Positions 1-32,000 of a stretch of 32,000 nucleotides of DNA are shown here, piece after piece. Below the pieces are notes generated by a model. It was not told the origin of the DNA and ran no database searches. It saw only the letters and a program-made list of their open reading frames with translations. How positions within the stretch are numbered: the stretch's first letter is position 1; each line of letters starts with the position of its first letter. Both the position numbers and the translations under genes were made by a program. The stretch is taken from assembly GCA_030614005.1 (NCBI GenBank), contig JAUWKS010000004.1:83438-115437 (forward strand). Reading direction: 5' to 3'. Source of the DNA: Candidatus Heimdallarchaeota archaeon (GTDB taxonomy: Archaea > Asgardarchaeota > Heimdallarchaeia > JABLTI01).

Positions 1-193
1 CACCACATATCCTACTCACGATTCGGGGCATTTCTTCTGCGGGTCTTCCTTCACAGAACTTTTCAAATCCCCTCAATTCTTGAACTTGGAAATATGCATC
101 TACAGCATTTCCTTTGTCATCAAGAAATATTGATATTTTTGCTTCTCCTTCTAATCGAGAGACGGGATTAATATAAATTGTCTTTTTTGTCAT
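1..193 (-). CDS. mvhA: [NiFe]-hydrogenase large subunit, Mvh/group 3c-like (5' part only, runs off the window edge)
   Basis: Not in ORF track; hand translation from ATG at 193: [64 protein letters not shown]. It contains the RLEG, RGFEKF and RICG (start of L1 Ni-binding motif) signatures and lies 15 nt after mvhG. Confidence 0.93.
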
Positions 194-208
194 GATAGTT
201 CCCTCTAT

Positions 209-1231
209 TTACTTTTTAGAGCTCTCCTCTTCAGCAACTTTCTTTTTCGTTTTTATTATGTACTCAGGTGTGAAAAACCGATAAAATGTACCAAATGGAT
301 CAGGAATTGTTTCCATCAATTTCTTCAAACCTTCAGGACCTAGTTCCGCTTCGATTTTTGCTCCACCTATTGAAGCAATTGCAGAAAGCATTTTTAATCC
401 TGGATCTTTCACACCTGGAGCGGGACCAAAGCATCCTCTGCATGGCATATTTGCTCCTAAAGTACATTGTCCACCACAGCCTGCACGCGTGGCAGGGCCC
501 ATACAAATAATCCCTTGAGAAAGCAAACATTTTTCTGGATCTGGATCAATCTCAAATGGTCGTCTAAATCTGTTTATGACGATTTCTTCAGGTTTTTCGC
601 GACCACATTCTTCGCAAAGGGCAGTTTCACCAGCAACTACTGTTCCTTTTGGTGGTAATTCTCCCTTCTTGATGAAATTGGTAATAATATCAACAAGCAT
701 TTCCCATTGTGTTGGAACAGGAGGACAACCAGGAACAAAATAATTTACATCTACTTCAGATGTAAGTGGCAAACAAGAGTCTAATAATTTTGGTAAAGTC
801 ATTGCCCGTCCTTTTTTATATTCAGATTTAGGTCGCATATAATTTTGATTTGGACCAGATTCATCAATGTTGTAGCCATTGGTATATACTGAATCTAAAA
901 TAGTTTGTGCATCATATGGATTTGCTAGTTGTGGTATTCCACCAAAACAAGAACAAGACCCATAAGCTATCATTACTTTACTCTTTTTTCTGAACAAATG
1001 AGCAATTTCAGCATGCTCTGAGGTTCGGATAGGTCCATGATATAAGCAAATGTCAATTTCTTTATCTTGGAGAGCCTCTACATCTTCGAATTTGAAATCA
1101 GCAGCAACTTGCCAAAATACAAGTTCAATGACTTCTTCGATTGGAATTAGCATCTCATTAAGATTAATGATAGACATATCACAACCGCCACAAAATGAAC
1201 CGGCTGCAACAGCTAATTTTATCTTCTTCAT
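209..1231 (-). CDS. mvhG: [NiFe]-hydrogenase small subunit (methyl-viologen-reducing hydrogenase gamma subunit)
   Basis: CGGC, GSCSCFGGI and PGCPP proximal-cluster motifs; C-terminal CEEC...CLL...CMGPATRAGC...CRGC; lies between mvhD and mvhA; GGAGG SD upstream. Confidence 0.93.
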   Translation of the reverse strand: MKKIKLAVAAGSFCGGCDMSIINLNEMLIPIEEVIELVFWQVAADFKFEDVEALQDKEIDICLYHGPIRTSEHAEIAHLFRKKSKVMIAYGSCSCFGGIPQLANPYDAQTILDSVYTNGYNIDESGPNQNYMRPKSEYKKGRAMTLPKLLDSCLPLTSEVDVNYFVPGCPPVPTQWEMLVDIITNFIKKGELPPKGTVVAGETALCEECGREKPEEIVINRFRRPFEIDPDPEKCLLSQGIICMGPATRAGCGGQCTLGANMPCRGCFGPAPGVKDPGLKMLSAIASIGGAKIEAELGPEGLKKLMETIPDPFGTFYRFFTPEYIIKTKKKVAEEESSKK

Positions 1232-1232
1232 T

Positions 1233-1688
1233 TTAATGTTTGGCCTCCAGAGCTACCCTATTATTTCTTAAGGGATTTGGGGGGAGATGTTTGAGTTTTT
1301 CAATAAACTCAGTCATTGTCTTTACGAACTTCTTAGCTTCCGAAGAAGAAATCCACTCGAGATGTATTCGCTCATCTTCTATGCCCATTTGAGCAGCTAG
1401 TTCTTTGACCAAAACCATTCTCTTTAACGTTTTGTAGTTTCCAGTGACGTAATGGCATTCGCCTGGATGGCAACCTGCAACAATTACACCATCAGCTCCA
1501 CCTGCTAAAGCATCAAAGATATAGGTAGGGTCAACTCGTCCTGAACAAGGGGTTACAATAGTGATGACATTTGCGGGGTATTTCATTCGAGAAACACCAG
1601 CTAGATCTGCTGCATTACTACTACACCATTTGCAGAGAAATGCAATTACTTTGGGTTCGGGGTTTAACAATTCAGACATTGTACTCAC
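1233..1688 (-). CDS. mvhD: Hydrogenase iron-sulfur subunit delta, [2Fe-2S] (MvhD/FlpD)
   Basis: FLCKWC...ADLAG, PCSGRVD and GCHPGECHY motifs; directly after hdrA. Confidence 0.95.
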   Translation of the reverse strand: MSTMSELLNPEPKVIAFLCKWCSSNAADLAGVSRMKYPANVITIVTPCSGRVDPTYIFDALAGGADGVIVAGCHPGECHYVTGNYKTLKRMVLVKELAAQMGIEDERIHLEWISSSEAKKFVKTMTEFIEKLKHLPPNPLRNNRVALEAKH

Positions 1689-1699
1689 GCACCTATTTC

Positions 1700-3694
1700 T
1701 TATTTAGCCTCCGTTTTTAAGGCAATTCGAATCATATTCTCGATTTGCTTATCAGTTTGATTCTTCAAAGTCAATGCTAAACTTGGGCATGCGCTTGCAC
1801 ACGTGCCACAACCTTGGCAAAGAATTTCTTTCACAACTGAAATGTTCTTTACAGAGTCAAAAGATATTGCACCATAGGGACAAAGGCTTTGGCATACTTT
1901 GCAACCACTACATGCTTTTTCGTTTACAATAGCCACTATGGGGTCATGATAAAGTTGGGGTTTTGATAATAGAGCCATTGCTTTTGAAGCAGCAGCGCTA
2001 CCTTGAGCAACACATTCAGGAATATCCTTTGGTGAGAGTGCAGTACCGGCAACAAATAATCCTTGAACTAAACTTTCGACTGGTTTCAATTTTACATGTG
2101 CTTCCTTGAAAAATCCATATTCATCAAGGTTACACTTTGTTACTCCTGAAAGTATTTTAGTGTCAAATGAAGGAATCATAGCAGGAGCTAAAACAACTAA
2201 ATCAGCTTCTACTTCTAATCTTTCGCCTGTAAGTGTATTAGCAGCCCAAATTATCGTTTTATCTCCTTCTCTGAAGATTTTTGATGGTTTTCCTCTAATG
2301 TAAATTACACCCATTTCTTGTGCTCTATCGATGAATTCTTCGTATCCTCGACCAGCTGCTCGAATATCGATATAAAAGACATACACTTCTGTTTCTGGCT
2401 CTTGATCTTTTAAGAGTAAAGCGTGTTTACCAGTATATGTACAACAGATTTTACTACAATAAGCCATATGATGTTCTGGGTCTCTACTACCTACGCATTG
2501 AACAAAAACAACAGTTTCTGGTTTCTTATGGTCAGATGGTCTTAAAACAGCACCACCAGTTGGTCCTGCACTATTTAACAAACGTTCGAATTGCAAACCA
2601 TCTATGACATCAACTTCTGGACCAAAATCATATTCTGAAATCTTTGATATATCGTAGAGATCATATCCTGTTGCAATTACTATTGCACCAACATTCAATT
2701 CTACGATTTCTTCTTTCATATCATAATTGATTGCTTTTTGTTCGCAAGCATCCCGACACTTTGAACATACTAAGGGGTGAATACCCAAACAATTCTCAAT
2801 ATCAAGTATATAAGCACTTGGAACTGCTTGTGGAAAAGGTAAGTAGATTGCTTTTCTTGGACCAAGTCCACCTTCAAATTCATTTGGAACTATTACTGGG
2901 CAGACTTCGACACAATCATCACACAAGTTGCAAAGCTCTTCAATAACAAATTTCGGTTTCTTAGTTATTTGAGCTTTAAAGTTCCCTACGAAACCCGTAA
3001 CACTAGTTAGTTTAGCGTTTGTTATTAGCTCAACATTATCATGATGAGCTATTTCAGACATTTTAGGTGATAGGATACATTGAGAACAATCTAGTGTTGG
3101 GAATGTTGAAGTTAATTGAGCCATGTGTCCACCAATTGTTGGTGATTGCTCAACTAAATACACATGATAACCTGAGTTTGCTAAATCTAGAGCAGCTTGA
3201 ATTCCAGTTATTCCTGCACCAACCACCATTGCATTACGATTTACGTCCACAGAAATTGGTGTCAGTGCTTCATTCAACAAAGCTTTTTCAACTTTAGTTT
3301 CAATGATTTTCATTGCTTTTACAGTTGCTTTTTCTTTATCTGAATGAACCCAGCTGCACTTTTCTCGAATGTTAGCTATTTCAACTTCATATTTATTGAT
3401 ACCAACATCTGCGGCAGCTTTTCTGAAAGTTTCTTCATGCAACGTTGGTGAGCAACATGCACAAATTATTCCATCTAATCGATGATACTTAATATCATCT
3501 TGAAGTGCTTTTTGACCTGGTTCCGAGCACAAATAATGGCTTTCAGCCGCATGAACTACTCCATGAAGATTAGTGGCTTCTTTAGCAATGTTTTCAACGT
3601 CTACTGTAGCAGCTATATTCTTACCACAATGACACACGAAAACACCTAAACGTTTTGCTTCTTCTGGTTCTCTAGTTTTCTTTTTCTGAGACAA
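1700..3694 (-). CDS. hdrA: Heterodisulfide reductase subunit A-like flavoprotein (FAD, multiple 4Fe-4S)
   Basis: GVFVCHCG N-terminus, GAGITG FAD motif, FPTLDCSQCI, CNLCDDCVEVCP, CVGSRD...CSKICC, and two C-terminal CxxCxxCxxxCP motifs; TTG start preceded by GGAGG. Confidence 0.95.
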   Translation of the reverse strand: MSQKKKTREPEEAKRLGVFVCHCGKNIAATVDVENIAKEATNLHGVVHAAESHYLCSEPGQKALQDDIKYHRLDGIICACCSPTLHEETFRKAAADVGINKYEVEIANIREKCSWVHSDKEKATVKAMKIIETKVEKALLNEALTPISVDVNRNAMVVGAGITGIQAALDLANSGYHVYLVEQSPTIGGHMAQLTSTFPTLDCSQCILSPKMSEIAHHDNVELITNAKLTSVTGFVGNFKAQITKKPKFVIEELCNLCDDCVEVCPVIVPNEFEGGLGPRKAIYLPFPQAVPSAYILDIENCLGIHPLVCSKCRDACEQKAINYDMKEEIVELNVGAIVIATGYDLYDISKISEYDFGPEVDVIDGLQFERLLNSAGPTGGAVLRPSDHKKPETVVFVQCVGSRDPEHHMAYCSKICCTYTGKHALLLKDQEPETEVYVFYIDIRAAGRGYEEFIDRAQEMGVIYIRGKPSKIFREGDKTIIWAANTLTGERLEVEADLVVLAPAMIPSFDTKILSGVTKCNLDEYGFFKEAHVKLKPVESLVQGLFVAGTALSPKDIPECVAQGSAAASKAMALLSKPQLYHDPIVAIVNEKACSGCKVCQSLCPYGAISFDSVKNISVVKEILCQGCGTCASACPSLALTLKNQTDKQIENMIRIALKTEAK

Positions 3695-3695
3695 G

Positions 3696-4262
3696 TTATT
3701 TCTTAGCCTCCTGCTTTTTCACCTTTTTTGCATAGTTCTTCCCAGTTTTGAACGCTTTTTCGTTCAATTCCCTGAATCGAGCTGGTACGAATTCAATTAC
3801 AGATTTTAAAATCGCTTTTTGATCTATATAGTCATTGAGTTCTGCAAAGAACCCTAGCATAACAATATTCGCAACTATCTTTTTGCCAAGTTCTTTTTCA
3901 GCTATTGCTGTTGCAGGAATACTATAAATATGTCCAGCTTTCTTCATCCTATCATCGACGGGTACGAGATTTTCTTCATAGAAAAACCATCCACCCTCTT
4001 TGAGAGAATCAATATGTGTAGTATACGCTTCCTTACTCATACAAATGAAAGCATCTGGTGCTAATACGTAAGGAAAGTCTACTTCTTCTTCAGATATAAC
4101 AAGATTACAAGCACTGGCACCCCCTCTGCTTTCGGGGCCATATGACTGAGTTGTTACAGATTTTCTCTTTTCAAAGATAGATACAGCAGCTCCAAGTATT
4201 TTACCCATAAGTGCTATACCTTGACCGCCAAATCCACACAAACGAATTTCAGTTCTAGTCAT
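3696..4262 (-). CDS. korC: 2-oxoacid:ferredoxin oxidoreductase gamma subunit
   Basis: IRLCGFGGQG and QSYGPESRGG motifs, NIVMLG; adjacent to alpha/beta subunits. Substrate specificity cannot be assigned from the sequence. Confidence 0.9.
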   Translation of the reverse strand: MTRTEIRLCGFGGQGIALMGKILGAAVSIFEKRKSVTTQSYGPESRGGASACNLVISEEEVDFPYVLAPDAFICMSKEAYTTHIDSLKEGGWFFYEENLVPVDDRMKKAGHIYSIPATAIAEKELGKKIVANIVMLGFFAELNDYIDQKAILKSVIEFVPARFRELNEKAFKTGKNYAKKVKKQEAKK

Positions 4263-4266
4263 TATT

Positions 4267-5133
4267 TCACCTTCGTTTAGCGAATAGTTGGATTCGCGCT
4301 ATATGATCACTCAATGTTGGCTTATCTTCTTTATCGACAAATTTACCGACAACGATTTTATTACCCAAATTAAGTTCTGCGTCACCAGGGTCAATGCCAT
4401 GTCGGATAATCGTATTTTCTCTAAAGAATTCCAACATCTTAATTCCTTCCTCATAGTCATTTCTTCTACCGAAAGTAGTTGGACACGGAGGAATTACTTC
4501 AATGAACGAGAAGCCTTTCTTTTTGATTGCTTCGACCATTGAGGCTTGCAATCGTCTTGCATTTAGAGAAGTCCATCTTGCAACATAAATCGCTCCAGCA
4601 GAAGCTACCAAATGGCAGAGATTAAAGTTTGGTTCAACATTTCCATAAGGAGAAGTTGAAGTCCAAGCTCCCATTGGAGTTGTTGGTGCTAATTGACCAC
4701 CTGTCATTCCATAAATGAAATTATTTGAACAGATTACTGTAATGTCAGCATTTCTTCTTGCCGCATGGATTATATGATTTCCACCAATAGCGAATAAATC
4801 GCCATCACCTGAAAATACAATTACTTTTAGCTCAGGATTTGCTAATTTTAATCCGATAGCAAATGGTATTGCTCTACCGTGTGTTGTATGGAATACATCT
4901 AGATCTAAGTAACCAGATGCTCTTCCAGTGCATCCGATTCCAGATACAACCACAATTTTCTTTGTATCTATTCCGGATTCGGCAATTGCATGGATGAAAC
5001 ATGAAAGCACACTACCTAAACCACAACCACTACACCATACGTGTGGGAGTCGGTCCCAACGTAATAAGTAATCCATTGGATGTCTTTTTGCTTCTAGTAT
5101 AGTATCATCAACTTTTTCTTCTGAGATGGTCAT
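4267..5133 (-). CDS. korB: 2-oxoacid:ferredoxin oxidoreductase beta subunit (TPP-binding)
   Basis: WCSGCG, GIGCTG, HTTHGRA, GDGD...GGNH...NN TPP motif, YGMTGGQ. Confidence 0.93.
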   Translation of the reverse strand: MTISEEKVDDTILEAKRHPMDYLLRWDRLPHVWCSGCGLGSVLSCFIHAIAESGIDTKKIVVVSGIGCTGRASGYLDLDVFHTTHGRAIPFAIGLKLANPELKVIVFSGDGDLFAIGGNHIIHAARRNADITVICSNNFIYGMTGGQLAPTTPMGAWTSTSPYGNVEPNFNLCHLVASAGAIYVARWTSLNARRLQASMVEAIKKKGFSFIEVIPPCPTTFGRRNDYEEGIKMLEFFRENTIIRHGIDPGDAELNLGNKIVVGKFVDKEDKPTLSDHIARIQLFAKRR

Positions 5134-6296
5134 TTCTTCTTTACCTCCTCGATTTTCGCTAGTATTTCTTTTGGGGTGTGAACAGTCCCACCTAGCTTTG
5201 AGGATAGCACAACAGGAACACTCTTTCGGGTTGCTTCTCTAACCTCTTTGACTATTTGTCCATTGTTAATCTCTGCTACAACAATAGCATCAACTTTTTT
5301 CGCTAGTTCTTCAATAAGCTTCGTTGGAAAAGGCCAAATTGTAATTAAGCGAAGTAGGCCAGCTTTAATTCCTTTCTTTCGGGCAAGGTTTACTGCGCCT
5401 TTTGCAGATCTAGCAGTTATTCCATATGAGATAACAAGTACTTTTGCATCTTTTGTCATGTATTCTTCTGTTAATCGGATTTTTTCTTCATTCAGTAATA
5501 TTTTGTCACACAAACGTTTTACTAATATTTCTTGGGCTTCTGGTGTTATTACTGGATATCCTTTTGTATCGTGAGTTAATCCTGTAACAAAAACATTGTA
5601 ACCTTCTCCGGCGGCAGCCATCGGAGGAATCATATCTGCATCAGGTTTAAAAGTCAAATGATTTTTCTTTGAACCTGTTGGTTTCTTTCTGTTTTCAATT
5701 TTTATTTTGGACTTGGTGGGGATAATTAGTTTTTCAACCATATGACATATTGATTCATCAGTTAGCATAATAACTGGTGTTCTATATTTCTCTGCAAGAT
5801 TAAAGGCTTCAATCGATAAATCGAATGCTTCCTGCACAGAATTGGGTGAAAGGGCTATTAATTCATAATCGCCATGAGAGCCCCAGCGTGCTTGCATAAC
5901 ATCTCCTTGTCCTACAAGTGTTGGGAGACCTGTTGAAGGTCCTGCCCTTTGAACATTAATAATAACAAAGGGAGTTTCAGTCATGGCTCCAAGGCCTATG
6001 TTCTCCATCATTAAAGAAATACCGGGACCAGACGTTGCGGTCATGGATTTCCTGCCAGCCCAAGAAGCGCCTAAAATAGTAGCAATTGAAGCAATTTCGT
6101 CTTCCATTTGGATGAAAACTCCACCCACCTGCGGTAAACGACGAGACATTCTCTCAGCGATTTCACTCGAAGGGGTGATTGGGTATCCACCAAAAAATCT
6201 GCAACCAGCTGCTAGGCAACCTTCTGCAATAGCTTCATTACCACTTATGTAGTGCTCTCCGGTTAAGACGTCATGTATTGATGCTTTTTTACTCAT
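5130..6296 (-). CDS. korA: 2-oxoacid:ferredoxin oxidoreductase alpha subunit
   Basis: GYPITPSSEI, QMEDEIAS, ATSGPG and QRAGPSTGLPT motifs; 4-nt overlap with the beta gene. Confidence 0.93.
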   Translation of the reverse strand: MSKKASIHDVLTGEHYISGNEAIAEGCLAAGCRFFGGYPITPSSEIAERMSRRLPQVGGVFIQMEDEIASIATILGASWAGRKSMTATSGPGISLMMENIGLGAMTETPFVIINVQRAGPSTGLPTLVGQGDVMQARWGSHGDYELIALSPNSVQEAFDLSIEAFNLAEKYRTPVIMLTDESICHMVEKLIIPTKSKIKIENRKKPTGSKKNHLTFKPDADMIPPMAAAGEGYNVFVTGLTHDTKGYPVITPEAQEILVKRLCDKILLNEEKIRLTEEYMTKDAKVLVISYGITARSAKGAVNLARKKGIKAGLLRLITIWPFPTKLIEELAKKVDAIVVAEINNGQIVKEVREATRKSVPVVLSSKLGGTVHTPKEILAKIEEVKKK

Positions 6297-6342
6297 TCAA
6301 ATTCGCCTTGTTCATTTTATTCAATTGATTCCGAATTTTAGA

Positions 6343-6651
6343 TTATTTTTTTGCACCTGTTGTATCTTCTTCTTTCTCAAGGAATATTGAGAATTCGGGG
6401 CAAATCAATTCACAGAAACCACATTTTGCGCAATCGTCCATATCCATATCATCCTTGATTTTTGGAGGATGATACCCTTTAGAATTAATTTCCGGAGAAC
6501 TTTCTAGTAACTCCGTTGGACAAAAGTTTATACAAAATAAGCATCCTTTACATCGATCTGTTATGATCTTTAAGTGCCATTTCTCCTGCTCTTTATATTC
6601 GGGAGGTATAAATGATATTATTTTTCTAAGTGTCATGTGCAAACGCAACAT
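6343..6651 (-). CDS. korD: 2-oxoacid:ferredoxin oxidoreductase delta subunit (2x[4Fe-4S] ferredoxin-like)
   Basis: CKGCLFCINFCP and CAKCGFCELICP; first gene of the kor cluster. The true start may be the second Met at 6636. Confidence 0.88.
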   Translation of the reverse strand: MLRLHMTLRKIISFIPPEYKEQEKWHLKIITDRCKGCLFCINFCPTELLESSPEINSKGYHPPKIKDDMDMDDCAKCGFCELICPEFSIFLEKEEDTTGAKK

Positions 6652-6840
6652 TTACAATTTGTGAGAAGTGTAATTTTCTTATGCTTAAAAAATTATTCTA
6701 TTGAGTTTGATATTACTCAATTGTTTATTATTCAAATTAGAATCACTTCGAATGTATTAATTACTTATATAGACATGTTCAAAATTTAGAAGAGAGAGAA
6801 ATTTGAGTAAAATTGTTTTTTAATTCAAATTAAAGATTGA

Positions 6841-6950
6841 ATAGAATGTAATCTATGTCAAGAATGTAATGAATGTAACTTATGTTATGAATGTAATCTA
6901 TGGAAATATGTTATCTATGTAATGTATGTAAAGAATGTAATCGATGTAAG
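6841..6950. repeat. Degenerate 9-bp-period tandem array (about 12 units, NAWNWATGT)
   Basis: TGT at 6847, 6856, 6865, 6874, 6883, 6892, (TGG at 6901), then 6909, 6918, 6927, 6936, 6945: 9-nt spacing with one 8-nt unit. Confidence 0.85.
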
Positions 6951-7003
6951 TAAATTATATATCAAAAAACAAGAAAAAAATGAGAAATCAAAAAGAATAC
7001 AAA

Positions 7004-7933
7004 TTATCGCGGAAGGTCTAAAGGATAAAGGTCTCCAACCAGTTTTCTCAAGTTAAGATGTTCATCATTCATTGAATTAGCATTATATAATACATTTCTT
7101 GCAATTTCAATAGCTCTTTGAATGGGGTCAGTATTACCCATTAAGAATGCAATAACATGAGATTTTTCTTTTACAAAAACTACTTTGTAATTTGCAATTT
7201 CAATAACTTCTTCACCAGTACCATAAATACGCATTGTTCGAGAAAAAACACGTGCTTTTCGTCTTAATTCCCTAAAAGCAGTTAAAAGCAAAATATTTGG
7301 GTTGTCAACAAATAATGCTTCGAAGGTTCGATCAGTTTCTTCGTCTAGAATTAGTGAAGCTCTAAGTTCAATATAATCTATTATTCGTTCTTTTTGTTTG
7401 AAAAGAGATTTATTCAACCATTCTCCAATTGCATATAATCCTTCTCCAGTTTGAGAAGAAAATTTGAAAAGATCACATTCACATTTATTTCGATCCAATT
7501 TTATCAAATCGAGTTGTTCTAGTAGTTCGTTTACTGGAACTGAAGATTTATGATCTGATTTTGATGCTAGAACCAGCATTTTAATTGGAGAGTTAAATTC
7601 GACTACATCTATTATAAGTTGCCTGATTTTTTCAAAAACTGATGGATCAGTTGAATCCACTAAAAAAAATAATGCATCAGCACCCAATATTGAGCGTTTC
7701 CATAATGACTTATATTGAGGTATATGATCTTTCAAATCCCAAGTAGTTAGTGTTAAATTATCAACAGTATGATACTCCAGTTCGGAAACAGCAGAAATCG
7801 AACCGTGCAAAAATTCTTGTGATTGAATTATTCTTTTTACTAATGATGTCTTACCTGAATTAGTTAAACCGATTAATGCAATAGAAACTTTAGTTTCAGA
7901 TTTTGAGATTATTCCTTTTATTGCAGACATCAT
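7004..7933 (-). CDS. Arf/Sar-like small GTPase domain fused to a C-terminal roadblock/longin-like domain
   Basis: P-loop GLTNSGKT; WDL...YKSLW...GADALFFLVDSTD; G4 SKSD; G5 FSSQTGEG. The extra ~125 aa have a strand-helix-strands-helix pattern; the fold of this part is inferred. Confidence 0.78.
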   Translation of the reverse strand: MMSAIKGIISKSETKVSIALIGLTNSGKTSLVKRIIQSQEFLHGSISAVSELEYHTVDNLTLTTWDLKDHIPQYKSLWKRSILGADALFFLVDSTDPSVFEKIRQLIIDVVEFNSPIKMLVLASKSDHKSSVPVNELLEQLDLIKLDRNKCECDLFKFSSQTGEGLYAIGEWLNKSLFKQKERIIDYIELRASLILDEETDRTFEALFVDNPNILLLTAFRELRRKARVFSRTMRIYGTGEEVIEIANYKVVFVKEKSHVIAFLMGNTDPIQRAIEIARNVLYNANSMNDEHLNLRKLVGDLYPLDLPR

Positions 7934-7944
7934 TCCAAATCCAA

Positions 7945-7960
7945 TAGTTAGTACTAACTA
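7945..7960. promoter_or_regulatory. Perfect 16-bp palindrome TAGTTAGTACTAACTA, operator candidate
   Basis: Self-complementary; 12 nt upstream of the GTPase start and at the expected TSS distance from a minus-strand TTAAATA at 7979-7973. Confidence 0.5.
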
Positions 7961-7988
7961 ATCAGTAGATAGTATTTAATGGTATATC

Positions 7989-8014
7989 TTGTGATATTAA
8001 GATAACTATCACAA
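7989..8014. promoter_or_regulatory. 8-bp inverted repeat TTGTGATA-N10-TATCACAA, operator candidate
   Basis: Arms at 7989-7996 and 8007-8014 are exact reverse complements; just upstream of the putative TATA of the GTPase gene. Confidence 0.4.
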
Positions 8015-8020
8015 TTTCTG

Positions 8021-8048
8021 AAAAATAATTTGGAGGGATTAGTCCCTC
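8021..8048 (-). terminator. Terminator-like hairpin plus T-tract after the Pro-rich protein gene
   Basis: Minus strand GAGGGA-CTAA-TCCCTC followed by CAAATTATTTTT, starting 12 nt after the stop codon at 8060. Confidence 0.45.
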
Positions 8049-8059
8049 TATTTTACTAG

Positions 8060-9016
8060 TTACTCTCGAGTTTCTTCACTCATGAATTTCTTCAATCGTG
8101 CTAATTCTCTCAGCATTTCCATTCTCAGACCACTTATACTTTGGCCATCGCCATCACCAGTTGGTGCGACAGGAGCTGTTGTAGGTGCGGCAGGTGTGGA
8201 CGTAGGAACAGGGGGAGGAGCCATATTTGATGTAGTGGGAGGAGCTATTGGGGAAGAGGAAGGTAATTTTGGTGGTAATGGAGGTGTTGAAACTATTGGA
8301 GGCGCTACGCTAGGAGGAACAACAGTTGTTGGTCTAGCGGTTGCGGATACAGGTGGAATTCTTGGGGGAGTAGGAATTGGTGAAGATGGTTTTGATGGGG
8401 GAGTGCCCAATGAGGGAGCTCTAGGAGGACCTATTGATGGAATACTTGGAGGACCAGTAGTTGGGGGGGCAGGGACACCAGGTACGCGGGGGGCAGTTGA
8501 AGGAATGCCGGGAGTACTTGAGGGAGGAGGTGGTATTGAACTTTGTCCAGTACTTGGAGCAATTTCGCCTCTTACTCGATCTCTTGATTGTTCTAAACTA
8601 TCTGCTAAAGATTTATATTCTTGAGCGCCAGATCTGCGTTTCAAATCAGTATCAATTTTTGCAATCCGAGCCTTATACCTATTTGCTAATGAATCACGAA
8701 TACTAGAACTAATTCTTTTAGATTTTCGTGCGTCTTTAACAGCAGACAAAGCAGTGCTTGCTGCAACGCGTTCTATTTGTAAAATAGCCATAACTTCTTT
8801 TGGATCTGCATTTGGTGCAGTTTCTTCACTCATCGGTTCAGATGATGCCAGAGCAGCTAAAGCAGAGACATCAACGCCTTTCTTCTTTCTCGAAGTTAGT
8901 ATGAAAATTATTATTATTACAATCACAACTAGCAACCATGCTAGCGAAATAAATATTACTGTGTTCCAAAAAAGACTTATTGTTGTAATTATATTAAAGA
9001 AATCTGCAATTGCCAA
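8060..9016 (-). CDS. Single-pass membrane protein: helical domain, proline-rich region, C-terminal amphipathic helix (function unknown)
   Basis: Hydrophobic segment at aa ~15-41 followed by RKKK; about 48 Pro in ~133 aa; ends SGLRMEMLRELARLKKFMSEETRE; TTG start. Confidence 0.85.
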   Translation of the reverse strand: MAIADFFNIITTISLFWNTVIFISLAWLLVVIVIIIIFILTSRKKKGVDVSALAALASSEPMSEETAPNADPKEVMAILQIERVAASTALSAVKDARKSKRISSSIRDSLANRYKARIAKIDTDLKRRSGAQEYKSLADSLEQSRDRVRGEIAPSTGQSSIPPPPSSTPGIPSTAPRVPGVPAPPTTGPPSIPSIGPPRAPSLGTPPSKPSSPIPTPPRIPPVSATARPTTVVPPSVAPPIVSTPPLPPKLPSSSPIAPPTTSNMAPPPVPTSTPAAPTTAPVAPTGDGDGQSISGLRMEMLRELARLKKFMSEETRE

Positions 9017-9080
9017 TTACATTTGCCCCTTAAACATTAATTCATTGAGTATTATCTATTTTTCTAATTACCCATTTTAG

Positions 9081-9101
9081 TACCGAAAATATTTTTCGGT
9101 A
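9081..9101. promoter_or_regulatory. 9-bp inverted repeat TACCGAAAA-TAT-TTTTCGGTA
   Basis: Exact dyad 65-85 nt upstream of the Pro-rich protein start. Confidence 0.4.
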
Positions 9102-9319
9102 TCTGCGAAAGTAAAAACTTTCATTTAGATGTTATCCTATGCTTTCTTATAAGACCTTTGATAAAGACATAACTGAGGTCTTGTTCCTATCGAAAACATT
9201 TCCTTCTTTGTTATTAATAATTACTGTCTGGGCATATTAAATTATTTTCTATGGTTATTGAGTGAAAATGCTCTTTTTTCTTTTTAAACTAATATATCAT
9301 CAAAATCATATACAAAAAC

Positions 9320-9670
9320 TCAACTTTCTTTGACAGGAGGAAATCGAAGGTTGTTTTTGATCATTTTTTCTGTTACAACTTCAAATATATCAATATCAAG
9401 TGTGCGTGCTAGACTTACGGTATAAATAATTATATCTGCAATTTCGTCTTCAATTTCAGTCATTAGTTTCTTACTTGTTGTAACTTCTAGAGCAGAAGGA
9501 TTGATCCATTGGAAAATTTCCATTAATTCCGCAGCTTCAATGGATATGGACATAGCAATATTTTTGGGCGTATGATATTCTTTCCAATTTCTTTCTTCTA
9601 AGAATTTGTCCAGTTTTCTTTTCAAGTATTCGAATTGATCATTTGATTTCTCTGAAGTCAATAAATTCAC
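9320..9670 (-). CDS. MazG-like nucleotide pyrophosphohydrolase (DCTPP1/RS21-C6 type)
   Basis: RNWKEYHTPKNIAMSISIEAAELMEIFQW...EDEIADI, the all-alpha NTP-PPase EXXE...EXXD motif; GTG start. Confidence 0.88.
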   Translation of the reverse strand: MNLLTSEKSNDQFEYLKRKLDKFLEERNWKEYHTPKNIAMSISIEAAELMEIFQWINPSALEVTTSKKLMTEIEDEIADIIIYTVSLARTLDIDIFEVVTEKMIKNNLRFPPVKES

Positions 9671-9708
9671 TCCAGTTTATGATTGAGCTACCAAAAAGAT
9701 AAAAACCC

Positions 9709-9727
9709 TTCCCTAACCTTTAGGGAA
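9709..9727. promoter_or_regulatory. 8-bp inverted repeat TTCCCTAA-CCT-TTAGGGAA in a divergent intergenic region
   Basis: Exact dyad between the divergent MazG-like and Nop2/RsmB starts. Confidence 0.35.
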
Positions 9728-9753
9728 AGTAGGTAATAACAAAGGTGAATTAA

Positions 9754-10716
9754 TTGGTTTCAATTGAAGCAGAAAAATTAGCTAAGAAATTTGGTTATTT
9801 AAAAAGTACCATTGAAAGGTTTATCGCATCTTTTGGTTTAACTGAAACGGAAAAAATGTTAGAAGCATATGAACTGAAACCTCCTTCAACAATAAGAGTA
9901 AATACATTGAAGATTTCTGCTACAGAATTAAATGAAAAACTAACGAGTAAAGGTTTCAAACTCATACCTAGTGAATGGTATGCTAATGGATATGTTGTTA
10001 CAAACGAACCCTTTTCTTTGGGAGGTACAACAGAATATCTTTCAGGATATTATTTCATTCAATCAAAAGCATCTTGGTTACCTGTATTATTACTTGATCC
10101 AAAACCAGATGAAACTGTTATCGATATGGCAGCTGCACCAGGAGGAAAGGCAACACACATAGCCCAATTAATGAATAATACGGGCACACTTTTTTGCCTT
10201 GACATCTCCAGAGAACGAATAAAATCTCTCCGTTCAAACCTTGGAAGATGTGGAATAAAAAATGTTATTTGTAAACGAATGGACGCTCGAGATATAGGTA
10301 ACCTAAATCTAAAAGTAGATAAAATTCTTTTAGACGCACCATGTAGTGGTGAAGGTTTAATGGCAATTGATAAATCTAGAAGAACTGCAAGAAATGAAGA
10401 AGATATTGCTCGTATGGCAGATTTACAAAAACAATTGTTCGAAGCAGCTCTAAAGGTTCTAAAAAAGGATGGTGTTATTGTTTATTCAACTTGTTCTACA
10501 GCACCTGAAGAAAATGAAGAAATTATTGATGAAATGCTGAAACAATATAATTTGGTTATTGAGAAGACAGAACTAGGTAATTTTAGTTCTGGCTTAATTT
10601 CAGTGCAAAATAAAACATACAGCAAAGATTTACTGAAAGCAATTAGGTTGTATCCACACTTACATAAAACTGAAGGGTTTTTCGCATGCAAACTTAGATA
10701 TTTAGGAGAAGGATAA
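9754..10716 (+). CDS. RsmB/NOP2 family RNA m5C methyltransferase
   Basis: DMAAAPGGK SAM motif, DAPCSGEG (motif IV), YSTCS (motif VI), PEENE, C-terminal GFFACKL. Confidence 0.95.
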   Translation: MVSIEAEKLAKKFGYLKSTIERFIASFGLTETEKMLEAYELKPPSTIRVNTLKISATELNEKLTSKGFKLIPSEWYANGYVVTNEPFSLGGTTEYLSGYYFIQSKASWLPVLLLDPKPDETVIDMAAAPGGKATHIAQLMNNTGTLFCLDISRERIKSLRSNLGRCGIKNVICKRMDARDIGNLNLKVDKILLDAPCSGEGLMAIDKSRRTARNEEDIARMADLQKQLFEAALKVLKKDGVIVYSTCSTAPEENEEIIDEMLKQYNLVIEKTELGNFSSGLISVQNKTYSKDLLKAIRLYPHLHKTEGFFACKLRYLGEG

Positions 10717-10717
10717 A

Positions 10718-11263
10718 ATGGCAATTATTTTTAGAAAATTAAATCAAATAGAGGAAGAGCAATTAGATAAGGAACTATCTTATTGGATCTCAGAAGATAA
10801 CAAACAGCGATTATATCTTGAGAACAGATTTATGGTTGGGGAAGGTAATTGGAGAGAACTATTCATAGTTAATCCTACAACATATGAGCTAGTAATTAAT
10901 GATGAAATGATTTCACCCTATAGTGTTGGATTGGGATTTGGAGAGTACAAGAAATCAGGTCTTTTATTAAGTTTAGGCGGTGCGGGTATTCTCTGCAACC
11001 AAACTGAAATAAAAGCAGTATTAGTAGATGAAGCTGAACAGCTCTTTCTTTTCAAGAGAGATATAATATCAACATCTATTTCACAAATAACAAAAAAGGT
11101 GAACATAGGAGATAAAGTAATTGTTGTAAACACAAAGAACGAATTTTTAGGTGTTGGAAAACTAGAACAAATTTTGGATGATATCATAAATCATAAGGAT
11201 ACAAGAAGTATTGCACTAAGAAATATCATTGATCTAGGGTGGTTTCTTCGAAAAGGAAAATAA
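10718..11263 (+). CDS. NIP7-like / PUA-domain ribosome biogenesis protein
   Basis: AEQLFLFKRDI, GDKVIVVN...FLGVG and C-terminal DLGWFLR; 1 nt after the Nop2/RsmB gene, a common archaeal pairing. Confidence 0.82.
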   Translation: MAIIFRKLNQIEEEQLDKELSYWISEDNKQRLYLENRFMVGEGNWRELFIVNPTTYELVINDEMISPYSVGLGFGEYKKSGLLLSLGGAGILCNQTEIKAVLVDEAEQLFLFKRDIISTSISQITKKVNIGDKVIVVNTKNEFLGVGKLEQILDDIINHKDTRSIALRNIIDLGWFLRKGK

Positions 11264-11306
11264 AGCAATTGATATCCTGAAATGGGAATCAATTGTATTT
11301 TGAAGA

Positions 11307-12017
11307 CTATTTTGATGCAGGAGCATCAAATTTACAGCTCTCAATGAAAATAACTTCAGTTCTACTAGGAAAAATTTTGTTGATATCACTTGCAAGACGT
11401 ATTTTTCTAAATTGAATATATAGATCTTTAGTGATAATTTCTTCTGGCATAGTTATGGTAATTTTATCTTTTTCATCTTTGATTGCAAAAGTACTGATAT
11501 CAATTCCAGTCATCCTAAAGACAACAAGTGCTTCAAGTTTTTTCTTGACAGTAGTTATTCTCTCAATAATTTCAACAGAATATACAATAGTTTGGCCAAC
11601 TAAAGGATGGTTGAAATCAACTCTTACTCTACCACCAAGAACTGAGATAATAATACCATTCTGATTGCCCCATTGAATTTGTCGACCAATTTCAGGAAAA
11701 ATATTCTTTGCAACTAGTTCTTTTCTACCTAGTAGTTTTACTTTTGAGGTGTCTTTAAAACCAAATGTTTCCTCGGGGGGAATATCTACTTTAAATTTAT
11801 CTCCGGCTTCTTTTCCAATAACGGCATCATTTACACGTTTGAGAAACATTTCTTCATTACCAACAATCATTAATCTAGGACCGTAACTATTCTTCTCATC
11901 ATAGAGGTTTTCTTTCTTTGCAAGATCTTCATCTGAAGTTTCAATAATTTGCTTTGTTTCTTTGACCTTCAAAGTATAATTTATCCGAATAAAATCGTCC
12001 ATCTTGATTTTTGCCAT
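11307..12017 (-). CDS. Archaeal long-type FKBP peptidyl-prolyl isomerase (SlyD-like)
   Basis: DFIRINYT, IPPEETFG, IF-domain insert, RVRVDFNHPLVG, plus the C-terminal domain of long archaeal FKBPs. Confidence 0.9.
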   Translation of the reverse strand: MAKIKMDDFIRINYTLKVKETKQIIETSDEDLAKKENLYDEKNSYGPRLMIVGNEEMFLKRVNDAVIGKEAGDKFKVDIPPEETFGFKDTSKVKLLGRKELVAKNIFPEIGRQIQWGNQNGIIISVLGGRVRVDFNHPLVGQTIVYSVEIIERITTVKKKLEALVVFRMTGIDISTFAIKDEKDKITITMPEEIITKDLYIQFRKIRLASDINKIFPSRTEVIFIESCKFDAPASK

Positions 12018-12175
12018 TTTTCTAACACCGAAATTTACTTGACAACCTTCTATTTGCTAAACAACACTCATCTTAAATTGGTTTATTCAAAAGATTTGTG
12101 TTCATTTAAGCAAAAACAGCACTCAATATTAAAACTCTAGTACAATACAAACAATATATTTGAGCGATTGTTTTG

Positions 12176-13135
12176 TTATTCTCTTAAAATCAAAGACTTG
12201 AAGGAAAGATAGAGTCTTGATTTGCTTTCAGCAGGCAAAGCTCCATACCTACTCAGTATACTGTCGAATTCAGCCTCATTTATGGGACCAATCCCAACAG
12301 CAGTTCGAGTTCCTGGAATTAATTGGGTTTTACCAGCATCTCTAATAATTGAACAATCAAATTTCATCTTAGACACTGTTGAATATATGCCTAGTAGATT
12401 CTCTTCTCCTTTAACAGTCCAAACTTCAATAGGATTCTGTTCAAAATCCCATGTTTGGCCACGTTGTGGTAGCAAGGATACAATTGCATGTGCTGCTTGT
12501 GTTGCAAATTTGCCCTTACCCATATGAATGTCCTTTCGTAAAACTACTCCAATCATTTTTTTTGATAAACGCTTTAATCTATCAAGTTTGACAACCAGGA
12601 CTTTATTACTTTGCCAAAATGCTTCGATGGAATTTTTACCCCACCAACCCTTAATTTGCGGGGAATAAATTAAATCCAATTTATGGAATGGTATTTGACC
12701 AGTTGTTAATACAAAACCTTCACTATCTTCACCATGTATTTGAAGTAATTTTGATCCTTGAAATTCCTTGCCTAGTTTTTTTATTACACGACGAATAGCA
12801 ATATCGTTGAGATGAACAGTATCTGTTTCTTGTATAGAGTAATCAAATTTTGAATCAATATTTGAAGGATTGGTATCATATATATCTTGAGCAGTAAGTA
12901 TTAACCAATCTAATAATTCAGGGTTTTTTATAAAAAATTGATAATAGCTCTCTTCAAAATAAACTAGTGCTTCATCTCGAGACAGTAACTTTCCGTCAAC
13001 TAAATGAGCAATTTTCCAATTGTCTTTTCCAAATTTATTTTCTAATTCGGCCCTTCGTAAAGCTTTTTTTCGACCAGCAAAGCCGGGTCGTCCTAATATT
13101 GCCCATCCGTCTATGATTTTTTTTATGTTTATCAA
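12176..13135 (-). CDS. pth2: Peptidyl-tRNA hydrolase Pth2 fused to a ~190-aa N-terminal domain of unknown family
   Basis: C-terminal ~125 aa: VLRKDIHMGKGKFATQAAHA...IRDAGKTQLIPGTRTAVGIGP. N-terminal part not recognised. Confidence 0.85.
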   Translation of the reverse strand: MINIKKIIDGWAILGRPGFAGRKKALRRAELENKFGKDNWKIAHLVDGKLLSRDEALVYFEESYYQFFIKNPELLDWLILTAQDIYDTNPSNIDSKFDYSIQETDTVHLNDIAIRRVIKKLGKEFQGSKLLQIHGEDSEGFVLTTGQIPFHKLDLIYSPQIKGWWGKNSIEAFWQSNKVLVVKLDRLKRLSKKMIGVVLRKDIHMGKGKFATQAAHAIVSLLPQRGQTWDFEQNPIEVWTVKGEENLLGIYSTVSKMKFDCSIIRDAGKTQLIPGTRTAVGIGPINEAEFDSILSRYGALPAESKSRLYLSFKSLILRE

Positions 13136-13321
13136 TGACTAAATCCTTCTTGAAGTCTATACTGGAACATTTACTAAAAAAATTGCTCGATTTGGCATAC
13201 AAATTTTGATTTGATTAATTTTTTTTATTAAATTAAAGTGGATAAGGGAACTATAGCACAATAATTCTGTAATTAAAAACAGAAAGTAGAATGTCAAAGT
13301 AAAGTAAAACATCCAAAGGGA

Positions 13322-13618
13322 TTAAATTGTTGGTGGATGTTTCTGAAGCTCTTGTTCCTTTGACATAGTTTTAAGTTGTTCTTTTGTAAATTTCACTTTG
13401 ATAGTACCATCAGCTTGTAAAGATGCATCTCGCGTATGTATTTTAACTACATCTTTAAAACCCCAAGGAACTTTTTTATCGATCTCTATTTCAATGAAAT
13501 CTGCTGAAAGTCTTTCATATTTCTCCCTGATAACACTTTTAATGATGCCTGCTTTGACTCCATTGGCATCTATGACTATTTTAAATTTTAGACTATCCGG
13601 GGTAATCTTTTGGTTCAA
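13322..13618 (-). CDS. PRC-barrel-like small protein
   Basis: LKFKIVIDANGVKAGIIKSV resembles the PRC-barrel N-terminal pattern (hhGKxVxDxxGxxhGxhxDh); 98 aa; TTG start. Confidence 0.6.
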   Translation of the reverse strand: MNQKITPDSLKFKIVIDANGVKAGIIKSVIREKYERLSADFIEIEIDKKVPWGFKDVVKIHTRDASLQADGTIKVKFTKEQLKTMSKEQELQKHPPTI

Positions 13619-13726
13619 ACTTTTTTACTCCTTTGACTTTCTGATTAATTTAATTATTAATATATTTTGTAATTACTTTGGTTTTAATCTCTTTTGTTAA
13701 CTAAAACAATTTGCTAATAGGCAAAA

Positions 13727-15028
13727 TTAAACCAGAAATATGAATGTAAAGAAAAGTATCAAAGATGAGCTTAATAAATTCGATAAAGCAGCTATAATCG
13801 GCACAGCAATATTATCAGGATCTAAGCCTTTCTTGTAACTAAATATTATCAAAAGAAAAACCAGGCCTTGTATTATTACATACCCGAAAAGGTTGATTAA
13901 GAGTGCAATTCCAAGAACTAATCCCATATTAGAAAAATCACCGACAATTATTGACCCGAATATACCATAAATGATGTGAAGAAATAAACCAGATATACCA
14001 ACTCCGATTAAATTCGTCCAAAGATCTTTGTCTTTTATTGATTTTAGGTTTGGTTTAAGAGTACCTATTGCAAGGTTAGTAGAGGTAGTATTAGCAACAA
14101 TTGTGCATTCATCACCCAAAGTATCAATTAAAGCAGGATAAATTAGGAATAAACCTCTAAGGTTAGTTAGCGCAACATCAGCTCTACTTAAAATACCACC
14201 AGTTAGTGAATTAATGGTCAATGTTACAGATTGAATTGGTATTGCTTGTTTGAGGATTTTACGATATGTCTTTTTCTTAATATTTCGACCAAAGATAAAA
14301 CCCATGAAACCTAGGTATAACGCAAATGGAATAAGCAAGAAATATGTTGGCGCAGTAATTGTTGTCCATTCACCTGTTTCTAAAAACCAATTACCAGGTT
14401 TTATTATCATTATTATTAAAGCATAAAATAAGGTACTTAGAATGTTGTTGACTGTTGACATCGTTGGATAGACCCACATATCAGGATTCATTTTCTTTTT
14501 GTACATGAAAAAAGCCAAAAAACTCGAAACTTGAGAGGAAATCAAAGATGCTAGAGTTAGAGTTAGTATAGGAATAACGAGAAAAGGAACAGGATTGAGA
14601 ATTCTTGCAGGGCCTAATGCAATTAGATTTGTAATGTAGGAAATTAAACCAATCCACAAACCATTAAAAGTACCTAATGTTAACACAGAGGCAATTAAGG
14701 TATAGTAGTATTGCGTATTTTTAAACAGTTGAGGTTTTATTGAACCTAAATGTAAACCAGTGCCTAGATTACTAACCAGCACACCAATACCACCATCTGA
14801 AGATAACAAGGGAGGATAAAACAAAATGATAAAAGCGCTAGCATAAGCTAAATTATTCTGAATAGCAAAGTCACTATCAAAATTCATGAAGGTAAATGTG
14901 CCAATGCTTCCTGCGCCTAAACCGAAAACATCAAACAGGAGAGCTAGGAATGATTGAAACACAATCAACATAATAATTCTGATTGTTGTAGGTTTCTTGA
15001 ACCATTCTTTGATCTTTTTTAAGCGCAA
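13727..15028 (-). CDS. MgtE/SLC41-like transporter, two integral-membrane repeats, no CBS domains (paralogue B)
   Basis: PPLL...GTGLHLG and KMNPD...P repeat 1; PALID and GLDPDNIAVP repeat 2; about 10-12 hydrophobic segments. Confidence 0.85.
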   Translation of the reverse strand: MRLKKIKEWFKKPTTIRIIMLIVFQSFLALLFDVFGLGAGSIGTFTFMNFDSDFAIQNNLAYASAFIILFYPPLLSSDGGIGVLVSNLGTGLHLGSIKPQLFKNTQYYYTLIASVLTLGTFNGLWIGLISYITNLIALGPARILNPVPFLVIPILTLTLASLISSQVSSFLAFFMYKKKMNPDMWVYPTMSTVNNILSTLFYALIIMIIKPGNWFLETGEWTTITAPTYFLLIPFALYLGFMGFIFGRNIKKKTYRKILKQAIPIQSVTLTINSLTGGILSRADVALTNLRGLFLIYPALIDTLGDECTIVANTTSTNLAIGTLKPNLKSIKDKDLWTNLIGVGISGLFLHIIYGIFGSIIVGDFSNMGLVLGIALLINLFGYVIIQGLVFLLIIFSYKKGLDPDNIAVPIIAALSNLLSSSLILFFTFIFLV

Positions 15029-15299
15029 TTTAATTTACTCTCCAGTAACAAGTAGGGGCAAATAAGGGTAAAGAGGTGGAATTCCTATAGAAAAGGAAAA
15101 CTATCTCCTATGATTCGCCAAATATAACATGGTCTCTTTTAATTTTTCGATTATTTAGCAAATATCTAAGTGCTATTCACTAAGAAAAAGCACCTATTGT
15201 TAAAGCAAAATACTACAAGTAATTCTATGTTTTTAGACTATTTTAATGTTTCAAAATAGGAAATGTCAATTTTAACTTTGAGGGGGAAAAAATTCTAAA

Positions 15300-16685
15300 T
15301 TAAATAAGAACCGTTGCTGAAACTAAAGTTCGTACAGCTTCTGTAACAGTTTCATGTCCACCTACGCCAGGCAGCATAACAAAGGCGAAGATTATTATGA
15401 ATCCTGCTGTTGCTAAATCAGCTAAACATGCTGATAATGGGATTGCAAAATTATCTGGGTCGATTTCTTTTCGAAAAGCAAATATTGACAGTACAAACAT
15501 TAACGATCCGACTATAATGAAAGCAAGTATATTAGCAATTAACGTTACAACCATTACTAAAAGTATCAACCAAATAACCGCAATGCCTAATTCTGCAGAT
15601 ACGGCTCTTACTGTACTTAGCTTAATTAATGTGCCAATTATACCTAAGAATAACGTTACAACTAACCCTCCGGCACCAATGCCTAAATAAATTGCCCAAA
15701 CATTCGGCTTCTTAGCTGATTTTAGTTCGGGTTCTACATAACCAGCTGAAAAGTCAGTAATTAGCATATTAACAAAGATAGCACTTTGATCAACCACGGT
15801 ATTAATTAAAGCAGGAAAAGCTACAAGCAGTTGTGGATATAATTCCAAAGCAACTTCACCTTTTGATAAAGTAACACCAGTAATAGTACCTATAACTACA
15901 CTGGCAACTACGGCGAACATAGCTTCTTTCATCATTTTTTTGTACTCACGATCTTTGAGATTTTTTATAATCACAAAAATAATACCTGCAATTGCCATTA
16001 AAGCAGGAATTATTGCTATATACGTCCCCAATAACTCACTATTTGATGCTACAGCAAAAACATCTCCAACTCCTTCGACTGTTGTTAGTGCCCCCCAAGG
16101 TTTCAGTATTGCCAAAACACCAGCATAAATCATTGTAATGAGAATATTATTTGTTGTAGACATTACTGGCACAACATAAACATCTGGATTTAATCCCTTC
16201 TTATACACAAAAAATGAAACCGCACTGGTGATTTGAGTGGAAATCAGTGCAGTGACAGACATAACTAAGATTGGAATAACTAGAAACAATGTTGGATTTA
16301 AAACTCTGACACCCGCTGGAAAAATTAGAAGATTCATAATGTAAGTAACAATTCCTACTAAGAAAGCATCTAACATGGCTATAGTCAAAGTAGAGGCTAC
16401 TAAACTTCGATAAACGGGAGTGTTTTTTCTAAAAGTTGGTTTAACGCTACCCAAATTCAAACCTGTACCCAGTTTCCCGGCTAGTACTGCAATATCACCT
16501 CTGGCAGCGAGTAAAGGACCATAAATTAATATAATCCATTTAATCTTTTCAGTGTCCATTAAAAATGAGGCTATAGTACCAGAAACAATTCCACCTGAAT
16601 TAAATGCGAGAGCTATCATAGCTTGGAGGAACATACCAATAAACAAATTAATCGCAGTTTTTTTAGCTATATTTGTCTTCGACAT
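15300..16685 (-). CDS. MgtE/SLC41-like transporter, two integral-membrane repeats, no CBS domains (paralogue A)
   Basis: GPLL...GTGLNLG and GLNPD...P repeat 1; PALIN and IDPDNFAIPLSACLADL repeat 2. Confidence 0.85.
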   Translation of the reverse strand: MSKTNIAKKTAINLFIGMFLQAMIALAFNSGGIVSGTIASFLMDTEKIKWIILIYGPLLAARGDIAVLAGKLGTGLNLGSVKPTFRKNTPVYRSLVASTLTIAMLDAFLVGIVTYIMNLLIFPAGVRVLNPTLFLVIPILVMSVTALISTQITSAVSFFVYKKGLNPDVYVVPVMSTTNNILITMIYAGVLAILKPWGALTTVEGVGDVFAVASNSELLGTYIAIIPALMAIAGIIFVIIKNLKDREYKKMMKEAMFAVVASVVIGTITGVTLSKGEVALELYPQLLVAFPALINTVVDQSAIFVNMLITDFSAGYVEPELKSAKKPNVWAIYLGIGAGGLVVTLFLGIIGTLIKLSTVRAVSAELGIAVIWLILLVMVVTLIANILAFIIVGSLMFVLSIFAFRKEIDPDNFAIPLSACLADLATAGFIIIFAFVMLPGVGGHETVTEAVRTLVSATVLI

Positions 16686-16786
16686 TTATTTCACCAAAGC
16701 GGTTGAACTGTACCATTGGGCAAGTAAATCACTCACCTAACAGTTGTAGTAAATTAGTCGCCAACGTTTGAAATTCGACTGCAAGT

Positions 16787-18850
16787 CTATTCAGTTTTCG
16801 TTACTTTTTCTGCTGCTTCCTCTGCAGCTTTTTGTGCGGCTTTCTTCACTTCTTTTGCAAGCACCTCCTCAGCTACCTCTTCAGCTGCTTCTTTAGCAGC
16901 TTTCATAGCAACTTTTTTGATCTCTTTTTCTACGACCTCAGCAGCGGTTTCTTCAGCAACCTTTGTTGCAACTCGTTTTCCGCTTCGTTCAACAGCTTTC
17001 TGAGCAGCTTTCTCTGCAACCTCTTTTGCTGCTTCTTCCGCAGCTTCTTTTACCATCTTCTCAGGTTCTTCAATAATTACAGTTTCTGCTATTGCAGTGT
17101 TTACTGCTTTTTTAGCTGCTCGTTCTGATTCACCTTTAATTGCGTCCTTAACAACGGAAGCAACCTCTTCTCTAACCTTTTTCTCAACAGCTTTTGTGGC
17201 TTTCTTTCGTACTTCTACAGATTGTTCTTCCACTTTTTCATCAGCAGCTTCCTTTGCTGCTTTAGTAACTTTTTGACGAGCAGCTTCAACGGATTTCTTT
17301 GTTGCGGCTTCCGTTGCTTCTTGAAGAACTTTTGTGGTTTCTTTCTTGGAGAGATCAGGCCGTTCTGCTTTAATAGATTCAACAGCTTCAGAAACAACTT
17401 CAGAGATTATTTTATCTGCAAGATCATTGGTAACCTTATCTGCTACTTCCTCTACTACTTCTTCAACAGCTTTCTTTGAAAGTTTACCAGTAGCTTTTAC
17501 AGTTGCCTTTTCAGCGACTTCTTTTGCAGCTTTCTTTGAAACCTCTTTTGCTACTTCATTAGAAACCTCTTCTGTAACTTTTTCTACTACTTCATCACTT
17601 ACTGCTTCGGCAGCTTTTTTCGTTGCTTCTAGCTCGGCAACTTTTTCTACGACGGCTTCTTCCTCGCGTTTTTGAAATGCTGAACAAGCGTCTTTCAAAC
17701 CAGTGAAAATAATGGTATCACCAGCACGAATCTTAGTTCGTCTTCTTGGTTTGAAGTAGTAACCACCAACACGCTTAACAGCTAGTACACGAATTCCGAA
17801 GTCATCCAAATAATTGCCAGCAGGAACAGTTTTGCCAACAATAAGAGATAGTTCTTCAACTCGTTTCTCAAAAAGATTCTCAGATGATTCACCTATCACC
17901 AATTGAATAATTGGATGGGAAGGTAATTCTGCTAGAACAATCTTAGCAATTTGATTTGCAGCATCAGAAATATCTTCAAAAGCTTCCACAATGCGATATA
18001 ACCCTTGCAGAGAGGATATGTCTTCTTTTGGTTCCTTCGCAAGTCGCAAAATTGCTACTTCTGCTTTATTTCGTATAGTATCAACACGCTTTTCCATATT
18101 GGTTACGAGCTGGGCTAATTCTTTATTATTGTAGAGAACGGCACCATAAGCGAGATCAACCATTATTTCACTCGTATCTTTGAGTGCAATCATATAATCA
18201 ACAATATTATCTTGTAAAGATTCAACAGCTAAATCAGCTTCATCTTCATCAGGTGGACTAATTTCTTCTGCTGTACCACCAACTAATAATTTCAATAAAC
18301 TAATGCCAGAACTTGAGCCACTTGCAATAATAGTATCACCAGACTCTAGTTCCATACTTTCATCAGGGAGAATGAGCCATTTTCCACCACGTCTGACAGC
18401 AAAAATCGCTATTGAGTAATTCATTTTTTCAATAATGAATTTCAACGAATAACCATTGAGAATAGACTCTTCTGAAATTTTACCTTTACATAAATCTCGG
18501 GCAAATTTCTGCGCAAGCTCTTTTATAGTGGGATGAATTCCAAACCCTTTTACTAAAACATGAGCAATATCTGCCGCGGAATTAGCGATATCTATACTGG
18601 CTTGTCCTATAACAACTAGAGGAAGTGTTGCTTGAGCATCTTTTCCATCTCTGACAGCAACTTGTAAAGACATTGTTAACAAATAGTTATAATTGATAAC
18701 AAGATCTCGAATTTCATCTACTTGGTCTGCAAGGCCTTTATCTTCAAAAAGAACTGCACCATATGCAAGATCAACCATAATACTGCAGAGATCCTTAATT
18801 TCTTTAAGGGCATCTTTAGCAGAAATTGGTTCGTATGTTACTTTAGGCAT
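16787..18850 (-). CDS. Tandem (PhoU-TrkA_C)x2 regulatory protein with a long Ala/Glu/Lys/Val-rich C-terminal tail
   Basis: Two copies of MVDLAYGAVL (PhoU-like helical hairpin), each followed by an IFAVRRGG / VLAVKRVGG ... GDTII TrkA_C (RCK_C) segment; aa ~395-687 are low complexity. Confidence 0.85.
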   Translation of the reverse strand: MPKVTYEPISAKDALKEIKDLCSIMVDLAYGAVLFEDKGLADQVDEIRDLVINYNYLLTMSLQVAVRDGKDAQATLPLVVIGQASIDIANSAADIAHVLVKGFGIHPTIKELAQKFARDLCKGKISEESILNGYSLKFIIEKMNYSIAIFAVRRGGKWLILPDESMELESGDTIIASGSSSGISLLKLLVGGTAEEISPPDEDEADLAVESLQDNIVDYMIALKDTSEIMVDLAYGAVLYNNKELAQLVTNMEKRVDTIRNKAEVAILRLAKEPKEDISSLQGLYRIVEAFEDISDAANQIAKIVLAELPSHPIIQLVIGESSENLFEKRVEELSLIVGKTVPAGNYLDDFGIRVLAVKRVGGYYFKPRRRTKIRAGDTIIFTGLKDACSAFQKREEEAVVEKVAELEATKKAAEAVSDEVVEKVTEEVSNEVAKEVSKKAAKEVAEKATVKATGKLSKKAVEEVVEEVADKVTNDLADKIISEVVSEAVESIKAERPDLSKKETTKVLQEATEAATKKSVEAARQKVTKAAKEAADEKVEEQSVEVRKKATKAVEKKVREEVASVVKDAIKGESERAAKKAVNTAIAETVIIEEPEKMVKEAAEEAAKEVAEKAAQKAVERSGKRVATKVAEETAAEVVEKEIKKVAMKAAKEAAEEVAEEVLAKEVKKAAQKAAEEAAEKVTKTE
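16790..17670 (-). repeat. Protein-level tetrad repeat region (V/A every 4th residue)
   Basis: For example EVVEKVTEEVSNEVAKEVSKKAAKEVAEKA; AAKEVAEKA occurs twice. Confidence 0.75.
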
Positions 18851-18962
18851 GATTTTTTTCCATCCAAAAGAACTCTTTATTGAAAGAGGATATATGACCT
18901 ATTTTACTTTATCTCATATAAAAGTAATTGTAAAAAATAGAAGGAAAGAAAAAAAAAGAGAA

Positions 18963-19805
18963 TTAAAGAATGAAGGGAATGAGTGCCTTTCGATTTTCAG
19001 GATAATCCTCAAATGTTTCTTTATACCACTTATGATGAGATATTGCTCGAGGCAATAGATTTGCTGTCGTCCAAATAACAAAAGTTAACCCTGATAAAGA
19101 CCAAATTAGAACCGCCCAACCAATCCACTCCATTATTTCACCAAGATAATTTGGACAAGAAACACGATTATAGAGTCCGCCATAGGGAATTTGATAAGCT
19201 CTACCATTCGACGCTTTACGCAATCCTCGGAGGGTGATATCAGATCGTTTATTGATATAATATCCGACTAGAAATATCACAACGCCAATAATAAATTGAG
19301 GGGAATACAACCAAGCAGTTGAATAAGTAACATTTGATATTGGAAAGAGCAATTGTTCAGCATAAATTGAATCTGAAAGAGTAAAGAGCCATCTTCCTTG
19401 TATGTAAACATTTGAAAGATTAAATATAAAGCCCATTGAGACAACAGAAATAGGCATTGTCTTACCATTGCGTATTTGAAATGGGTAAATAAAAACTCGG
19501 TGACCATAATGTAAAAACCAAATAAATAAAATTACAAAATAGGTCCACTTAATGGTTCCATTGACATGCCATTTATCACTAAAAATAAAACACAATCCCA
19601 TTACTAATATTGTTGGAACTTCCATTATGAACCAACCTAGATGAGTGTTAATTTTAGGTCCCCAATTTTTCTTCTGGTGACGTCCATAACCAGCAGTAAT
19701 AAAGAACAGTATTACAAAAATGCCTACCGCTAATGCAGTTACGACAATTAGTAATATGCTGTAGAATAAAGGTTCATTTGGAAATAGTAAACTGGTATAA
19801 ACCAT
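18963..19805 (-). CDS. 3-oxo-5-alpha-steroid 4-dehydrogenase (steroid 5-alpha-reductase, SRD5A1/2/DET2-like) membrane reductase
   Basis: AGYGRH, GWFIMEVP, HYGHR, GGLYNRVSCPNYLGEIMEW, NLLPRAISHHKWY and RKALIPF motifs. Confidence 0.92.
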   Translation of the reverse strand: MVYTSLLFPNEPLFYSILLIVVTALAVGIFVILFFITAGYGRHQKKNWGPKINTHLGWFIMEVPTILVMGLCFIFSDKWHVNGTIKWTYFVILFIWFLHYGHRVFIYPFQIRNGKTMPISVVSMGFIFNLSNVYIQGRWLFTLSDSIYAEQLLFPISNVTYSTAWLYSPQFIIGVVIFLVGYYINKRSDITLRGLRKASNGRAYQIPYGGLYNRVSCPNYLGEIMEWIGWAVLIWSLSGLTFVIWTTANLLPRAISHHKWYKETFEDYPENRKALIPFIL

Positions 19806-19996
19806 AGCTGTAATCGACTCATATAGTTGGCTAAGATAGAATAAATAACCTAATATCCAATTAGCGAATACTGAAACATAGATACATCTATTTGACTATC
19901 TCACGGTTATTCTACAAATAACCAATTTTAAGTTTTTCCGAAATAAACGGTCATTTCTGTGATAAAATCCTTTAAGATAAGAGCTAAGATATACTC

Positions 19997-20072
19997 GGGT
20001 TCGCTCATACCTTAAACTTTACAGAGAAAGGATACTCCTATCAATGATGTAGAAAGAGTCAAGGGCGAACTC
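19997..20072 (+). ncRNA. Candidate structured RNA or DNA element (76 nt), family unassigned
   Basis: GGGTTCGCTC (19997-20006) pairs with GGGCGAACTC (20063-20072) over 10 bp with two G-U pairs on the + strand; internal hairpins are possible; TTTAAGAT lies ~25 nt upstream. Confidence 0.25.
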
Positions 20073-20076
20073 ACAA

Positions 20077-20802
20077 TTAATCCATTTTCAAAGTTTTTGC
20101 ATTTGCAATATTGGAATCAATGATTTCTTGGGCATGCGGGTTTATTTCAAATCCAAGATAATTTCGTTGTAATTTAATGCTAGCGACAGCAGTTGTTCCA
20201 TTCCCCATAAAAGGATCCAGCACAACATCTCCTGGTTTACTAGAATATTGTATTAATTTTTCAACAAGCTGATCAGGTAATTTTGTTGAATTCTTCTTTT
20301 TGCCAGGGAGATATTCTCTCTTTATTTCCCAAACATCCTCGGGGTAGTGATCAACTTTGTTAAAATAATATTTCTTTTTATTTTTAACAAGAAATAAAAT
20401 GTGATAATGACTTGTGACATATTTCCTTTTAGTAAATACTCCAAATTGATATTTCCAGATTATATGATTTTGAGTTATAAAACCTGCTTCATCAATAGCA
20501 ATTAGCATGTCCTTCAAGTTGGTCCAACCTGAAATAATATAAGCACTTCCAGTTTCTTTCAAAACAGGATAGATTGCCTTCAACCAAGAACGAGAGAATT
20601 CAAGATAATTTGCTTGGGTTATTTCAGTATATCCTGAAACAACAAACTCACTTTTTCTGTTATATTGGGCCCCTTTTCCATCGAATTTTATTCCAAAGGG
20701 GGGATCAGCGATAATTAAGTCAATAGAATTCTCAGGTACTCTCTTACTTATATTAGATATACAATCTTCATAATAGATAGTGTTTAATTCCATTGTTCTC
20801 AA
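20077..20802 (-). CDS. Site-specific DNA amino-methyltransferase (N6A/N4C, beta class), orphan
   Basis: Catalytic DPPF near the N-terminus, SAM-binding DPFMGNGTT near the C-terminus; no endonuclease gene adjacent. Confidence 0.9.
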   Translation of the reverse strand: MRTMELNTIYYEDCISNISKRVPENSIDLIIADPPFGIKFDGKGAQYNRKSEFVVSGYTEITQANYLEFSRSWLKAIYPVLKETGSAYIISGWTNLKDMLIAIDEAGFITQNHIIWKYQFGVFTKRKYVTSHYHILFLVKNKKKYYFNKVDHYPEDVWEIKREYLPGKKKNSTKLPDQLVEKLIQYSSKPGDVVLDPFMGNGTTAVASIKLQRNYLGFEINPHAQEIIDSNIANAKTLKMD

Positions 20803-21086
20803 ACCAAATTACTATTCTTCTTTCTTATTTCTTCTGCTTACTTTGGCAGCAGAAGGAATACTTTCGGCACCCTCTCTAGAATCAGCTATTAATCGTATAA
20901 ATAGTAACTATTTCTGTATATGAATCCTATAGCAGAAATTAAAGACAAGACTTTAATTAGGATTGATATCCACAGTTACCTACTCATGACAAAAATTGGT
21001 TTATAATTTTGTATGTCATGAAAATAGCCGAGGTGGGTAACCTCACTCTTTAAAAAATTACCAGCTTTGTCGAGGATAACATAGTT

Positions 21087-24000
21087 TTGACTTCAGAGGA
21101 GATTCGAGAACATATAATAATCAAAGGCGCCAAACAACATAATCTCAAAAATATTGATATAGAAATTCCAAGAGATAAATTTGTTGTACTTACAGGGGTT
21201 TCCGGATCAGGAAAATCATCTTTAGCTTTTGATACAATTTTTGCAGAGGGGCAAAGAAGGTATATTGAGTCCCTTTCAGCTTATGCAAGGCAATTTATGT
21301 CACAGATGACAAAACCGGATGTTGAATCTATAGAAGGCCTTTCTCCTACAGTATCAATTAGCCAAAAAACAACCAGCTATAATCCAAGGAGTACGGTGGG
21401 TACTGTAACAGAGATTTATGATTTCCTCAGAGTATTATATGCCCGAGTTGGTATTCCGCATTGTCCTAATTGTGAAATTGAAATTAAAGCTCAAACAATA
21501 ACAAATATTGTAGATCAAATACTAGTTACTTATGCTGATAAAGAAATAATGATTCTTGCACCTATTATTCGGGATCGAAAAGGAGAATATCGTAAAGAAC
21601 TAAAGGGGTTATTAGAAGCAGGTTACTCTCGAGCACGAATCGATTACGAAATTAAGAGGCTAGATGAGTTAACTTCTGAAGAAATGACCCTCTCGAGATA
21701 TTATAGACACACAATAGAAGCAGTCATTGATAGATTTACTGTCAGTAAAGAGGAAGAAGATCGATTAGCAGAATCTATAGAACATGCAACAAATATGGCT
21801 GATGGATTAGTTACCATAACAACTTCTGATGCAACAAATGCTATGAGAAAAATGTCTCAAACAAAAAAGAAGGAACAGAAAATAGAATTGGAAAAAGAAA
21901 CAAAATATGAGAAACTATTTTCAGTGCACCTTGCATGCCCAAAATGTAACCTAAGTTTTCCGAAACTAGAACCCAGGAATTTTTCGTTCAACACAATTCA
22001 TGGAGCTTGTTCGACTTGCAAAGGACTTGGAACAACTATTGAATACGATCCTAAATTGTTAATTGTAGATAGCAATTTATCATTAATTGAAGGAGCATTA
22101 GCTGATTATAATCAAGATACACAACGATTTAGAGTGTCAAATTTAAGTATCAATAGAATCAAAGCTGTTGTAGAGAAACTAGGTTTTACAATTAATACAC
22201 CATTGAAAGATTTAACAGAACAGCAATGGAATGATTTCTTCTACGGCCCCAAGAAGCCGATTCTTGTAGAATATGATTTCCACTGGGGAAATGAAACTAA
22301 GGGAATGGGTAGAGGAACTGCAAAAATTAAATATCAGGGGTTGCTCTCCCAGATGAAAAAGCGTTTTGAGAAAACTTCATCGCAATACATTCGTGATATG
22401 ATCCAAGAATTTACTCGACCAACAAATTGCCCTGATTGCGAAGGTTCGGGACTTCGAAAAGAAAGCAGATCAGTCATATTTAAAGGAAAAAGTATAAACG
22501 AACTCTCGAGTATGGCGATTTCACAATGTATCGAATTTTTTAATTCGATTAAGTTATTTGAAGTTGAAAAACAGATTGCTGAAGGATTATTAAAAGAAAT
22601 TAGAATGCGGTTAACATTTCTAGATAATGTTGGATTACCTTACCTAACACTCAGCCGAAGAGCAAATTCTTTGTCAGGGGGAGAAAGTCAAAGAATTAGG
22701 CTTGGAACACAGATTGGTTCAGGTTTGGAGGATGTTATATATATTCTAGATGAGCCGAGTATCGGATTACATAATAGAGATAATTTGAAACTCATTAATA
22801 CATTGCAAACATTGCGTGATAAAGGTAATACTGTCTTAGTATCAGAACATGACATTGATACAATGCTTGCAGCAGATTGGTTAATTGACATTGGTCCAAA
22901 AGCTGGGGAGTTTGGAGGAGAAGTCATTGCTGAAGGGCCTGCTGAGATAGTTGGTAAAGTGGATAAATCAATAACAGGTCAATATTTGATTGGAGAACAA
23001 AAAATTAAGGTTCCGAAGAAAAGACGAAAAGGAAACGGTGCAGTCCTCAAAGTGGTTGGAGCTGCAGAAAATAACCTCAAAGACATTGATGTTGAATTCC
23101 CATTAGGGATCTTTATTTGCGTCACGGGAGTGAGTGGTTCTGGAAAGAGTTCTTTAGTTTCCAATGTACTTTGGACAACATTAGCTCGTGAATTGAATAG
23201 AGCAAAAACTAAACCGGGAAAACATAAGACAATAACGGGATTTGAACATCTAGACAAAGTTATTTCTATTACACAAAAACCTATAGGGTACACTCCTCGC
23301 TCAGTTCCGGCAACATATACAAAACTTCTTGATCATATCAGAGATTTCTTTGCATCTTTGCCAATGGCTAAAGCGCGTGGATTCAAAAAAGGGCGGTTTT
23401 CCTTTAATACAAAACAGGGAAGATGTGAAGCTTGCAGAGGACTAGGTTATAATAGAGTAGAAATGCAATTCTTACCTAATGTTGAAGTTGAATGTGAAGT
23501 TTGTCGAGGCAAAAGATTTAGTGGAGAAACATTAGAAATAAAATATAGAGAGAAGAATATCTTCGAAATACTTGATATGACTGTTAATCAAGCACTTCTC
23601 TTTTTCAAAAATCATCCAAAGGTTGTTGTCATTCTTCAAACACTTCAAGATGTAGGATTAGGGTATATTAAACTTGGACAATCTTCAACTACTTTAAGTG
23701 GAGGAGAAGCTCAAAGAATCAAGATTTCAAAAGAATTAAGTAAAAAAGCAACAGGAAGAACGTTGTATCTATTAGAAGAACCTACTGTTGGGTTACATTC
23801 CTTTGATATTAACAATTTACTAATTGTATTAAATCGATTAGTCGATGCAGGAAATACAATAGTGGTAGTGGAACATAATCTTGATATGATCAAAAGTTCG
23901 GATTGGGTAATAGATTTAGGACCAGAAGGAGGAGAATTTGGTGGAGAAATAGTTGCTCAGGGAACACCTGAGAGTATAGCTAAGAATAAGGAATCGTATA

Positions 24001-26972
24001 CTGGTCAAGCTCTTAAGAAAGCATTAGATACTAGCTTATTAGTAAAACCGTCTTCTAAAGAAGGCAACTTAGTAGAAAGTACAAAAGCTAGAAGGAGCAG
24101 CAAACCTAAACAAAAAACCCATCTGTCAGTTTTCGGAGCAACAAAGAACAATCTGAAAAACATTGATGTCCACATACCAAAAAACGCTCTAACAGTAATA
24201 ACAGGAGTGAGTGGCTCAGGGAAATCTTCACTAGCACTTGATACAATATTCGCAGAAGGTCAAAGAAGGTTTGTCGAGTCGTTATCCACATATGCAAGAC
24301 AATTCTTAGGAAGAATGGATAGTGCAGATGTAGGAAAAATAACGGGATTATCACCAGCGATATCTATTGATCAGAAATCTGCAGGAAGAAACCCTCGTTC
24401 TACTGTGGGAACGATGACTGAAATTAACGACTATCTTCGTATACTTTTTGCTACCGTTGGTATAACATATTGTCCTCAATGTGGGAAAGATATTTCTCCA
24501 ACTCCTTTACAAGAAATGGTTCACAAAACCCTTGAATTAGGAGAAGGAGCAAAAATCAAAATCATCACTCCACTAGTTAAGAACTCAAAAGGAAACTACA
24601 AACCATTAATCAAAGAACTTATTCGAGAAGGCTTTACAAGGGTAATGATTAATGGAGAAGAAACGTTACTTGAAGATGTGAAATTTACTAATAAGAATAA
24701 AGAAAGCAAACATATTGTTATCGATAAAAACATCGCATATACCATTGATCTTATCGTTGATAGATTAAATGTGAGTACCGAGGATAAAGGACAATTATTT
24801 GATTCAATTGAAACTGCTCTAATTAAAAGTGATGGAGTAGTCAAAATAGCAGTTAATGGAACTGTATTAACATTCAGTACAAAAAGAGAATGTTTTGATT
24901 GTGAGGTAAAATTGCCAACAAAACTTTCACCGAAGATTTTCTCATTTAATTCTCACGTAGGAGCTTGTGAAAAATGTGCAGGATTGGGATCAATCAAGTC
25001 CATAGATCCGAAATTATTTGTCAAGGACTCGAATAAATCAGTAAGAGGAGGCGCGTTCGGTCCAATAACAGAGAATAAAGACGAAAATAGTTGGATATTA
25101 TCACTCATTACAAGTGTAGGAAAAGAATATGGTTTTACCATTGATACTCCCGTAAAAGACCTTACAAAAGAACAATATAATGTTTTACTCTATGGTGCTG
25201 ATCGAAAAATCAAACTTGTTAGAGATGTTAGTAGAAGGAGTTATTCCTATACATTTGAACGTGAAAGTGAATATAGTGGTTTGATACCAATTTATGAACG
25301 GTGGTTATCTAATACAACTTCTATGTGGTGGATAAATTGGATGGACAGATTTGCCAATATCCAAGTTTGTTCGGAATGCAACGGAGCAAGGTTAAAACCA
25401 ACTACTCTAGCTGTAAGAATAGCTGGTATAAATATTAAACAAATATCAGAATTGTCTCTGGGTGAAACTTATACATTCTTTGAAAATCTATCTTTTGGCG
25501 GAGCAGATCAAATAATAGCTCAAGGCTTAATAGAAGAAATACTAAATCGACTAAAGTTTTTGCAAGATGTTGGGTTAGAGTATCTAACCCTAAATAGAGA
25601 ATCACGAACACTCTCTGGAGGGGAAGCTCAAAGAATTCGCTTGGCAACTCAGATTGGAAACAAATTAGTGGGAGTATTATATGTTTTAGATGAACCAAGT
25701 ATAGGTTTGCATCCTCGAGACAATGAACGATTAATTAACACTTTGAGAGAACTGAAAGAACTTGGTAACACTGTAGTTGTAATAGAACATGATGAAGACA
25801 CAATAAGAAGTGCAGACCATATCATTGATTTAGGACCTGGTGCAGGTCAATTGGGAGGAGAAATAGTTGCAGAAGGTACACTTGACCAAATTATTGCAAA
25901 TAAAAAATCTCTAACAGGAAAGTACATTAGTGGAAAAAATTGCATACCTATCCCAGAAAAAAGAAGAAAAGGTAAAAAATACTTAACGCTTACCGGAGCA
26001 AAACAAAATAATCTGAAAGACATCACTGTTAAATTTCCTTTAGGAGTTTTTACAGGAATAACAGGAGTGAGCGGTTCTGGTAAAAGCTCCTTAGTAATAG
26101 AAACACTTCATAAAATCCTAAGTAGGGCTTATCACAGATCAAAGCAAATAGCAAACAATTACACTTCTTTTGATGGCTTAGAGCATCTTGACAAAGTAGT
26201 TCTTATCAATCAAGATGCAATAGGACGAACTCCAAGATCAAATCCAGCAACATATACCGGAGTATTTGAACCCATTAGGCAACTCTTTGCACGAATGCCC
26301 GAAGCAAAAATGAGAGGATATACCCTTTCCAGGTTTTCATATAATAGTTCAAAAGGGCGGTGTTCAGTTTGTAGAGGAAGAGGTGTTAAACGTGTCGAGA
26401 TGTTGTTTCTAAGTGATGTTGAGATAATTTGTGAAGAGTGTAAAGGTAAAAGGTTTAACAGGGAAACACTAAAAGTAAAATTCAAAGATAAAACAATTGC
26501 AGATGTTTTGCATATGACTATAGATGAAGCACTGGTATTTTTTGTTAATCAACCTAAGATAGCTAGAATTCTCCGAGTGATGCAAGACGTAGGGATGGGA
26601 TATATACAATTAGGACAATCTGCTACAACCTTATCAGGTGGTGAAGCTCAAAGAGTAAAACTAGCAGCTGAATTATGTAAACCTCAGACAGGGAAAACAC
26701 TTTACTTACTAGATGAGCCCACAGTTGGTTTAGCTGCATATGATGTTCATAAGCTTCTTAATATTTTGAACAAATTAGTAGACACAGGAAATTCAGTTAT
26801 TGTTATTGAGCATAATCTTGAAGTGATAAAATGTGCAGATTGGATTATTGATCTTGGACCTGAAGGAGGAGATAAGGGAGGAATGGTTGTTGCACAAGGT
26901 ACTCCTGAATCAATAGTGAAGAATGCAGATTCGCTTACAGGACAATTTCTAAATAAAATACTAACAAAATAA
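21087..26972 (+). CDS. uvrA: Double-length excinuclease ABC subunit A (two complete UvrA copies in one ORF)
   Basis: Four GVSGSGKSS Walker A motifs, four LSGGE signatures, and two FAEGQRR...SLS.YARQF segments. Copy 1 is ~21087-24030, a Ser/Lys-rich linker follows, and copy 2 starts at ~24118. Full Zn-finger sets in both copies. Confidence 0.95.
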
Positions 26973-27059
26973 GAATCAATTTGATAACTATACTAGCTAG
27001 TTTTAGCTAATATTACAAATCTTTTAAAAGAATTAATGTTTGAATATAATTGAGCGCAT

Positions 27060-27371
27060 TTGATTATGGCTAATTTAGATACTTCAATAAGACGATATGC
27101 TAACTCTCAAGAGTCTAATTACATCGAAGTTTGCAGCTGTATAGACCCTGAAAGGTGCCTAAGATTAGATATTGCTACAAAAACATATTATGGTGCCATT
27201 GGATGCAATGAAAAAAATGCTTGCGCAATTTTACAAATAAACAAACATAAAATCACCATTTCAAATAAAAGAAGAAGACTACTTGACCCATCTTTTTCTC
27301 AGAAAAAGAAAAATTTCAAGATAATGAAAGGTCCCAATGATCAAACTCTAGATCAATTCTTTGGAAAATAG
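27060..27371 (+). CDS. Small Cys-containing basic protein with a C-terminal PIP-box-like motif
   Basis: 103-aa ORF filling the gap after uvrA; five Cys; ends DQTLDQFFGK; start at TTG 27060 or ATG 27066. Confidence 0.55.
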   Translation: MIMANLDTSIRRYANSQESNYIEVCSCIDPERCLRLDIATKTYYGAIGCNEKNACAILQINKHKITISNKRRRLLDPSFSQKKKNFKIMKGPNDQTLDQFFGK

Positions 27372-27394
27372 GATTTACTGGCATTCATTTGTAT

Positions 27395-29392
27395 TCAATT
27401 TATTATTGGTAAACAAAACGATATATCATATTGTTCTTCGCACCTATTACATGAGAAATGAGCAGTAAGTTTCTCACATTTAATGCCTTTTTCTGTAGTG
27501 ATAGTAATCTGATATTCACCTTTGCATTGTGAGCAATTCTCAGGAACAACTAAGATAATCTCTTCACCTGTATCAAGCAATGTTTTCTTCGAATGAAATT
27601 TCCCAAGACCAAATAGCTCTAACTCTTCAAGCAAACCATCAAAATAAAGAATGGTTTTTTTACTTTTTTCTATAGCAAATAAACGACCGGATTTTGTTAG
27701 CATCGTTTTTGGAGATGCATTTGCATAAGTCAATTCCCTACTTAAACTACTGCTGAGAGTATCTGAAAGATTTTTACCTCGCAGAGTAGCTTTACTGAAA
27801 AAATTTGCTATTCCTAATAGACCTAATTTTTCCAAACGATCAGCATCATGTACAATTTGACAATGAATATTACAATCCATTTGATCATTATAAAGTGCAG
27901 AAATAGCAGAGAGGATCAGTTGTATCTCCTTAGTAGAGAAACTTTCCTCTTTCAAAATACGCTCAGCAATATTTGCCGAATGAGTCTCTTCAGGGATATT
28001 ATCAATATGATACTGTCCTAAAACAAATTTTCCTGCATCGTGGAATAAAGCAGCAATTGTAGGAATGAGAGGATTTACTCCCTCTCTAAGTGCAAGAGTA
28101 TAAGCAATTTTTCCGACACGATATGAATGATCCCATAAGAAATTAGTTTCATAAGAAGAAGAATTTTCTTTGTTAAAATCACTTTCCGATTTTTGGATAA
28201 TTCGTTTTATTTTTACAAGTAATTTCGATGAGCGATTGCTGATTAACTCATCCATATCGTATTTCTTATGGTTTTTCTTCTTCAAATGCATCTTTCCCTT
28301 TAGTGATGAAATTTTGGATTTCAATGCTTGATTAGTTTGCTGTTTAGATGATGAATTTTGAACATCTAAAGCATCAGTATAAGAGTGCAATTCGAGGAAT
28401 CCTACTTTATTTCTATTCCACTTCTCAGCTTCCATGGTAAATGCTTGAAAACAGAGAGATTGAATATCTGTTTTGTTCTTATCATCCTTAGATGTTAGAT
28501 CATTTAAATTGTATAGAACTAAACCTACAATGAAATAATTCTCTTTCTTAAATAGGTTAGTTGCTAAATCAAATATTTTTTCCAAATCTTTTTGGGATAA
28601 CTGCATAAACAATTTTTCTTGTAGAAATACAAACAATTCGTTTAATTCTTTTCTTTGAAATTTATTCTCTACAGAAAATGATTGATTTGGAATAAAGAAG
28701 TCAAGATCTATTGCATTAAGATTAGGTAATAACTCTGGCTCATTCAGATTTGTAAATATTTCTTCTGCTATTTTTTTATACTTGGAGGCTATTGGTAGAA
28801 AGGTTATTTTTGGAACTAGACGATGAATATCATCTGCTCTACTTCGCTTTATTAGTGAAAGTAAAAGTCCACTTTCCAAAAGACTCCGTACATTAATTGC
28901 AGCGGTTAATGGTTCAATTTTACCAGTTGAAGGCCAATAGGGTACTATCATTGAAGAATCCATTAAATTACTAATTAGCTCTTGAAGAATATTTGATGAT
29001 AACAAAGGCATATCAACAGGAGTCAACAACACAAAATTATTCTTTACTGCTTGAATGCCAGTCAATATACCTAAAGTAGGACCTGAACATAAATAGGATG
29101 GATTATCTTTTAAGATTTTCACTTTTGATTTTACTGCACCATCCATCTTAGATATTGTAGATGAATAAAGCAAAACTTGAATTGAATTATTAACAACAAC
29201 GATAATTTCATCACAAATTTCAGAGAGAACTGTAACAGTTCTTTGTAAAAGATTCATATTTTCAGATATTGTAAGGAGAGCCTTATCTTGCCAAGGTTCA
29301 TTTTCTTTCTGAAACCGAGTACTTGTACCGCCTGCAATAATTATCCCACTGATATTGTGTGGAAAAGAAAATTTTAATGGCATAGTATTCAT
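27395..29392 (-). CDS. MobA-like NTP transferase fused to an HD domain and a C-terminal Cys (Zn-ribbon-like) segment
   Basis: IIAGGTSTRF...DKALL...GPTLGI...PVDMP...EPL (MobA family); WDHSYRV...ALFHDAGK...DADRLEKLG (HD); CSQC...CNRC. Confidence 0.85.
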   Translation of the reverse strand: MNTMPLKFSFPHNISGIIIAGGTSTRFQKENEPWQDKALLTISENMNLLQRTVTVLSEICDEIIVVVNNSIQVLLYSSTISKMDGAVKSKVKILKDNPSYLCSGPTLGILTGIQAVKNNFVLLTPVDMPLLSSNILQELISNLMDSSMIVPYWPSTGKIEPLTAAINVRSLLESGLLLSLIKRSRADDIHRLVPKITFLPIASKYKKIAEEIFTNLNEPELLPNLNAIDLDFFIPNQSFSVENKFQRKELNELFVFLQEKLFMQLSQKDLEKIFDLATNLFKKENYFIVGLVLYNLNDLTSKDDKNKTDIQSLCFQAFTMEAEKWNRNKVGFLELHSYTDALDVQNSSSKQQTNQALKSKISSLKGKMHLKKKNHKKYDMDELISNRSSKLLVKIKRIIQKSESDFNKENSSSYETNFLWDHSYRVGKIAYTLALREGVNPLIPTIAALFHDAGKFVLGQYHIDNIPEETHSANIAERILKEESFSTKEIQLILSAISALYNDQMDCNIHCQIVHDADRLEKLGLLGIANFFSKATLRGKNLSDTLSSSLSRELTYANASPKTMLTKSGRLFAIEKSKKTILYFDGLLEELELFGLGKFHSKKTLLDTGEEIILVVPENCSQCKGEYQITITTEKGIKCEKLTAHFSCNRCEEQYDISFCLPIIN

Positions 29393-29460
29393 CTTTCTAA
29401 ATTATCTTCAAATACCAAATATTTTTCGATGAAAATAAAAAAAAGAAGGAGAAAAATGAA

Positions 29461-30741
29461 TTAGTCCTGTCTTCTTCGATCACTTCTTGAACGGGTTTTT
29501 GGAGGTTTCTTCTTAACTTCATCTGATATGCTTTTCATATCTACTTTTTTAACCTCTTCAACAGGTTCTTCTTCTTCTTCAATTACTTCGTCTTCTACGT
29601 CATCTTCAGCATAGAAAGCTTCGTCGATCTCTTTGTCTTCGCGTTTTTGACGAGTGTCTTTCTCACGCATTTTCTGTAATGCTTCTGAAACTTCAACTCG
29701 TTTAGTTTCTTTACCAGCTGTAAATAATATCAATCCGAATACAATGAGAACTAAAAATCCACCTAATATACTAAGGGTAAAAATCCAGAAGTCTGGAACG
29801 GGGTTTGTTGGAGAATCAACTGGCAATTGGAAAAAGACCCAGGAAATGATATTCTCCCAGAGTTGAGCATTATCATATGCTTCATACCAAGTCATATTTG
29901 CTCCAGGTATTTCTAGATCACTAAACATTATTCCAGAACAGATTGAAATTGCTCTGCCACCGTATTTTTCATTAGCATTTAGAATTGTATGATTACTAAC
30001 TGCGCCAACAGGAATTGAACTAGTGTTCTCGTCAGTGTATTCCATATAGTACGACGTTTCAGGAACGGTTAACACTCTTTCGCTGGAACCAGTTGCACTG
30101 ATACTCGTTGTAATAGTTAATAATTCATCAATTGCTTCATCAATTTTAGGGTTACCAGTGATGATTGAATGGTCTGTATCAAAACTACTATTGTCTAAAT
30201 AAATGAAACGTTGATCATCGTATCTATATGAGAAATCGTTCAACATCAGAGTATTTCGAGGTTGAAAGCTTAACTCACCGTATGTGCCATCCATCATCGA
30301 ATTGAGATAATTAGTTTGAGATGTGAAATTACGCATACTATCTTCGAAAAGAAATGGGTTGGCCATGAATAAAACTGAACCACTATCTTGGATATATTCA
30401 GTTAAAGCTAATTTTTCTAAAGGTGAATATGGATCCTCAGCGAGATAGTAAGGAGCGGGTAAGATAAGTAAGTCTGCTCCACGAAGACTAGTCAATGTGA
30501 AATTATCTTCGTTAATAATTATTTCAGCATCATATTTTGTTTCCAATAAATCTAAAGCAGATTGCATGTGGGTATTATTGAAAAAGGTTTGATGAGCAAC
30601 ATCAAAAATAACAATTGGGTTTTCACCCTTAAAACCGGCAGTTTCAAAAGTACCTGGTGAAGTAAAGCTCATTTGAATAACAATTGCCAGCAAAGCAATA
30701 ACAAACATAGTAGTATAGAATTTCTTAGAGTTCATATGCAT
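29461..30741 (-). CDS. Secreted or membrane-anchored GIFT (GldG/IFT52)-like domain protein with an acidic/basic cytoplasmic tail
   Basis: N-terminal signal/anchor; IVIFDVAH...LRGADLLILPAP...EKLALTEYIQDSGSVLFM pattern; TM at aa ~320-343; Glu/Asp-rich then Lys/Arg-rich tail. Confidence 0.65.
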   Translation of the reverse strand: MHMNSKKFYTTMFVIALLAIVIQMSFTSPGTFETAGFKGENPIVIFDVAHQTFFNNTHMQSALDLLETKYDAEIIINEDNFTLTSLRGADLLILPAPYYLAEDPYSPLEKLALTEYIQDSGSVLFMANPFLFEDSMRNFTSQTNYLNSMMDGTYGELSFQPRNTLMLNDFSYRYDDQRFIYLDNSSFDTDHSIITGNPKIDEAIDELLTITTSISATGSSERVLTVPETSYYMEYTDENTSSIPVGAVSNHTILNANEKYGGRAISICSGIMFSDLEIPGANMTWYEAYDNAQLWENIISWVFFQLPVDSPTNPVPDFWIFTLSILGGFLVLIVFGLILFTAGKETKRVEVSEALQKMREKDTRQKREDKEIDEAFYAEDDVEDEVIEEEEEPVEEVKKVDMKSISDEVKKKPPKTRSRSDRRRQD

Positions 30742-30973
30742 GCATCTACCATTTTTTCATAATTAATTTGATGAGTAATTCTATGAGAAGTGTTCCTCAC
30801 CTAACGATTATTTAACTTTTTTGAAGGTTTAGATTTACTAGTAATAAATCAATATCCTTTTGGACTGAAATTCTGCTTTATTTATCGATATTTAAAGATT
30901 TATTTGATGTGGTGAAAGAAAAAGCATAAAATAAACTTAAAACCAAAGAAGCACAAGAAGAAAATGAGGTAAA

Positions 30974-31543
30974 TTGATGACAACTATCTTTCTTGCGGTA
31001 ACAGGTGCACAAGGCTCAGGCAAATCTGTTTTTACAGGCATAGCTAAAAACAAGTATAATATTCCAACATACCGTTTAGGGGATATTATAATTGAGGAAT
31101 GTAAGAAAAAAGGATTAGAAATTAACGGAAGAAATATGGGGAAAATGTCATCTGTGTTACGATTTGAGGGTGGACAGCAAGTGATTGCAAGTAGAGCAAT
31201 TCCTGCTATTCAAAAAGCACTAGAGAAAAAACCACAATTGTTGATAATTGATGGAGTGCGATCCTTTGAAGAATTAAGCTATTTCCGTGAAAAATTTAAA
31301 GATGTAAGATTAATAGCAATAATAACATCATTAAAAAAACGAAAACAAAGGGTAACAGCTAGGAAAAGAATAGATCTAGGCACTTTGGGTGACTTTGAAG
31401 AGAGAGAACAAAGAGAATTAGGATTTGGTTTAGGGAATGTAATAACAAAAGCAGATTACGTTATCTTAAATGAGGATATAAATAAAGAAGAATTTGTCAA
31501 GCAAATAGAAGATCTTCTCAAGCTAATTTTAAATGAAAAGTAA
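30974..31543 (+). CDS. P-loop kinase, archaeal UPF0200 / dephospho-CoA-kinase-like family
   Basis: VTGAQGSGKS Walker A, IIDGVRS, RRID...DFEERE.RELGFG, ADYVILNE; GAGGT SD upstream. Confidence 0.8.
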   Translation: MMTTIFLAVTGAQGSGKSVFTGIAKNKYNIPTYRLGDIIIEECKKKGLEINGRNMGKMSSVLRFEGGQQVIASRAIPAIQKALEKKPQLLIIDGVRSFEELSYFREKFKDVRLIAIITSLKKRKQRVTARKRIDLGTLGDFEEREQRELGFGLGNVITKADYVILNEDINKEEFVKQIEDLLKLILNEK

Positions 31544-31619
31544 CGGATTTAAAAGAAGAGTTGTTTAGATGACCCTGCATTATCTGCTAAGTCATCACTT
31601 TGCTATTTGTTCTATAAAC

Positions 31620-31775
31620 TTACCAACTATGTGATCTCAATTTACTTGTAGCGCCAAAACCACAGCTAGCACAAACTGATTTTCTCATATTGTAAGAATT
31701 ATTTCCACAGCGCCTACAGCGCATGTGAGTTGGAGTGCGGTTTGCTTTACCTTTACTTGGAGTACCTTTAGACAT
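31620..31775 (-). CDS. rpl37e: 50S ribosomal protein L37e
   Basis: Not in ORF track; hand translation [51 protein letters not shown], showing the KGT.S.GK and CRRCG...CASCGFG Zn finger. Confidence 0.96.
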
Positions 31776-32000
31776 TATGGATCAACCTTCAATTTTTTTG
31801 TCTTATTTGACTTCTTTTCAGATTGTGAAACTTTTCCTTTATAATTCTTTCTTTCGATAGTAATATTCATATTATCAATAATGATTATTAGAATGTTTTC
31901 AATAATTGAAAAATATAAGGCTGATATATATTTTTCTTCAACACCATTAAGCAGCTTATGTCAAAATTGGCAAACTATCAATAGTATAGATTATTTTGAT

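Follow-up and report, generated by a model that had tools for sequence, protein, structure and literature searches.

The thirteen-gene operon korDABC-hdrA-mvhD-mvhG-mvhA-protease-hdrC-hdrB-frdB-frdA probably encodes a soluble, H2-oxidising, flavin-based electron-bifurcating fumarate reductase, which would also provide ferredoxin for a 2-oxoglutarate synthase in a reductive branch of the TCA cycle. Joint H2-driven reduction of fumarate and ferredoxin is the most likely function because the operon carries HdrC, HdrB and a membrane-free fumarate reductase as well as HdrA and the hydrogenase. This direction is opposite to that of the preliminary description, in which 2-oxoacid oxidation fed confurcating H2 production.

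The window is the whole 32,000-nucleotide stretch analysed (genome G000, contig C4, G000:C4:83438-115437), and its source is a Heimdall-group Asgard archaeon. The first eight operon genes, korD-A-B-C-hdrA-mvhD-mvhG-mvhA, occupy 6651..1 of the window on its minus strand and are separated by 46, -4, 4, 1, 11, 1 and 15 nt; the ORF list bears out exactly the eight co-oriented genes and gap sizes described previously, and searches of Pfam and NCBIfam upheld the identity of each. The operon was traced leftwards on the same contig, where five further genes follow mvhA on the same strand. It had been suggested that HdrBC might be missing, and leftward extension of the contig had been proposed as a check; hdrC and hdrB were found just downstream of mvhA, past a maturation protease, along with a FrdB/FrdA-like pair. 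This fumarate reductase pair, directly after hdrB, is the decisive partner that the preliminary description missed.

Motifs resembling GGAGG or AGGTG precede korB, korC, hdrA, mvhD, mvhG, mvhA, hdrC and the flavoprotein gene, and some operon start codons are TTG or GTG. No alternative start lies ahead of the conserved N-terminus of hdrA, and mvhD has a possible alternative start 9 nt later. An AT-rich, TATA-like box is located ~40 nt upstream of korD, the first operon gene, and T-runs at 6980 and 6969 end the gene upstream of it. The FrdA-like flavoprotein gene is the last of the operon, with a T-rich stretch after its stop codon.

HdrA (1700..3694, minus strand; 664 aa), the bifurcating flavoprotein with Fe-S clusters, matched the HdrA2 model best (821 bits) and aligned over its full length to the solved bifurcating HdrA chains 8RVU, 5ODC and 7BKB (E 1e-198 to 1e-168). 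A second HdrA was not found in the genome, leaving the operon copy as its single HdrA. The donor module to HdrA comprises MvhD (FlpD), a [2Fe-2S] adaptor (1233..1688, minus strand; 151 aa; PF02662, E 4e-51) that also matches VhuD and the C-terminal part of fused HdrA2 in NCBIfam, and the two [NiFe]-hydrogenase subunits. The small subunit, MvhG (209..1231, minus strand; 340 aa), carries an Oxidored_q6 domain and matched the VhuG model at 179 bits. The group 3c-like large subunit, MvhA, begins in the window (1..193, minus strand), which holds only residues 1-64 and a match there to the VhuA N-terminus; the whole gene spans C4:82173-83630 (L002:13736-15193). Its 485-aa product has the L1 motif RICGVCPWPH and the L2 motif DPCLACSTH followed by a 26-aa tail, and its closest solved relative is the group 3c MvhA 5ODC_F (E 3e-101). 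H2 oxidation is the activity of every group 3c hydrogenase characterised so far (PMC11216029). The adjacent gene (C4:81661-82176, minus strand) encodes a hydrogenase maturation endopeptidase (TIGR00072, 107 bits against a cut-off of 47).

Downstream of the protease, on the same minus strand, the hdrC-like gene (C4:81206-81613) encodes two CxxCxxCxxxC motifs, and the hdrB-like gene (C4:80268-81188; TIGR03288, 168 bits) encodes two CCG domains with both motifs complete and aligns to 5ODC_B. Only 1 nt separates hdrB from the gene for the FrdB/TfrB-like Fe-S subunit (C4:79565-80266, minus strand), which has 12 invariant Cys and, in its AF2 model, a 2Fe-2S ferredoxin domain and an HdrC-like dicluster domain. 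This subunit has no CCG domain, so HdrB is the one CCG protein of the operon. The last gene (C4:77890-79542, minus strand) encodes a FrdA/TfrA-like flavoprotein of a membrane-free fumarate reductase, whose best fold match is FrdA 1kf6_A and which bears an extra 93-aa N-terminal domain. Its fumarate-binding and catalytic residues are all kept and are invariant across orthologues. At the position of FrdA His44, the covalent-FAD histidine of complex II, it has Asn134, as do all orthologues compared (Asn in 51/51). Enzymes from which the covalent FAD link has been removed still reduce fumarate but no longer oxidise succinate (PMC5773532), and the substitution thus argues for fumarate reduction over succinate oxidation.

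The kor genes, all on the minus strand, encode the delta subunit KorD (6343..6651; 102 aa), a 2x[4Fe-4S] ferredoxin-like Fer4 dicluster protein with two CxxCxxCxxxC motifs; the alpha subunit KorA (5130..6296; 388 aa; POR_N and PFOR_II); the beta, TPP-binding subunit KorB (4267..5133; 288 aa; TPP_enzyme_C); and the gamma subunit KorC (3696..4262; 188 aa; POR family; PRK08537, 202 bits). KorA scored 571 bits against PRK08659 (NF006412; cut-off 411). The assignment of 2-oxoglutarate as the substrate is putative, because KorB and KorD fall under the cut-offs of their best-matching 2-oxoglutarate models (PRK09628, 2-oxoglutarate Fd oxidoreductase beta, 275 bits against 364, and OGOR_delta, 51 bits, respectively). 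Kor would presumably act in reductive carboxylation, but it would work in the oxidative direction if the organism lives by peptide fermentation, as it may. Gene order suggests that Kor may contact HdrA and that HdrB may contact the FrdB-like subunit.

The mechanism we propose begins with H2 oxidation at MvhAG, from which electrons would pass via MvhD to the flavin of HdrA. There each pair would be split: one electron would flow downhill by way of HdrC, HdrB and the clusters of the FrdB-like protein and arrive at the non-covalently bound FAD of the FrdA-like subunit, where fumarate would be reduced to succinate. The other would be driven uphill via the ferredoxin domains of HdrA, with either ferredoxin or KorD itself as the acceptor, and with this low-potential electron Kor would carboxylate succinyl-CoA reductively to 2-oxoglutarate. 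The potentials of the couples are -414 mV for H2, +33 mV for fumarate and about -500 mV for ferredoxin; from these, H2 should suffice, by a wide margin, for the simultaneous reduction of fumarate and ferredoxin.

The preliminary description took the arrangement to be unusual; synteny comparison shows that it is common, and it has already been described in bacteria. Several Asgard families share the same gene order, and Bipolaricaulota and Cloacimonadota have the gene set in rearranged form. In at least 36 Asgard genomes, an HdrA with 50% or more identity to that of the operon is encoded within 15 kb of a FrdA-like orthologue. Nearly all loci with all four genes, in Asgard families and bacterial phyla alike, have hdrC-hdrB-frdB-frdA side by side; a few bacterial loci with rearrangements are the exceptions. 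In one sister family of Asgard archaea, FlxABC-like genes (an NAD(P)H module) replace mvhGA while the rest of the cluster is kept, and mvhGA is also absent from tubeworm symbiont clusters, for which the swap to FlxABC is published (PMC6315080); the electron-donor module is thus exchangeable. Genes for Kor are absent within the 20 kb examined around Hdr-Mvh-Frd in several Asgard lineages (L087, L088, L094), making Kor a frequent rather than an obligatory partner. The functional link between Kor and HdrA-Mvh proposed earlier gains support from translational packing and from recurrence of the gene set in many Asgard families and in several phyla of bacteria, while its proposed direction does not.

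That direction, in which ferredoxin reduced by Kor during amino-acid fermentation and a second, weaker reductant, succinate or a thiol, would deliver electrons to HdrA for H2 evolution at MvhAG, now seems distinctly unlikely. Ferredoxin (about -500 mV) and succinate (+33 mV) average ~-235 mV by our calculation, far above the H+/H2 couple unless H2 is extremely low, and with the FlxABC module of sister lineages the reverse reaction to NADH (-320 mV) would be equally unfavourable. The flavoprotein lacks the histidine needed for succinate oxidation, the characterised 3c enzymes work in the H2-oxidising direction, and succinate is a product of a cultured bacterium that has the Flx version (PMC7282089). 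Kor is nevertheless reversible, the 1-nt kor-hdrA junction would fit ferredoxin delivery from Kor to HdrA, models of Asgard metabolism commonly feature amino-acid fermentation, and for MK-D1 and other members of the group a MvhADG-HdrABC working by confurcation has been put forward (as cited in PMC9723677).

It is also unlikely that two enzymes are joined by a diffusible thiol, with Mvh-HdrABC reducing a heterodisulfide or DsrC-like disulfide together with ferredoxin and a thiol:fumarate reductase re-oxidising the thiols. The closest characterised enzymes, Methanothermobacter Tfr and Mvh-Hdr, work in this way according to papers citing that work, for the tubeworm symbiont cluster a carrier resembling DsrC has been discussed, and the CCG motifs retained by HdrB form the disulfide-reducing site. 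However, the FrdB-like subunit lacks the CCG domain that is the thiol-oxidising site of TfrB, and the close and conserved pairing of hdrB and frdB fits one complex better. ComA was not found in this genome, nor were citrate synthase and ATP-citrate lyase (ACL) domains, although at ~90% completeness such absences are not proof. Least probable is mere co-location, with Kor serving amino-acid catabolism, Mvh-Hdr using another acceptor and the flavoenzyme being aspartate oxidase-like or another enoate reductase. The curated NCBIfam cut-offs are unmet by all Frd-like subunits and by every Kor subunit except KorA, and kor is not always nearby; against this, the gene set has survived several rearrangements across at least five phyla, the fumarate site is invariant, and co-expression of the cluster is reported for the Riftia symbiont homologue. 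Elsewhere, the genome encodes a true NadB as the sole paralogue of the flavoprotein, and no other Sdh/Frd was found.

Bifurcation from H2 to fumarate and ferredoxin is an already published concept for bacterial clusters (Rubin-Blum 2019; Williams 2021; Koendjbiharie 2020). The korABCD-tfrAB-flxABCD-hdrABC rTCA cluster of tubeworm symbionts and Thioflavicoccus mobilis (Rubin-Blum 2019, PMC6315080; Mitchell 2024, PMC11636981) has orthologous Kor, HdrA, MvhD/FlxD, HdrCB and FrdBA-like proteins (45-57% identity; loci L031-L038, L045), interspersed in one cluster, and the same proposed logic of bifurcation to fumarate and OGOR. The present operon is archaeal and would take electrons from H2 via MvhAG rather than from NADH via FlxABC, and the symbionts have a full rTCA cycle with ATP-citrate lyase. 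The Ca. Celaenobacter (Cloacimonadota; L022) cluster, with group 3c hydrogenase, Hdr, Tfr-like proteins and OGOR, was read as H2-driven (Williams 2021, PMC8542988); it differs in gene order, in a second HdrA, in having fumarase and SCS inside the cluster, and in its interpretation through CoM/CoB heterodisulfide and a full rTCA cycle. The 'succinate operon' of Pseudoclostridium thermosuccinogenes, a cultured succinate producer, combines fumarase, Flx-Hdr and a novel fumarate reductase (PMC7282089); here too an Hdr-linked, membrane-free enzyme is proposed to form succinate with coupled reduction of ferredoxin, but in a bacterial fermenter with NADH as donor and without kor. Methanothermobacter TfrAB is likewise a soluble flavoprotein serving a reductive TCA branch to 2-oxoglutarate (Heim 1998, as cited in later papers). 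TfrA is the best NCBIfam model for the FrdA-like subunit (317 bits, under the cut-off of 718), which lacks the TfrA C-terminal part and has the additional N-terminal domain; TfrB fuses Fe-S and CCG domains that here belong to separate frdB-like and hdrB genes, accompanied by HdrC.

All six subunit types of methanogen MvhAGD-HdrABC (H2:CoM-S-S-CoB, ferredoxin oxidoreductase; 5ODC, 8RVU) also occur here, with HdrA aligning at roughly 50% identity, both HdrB CCG motifs, an MvhA closest to the methanogen MvhA and the maturation protease alongside. In this organism, which is not a methanogen, hdrCB is joined in gene order to the FrdBA-like pair with kor upstream, and fumarate, not the heterodisulfide, is the likely high-potential acceptor. 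Fumarate would thus take the role of the methanogens' CoM-S-S-CoB, and the operon, together with the fumarase and succinyl-CoA synthetase (SCS) encoded elsewhere in the genome, would form a reductive TCA branch leading from fumarate to 2-oxoglutarate and glutamate.

The eight minus-strand genes in the window share one orientation and run from position 6651 to the left window edge in the six-frame ORF list, which exactly matches the order korD-korA-korB-korC-hdrA-mvhD-mvhG-mvhA and the gaps of 46, -4, 4, 1, 11, 1 and 15 nt reported in the preliminary description. The Shine-Dalgarno-like motifs noted there were found before most of the internal genes, and hdrA has no alternative start ahead of its conserved N-terminus. 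The window is C4:83438-115437 of contig JAUWKS010000004.1 (C4), and in a further 15 kb to its left (L002) the same strand carries more genes of the operon. The complete mvhA gene (C4:82173-83630, 485 aa) is followed, all on the minus strand, by a maturation endopeptidase gene overlapping it by 4 nt (C4:81661-82176), an hdrC-like gene after a 47-nt gap (C4:81206-81613), an hdrB-like gene with two CCG domains after 17 nt (C4:80268-81188), a gene for a FrdB/TfrB-like Fe-S protein after 1 nt (C4:79565-80266), and a gene for a FrdA/TfrA-like flavoprotein after 22 nt (C4:77890-79542). The host assembly, a Heimdallarchaeota MAG, is 3.6 Mb in size and 90% complete.

Promoter and terminator evidence was obtained by direct reading of the intergenic sequence; a sigma-70 promoter scan was set aside, the host being archaeal. 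Upstream of korD, oligo-T runs close the preceding Arf-like gene and are followed by an AT-rich box ~40 nt before the ATG, while the stop codon of the flavoprotein gene is followed by a T-rich stretch and then a fresh TATA-like box. Given T-runs and AT-rich or TATA-like boxes at both borders, the transcription unit most likely comprises 13 genes, from korD to frdA. The genes on either side have no relation to the operon. The gene 135 nt downstream of its end, on the same strand, encodes a DAO-family FAD oxidoreductase of 334 aa (L002:8313-9317; C4:76750-77754), and this position is kept throughout the genus (57-84% identity) and not in other lineages. Between the T-runs of the Arf-like gene and the AT-rich box are roughly twelve 9-bp units that include TACAT in the minus-strand reading (window 6841-6953); they could form an array where a regulator of the operon promoter binds, or could just be a simple repeat.

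Searches against Pfam and NCBIfam identified full-length HdrA, MvhD (FlpD) and the [NiFe]-hydrogenase small subunit in the window, together with residues 1-64 of the large subunit. The complete MvhA carries the NiFe-site motifs RICGVCPWPH and DPCLACSTH, the latter followed by a 26-aa C-terminal tail; among solved structures it is closest to the group 3c enzyme MvhA from the Mvh-Hdr complex (5ODC_F, E 3e-101). HdrA, the sole HdrA encoded in the genome, aligns end to end with the solved bifurcating HdrA chains 8RVU, 5ODC and 7BKB. HdrB aligns to 5ODC_B and contains 10 Cys and two complete CCG motifs, the signature of non-cubane clusters, and HdrC has two 4Fe-4S motifs. The locus resembles the MvhAGD-HdrABC complex of methanogens in that the genes for all six subunits lie together, here in one co-oriented block, and in its NiFe-site motifs with a cleavable tail and its HdrB with two CCG motifs. 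The preliminary description had suggested a complex possibly lacking HdrBC. This is refuted, because hdrC and hdrB lie downstream of mvhA, past the protease gene, an arrangement that the description itself had named as contradicting its suggestion.

The last two genes of the operon encode a fumarate reductase-like pair. A plant-type 2Fe-2S motif and two CxxCxxCxxxCP motifs occur in the FrdB-like protein (233 aa), whose 12 Cys are all invariant across 25 orthologues; no CCG domain was found in it, the CCG protein being the separate HdrB. This differs from thiol:fumarate reductase (TfrAB), where TfrB joins the Fe-S and CCG domains in one subunit. An AF2 model (pLDDT 85.7) predicts two domains, a ferredoxin domain of the 2Fe-2S type and a helical dicluster domain resembling HdrC, which VIA-align resolves separately; Foldseek returned only weak full-length matches to the model, to FrdB/SdhB (TM ~0.28). 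The predicted fold is consistent with a FrdB-type subunit but does not prove membership in that family.

The flavoprotein aligns to E. coli FrdA, and FrdA (1kf6_A) is also the best fold match to its model. FrdA residues H232, T244, E245, R248, R287, H355 and R390 correspond to H325, T341, E342, R345, R366, H439 and R473, and these catalytic residues are invariant across 51 orthologues, with the R287 equivalent forming part of an invariant R-D pair. At the position of E. coli FrdA His44, which carries the 8-alpha-N3-histidyl FAD, the flavoprotein has Asn134, and Asn is found there in 51/51 orthologues. Loss of the covalent FAD link is known to lower the flavin potential by ~100 mV, with fumarate reduction kept and succinate oxidation abolished (PMC5773532). 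Against the TfrA model NF004900 the protein scores 317 bits (cut-off 718), matching only profile positions 8-410 of 546. No membrane anchors (SdhC/D or FrdC/D) are encoded in the operon or adjoining it. The pair thus shares catalytic residues with succinate:quinone and quinol:fumarate oxidoreductases of the complex II type, whereas the covalent-FAD His and the membrane anchors are missing.

Apart from the operon protein, the genome encodes just one member of the flavoprotein family, a genuine L-aspartate oxidase (NadB) on contig C71 (698 bits, cut-off 629). Given this NadB and the dedicated Fe-S partner of the operon protein, assignment of the latter to the same function was rejected. The nadB gene lies in a region (L101; C71:144000-156000) amid genes whose best matches look bacterial (FKBP/BamJ-like, alpha/beta hydrolase and metallo-beta-lactamase fold); C71 may be a contaminant, contamination of the genome being estimated at 3.4%, or a transferred region.

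Residues 1-93 of the flavoprotein (L002:10827-11105; C4:79264-79542) form a conserved, confidently modeled N-terminal domain with no Pfam match, in which Y6, T20-R21, R24 and H45-P46-D47 are invariant. In a library of 1.8 billion proteins this domain was found in 238 cluster representatives and only at the N-terminus of the matched proteins; the long matches (412-552 aa) are as long as the flavoprotein itself, and the remainder are mostly short fragments. The domain may dock the protein to the Hdr module.

Kor is a four-subunit 2-oxoacid:ferredoxin oxidoreductase, and all domains expected of its alpha, beta, gamma and delta subunits were identified (POR_N/PFOR_II, TPP_enzyme_C, POR and 2x[4Fe-4S]; Pfam, NCBIfam). 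KorA exceeds the cut-off of the alpha-subunit model for 2-oxoacid:acceptor oxidoreductases, and the best models for KorB and KorD are 2-oxoglutarate ones, both with scores below the cut-offs. Conserved linkage to fumarate reductase supports a 2-oxoglutarate/succinyl-CoA specificity only indirectly. The genome also encodes class I fumarase and succinyl-CoA synthetase, and no membrane-bound Sdh/Frd was found in it. No match to citrate synthase (PF00285) or ATP-citrate lyase (PF16114) was found in the 90%-complete genome, an absence that rests mainly on PF00285 because PF16114 also matched no control genome; a complete reductive TCA (rTCA) cycle is accordingly unsupported. A coenzyme M-based thiol cycle likewise gains no support, no ComA (PF02679) match having been found at the same completeness. 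Four more [NiFe]-hydrogenase large-subunit genes are present, two on contig C27, one on C5 and one on C34; large subunits of the Complex1_49kDa type (group-4-like) are found on C34 and C29. These additional hydrogenases are possible ferredoxin-dependent partners of the H2-oxidizing enzyme of the operon.

A synteny map was built by tblastn from 80 loci retrieved with HdrA plus another 18 from Asgard genomes. The identical 13-gene order is found in the genus of the window, in two closed genomes that belong to a sister family within the class, and in one family outside the class. Bipolaricaulota (plus MAGs labeled Thermotogaceae) and Cloacimonadota have the same gene set rearranged, and tubeworm endosymbionts, Chromatiales and Rhodospirillales have it without mvhGA. 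The genes hdrC-hdrB-frdB-frdA are adjacent in nearly all loci containing all four, the exceptions being a few rearranged bacterial loci, and some lineages have Hdr-Mvh-Frd without kor nearby. In a different genus of that sister family (L091:5011-7894; also L090 and L097), the place of mvhG-mvhA is taken by three FlxABC-like genes between mvhD and hdrA, encoding an Fe-S protein (328 aa), a Fer4_22 protein (341 aa) and a FAD/NAD-binding protein (288 aa). The donor module is therefore exchangeable while Kor-HdrA-MvhD-HdrCB-FrdBA stays, and the difference is a clean donor swap, NAD(P)H for H2, in an otherwise identical operon.

HdrA is near-universal in the phylum (369/399 genomes), and full-length orthologues of the flavoprotein occur in ~65/399; the HdrA copies most like that of the operon lie within 15 kb of a flavoprotein orthologue in at least 36 genomes. 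Regarding the origin of the cluster, a maximum-likelihood tree of 51 FrdA-like orthologues has a backbone of short branches (support 80-90) on which clades of Asgard archaea and of bacteria are intermingled with no starred support, and no donor can be named. The phylum scan also returned Asgard HdrA matches with one in-frame stop (TGA, TAG or TAA), such as G284:C7:6535-8478, G285:C34:12088-14022 and G020:C149:15237-17213 in other Asgard genomes, some in open frames of >800 aa; these could be selenocysteine sites, fusions, or run-over of the alignment into a neighboring gene.

We favor, with moderate confidence, a bifurcating complex of the MvhAGD-HdrABC type whose high-potential branch ends in fumarate reductase and whose ferredoxin feeds Kor. 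Starting from the observed gene content, motifs and conservation, we infer formation of the complex, an electron wire from HdrB to FrdB, bifurcation, and the direction of Kor. Fumarate reductase would take the place of the heterodisulfide site, while reduced ferredoxin, the low-potential product, would be used by Kor to carboxylate succinyl-CoA; with fumarase and succinyl-CoA synthetase this would yield a reductive branch leading from fumarate to 2-oxoglutarate. In methanogens such a branch is assembled from Tfr, Mvh-Hdr and Kor, each a separate unit. Given the established potentials of H2 (-414 mV), fumarate/succinate (+33 mV) and ferredoxin (~-500 mV), the forward reaction would be strongly favorable even at low H2, and the reverse, from reduced ferredoxin and succinate to H2, disfavored; the non-covalent flavin argues likewise. 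The preliminary description had instead proposed that Kor feeds a confurcating, H2-evolving HdrA-Mvh. Its premise that Kor and Hdr-Mvh belong together stands, but it missed the fumarate reductase and its direction is probably reversed; on flavin chemistry and thermodynamics we consider that model quite improbable.

A thiol-mediated system of two enzymes is doubtful, as the operon contains a single CCG protein, and mere co-location of separate enzymes appears very unlikely given that the same gene set is retained across at least five phyla. The bifurcating complex could also be larger: the 12 structural proteins might form one soluble supercomplex, in which HdrA would pass electrons to KorD/Kor without free ferredoxin and HdrB would be wired into fumarate reductase. 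We offer this tentatively and think it rather unlikely. It would resemble the direct hand-over in the Fdh-Hdr-Fmd supercomplex of Methanospirillum (7BKB), which there serves CO2 reduction.

Related bacterial clusters are already in print (PMC6315080, PMC8542988, PMC7282089), bearing out the initial caution that the order might have been described before. In tubeworm symbionts and Thioflavicoccus, korABCD and tfrAB are interspersed with flxABCD-hdrABC, and a complex feeding 2-oxoglutarate:ferredoxin oxidoreductase (OGOR) and fumarate reductase was proposed (Rubin-Blum et al. 2019, PMC6315080). Co-expression of the tubeworm-symbiont cluster was later shown (Mitchell et al. 2024, PMC11636981), and the bifurcation idea was repeated in a 2026 survey (PMC13147460). 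Clustered TFR, OGOR, group 3c Mvh and Hdr in Ca. Celaenobacter were read as H2-driven (Williams et al. 2021, PMC8542988), and a "succinate operon" of a cultured succinate producer combines Flx-Hdr with a novel fumarate reductase (Koendjbiharie et al. 2020, PMC7282089). The present operon, orthologous to loci L031-L038 of our map, is like the Rubin-Blum type cluster in its interspersed kor, frd/tfrAB-like, hdrABC and flxD/mvhD genes. There, however, the donor is a FlxABC NADH dehydrogenase, whereas here MvhGA occupies that position, and there a complete rTCA cycle with ATP-citrate lyase is present, whereas PF16114 and PF00285 have no match here. The locus is an archaeal, H2-fed version of the system proposed in print. 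Asgard papers treat Hdr-Mvh and Tfr only apart from each other, most of them assuming CoM/CoB or confurcation; no Asgard description of this operon was found in our incomplete coverage of the literature, and an earlier one is possible.

The conceptual novelty of the locus is small, since the idea is already published. So far, an electron-bifurcating fumarate reductase is a proposal, put forward three times for bacteria; the archaeal version, compact at 13 genes and with a hydrogenase as donor, lends itself well to reconstitution. Which acceptor Hdr uses in organisms without CoM-S-S-CoB is an old question, and the operon suggests a testable answer for one Heimdall lineage, in which fumarate would be the acceptor, H2 the donor, and ferredoxin would be spent on 2-oxoglutarate synthesis. 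If the supercomplex exists, a single machine would use H2 to convert fumarate to succinate and succinyl-CoA to 2-oxoglutarate. Because the operon HdrA is the only one in these genomes, the Heimdall "Mvh-Hdr" would then be an H2-consuming anabolic or respiratory device, as opposed to the H2-evolving confurcation assumed in Asgard syntrophy models. For syntrophy models of eukaryote origins it matters whether the Mvh-Hdr of Asgard archaea is a producer or a consumer of H2.

Follow-up and report, generated by a model that had tools for sequence, protein, structure and literature searches.

The locus considered here raises the question of what a membrane-anchored protein with a long proline-rich arm and an almost unchanging terminal helix might do in an Asgard archaeon, and to which cytoskeletal or membrane-remodelling system, if any, it belongs. 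It lies in a window of 32,000 nucleotides, the whole stretch of DNA that was analysed, as an open reading frame at 8060-9016 on the minus strand with a TTG start and a product of 318 aa. The gene is real, and every detail of its description in an earlier, sequence-only reading was borne out. Judged from its sequence, the association of a proline arm with a helix of the form LRxEMLxELxRLKK is an undescribed family found in most Asgard archaea. The TM-anchored Heimdall form, with its own degenerate Arf-like GTPase, is a new variant inside this family. Full-text literature searches returned no paper describing it.

Layout, topology and conservation of the protein

Segment boundaries were drawn from the sequence, an AlphaFold2 (AF2) model built on 25 homologues and a hydrophobicity scan, and are collected in Table 1 together with the features of the downstream gene.

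Table 1. Positions in the window of the segments of the adaptor gene and of its downstream neighbour
Feature	Position	Strand	Remarks
N-terminal 16 residues	8969..9016	-	no K/R, net charge -1; predicted extracellular
Single transmembrane anchor, residues ~17-41	8894..8968	-	AF2 helix 15-43, pLDDT ~90; hydrophobicity scan
RKKK basic cluster, residues 43-46 (after S42)	8879..8890	-	directly behind the TM
Short conserved helix DVSALAALASS, residues 49-59 (model: 50-57)	8840..8872	-	
Basic helical hairpin, residues 72-152	8561..8803	-	net charge +8; well conserved within the lineage
Disordered proline-rich arm, residues 153-293	8138..8560	-	34% Pro; pLDDT <50-60
C-terminal amphipathic helix ISGLRMEMLRELARLKKFMSEE, residues 294-318	8063..8137	-	near-invariant; modelled helix 295-317, pLDDT 84
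Terminator-like hairpin and T-run	8033..8048	-	12 nt past the adaptor stop codon; consensus match only
Downstream gene, G domain	7394..7933	-	Arf-family GTPase, PF00025 6e-18; degenerate G3 (WDLKDH) and G4 (SKSD)
Downstream gene, C-terminal domain	7007..7387	-	beta-beta-alpha-beta-beta-beta-alpha-alpha, longin/roadblock-like topology; almost only in the lineage of this protein (f1)

The RKKK cluster right after the transmembrane segment fixes an N-out/C-in topology, and the body of the protein beyond the TM is predicted to sit in the cytoplasm, as had been concluded before from the same succession of TM and basic cluster. The positive-inside rule also holds in 25 TM-type relatives of different lineages, where the mean number of Lys and Arg residues is 0.5 ahead of the TM versus 3.6 in the next 15 residues, so that this topology is a consistent property of the family. 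In the AF2 model, the hairpin adjoining the membrane consists of helices 72-98 and 104-152, with pLDDT values of 80-89. Alignment of the 25 homologues shows that D49, L53 and L56 of the short helix ahead of it are invariant. The earlier estimate of the arm, ~133 aa at ~36% Pro, agrees with the 133 aa at 35% Pro measured for residues 160-292, and the motifs PPPP, PPLPPK and APPPVP are each found there. In the same alignment the arm keeps fixed short blocks (TPGIPxTAPPVPG, SPIPTPPKIP, VVPPSVAPPTISTPPLPPK and APPTTSDMAPPPVPT), which is rare for a linker.

Neither Pfam nor NCBIfam recognised a family in this protein or in 18 relatives. A sub-threshold CdvA match and single Vps23_core/CCDC53 matches were each seen without recurrence in other members. 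The CdvA coiled-coil domain (PF18822) matched the relative L028 at E 5.7e-4, below the cut-off, and gave no match for this protein and 10 others. In a fold search of the model against 48,161 PDB chains, generic helical hairpins alone were returned, with Z scores of 8.5-10.4, a range that falls under the threshold of the search for helical folds; the CdvA filament 9s9g was placed at Z 9.1 amid many such hairpins.

Searching 5.8 billion proteins gave 45 matches, 43 of which are members of the family (E 1e-69 to 1e-162), most of them full length at 302-330 aa. The matches are all unnamed or 'hypothetical', and nearly all the named ones are Heimdall/Asgard MAGs. The last ~25 residues, whose conservation the sequence-only reading had singled out as a point to check, hardly vary: I294-E315 is invariant bar one position in 25 aligned homologues, themselves 57-92% identical to the query overall. 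The gene is single-copy in this genome. The sequencing runs listed for the locus are DNA datasets from marine-sediment and cold-seep metagenomes, with no RNA dataset among them.

A terminal helix shared across the Asgard phylum

In this protein the motif LRxEMLxELxRLKK corresponds to L297-K310 and is followed by 8 residues to the C-terminus. Across architectures the end helix takes the form (S)I(A)xLRxEMLxELxRLKK(F/I/Y/L)M; its conservation across classes extends to the hydrophobic face as well as to the charged positions. When the full-length protein was turned into a profile, weaker matches appeared throughout the phylum, many of them spanning the arm and the helix alone.

The motif was back-translated into a DNA pattern, which was scanned against one genome per species for 185,579 bacterial and archaeal species. 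At least 119 stretches were found, and all 119 listed encode a protein of this kind. In 117 of these the motif stands 5-10 residues from the C-terminus after a tract with 23-40% Pro; in the remaining two, masked bases on the contig hide the sequence ahead of the motif. The record titles among the matches listed are Asgard, including the cultured Promethearchaeum syntrophicum MK-D1, with two exceptions, one 'Bathyarchaeota' and one 'Nanopelagicaceae' contig. Both carry typical Loki-type genes and are evidently mis-binned Asgard contigs. The phyletic restriction to Asgard archaea that had been proposed as a check is thus seen in all titled matches listed from this species set.

A 45-position profile of the C-terminus matches 294 of 399 Asgard genomes (70 of 90 where only those of high quality are counted) and 68 of 85 genera, as a rule once per genome. 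Run against longer proteins, the same profile gave 339 matches; the best 120 are without a Pfam domain, nearly all the named ones are Asgard, and none of these 120 has the helix fused to gelsolin or to another known actin-binding domain. Named matches in the set of 5.8 billion proteins are Asgard as well, apart from metagenome names that carry no information and a handful of MAG records whose labels are evidently wrong.

Three types of head precede the arm and helix. A single TM with a hairpin is found in this lineage (f1) and in f3, f5, f28 (Borr) and f33. In f6, with 1-3 copies per genome, the head is instead a polytopic membrane domain with some ten TM helices and again a hairpin. The third type is soluble, measures 205-257 aa and starts with an N-terminal coiled coil; it is present in the Loki families f19 and f20, in Odin and in f26, and is probably also carried by f13 and f14. 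The soluble relatives have neither signal peptide nor TM, and forms of this kind, devoid of an export signal, indicate that the arm-and-helix module works in the cytoplasm. The presence of one arm and helix on three unrelated heads points to the module as the working end of the protein.

Identity of the helix and its genomic context

WH2 motifs comprise a three-turn helix, a break and an LKK(T/V) stretch in extended conformation; counted from its Leu, the hydrophobic residues fall near -10, -9, -6 and -2. Here the hydrophobic residues stand at -11, -7, -6 and -3 from the Leu of LKK, a spacing three residues shorter than in WH2, as the sequence-only reading had itself remarked. The AF2 model has one unbroken helix (295-317) running through LKKF, and the WH2 HMM (PF02205) gave no match at E<=1 for this protein and 18 relatives. 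The WH2 identity suggested at first is rejected on the grounds of the missing HMM match, the wrong spacing and the continuity of the predicted helix through LKK.

The MIM1 consensus is (D/E)xxLxxRLxxL(K/R). When the helix is aligned to it on L305, L308 and K309, the position of the defining Arg is occupied by the invariant E304 and the acidic position by R298. Moreover, Pfam finds no Snf7 core in the protein, and MIM1 normally ends such a core. Because its key Arg is replaced by an invariant Glu and its acidic residue by Arg, a canonical MIM1, of the type described for Asgard archaea (PMC7240154), is likewise rejected.

Pfam searches for the EVH1 domain and the EVH2 tetramerisation coiled coil of Ena/VASP matched neither, which leaves the proline-rich middle as the one part of that domain layout in common. 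A profile of the helix compared with PDB sequences returned nothing significant, the best E value being 0.48 and that of the GCN4 zipper (NEVARLKKL) 0.7. Pfam and profile searches of the protein, its relatives and the helix detected no actin-binding family. Ten extended gelsolins have a proline linker followed by a beta-rich or Zn-ribbon end, without this helix.

The sequence-only reading had placed an Arf-like GTPase next to the gene, and one indeed lies directly downstream (Table 1). The structures closest to its G domain are HodArfR1 of an Asgard archaeon (Z 21.9) and human ARL10B/ARL8 (Z 21.6). Its switch II reads WDLKDH in place of DxxGQ, and one orthologue is without the P-loop Lys. The C-terminal domain is well predicted, with a pLDDT of ~90; the Atlas lead for it, Roadblock/MAPKK1_Int, has a score of only ~0.8. 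A single-sequence query run on 200 Asgard genomes found this domain in f1 alone, apart from one weak match. The synteny with the GTPase, another check put forward at the outset, is kept within the lineage: in every f1 genome examined, including one with differing upstream neighbours, the same strand carries an Arf-like homologue 125-170 bp downstream. Loci outside f1 have no GTPase of this kind in the vicinity. As the link to the GTPase is specific to f1 and the helix is pan-Asgard, the GTPase is not the general partner of the helix. From its sequence, it is probably a lineage-specific, hydrolysis-impaired partner or regulator, and its contact with the adaptor, if any, is more likely to involve the lineage-specific hairpin than the pan-Asgard helix. 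Two papers on Asgard Arf GTPases make no mention of this adaptor neighbour.

A different neighbour is seen at the soluble-type loci of the Loki family f20, 65 of 92 of which have a co-oriented gene of the actin family downstream. Where the sequence extends 2.6 kb or more beyond the gene, the count is 46 of 56; among the ten loci that depart from the pattern, four are fragments of TM-type genes. The neighbour is a divergent actin paralogue, 40% identical to canonical Asgard actin, which scores 297 bits with the Actin HMM, whereas the canonical gene, at another place in those genomes, reaches 441 bits. It is separated from the helix gene by 126-290 bp or by ~900-1000 bp, the longer gap holding a PIG-L-type deacetylase, and the genes beyond it (topoisomerase-like, histidine kinase) are likewise syntenic across f20. 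Given this wider synteny and the frequently intervening deacetylase, part of the signal of actin adjacency is inherited gene order.

The adjacency is confined to f20. It is missing from the MK-D1 lineage, in which the helix gene and the actin gene are 100 kb apart, and all 25 TM-type loci are without an actin gene nearby; neighbours outside f20 are unrelated to actin (rpiA, V-ATPase subunit D, Ras/Arf GTPases). The soluble relatives upstream of the actin paralogue in f20 provide indirect support for an actin connection of the family.

Canonical Asgard actin is 72-83% identical over most of the phylum. In f23-f25 the motif is absent and actin is much more divergent (51-55%), and f24 and f25 are also without gelsolin. 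A single evolutionary event probably accounts for this pattern, which is also confounded with how far these families lie from the sequences behind the profile. Since f24 has Snf7 genes but no motif, the phyletic comparison of Snf7, gelsolin and actin divergence in f23-f25 separates no hypotheses. Canonical actin is absent from the present assembly, which is 90% complete, and was found in 9 of 11 relatives; two divergent actins are encoded in this genome.

Proposed role and rival explanations

Asgard archaea, the closest archaeal relatives of eukaryotes, have eukaryote-like actin, profilin and gelsolin. The reading that we tentatively favour is a cytoplasmic tether whose end helix may dock on a conserved partner, with a member of the actin family as the most likely one. 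The membrane-anchored protein would work as the tether, its flexible arm giving the terminal helix the reach to find a highly conserved partner in the cytoplasm, dock on it and bring it to the membrane. The helix would be bound in the hydrophobic groove of an actin-family protein, as is the case for the helices of arcadin-2, ParR and WH2 type in their own partners. Profilin is one candidate for weak multivalent contacts that the proline arm may contribute, and the degenerate downstream Arf-like GTPase probably regulates or cooperates with the tether in this lineage.

A helix that is kept across classes while heads and arms have diverged, that is set on three heads and that works in the cytoplasm has the marks of a docking peptide for a very conserved partner. 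The sequence identity of canonical Asgard actin over the phylum fits the partner of so conserved a helix, and the actin paralogue is the sole recurrent cytoskeletal neighbour of the family. A link between the membrane and the actin system made by this family is plausible. The membrane-tethered adaptor first proposed thus stands as regards its cytoplasmic placement, its restriction to Asgard archaea, its conserved helix and its synteny with the GTPase; its WH2 and MIM1 labels fell to the HMM result, the spacing and the reversed charges.

For Asgard archaea no factor is known by which actin would be nucleated, elongated or anchored at membranes (PMC9433394), and filament-nucleation machineries recruiting profilin-actin through polyproline 'have yet to be discovered in Asgard archaea' (Akil et al., PMC9433394). 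Polyproline proteins are widespread in Asgard genomes (Survery et al.). Most Asgard profilins show weak or no polyproline binding (PMC8410842), which counts against an actin/profilin reading. We regard it as rather unlikely that the family is the missing Asgard actin-assembly factor or actin-membrane linker, with the helix lodged in the hydrophobic groove of Asgard actin or of the Arp-like paralogue and the arm feeding profilin-actin. If it were, no membrane-embedded organiser of actin would have been known in archaea before the Heimdall form, whose switch would be the degenerate Arf-like GTPase peculiar to this lineage; the arrangement would be a prokaryotic forerunner of GTPase-controlled actin assembly at membranes. 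An actin-nucleating or actin-anchoring factor is central to models of protrusions and of partner engulfment by the archaeal ancestor of eukaryotes. The family is nearly universal in Asgard archaea and, among the matches listed, absent elsewhere, with a helix conserved about as strongly as actin itself. Its cultured carriers are P. syntrophicum MK-D1 and a genome that we take to be that of Lokiarchaeum ossiferum, both with the soluble homologue, in which the hypothesis is directly testable with a 25-residue peptide. Even with a partner other than actin, the ligand of the helix would expose a conserved, Asgard-specific interaction hub.

The same helix could instead be an oligomerisation element, a short coiled coil like the Ena/VASP tetramerisation domain or a leucine zipper, which would make the protein a membrane scaffold or spacer that associates with itself, and the arm an intracellular stalk. 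The hydrophobic stripe, spaced 3-4-4-3-4 over five turns, suits this explanation, as do the N-terminal coiled coil of the soluble forms and the appearance of the GCN4 zipper among the best weak PDB matches of the helix profile (not significant, as given above). However, there are just ~1.5 clean heptads, the module is unchanged on three different heads, and the surface charges R298, E300, E304, R307 and K309 are near-invariant across classes, which is unusual for a simple homo-oligomer; we consider self-association a minority prospect. An anchor followed by a long flexible linker and a conserved terminal peptide is also a general tethering design. The helix might accordingly dock on some other conserved, Asgard-wide cytoplasmic machine, neither actin nor ESCRT, in the manner of ZipA or of the FtsZ C-terminal peptide, candidates being a tubulin/FtsZ-family protein, a translocon or ribosome component or a regulator of small GTPases. 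The gene neighbours outside f20 named above, none of them actin, leave room for such a partner, but gene context yields no specific candidate and the actin paralogue is the one recurrent cytoskeletal neighbour, so that we hold this alternative to be unlikely.

Looking to the adjoining gene, the protein could be the membrane receptor or anchor of the Arf-like GTPase, its helix or hairpin binding the longin/roadblock-like C-terminal domain, much as Ragulator/LAMTOR1 serves the Rag GTPases. The constant adjacency and co-orientation of the pair in f1 genomes, even with differing upstream context, speaks for this arrangement, and the well-folded C-terminal domain with the degenerate switch II suggests a scaffold-like role. 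Yet a terminator-like hairpin stands between the two genes, the C-terminal domain is confined to f1 apart from the one weak match, and in other lineages the pan-Asgard helix is without a GTPase next to it; a contact, if there is one, could at most involve the hairpin specific to this lineage, and we judge the anchor role distinctly unlikely.

Very unlikely, in our estimate, is a helix acting as a MIT-interacting motif in a CdvA-like membrane recruiter of Vps4 or ESCRT-III. M301, L305, L308 and the basic K309 do fit the MIM1 spacing, the arm has proline-rich MIM2-like stretches, and the genome itself encodes MIT-domain proteins; the hairpin resembles those of ESCRT-I, CdvA and Snf7, though at generic Z scores of 8.5-10, and one relative has the sub-threshold CdvA match. 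Against these points stand the Glu and Arg at the two defining MIM1 positions, the failure of the CdvA match to recur in 11 other members, the absence of ESCRT genes from every neighbourhood examined and the family f24, with its Snf7 genes and no motif. As to an extracellular glycosylated stalk, the Pro/Ser/Thr composition of the region is like that of archaeal surface-protein stalks, but the positive-inside rule is strongly and consistently opposed and homologues with the same arm and helix are without any signal peptide or TM, which makes this last explanation barely credible.

The proposed docking of the end helix on an actin-family protein has an archaeal structural precedent by analogy in arcadin-2 of Pyrobaculum. 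That protein consists of a core, an unstructured linker and, at its C-terminus, a conserved helix of 17 residues, which alone makes the contact with the partner by settling into the hydrophobic groove of crenactin (PMC5173319, PDB 5LY3). Arcadin-2 is encoded beside crenactin (PMC5173319). The succession of a linker and a conserved C-terminal helix is common to both proteins, and the adjacency to an actin homologue is shared by the soluble f20 relatives rather than by the present gene. The two differ in that arcadin-2 is soluble and its linker is neither conserved nor proline-rich, whereas the protein studied here is TM-anchored. Groove binding by arcadin-2 was demonstrated experimentally; actin binding is what we infer here, for a gene that adjoins a GTPase.

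With Ena/VASP and the WASP family the protein shares a targeting head, a proline-rich tract and a short basic amphipathic helix ending in LKK and a hydrophobic residue, as well as the principle of varied heads on a constant working end. It differs from them in having no HMM match to WH2 or to the VASP tetramerisation domain and no EVH1. Compared with WH2, the spacing is three residues shorter and the helix runs through LKK, while WH2 breaks before an extended LKKT. The setting differs as well, in that polyproline binding by most Asgard profilins is weak or absent.

ZipA of gamma-proteobacteria, the membrane tether of FtsZ, ends in a globular FtsZ-binding domain. It has in common with the present protein a bitopic N-out/C-in anchor, a charged domain, a long Pro-rich flexible linker and a C-terminal element, which is partner-binding in ZipA and putatively so here. 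The single end helix, the lack of sequence similarity and the different phylogenetic range set the two apart. A C-terminal helix or peptide after a flexible linker is likewise present in ESCRT-III proteins with MIM1 and in crenarchaeal CdvA, where it recruits a partner, a function that is putative for the helix described here. Unlike those proteins, the adaptor has charge-reversed residues at the key MIM1 positions, no Pfam match to a Snf7 or a CdvA domain and no ESCRT gene context.

Two smaller features of the gene neighbourhoods may be added. The downstream GTPase has two paralogues in this genome, and the one that was read keeps the canonical YDLGGQ and NKID. An ORF of ~91 aa, for which Pfam, PDB and Atlas gave no lead, is conserved divergently upstream of the helix gene in 62 loci of the Loki forms and was also seen in a distant family.

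Genes adjoining the adaptor in the host genome

The gene downstream of the adaptor encodes an Arf-like GTPase with WDLKDH in place of DxxGQ and SKSD in place of NKxD, and its C-terminal domain is longin/roadblock-like and lineage-specific. Two paralogues of this domain are present in the host genome (C35 and C49); the C35 copy, whose sequence was read, retains the canonical YDLGGQ and NKID. A hairpin (GAGGGA-CTAA-TCCCTC) followed by a T-run lies 12 nt past the adaptor stop codon and, as a consensus match only, may correspond to transcription end or attenuation ahead of the GTPase gene. Upstream of the adaptor, the block that includes the MazG-like and FKBP26 genes is syntenic in several relatives (loci L002, L004, and L005). 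In a further locus, L003, TFIIB and other genes take its place, while the adaptor and GTPase genes are still found together.

Coordinates of the features discussed (window or within-locus)
Feature	Location	Strand	Remarks
Arf-like GTPase	window 7004-7933	-	downstream of adaptor
Hairpin, T-run	window 8033-8048	-	consensus match only, z -1.26
MazG-like, RsmB/F-type methyltransferase, NIP7/UPF0113-like, FKBP26	window 9320-11263		upstream block
~91-aa ORF	L031:4369-4644	+	FIKRVYEIVNELKIPLIDERVY...FYIPH; also in 61 other Loki loci
~91-aa ORF	L034:2861-3157		
PIG-L/LmbE-type deacetylase	L059:3588-4334	+	PF02585, 1e-23; ~44 other loci
Polytopic adaptor version	L037:754-2448	-	~10 TM helices
Polytopic adaptor version	L221:809-2191		~10 TM helices
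Divergent actin-like gene	L040:1294-2457		122 bits
Divergent actin-like gene	L041:1408-2715		169 bits
Two-domain gelsolins (f6, one from f5)	L205:622-1857; L206:1232-2491; L208:613-1812; L207:115-1725		

Adaptor forms and neighbours in other lineages

The soluble Loki form is flanked by a strongly conserved, divergently transcribed ORF, for which Pfam, PDB, and Atlas gave no lead. In many Loki genomes, the deacetylase gene is inserted so that it separates the actin paralogue from the adaptor, all on one strand. Typical Loki-type members also occur on two contigs that are probably mis-binned: DATKTW010000083.1 (Nanopelagicaceae bacterium MAG), with Loki-type neighbours, and WJJB01000146.1 (Bathyarchaeota MAG). 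Family f6, probably Hodarchaeales, carries one to three copies per genome of a polytopic version whose membrane domain has no Pfam match.

Actin and gelsolin genes

Canonical Asgard actin was not found in the 90%-complete host assembly, where the two divergent genes are the only actin-like ones; it scores ~448 bits in nine of the 11 relatives of the host's family. The linker of the two-domain gelsolins of f6 and of the one from f5 is proline-rich or contains EAKRK repeats, and their C-terminal part is a conserved, ~90-aa beta-rich domain (YKLYYVDGEF...RQARGICKAGF).

Follow-up and report, generated by a model that had tools for sequence, protein, structure and literature searches.

A conserved small Asgard archaeal protein with a predicted zinc domain and a putative PCNA-binding tail of the Pol eta type

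Analysis of a 32,000-nucleotide stretch of DNA from a Candidatus Heimdallarchaeota archaeon (hereafter the window, which is ~33% G+C; the host genome is 3.6 Mb and 90% complete) has established that a small open reading frame located downstream of uvrA is a genuine conserved gene, well beyond what chance would produce. Judged from sequence searches, the family to which its product belongs is restricted to the Asgard archaea and was previously undescribed. The reading that we favor, and to which we give a somewhat better than even chance, is that of an Asgard-restricted zinc-domain protein that would be tethered to PCNA through a C-terminal PCNA-interacting (PIP) box resembling that of DNA polymerase eta (Pol eta), an arrangement that would be shared by many lineages including the host.

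The small gene and its promoter

The frame is open on the same strand as uvrA and begins at a TTG located 87 nt past the end of the uvrA ORF (Table 1), a position that agrees with the preliminary description of this locus. The in-frame TTG is probably not the start of the gene, however, because every homologue begins M-[AS]-N, which argues for the ATG located two codons further on and thus for a protein of 101 aa.

Table 1. Features of the window, with positions counted from its first nucleotide
Feature	Position	Strand	Remarks
uvrA ORF	21087..26972	+	1961 aa
BRE/TATA-like element TTACAAA TC TTTTAAAA	27013..27029	+	37-53 nt before ATG; predicted promoter, 9 loci
GAGYGCRT box	27052..27059	+	7-14 nt before ATG; conserved in 9 loci
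Open frame from TTG 27060	27060..27371	+	
CDS of the 101-aa protein	27066..27371	+	Probable start ATG 27066; stop codon included; homologues 52-95% identity
Zinc-domain core, residues 19-62	27120..27251	+	Three beta strands then long helix; predicted zinc binding
Basic stretch, residues 63-91	27252..27338	+	KRRR, family-specific RLLDP, KKK; from alignment and AlphaFold
PIP-like box DQTLDQFF, residues 92-99	27339..27362	+	Followed by G-K and stop; from alignment, resident clients and AlphaFold
MobA-like nucleotidyltransferase-HD fusion	27395..29392	-	665 aa; convergent neighbor

A word-indexed search of 5.8 billion proteins returned 11 clusters of homologues at 55-93% identity, all of them 100-103 aa long, and a six-frame search located stop-free homologues in every one of the 11 other genomes of the host family at 52-95% identity. 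Translation gives a product with a CSC and three more Cys, the basic stretches KRRR and KKK and the C-terminus DQTLDQFFGK, all of which had been noted earlier and are present as described. The emphasis placed on the cysteines needs one correction in that C31 is not conserved; the other four are, and together with H61 they are invariant throughout the host family. Close homologues invariably keep C23, C25, C47, C53, H61, the segments LQINKHK and LLDP and the tail D92-Q93-T94-[LI]-D96-x-F98-F99, which is followed by 0-2 residues. Across an alignment of 42 family sequences that extends down to about 20% identity, C23, C47 and C53 remain invariant and C25, K60 and H61 are each kept in at least 90% of the sequences.

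Conservation extends upstream of the gene. In nine loci (the window and eight relatives) the 70 nt before the ATG keep TTACAAAT-TTTTAAAA and GAGYGCRT, with G57, A58, G59, G61, C62 and T64 of the GAGYGCRT region invariant in the alignment. The first of these elements is a putative BRE/TATA promoter of the small gene and the second probably represents a transcription start region or a short leader. The promoter element is retained where the upstream gene codes for an amidohydrolase, is DinB/MST-like or is yet another gene. Since the upstream elements are kept whatever gene lies upstream, the small gene appears to constitute its own transcription unit.

Predicted zinc domain and C-terminal tail

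AlphaFold modeling with the 42-row alignment gave a mean pLDDT of 80, with values of 90-96 over residues 21-70. The model comprises an N-terminal helix, strands at residues 19-25, 30-35 and 40-44 and a long helix at residues 52-73, with the CxC situated at the end of strand 1 and the Cx5C running into the start of the helix. From this arrangement we infer that C23, C25, C47 and C53 are the ligands of a single zinc; H61 is also conserved. The first third of the basic stretch forms the end of the long helix (to residue 73) and the rest is a low-confidence linker, pLDDT of the stretch being 53-78 beyond residue 73, as compared to 49-71 over tail residues 81-101, where a short helix is modeled at residues 95-98.

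Fold matches of the small protein are at noise level and provide no functional clue. For two models, the best E-value obtained with Foldseek against the PDB was ~1 and the best Z values in a wide VIA-align search were 3.6 and 3.9; against a viral library the best E-value was 0.05, and the TM-score was poor. Neither the small protein nor any of 42 family members had a consistent Pfam match with the threshold set at E 1, nor did these sequences match Nre_N (PF04894) or Nre_C (PF04895) at the same threshold. When PDB sequences were searched with a profile (E up to 10), nothing came back but picornavirus capsid chains at E ~0.8, which are chance matches. A protein atlas pointed to RecQ_Zn_bind (PF16124) with a score of 0.87-0.88, and to nothing above 0.81 when residues 1-76 were submitted. 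We discarded this lead because a six-frame search of the host genome with PF16124 (E up to 0.01) gave no match; in addition, the listed fold matches include no RecQ chain, and there is no Pfam match.

The nature of the tail was assessed in the host itself, the ORFs of which were scanned for the pattern [ST][LI][DETS]x[FY]F within their last 12 residues. The pattern occurs in 12 of 6791 ORFs of at least 60 aa and in 9 of 2587 ORFs of at least 150 aa, as compared to 0.027% of internal 12-residue windows. All nine large ORFs are classical PCNA clients by Pfam, namely the RFC large subunit, Fen1, PolB, NucS, NreA, PolD DP2, a Y-family polymerase and two MBL/RMMBL nucleases; the other three are the small protein and two short ORFs that are probably spurious. 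The pattern is consequently close to specific as a label of PCNA partners in this genome. For example, Fen1 ends in QPTLDAFFGGQK and the tails of PolB, NucS and NreA read IRSLDDFF, SITIDAFF and QKTLEDFF, respectively, with RNase HII providing the canonical form, QTNLDEFF. Two of the clients merit description in their own right. The MBL/RMMBL nucleases, of 384 and 344 aa (G000:C35:31579-32733, L032, and G000:C72:2970-4004, L035), end in EITLDDFF and QSTLESFF and are candidate clamp-bound nucleases. Additionally, PolD DP2 (G000:C87:5027-9940, L036) contains an intein with a LAGLIDADG domain and has the PIP end QRSLTEFFGQP.

The preliminary description had compared the tail with a PIP box in which positions 4, 7 and 8 match and the Gln is shifted by one, a comparison that survives well given that the tail is conserved and matches those of resident PCNA clients. 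Position 1 is occupied by D92 with the Gln at position 2, so the tail falls outside the canonical PIP definition; its sequence is compatible with the non-canonical class. The aliphatic position 4 (L95, L or I) and the aromatic positions 7 and 8 (F98 and F99) are invariant in close homologues, and the motif lies in a flexible terminal tail, two residues from the C-terminus. A Gln at position 1 is not required in the host because PolB, NucS and one MBL nuclease, three of the nine clients, lack it. There is one PCNA gene in the host genome (G000:C7:15163, L091), and binding of PCNA by the tail is plausible because the tail is real, conserved, like those of the resident clients and recurring in distant members of the family. 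Two other short-motif assignments were tried and rejected: HbYX proteasome docking, as the penultimate residue is G or A and not Y, and a PIP-degron, as there is no T-D at positions 5-6 of the motif.

Structures on PCNA have been solved for the non-canonical PIP boxes of human Pol eta (GMQTLESFFKP, 2ZVK) and Pol kappa (KHTLDIFFK, 2ZVL) (PMC7225939). Both have the register seen in the small protein: position 1 is not Gln, positions 3-4 are T-L, position 5 is acidic and positions 7-8 are F-F, with the motif near the C-terminus. The Pol eta box, MQTLESFF, further resembles that of the small protein in having Gln at position 2. A basic stretch also precedes the Pol eta PIP box. A zinc finger lies ahead of the box as well (PMC8784325), so that the order of zinc module (predicted in the small protein), basic stretch and PIP-type box is common to the two proteins. 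The short helix modeled on L95-F98 may likewise correspond to the helix of bound PIP boxes. There is, however, no sequence or fold relationship to Pol eta or Pol kappa: the small protein lacks a polymerase, and its 60-residue beta-beta-beta-helix domain with CxC...Cx5C differs from the C2H2 UBZ finger of Pol eta. A similar situation applies to NreA (Nre_N and Nre_C), which has a C-terminal PIP box that in the host is close to DQTLDQFF but which is an unrelated 425-aa protein carrying both Nre domains and encoded on another contig; the small protein matches neither domain.

Family range and genomic neighborhoods

A full HMMER profile search of 1.84 billion representatives retrieved 34 proteins of 61-160 aa, none of them fused to other domains, with source names, where given, of Hodarchaeales, Kariarchaeaceae, Heimdallarchaeaceae and Promethearchaeota. 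No account of such a small zinc-protein family emerged from the literature searches, and with neither a Pfam family nor a fold match the earlier characterization of the protein as undescribed stands. The family has a match in 80 of 300 genomes of the phylum, covering nearly every family of the host class and five small-genome families in other classes, and has none in the phylum's two largest families (0 of 76 and 0 of 68 genomes).

The 34 representatives share less than 50% identity and their tails cannot be aligned; 15 of them nevertheless end in [LI]xx[FY][FLIM], as compared to a background of 2.2% (binomial p ~1e-16, a value that is overstated since relatives are not independent). Examples of these PIP-like tails are KATLDEFF, VTLDHFL, KLDKFF, GPLDKFF, QSRLNRFM and QCRIDDFI, of which the TLDEFF, TLDHFL, LDKFF and QSRLNRFM forms derive from Hodarchaeales, Kariarchaeaceae and other Asgard lineages. 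No PIP-like tail is found in genus g7 of the sister family f2 or in families f21 and f24. Conservation of TLDxFF, which the preliminary description had named as a check, therefore holds as an invariant D-Q-T-[LI]-D-x-F-F among close homologues and lapses in these lineages. Because such lineages exist, the function of the zinc-domain core cannot depend on PCNA, and this domain must have a role that is independent of the tail.

Two groups depart from the usual form. Family f3 has a second divergent copy of 120 aa (L046, L047, L078, L079), located between methyltransferase and thiolase genes, in which RPTLDKFF is internal and is followed by a ~30-residue tail rich in Ser, Pro and acidic residues. 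The tail-less members of f21 (L057-L059, L071, L072) are short, 74-85 aa in most loci; their genes closely follow that of ribosomal protein L21e and converge with that of RNase HII.

Gene order outside of the host family is quite different from that in the window. In families f2, f22, f4 and f9 the next gene downstream of the small gene codes for a class I Glu/Gln-tRNA synthetase (GlxRS), with a gene for a membrane-anchored RING-finger protein following the synthetase in several cases. In f3 and f7 it is divergent from the RING gene, beside NAT10/TmcA, PAC2 and Cdc48. The host carries the synthetase-RING pair on contig C9 (G000:C9:93522-96752) without the small gene, which therefore moved to its present site in the host family. 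This neighborhood suggests an alternative in which the tail binds something other than PCNA and the family functions together with its ancestral neighbors, GlxRS and the RING protein, in a setting that also includes Cdc48, PAC2 and HSP20; its role would then lie in protein quality control or translation and not on DNA. Since the tandem and the divergent arrangements are each found across families, the RING/GlxRS association survives rearrangement across classes; members that lack a PIP-like tail keep the GlxRS-RING context, and the persistence of the pair in the host can be counted in the same direction. On the other hand, the strict tail pattern of the host occurs on PCNA clients only (barring the two short, probably spurious ORFs), an f22 member that resides within the GlxRS-RING context still ends in TTLDEFFF, and related genomes can simply inherit a shared gene order, with no functional link behind it. 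We also know of no LDxFF docking site on tRNA synthetases or RING proteins. On balance we regard a non-PCNA partner for the tail as unlikely.

Several additional features of this neighborhood were observed. The zinc gene, GlxRS and the RING gene stay together through rearrangements (L017-L027, L041-L045, L060), and are often near genes for Cdc48, PAC2, HSP20 and a Ras-family GTPase. The RING protein (G000:C9:93522-94745 in the host) has its membrane helix at the N-terminus and its RING-like finger at the C-terminus, with a long helical region between them.

The proposal contained in the preliminary description was that the small protein is an adaptor coupling UvrA(BC) to PCNA, with the zinc domain binding UvrA and the tail binding the clamp. 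The order of genes in the host family is methylase, uvrA, small gene, a convergent MobA-HD fusion, membrane protein and kinase-like gene, and the small gene follows uvrA by 87-93 nt on the same strand in the window and in three of the eight loci fetched from host-family relatives. Additional points in favor are that UvrA itself has no PIP-like end and that PIP-bearing NreA has been linked genetically to UvrA in Haloferax (PMC7776575). However, in three of the remaining loci uvrA is separated from the small gene by one, two and three inserted genes, those scanned being an amidohydrolase and a DinB/MST-like gene; the same pair runs up to the contig end in a fourth locus, and in the last locus (G004, of the host genus) other genes lie upstream with uvrA on a different contig. 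Among the lineages fetched, adjacency is confined to the host family, and the two genes are megabases apart in three complete genomes (small gene and uvrA at 0.42 and 2.79 Mb in G016, 0.49 and 3.03 Mb in G026, and 3.73 and 1.30 Mb in G047). Adjacency or co-transcription conserved across lineages, as would mark an operon partner of uvrA, is thus not observed, and the synteny on which the proposal relied breaks down. Phyletic co-occurrence is uninformative, since 57 of 60 relatives have UvrA, which is near-universal in the class. Furthermore, the small gene has its own conserved promoter, a PIP-bearing NreA is already encoded on contig C59 and uvrB is located elsewhere in the genome. The adaptor idea has lost its only support, adjacency, and we now consider it very unlikely. 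Finally, the notion that the ORF is a non-gene and its motif a chance match in AT-rich intergenic DNA could appeal to the shortness of the ORF, the lack of a Pfam match and its being unannotated in most sources, but is already refuted, with negligible probability left to it, by stop-free protein conservation of 52-95% in 12 genomes, by a profile that retrieves relatives across Asgard lineages, by the confident AlphaFold core and by the conserved upstream promoter element.

The uvrA locus has features of its own. UvrA of the window joins two complete but diverged copies of UvrA in tandem within one chain, with UvrA frames being ~1920-1980 aa in the host family (f1) and its sister (f2) and ~970 aa in f3 and f4; further UvrA-like paralogues are ~1630 and ~840 aa. 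The uvrB gene is on contig C9, but a search with PF08459 for the UvrC RNase H domain gave no match in the 90%-complete host assembly; therefore the UvrABC set of the host may be incomplete, or its UvrC may be divergent. The convergent MobA-HD fusion gene, a neighbor of the small gene at every locus of the host family, codes for CxxC pairs at the end of the protein.

Proposed role and implications

Our preferred reading is that of a small accessory protein, produced from its own promoter, with an N-terminal domain of ~60 residues that probably holds one zinc via C23, C25, C47 and C53. Past the basic stretch, the very end of the protein, DQTLDQFF-GK, would occupy the PIP-binding pocket of the host's single PCNA, as do the tails of Fen1, RNase HII, PolB, NucS, NreA and others, and thereby bring the zinc domain to the sliding clamp where replication or repair takes place. 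Once there, the protein might be a small factor that regulates clamp traffic or competes in it or, alternatively, an adaptor whose zinc domain binds a partner or a nucleic acid. For this protein we infer zinc binding, PCNA binding and the clamp role; the gene neighbors, which are mostly not replication or repair genes, count against the clamp reading, as do the Gln at position 2 of the motif and the lineages in which the family has no PIP-like tail.

There are precedents for such a protein. TIP of Thermococcus kodakarensis is a small stand-alone PCNA-binding regulator (PMC6204406), as are p15PAF and p21 in eukaryotes (PMC7225939). Like the small protein, these are small and non-enzymatic with a PIP-type peptide as their main recognizable feature, and they act by occupying or remodeling PCNA. 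Profile and Pfam searches detected no homology of the small protein to any of them. To our knowledge, TIP, p15PAF and p21 also have no zinc domain. By analogy, the small protein could conceivably act as a regulator or adaptor in a similar manner. A more specific possibility, which we judge to be quite unlikely, is that the family represents a clamp accessory factor peculiar to Asgard archaea and most frequent in the Heimdall group, in which a zinc module on a Pol eta-like PIP tail regulates clamp traffic or links PCNA to the neighboring RING-finger/Cdc48 machinery. If this were true, the family would be an archaeal counterpart of the zinc-finger-plus-PIP modules that function in eukaryotic damage tolerance, such as those of Pol eta and Spartan.

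The small protein matters less for nucleotide excision repair than the adaptor reading had hoped. It does provide a compact and easily tested case, consisting of 101 residues, one peptide and one clamp, for a protein with no described family or fold, and scanning the ORF tails of a genome, as done here for the host, is a simple way of listing the PCNA clients of archaea that are uncultured. The small protein, as a zinc domain standing alone with a Pol eta-type PIP tail, would add a non-enzymatic member to the set of PCNA partners. Among the archaea, the Heimdall group is commonly considered to be most closely related to eukaryotes. The set of PCNA partners in Heimdall archaea shows which clamp-centered regulation predates eukaryotes.
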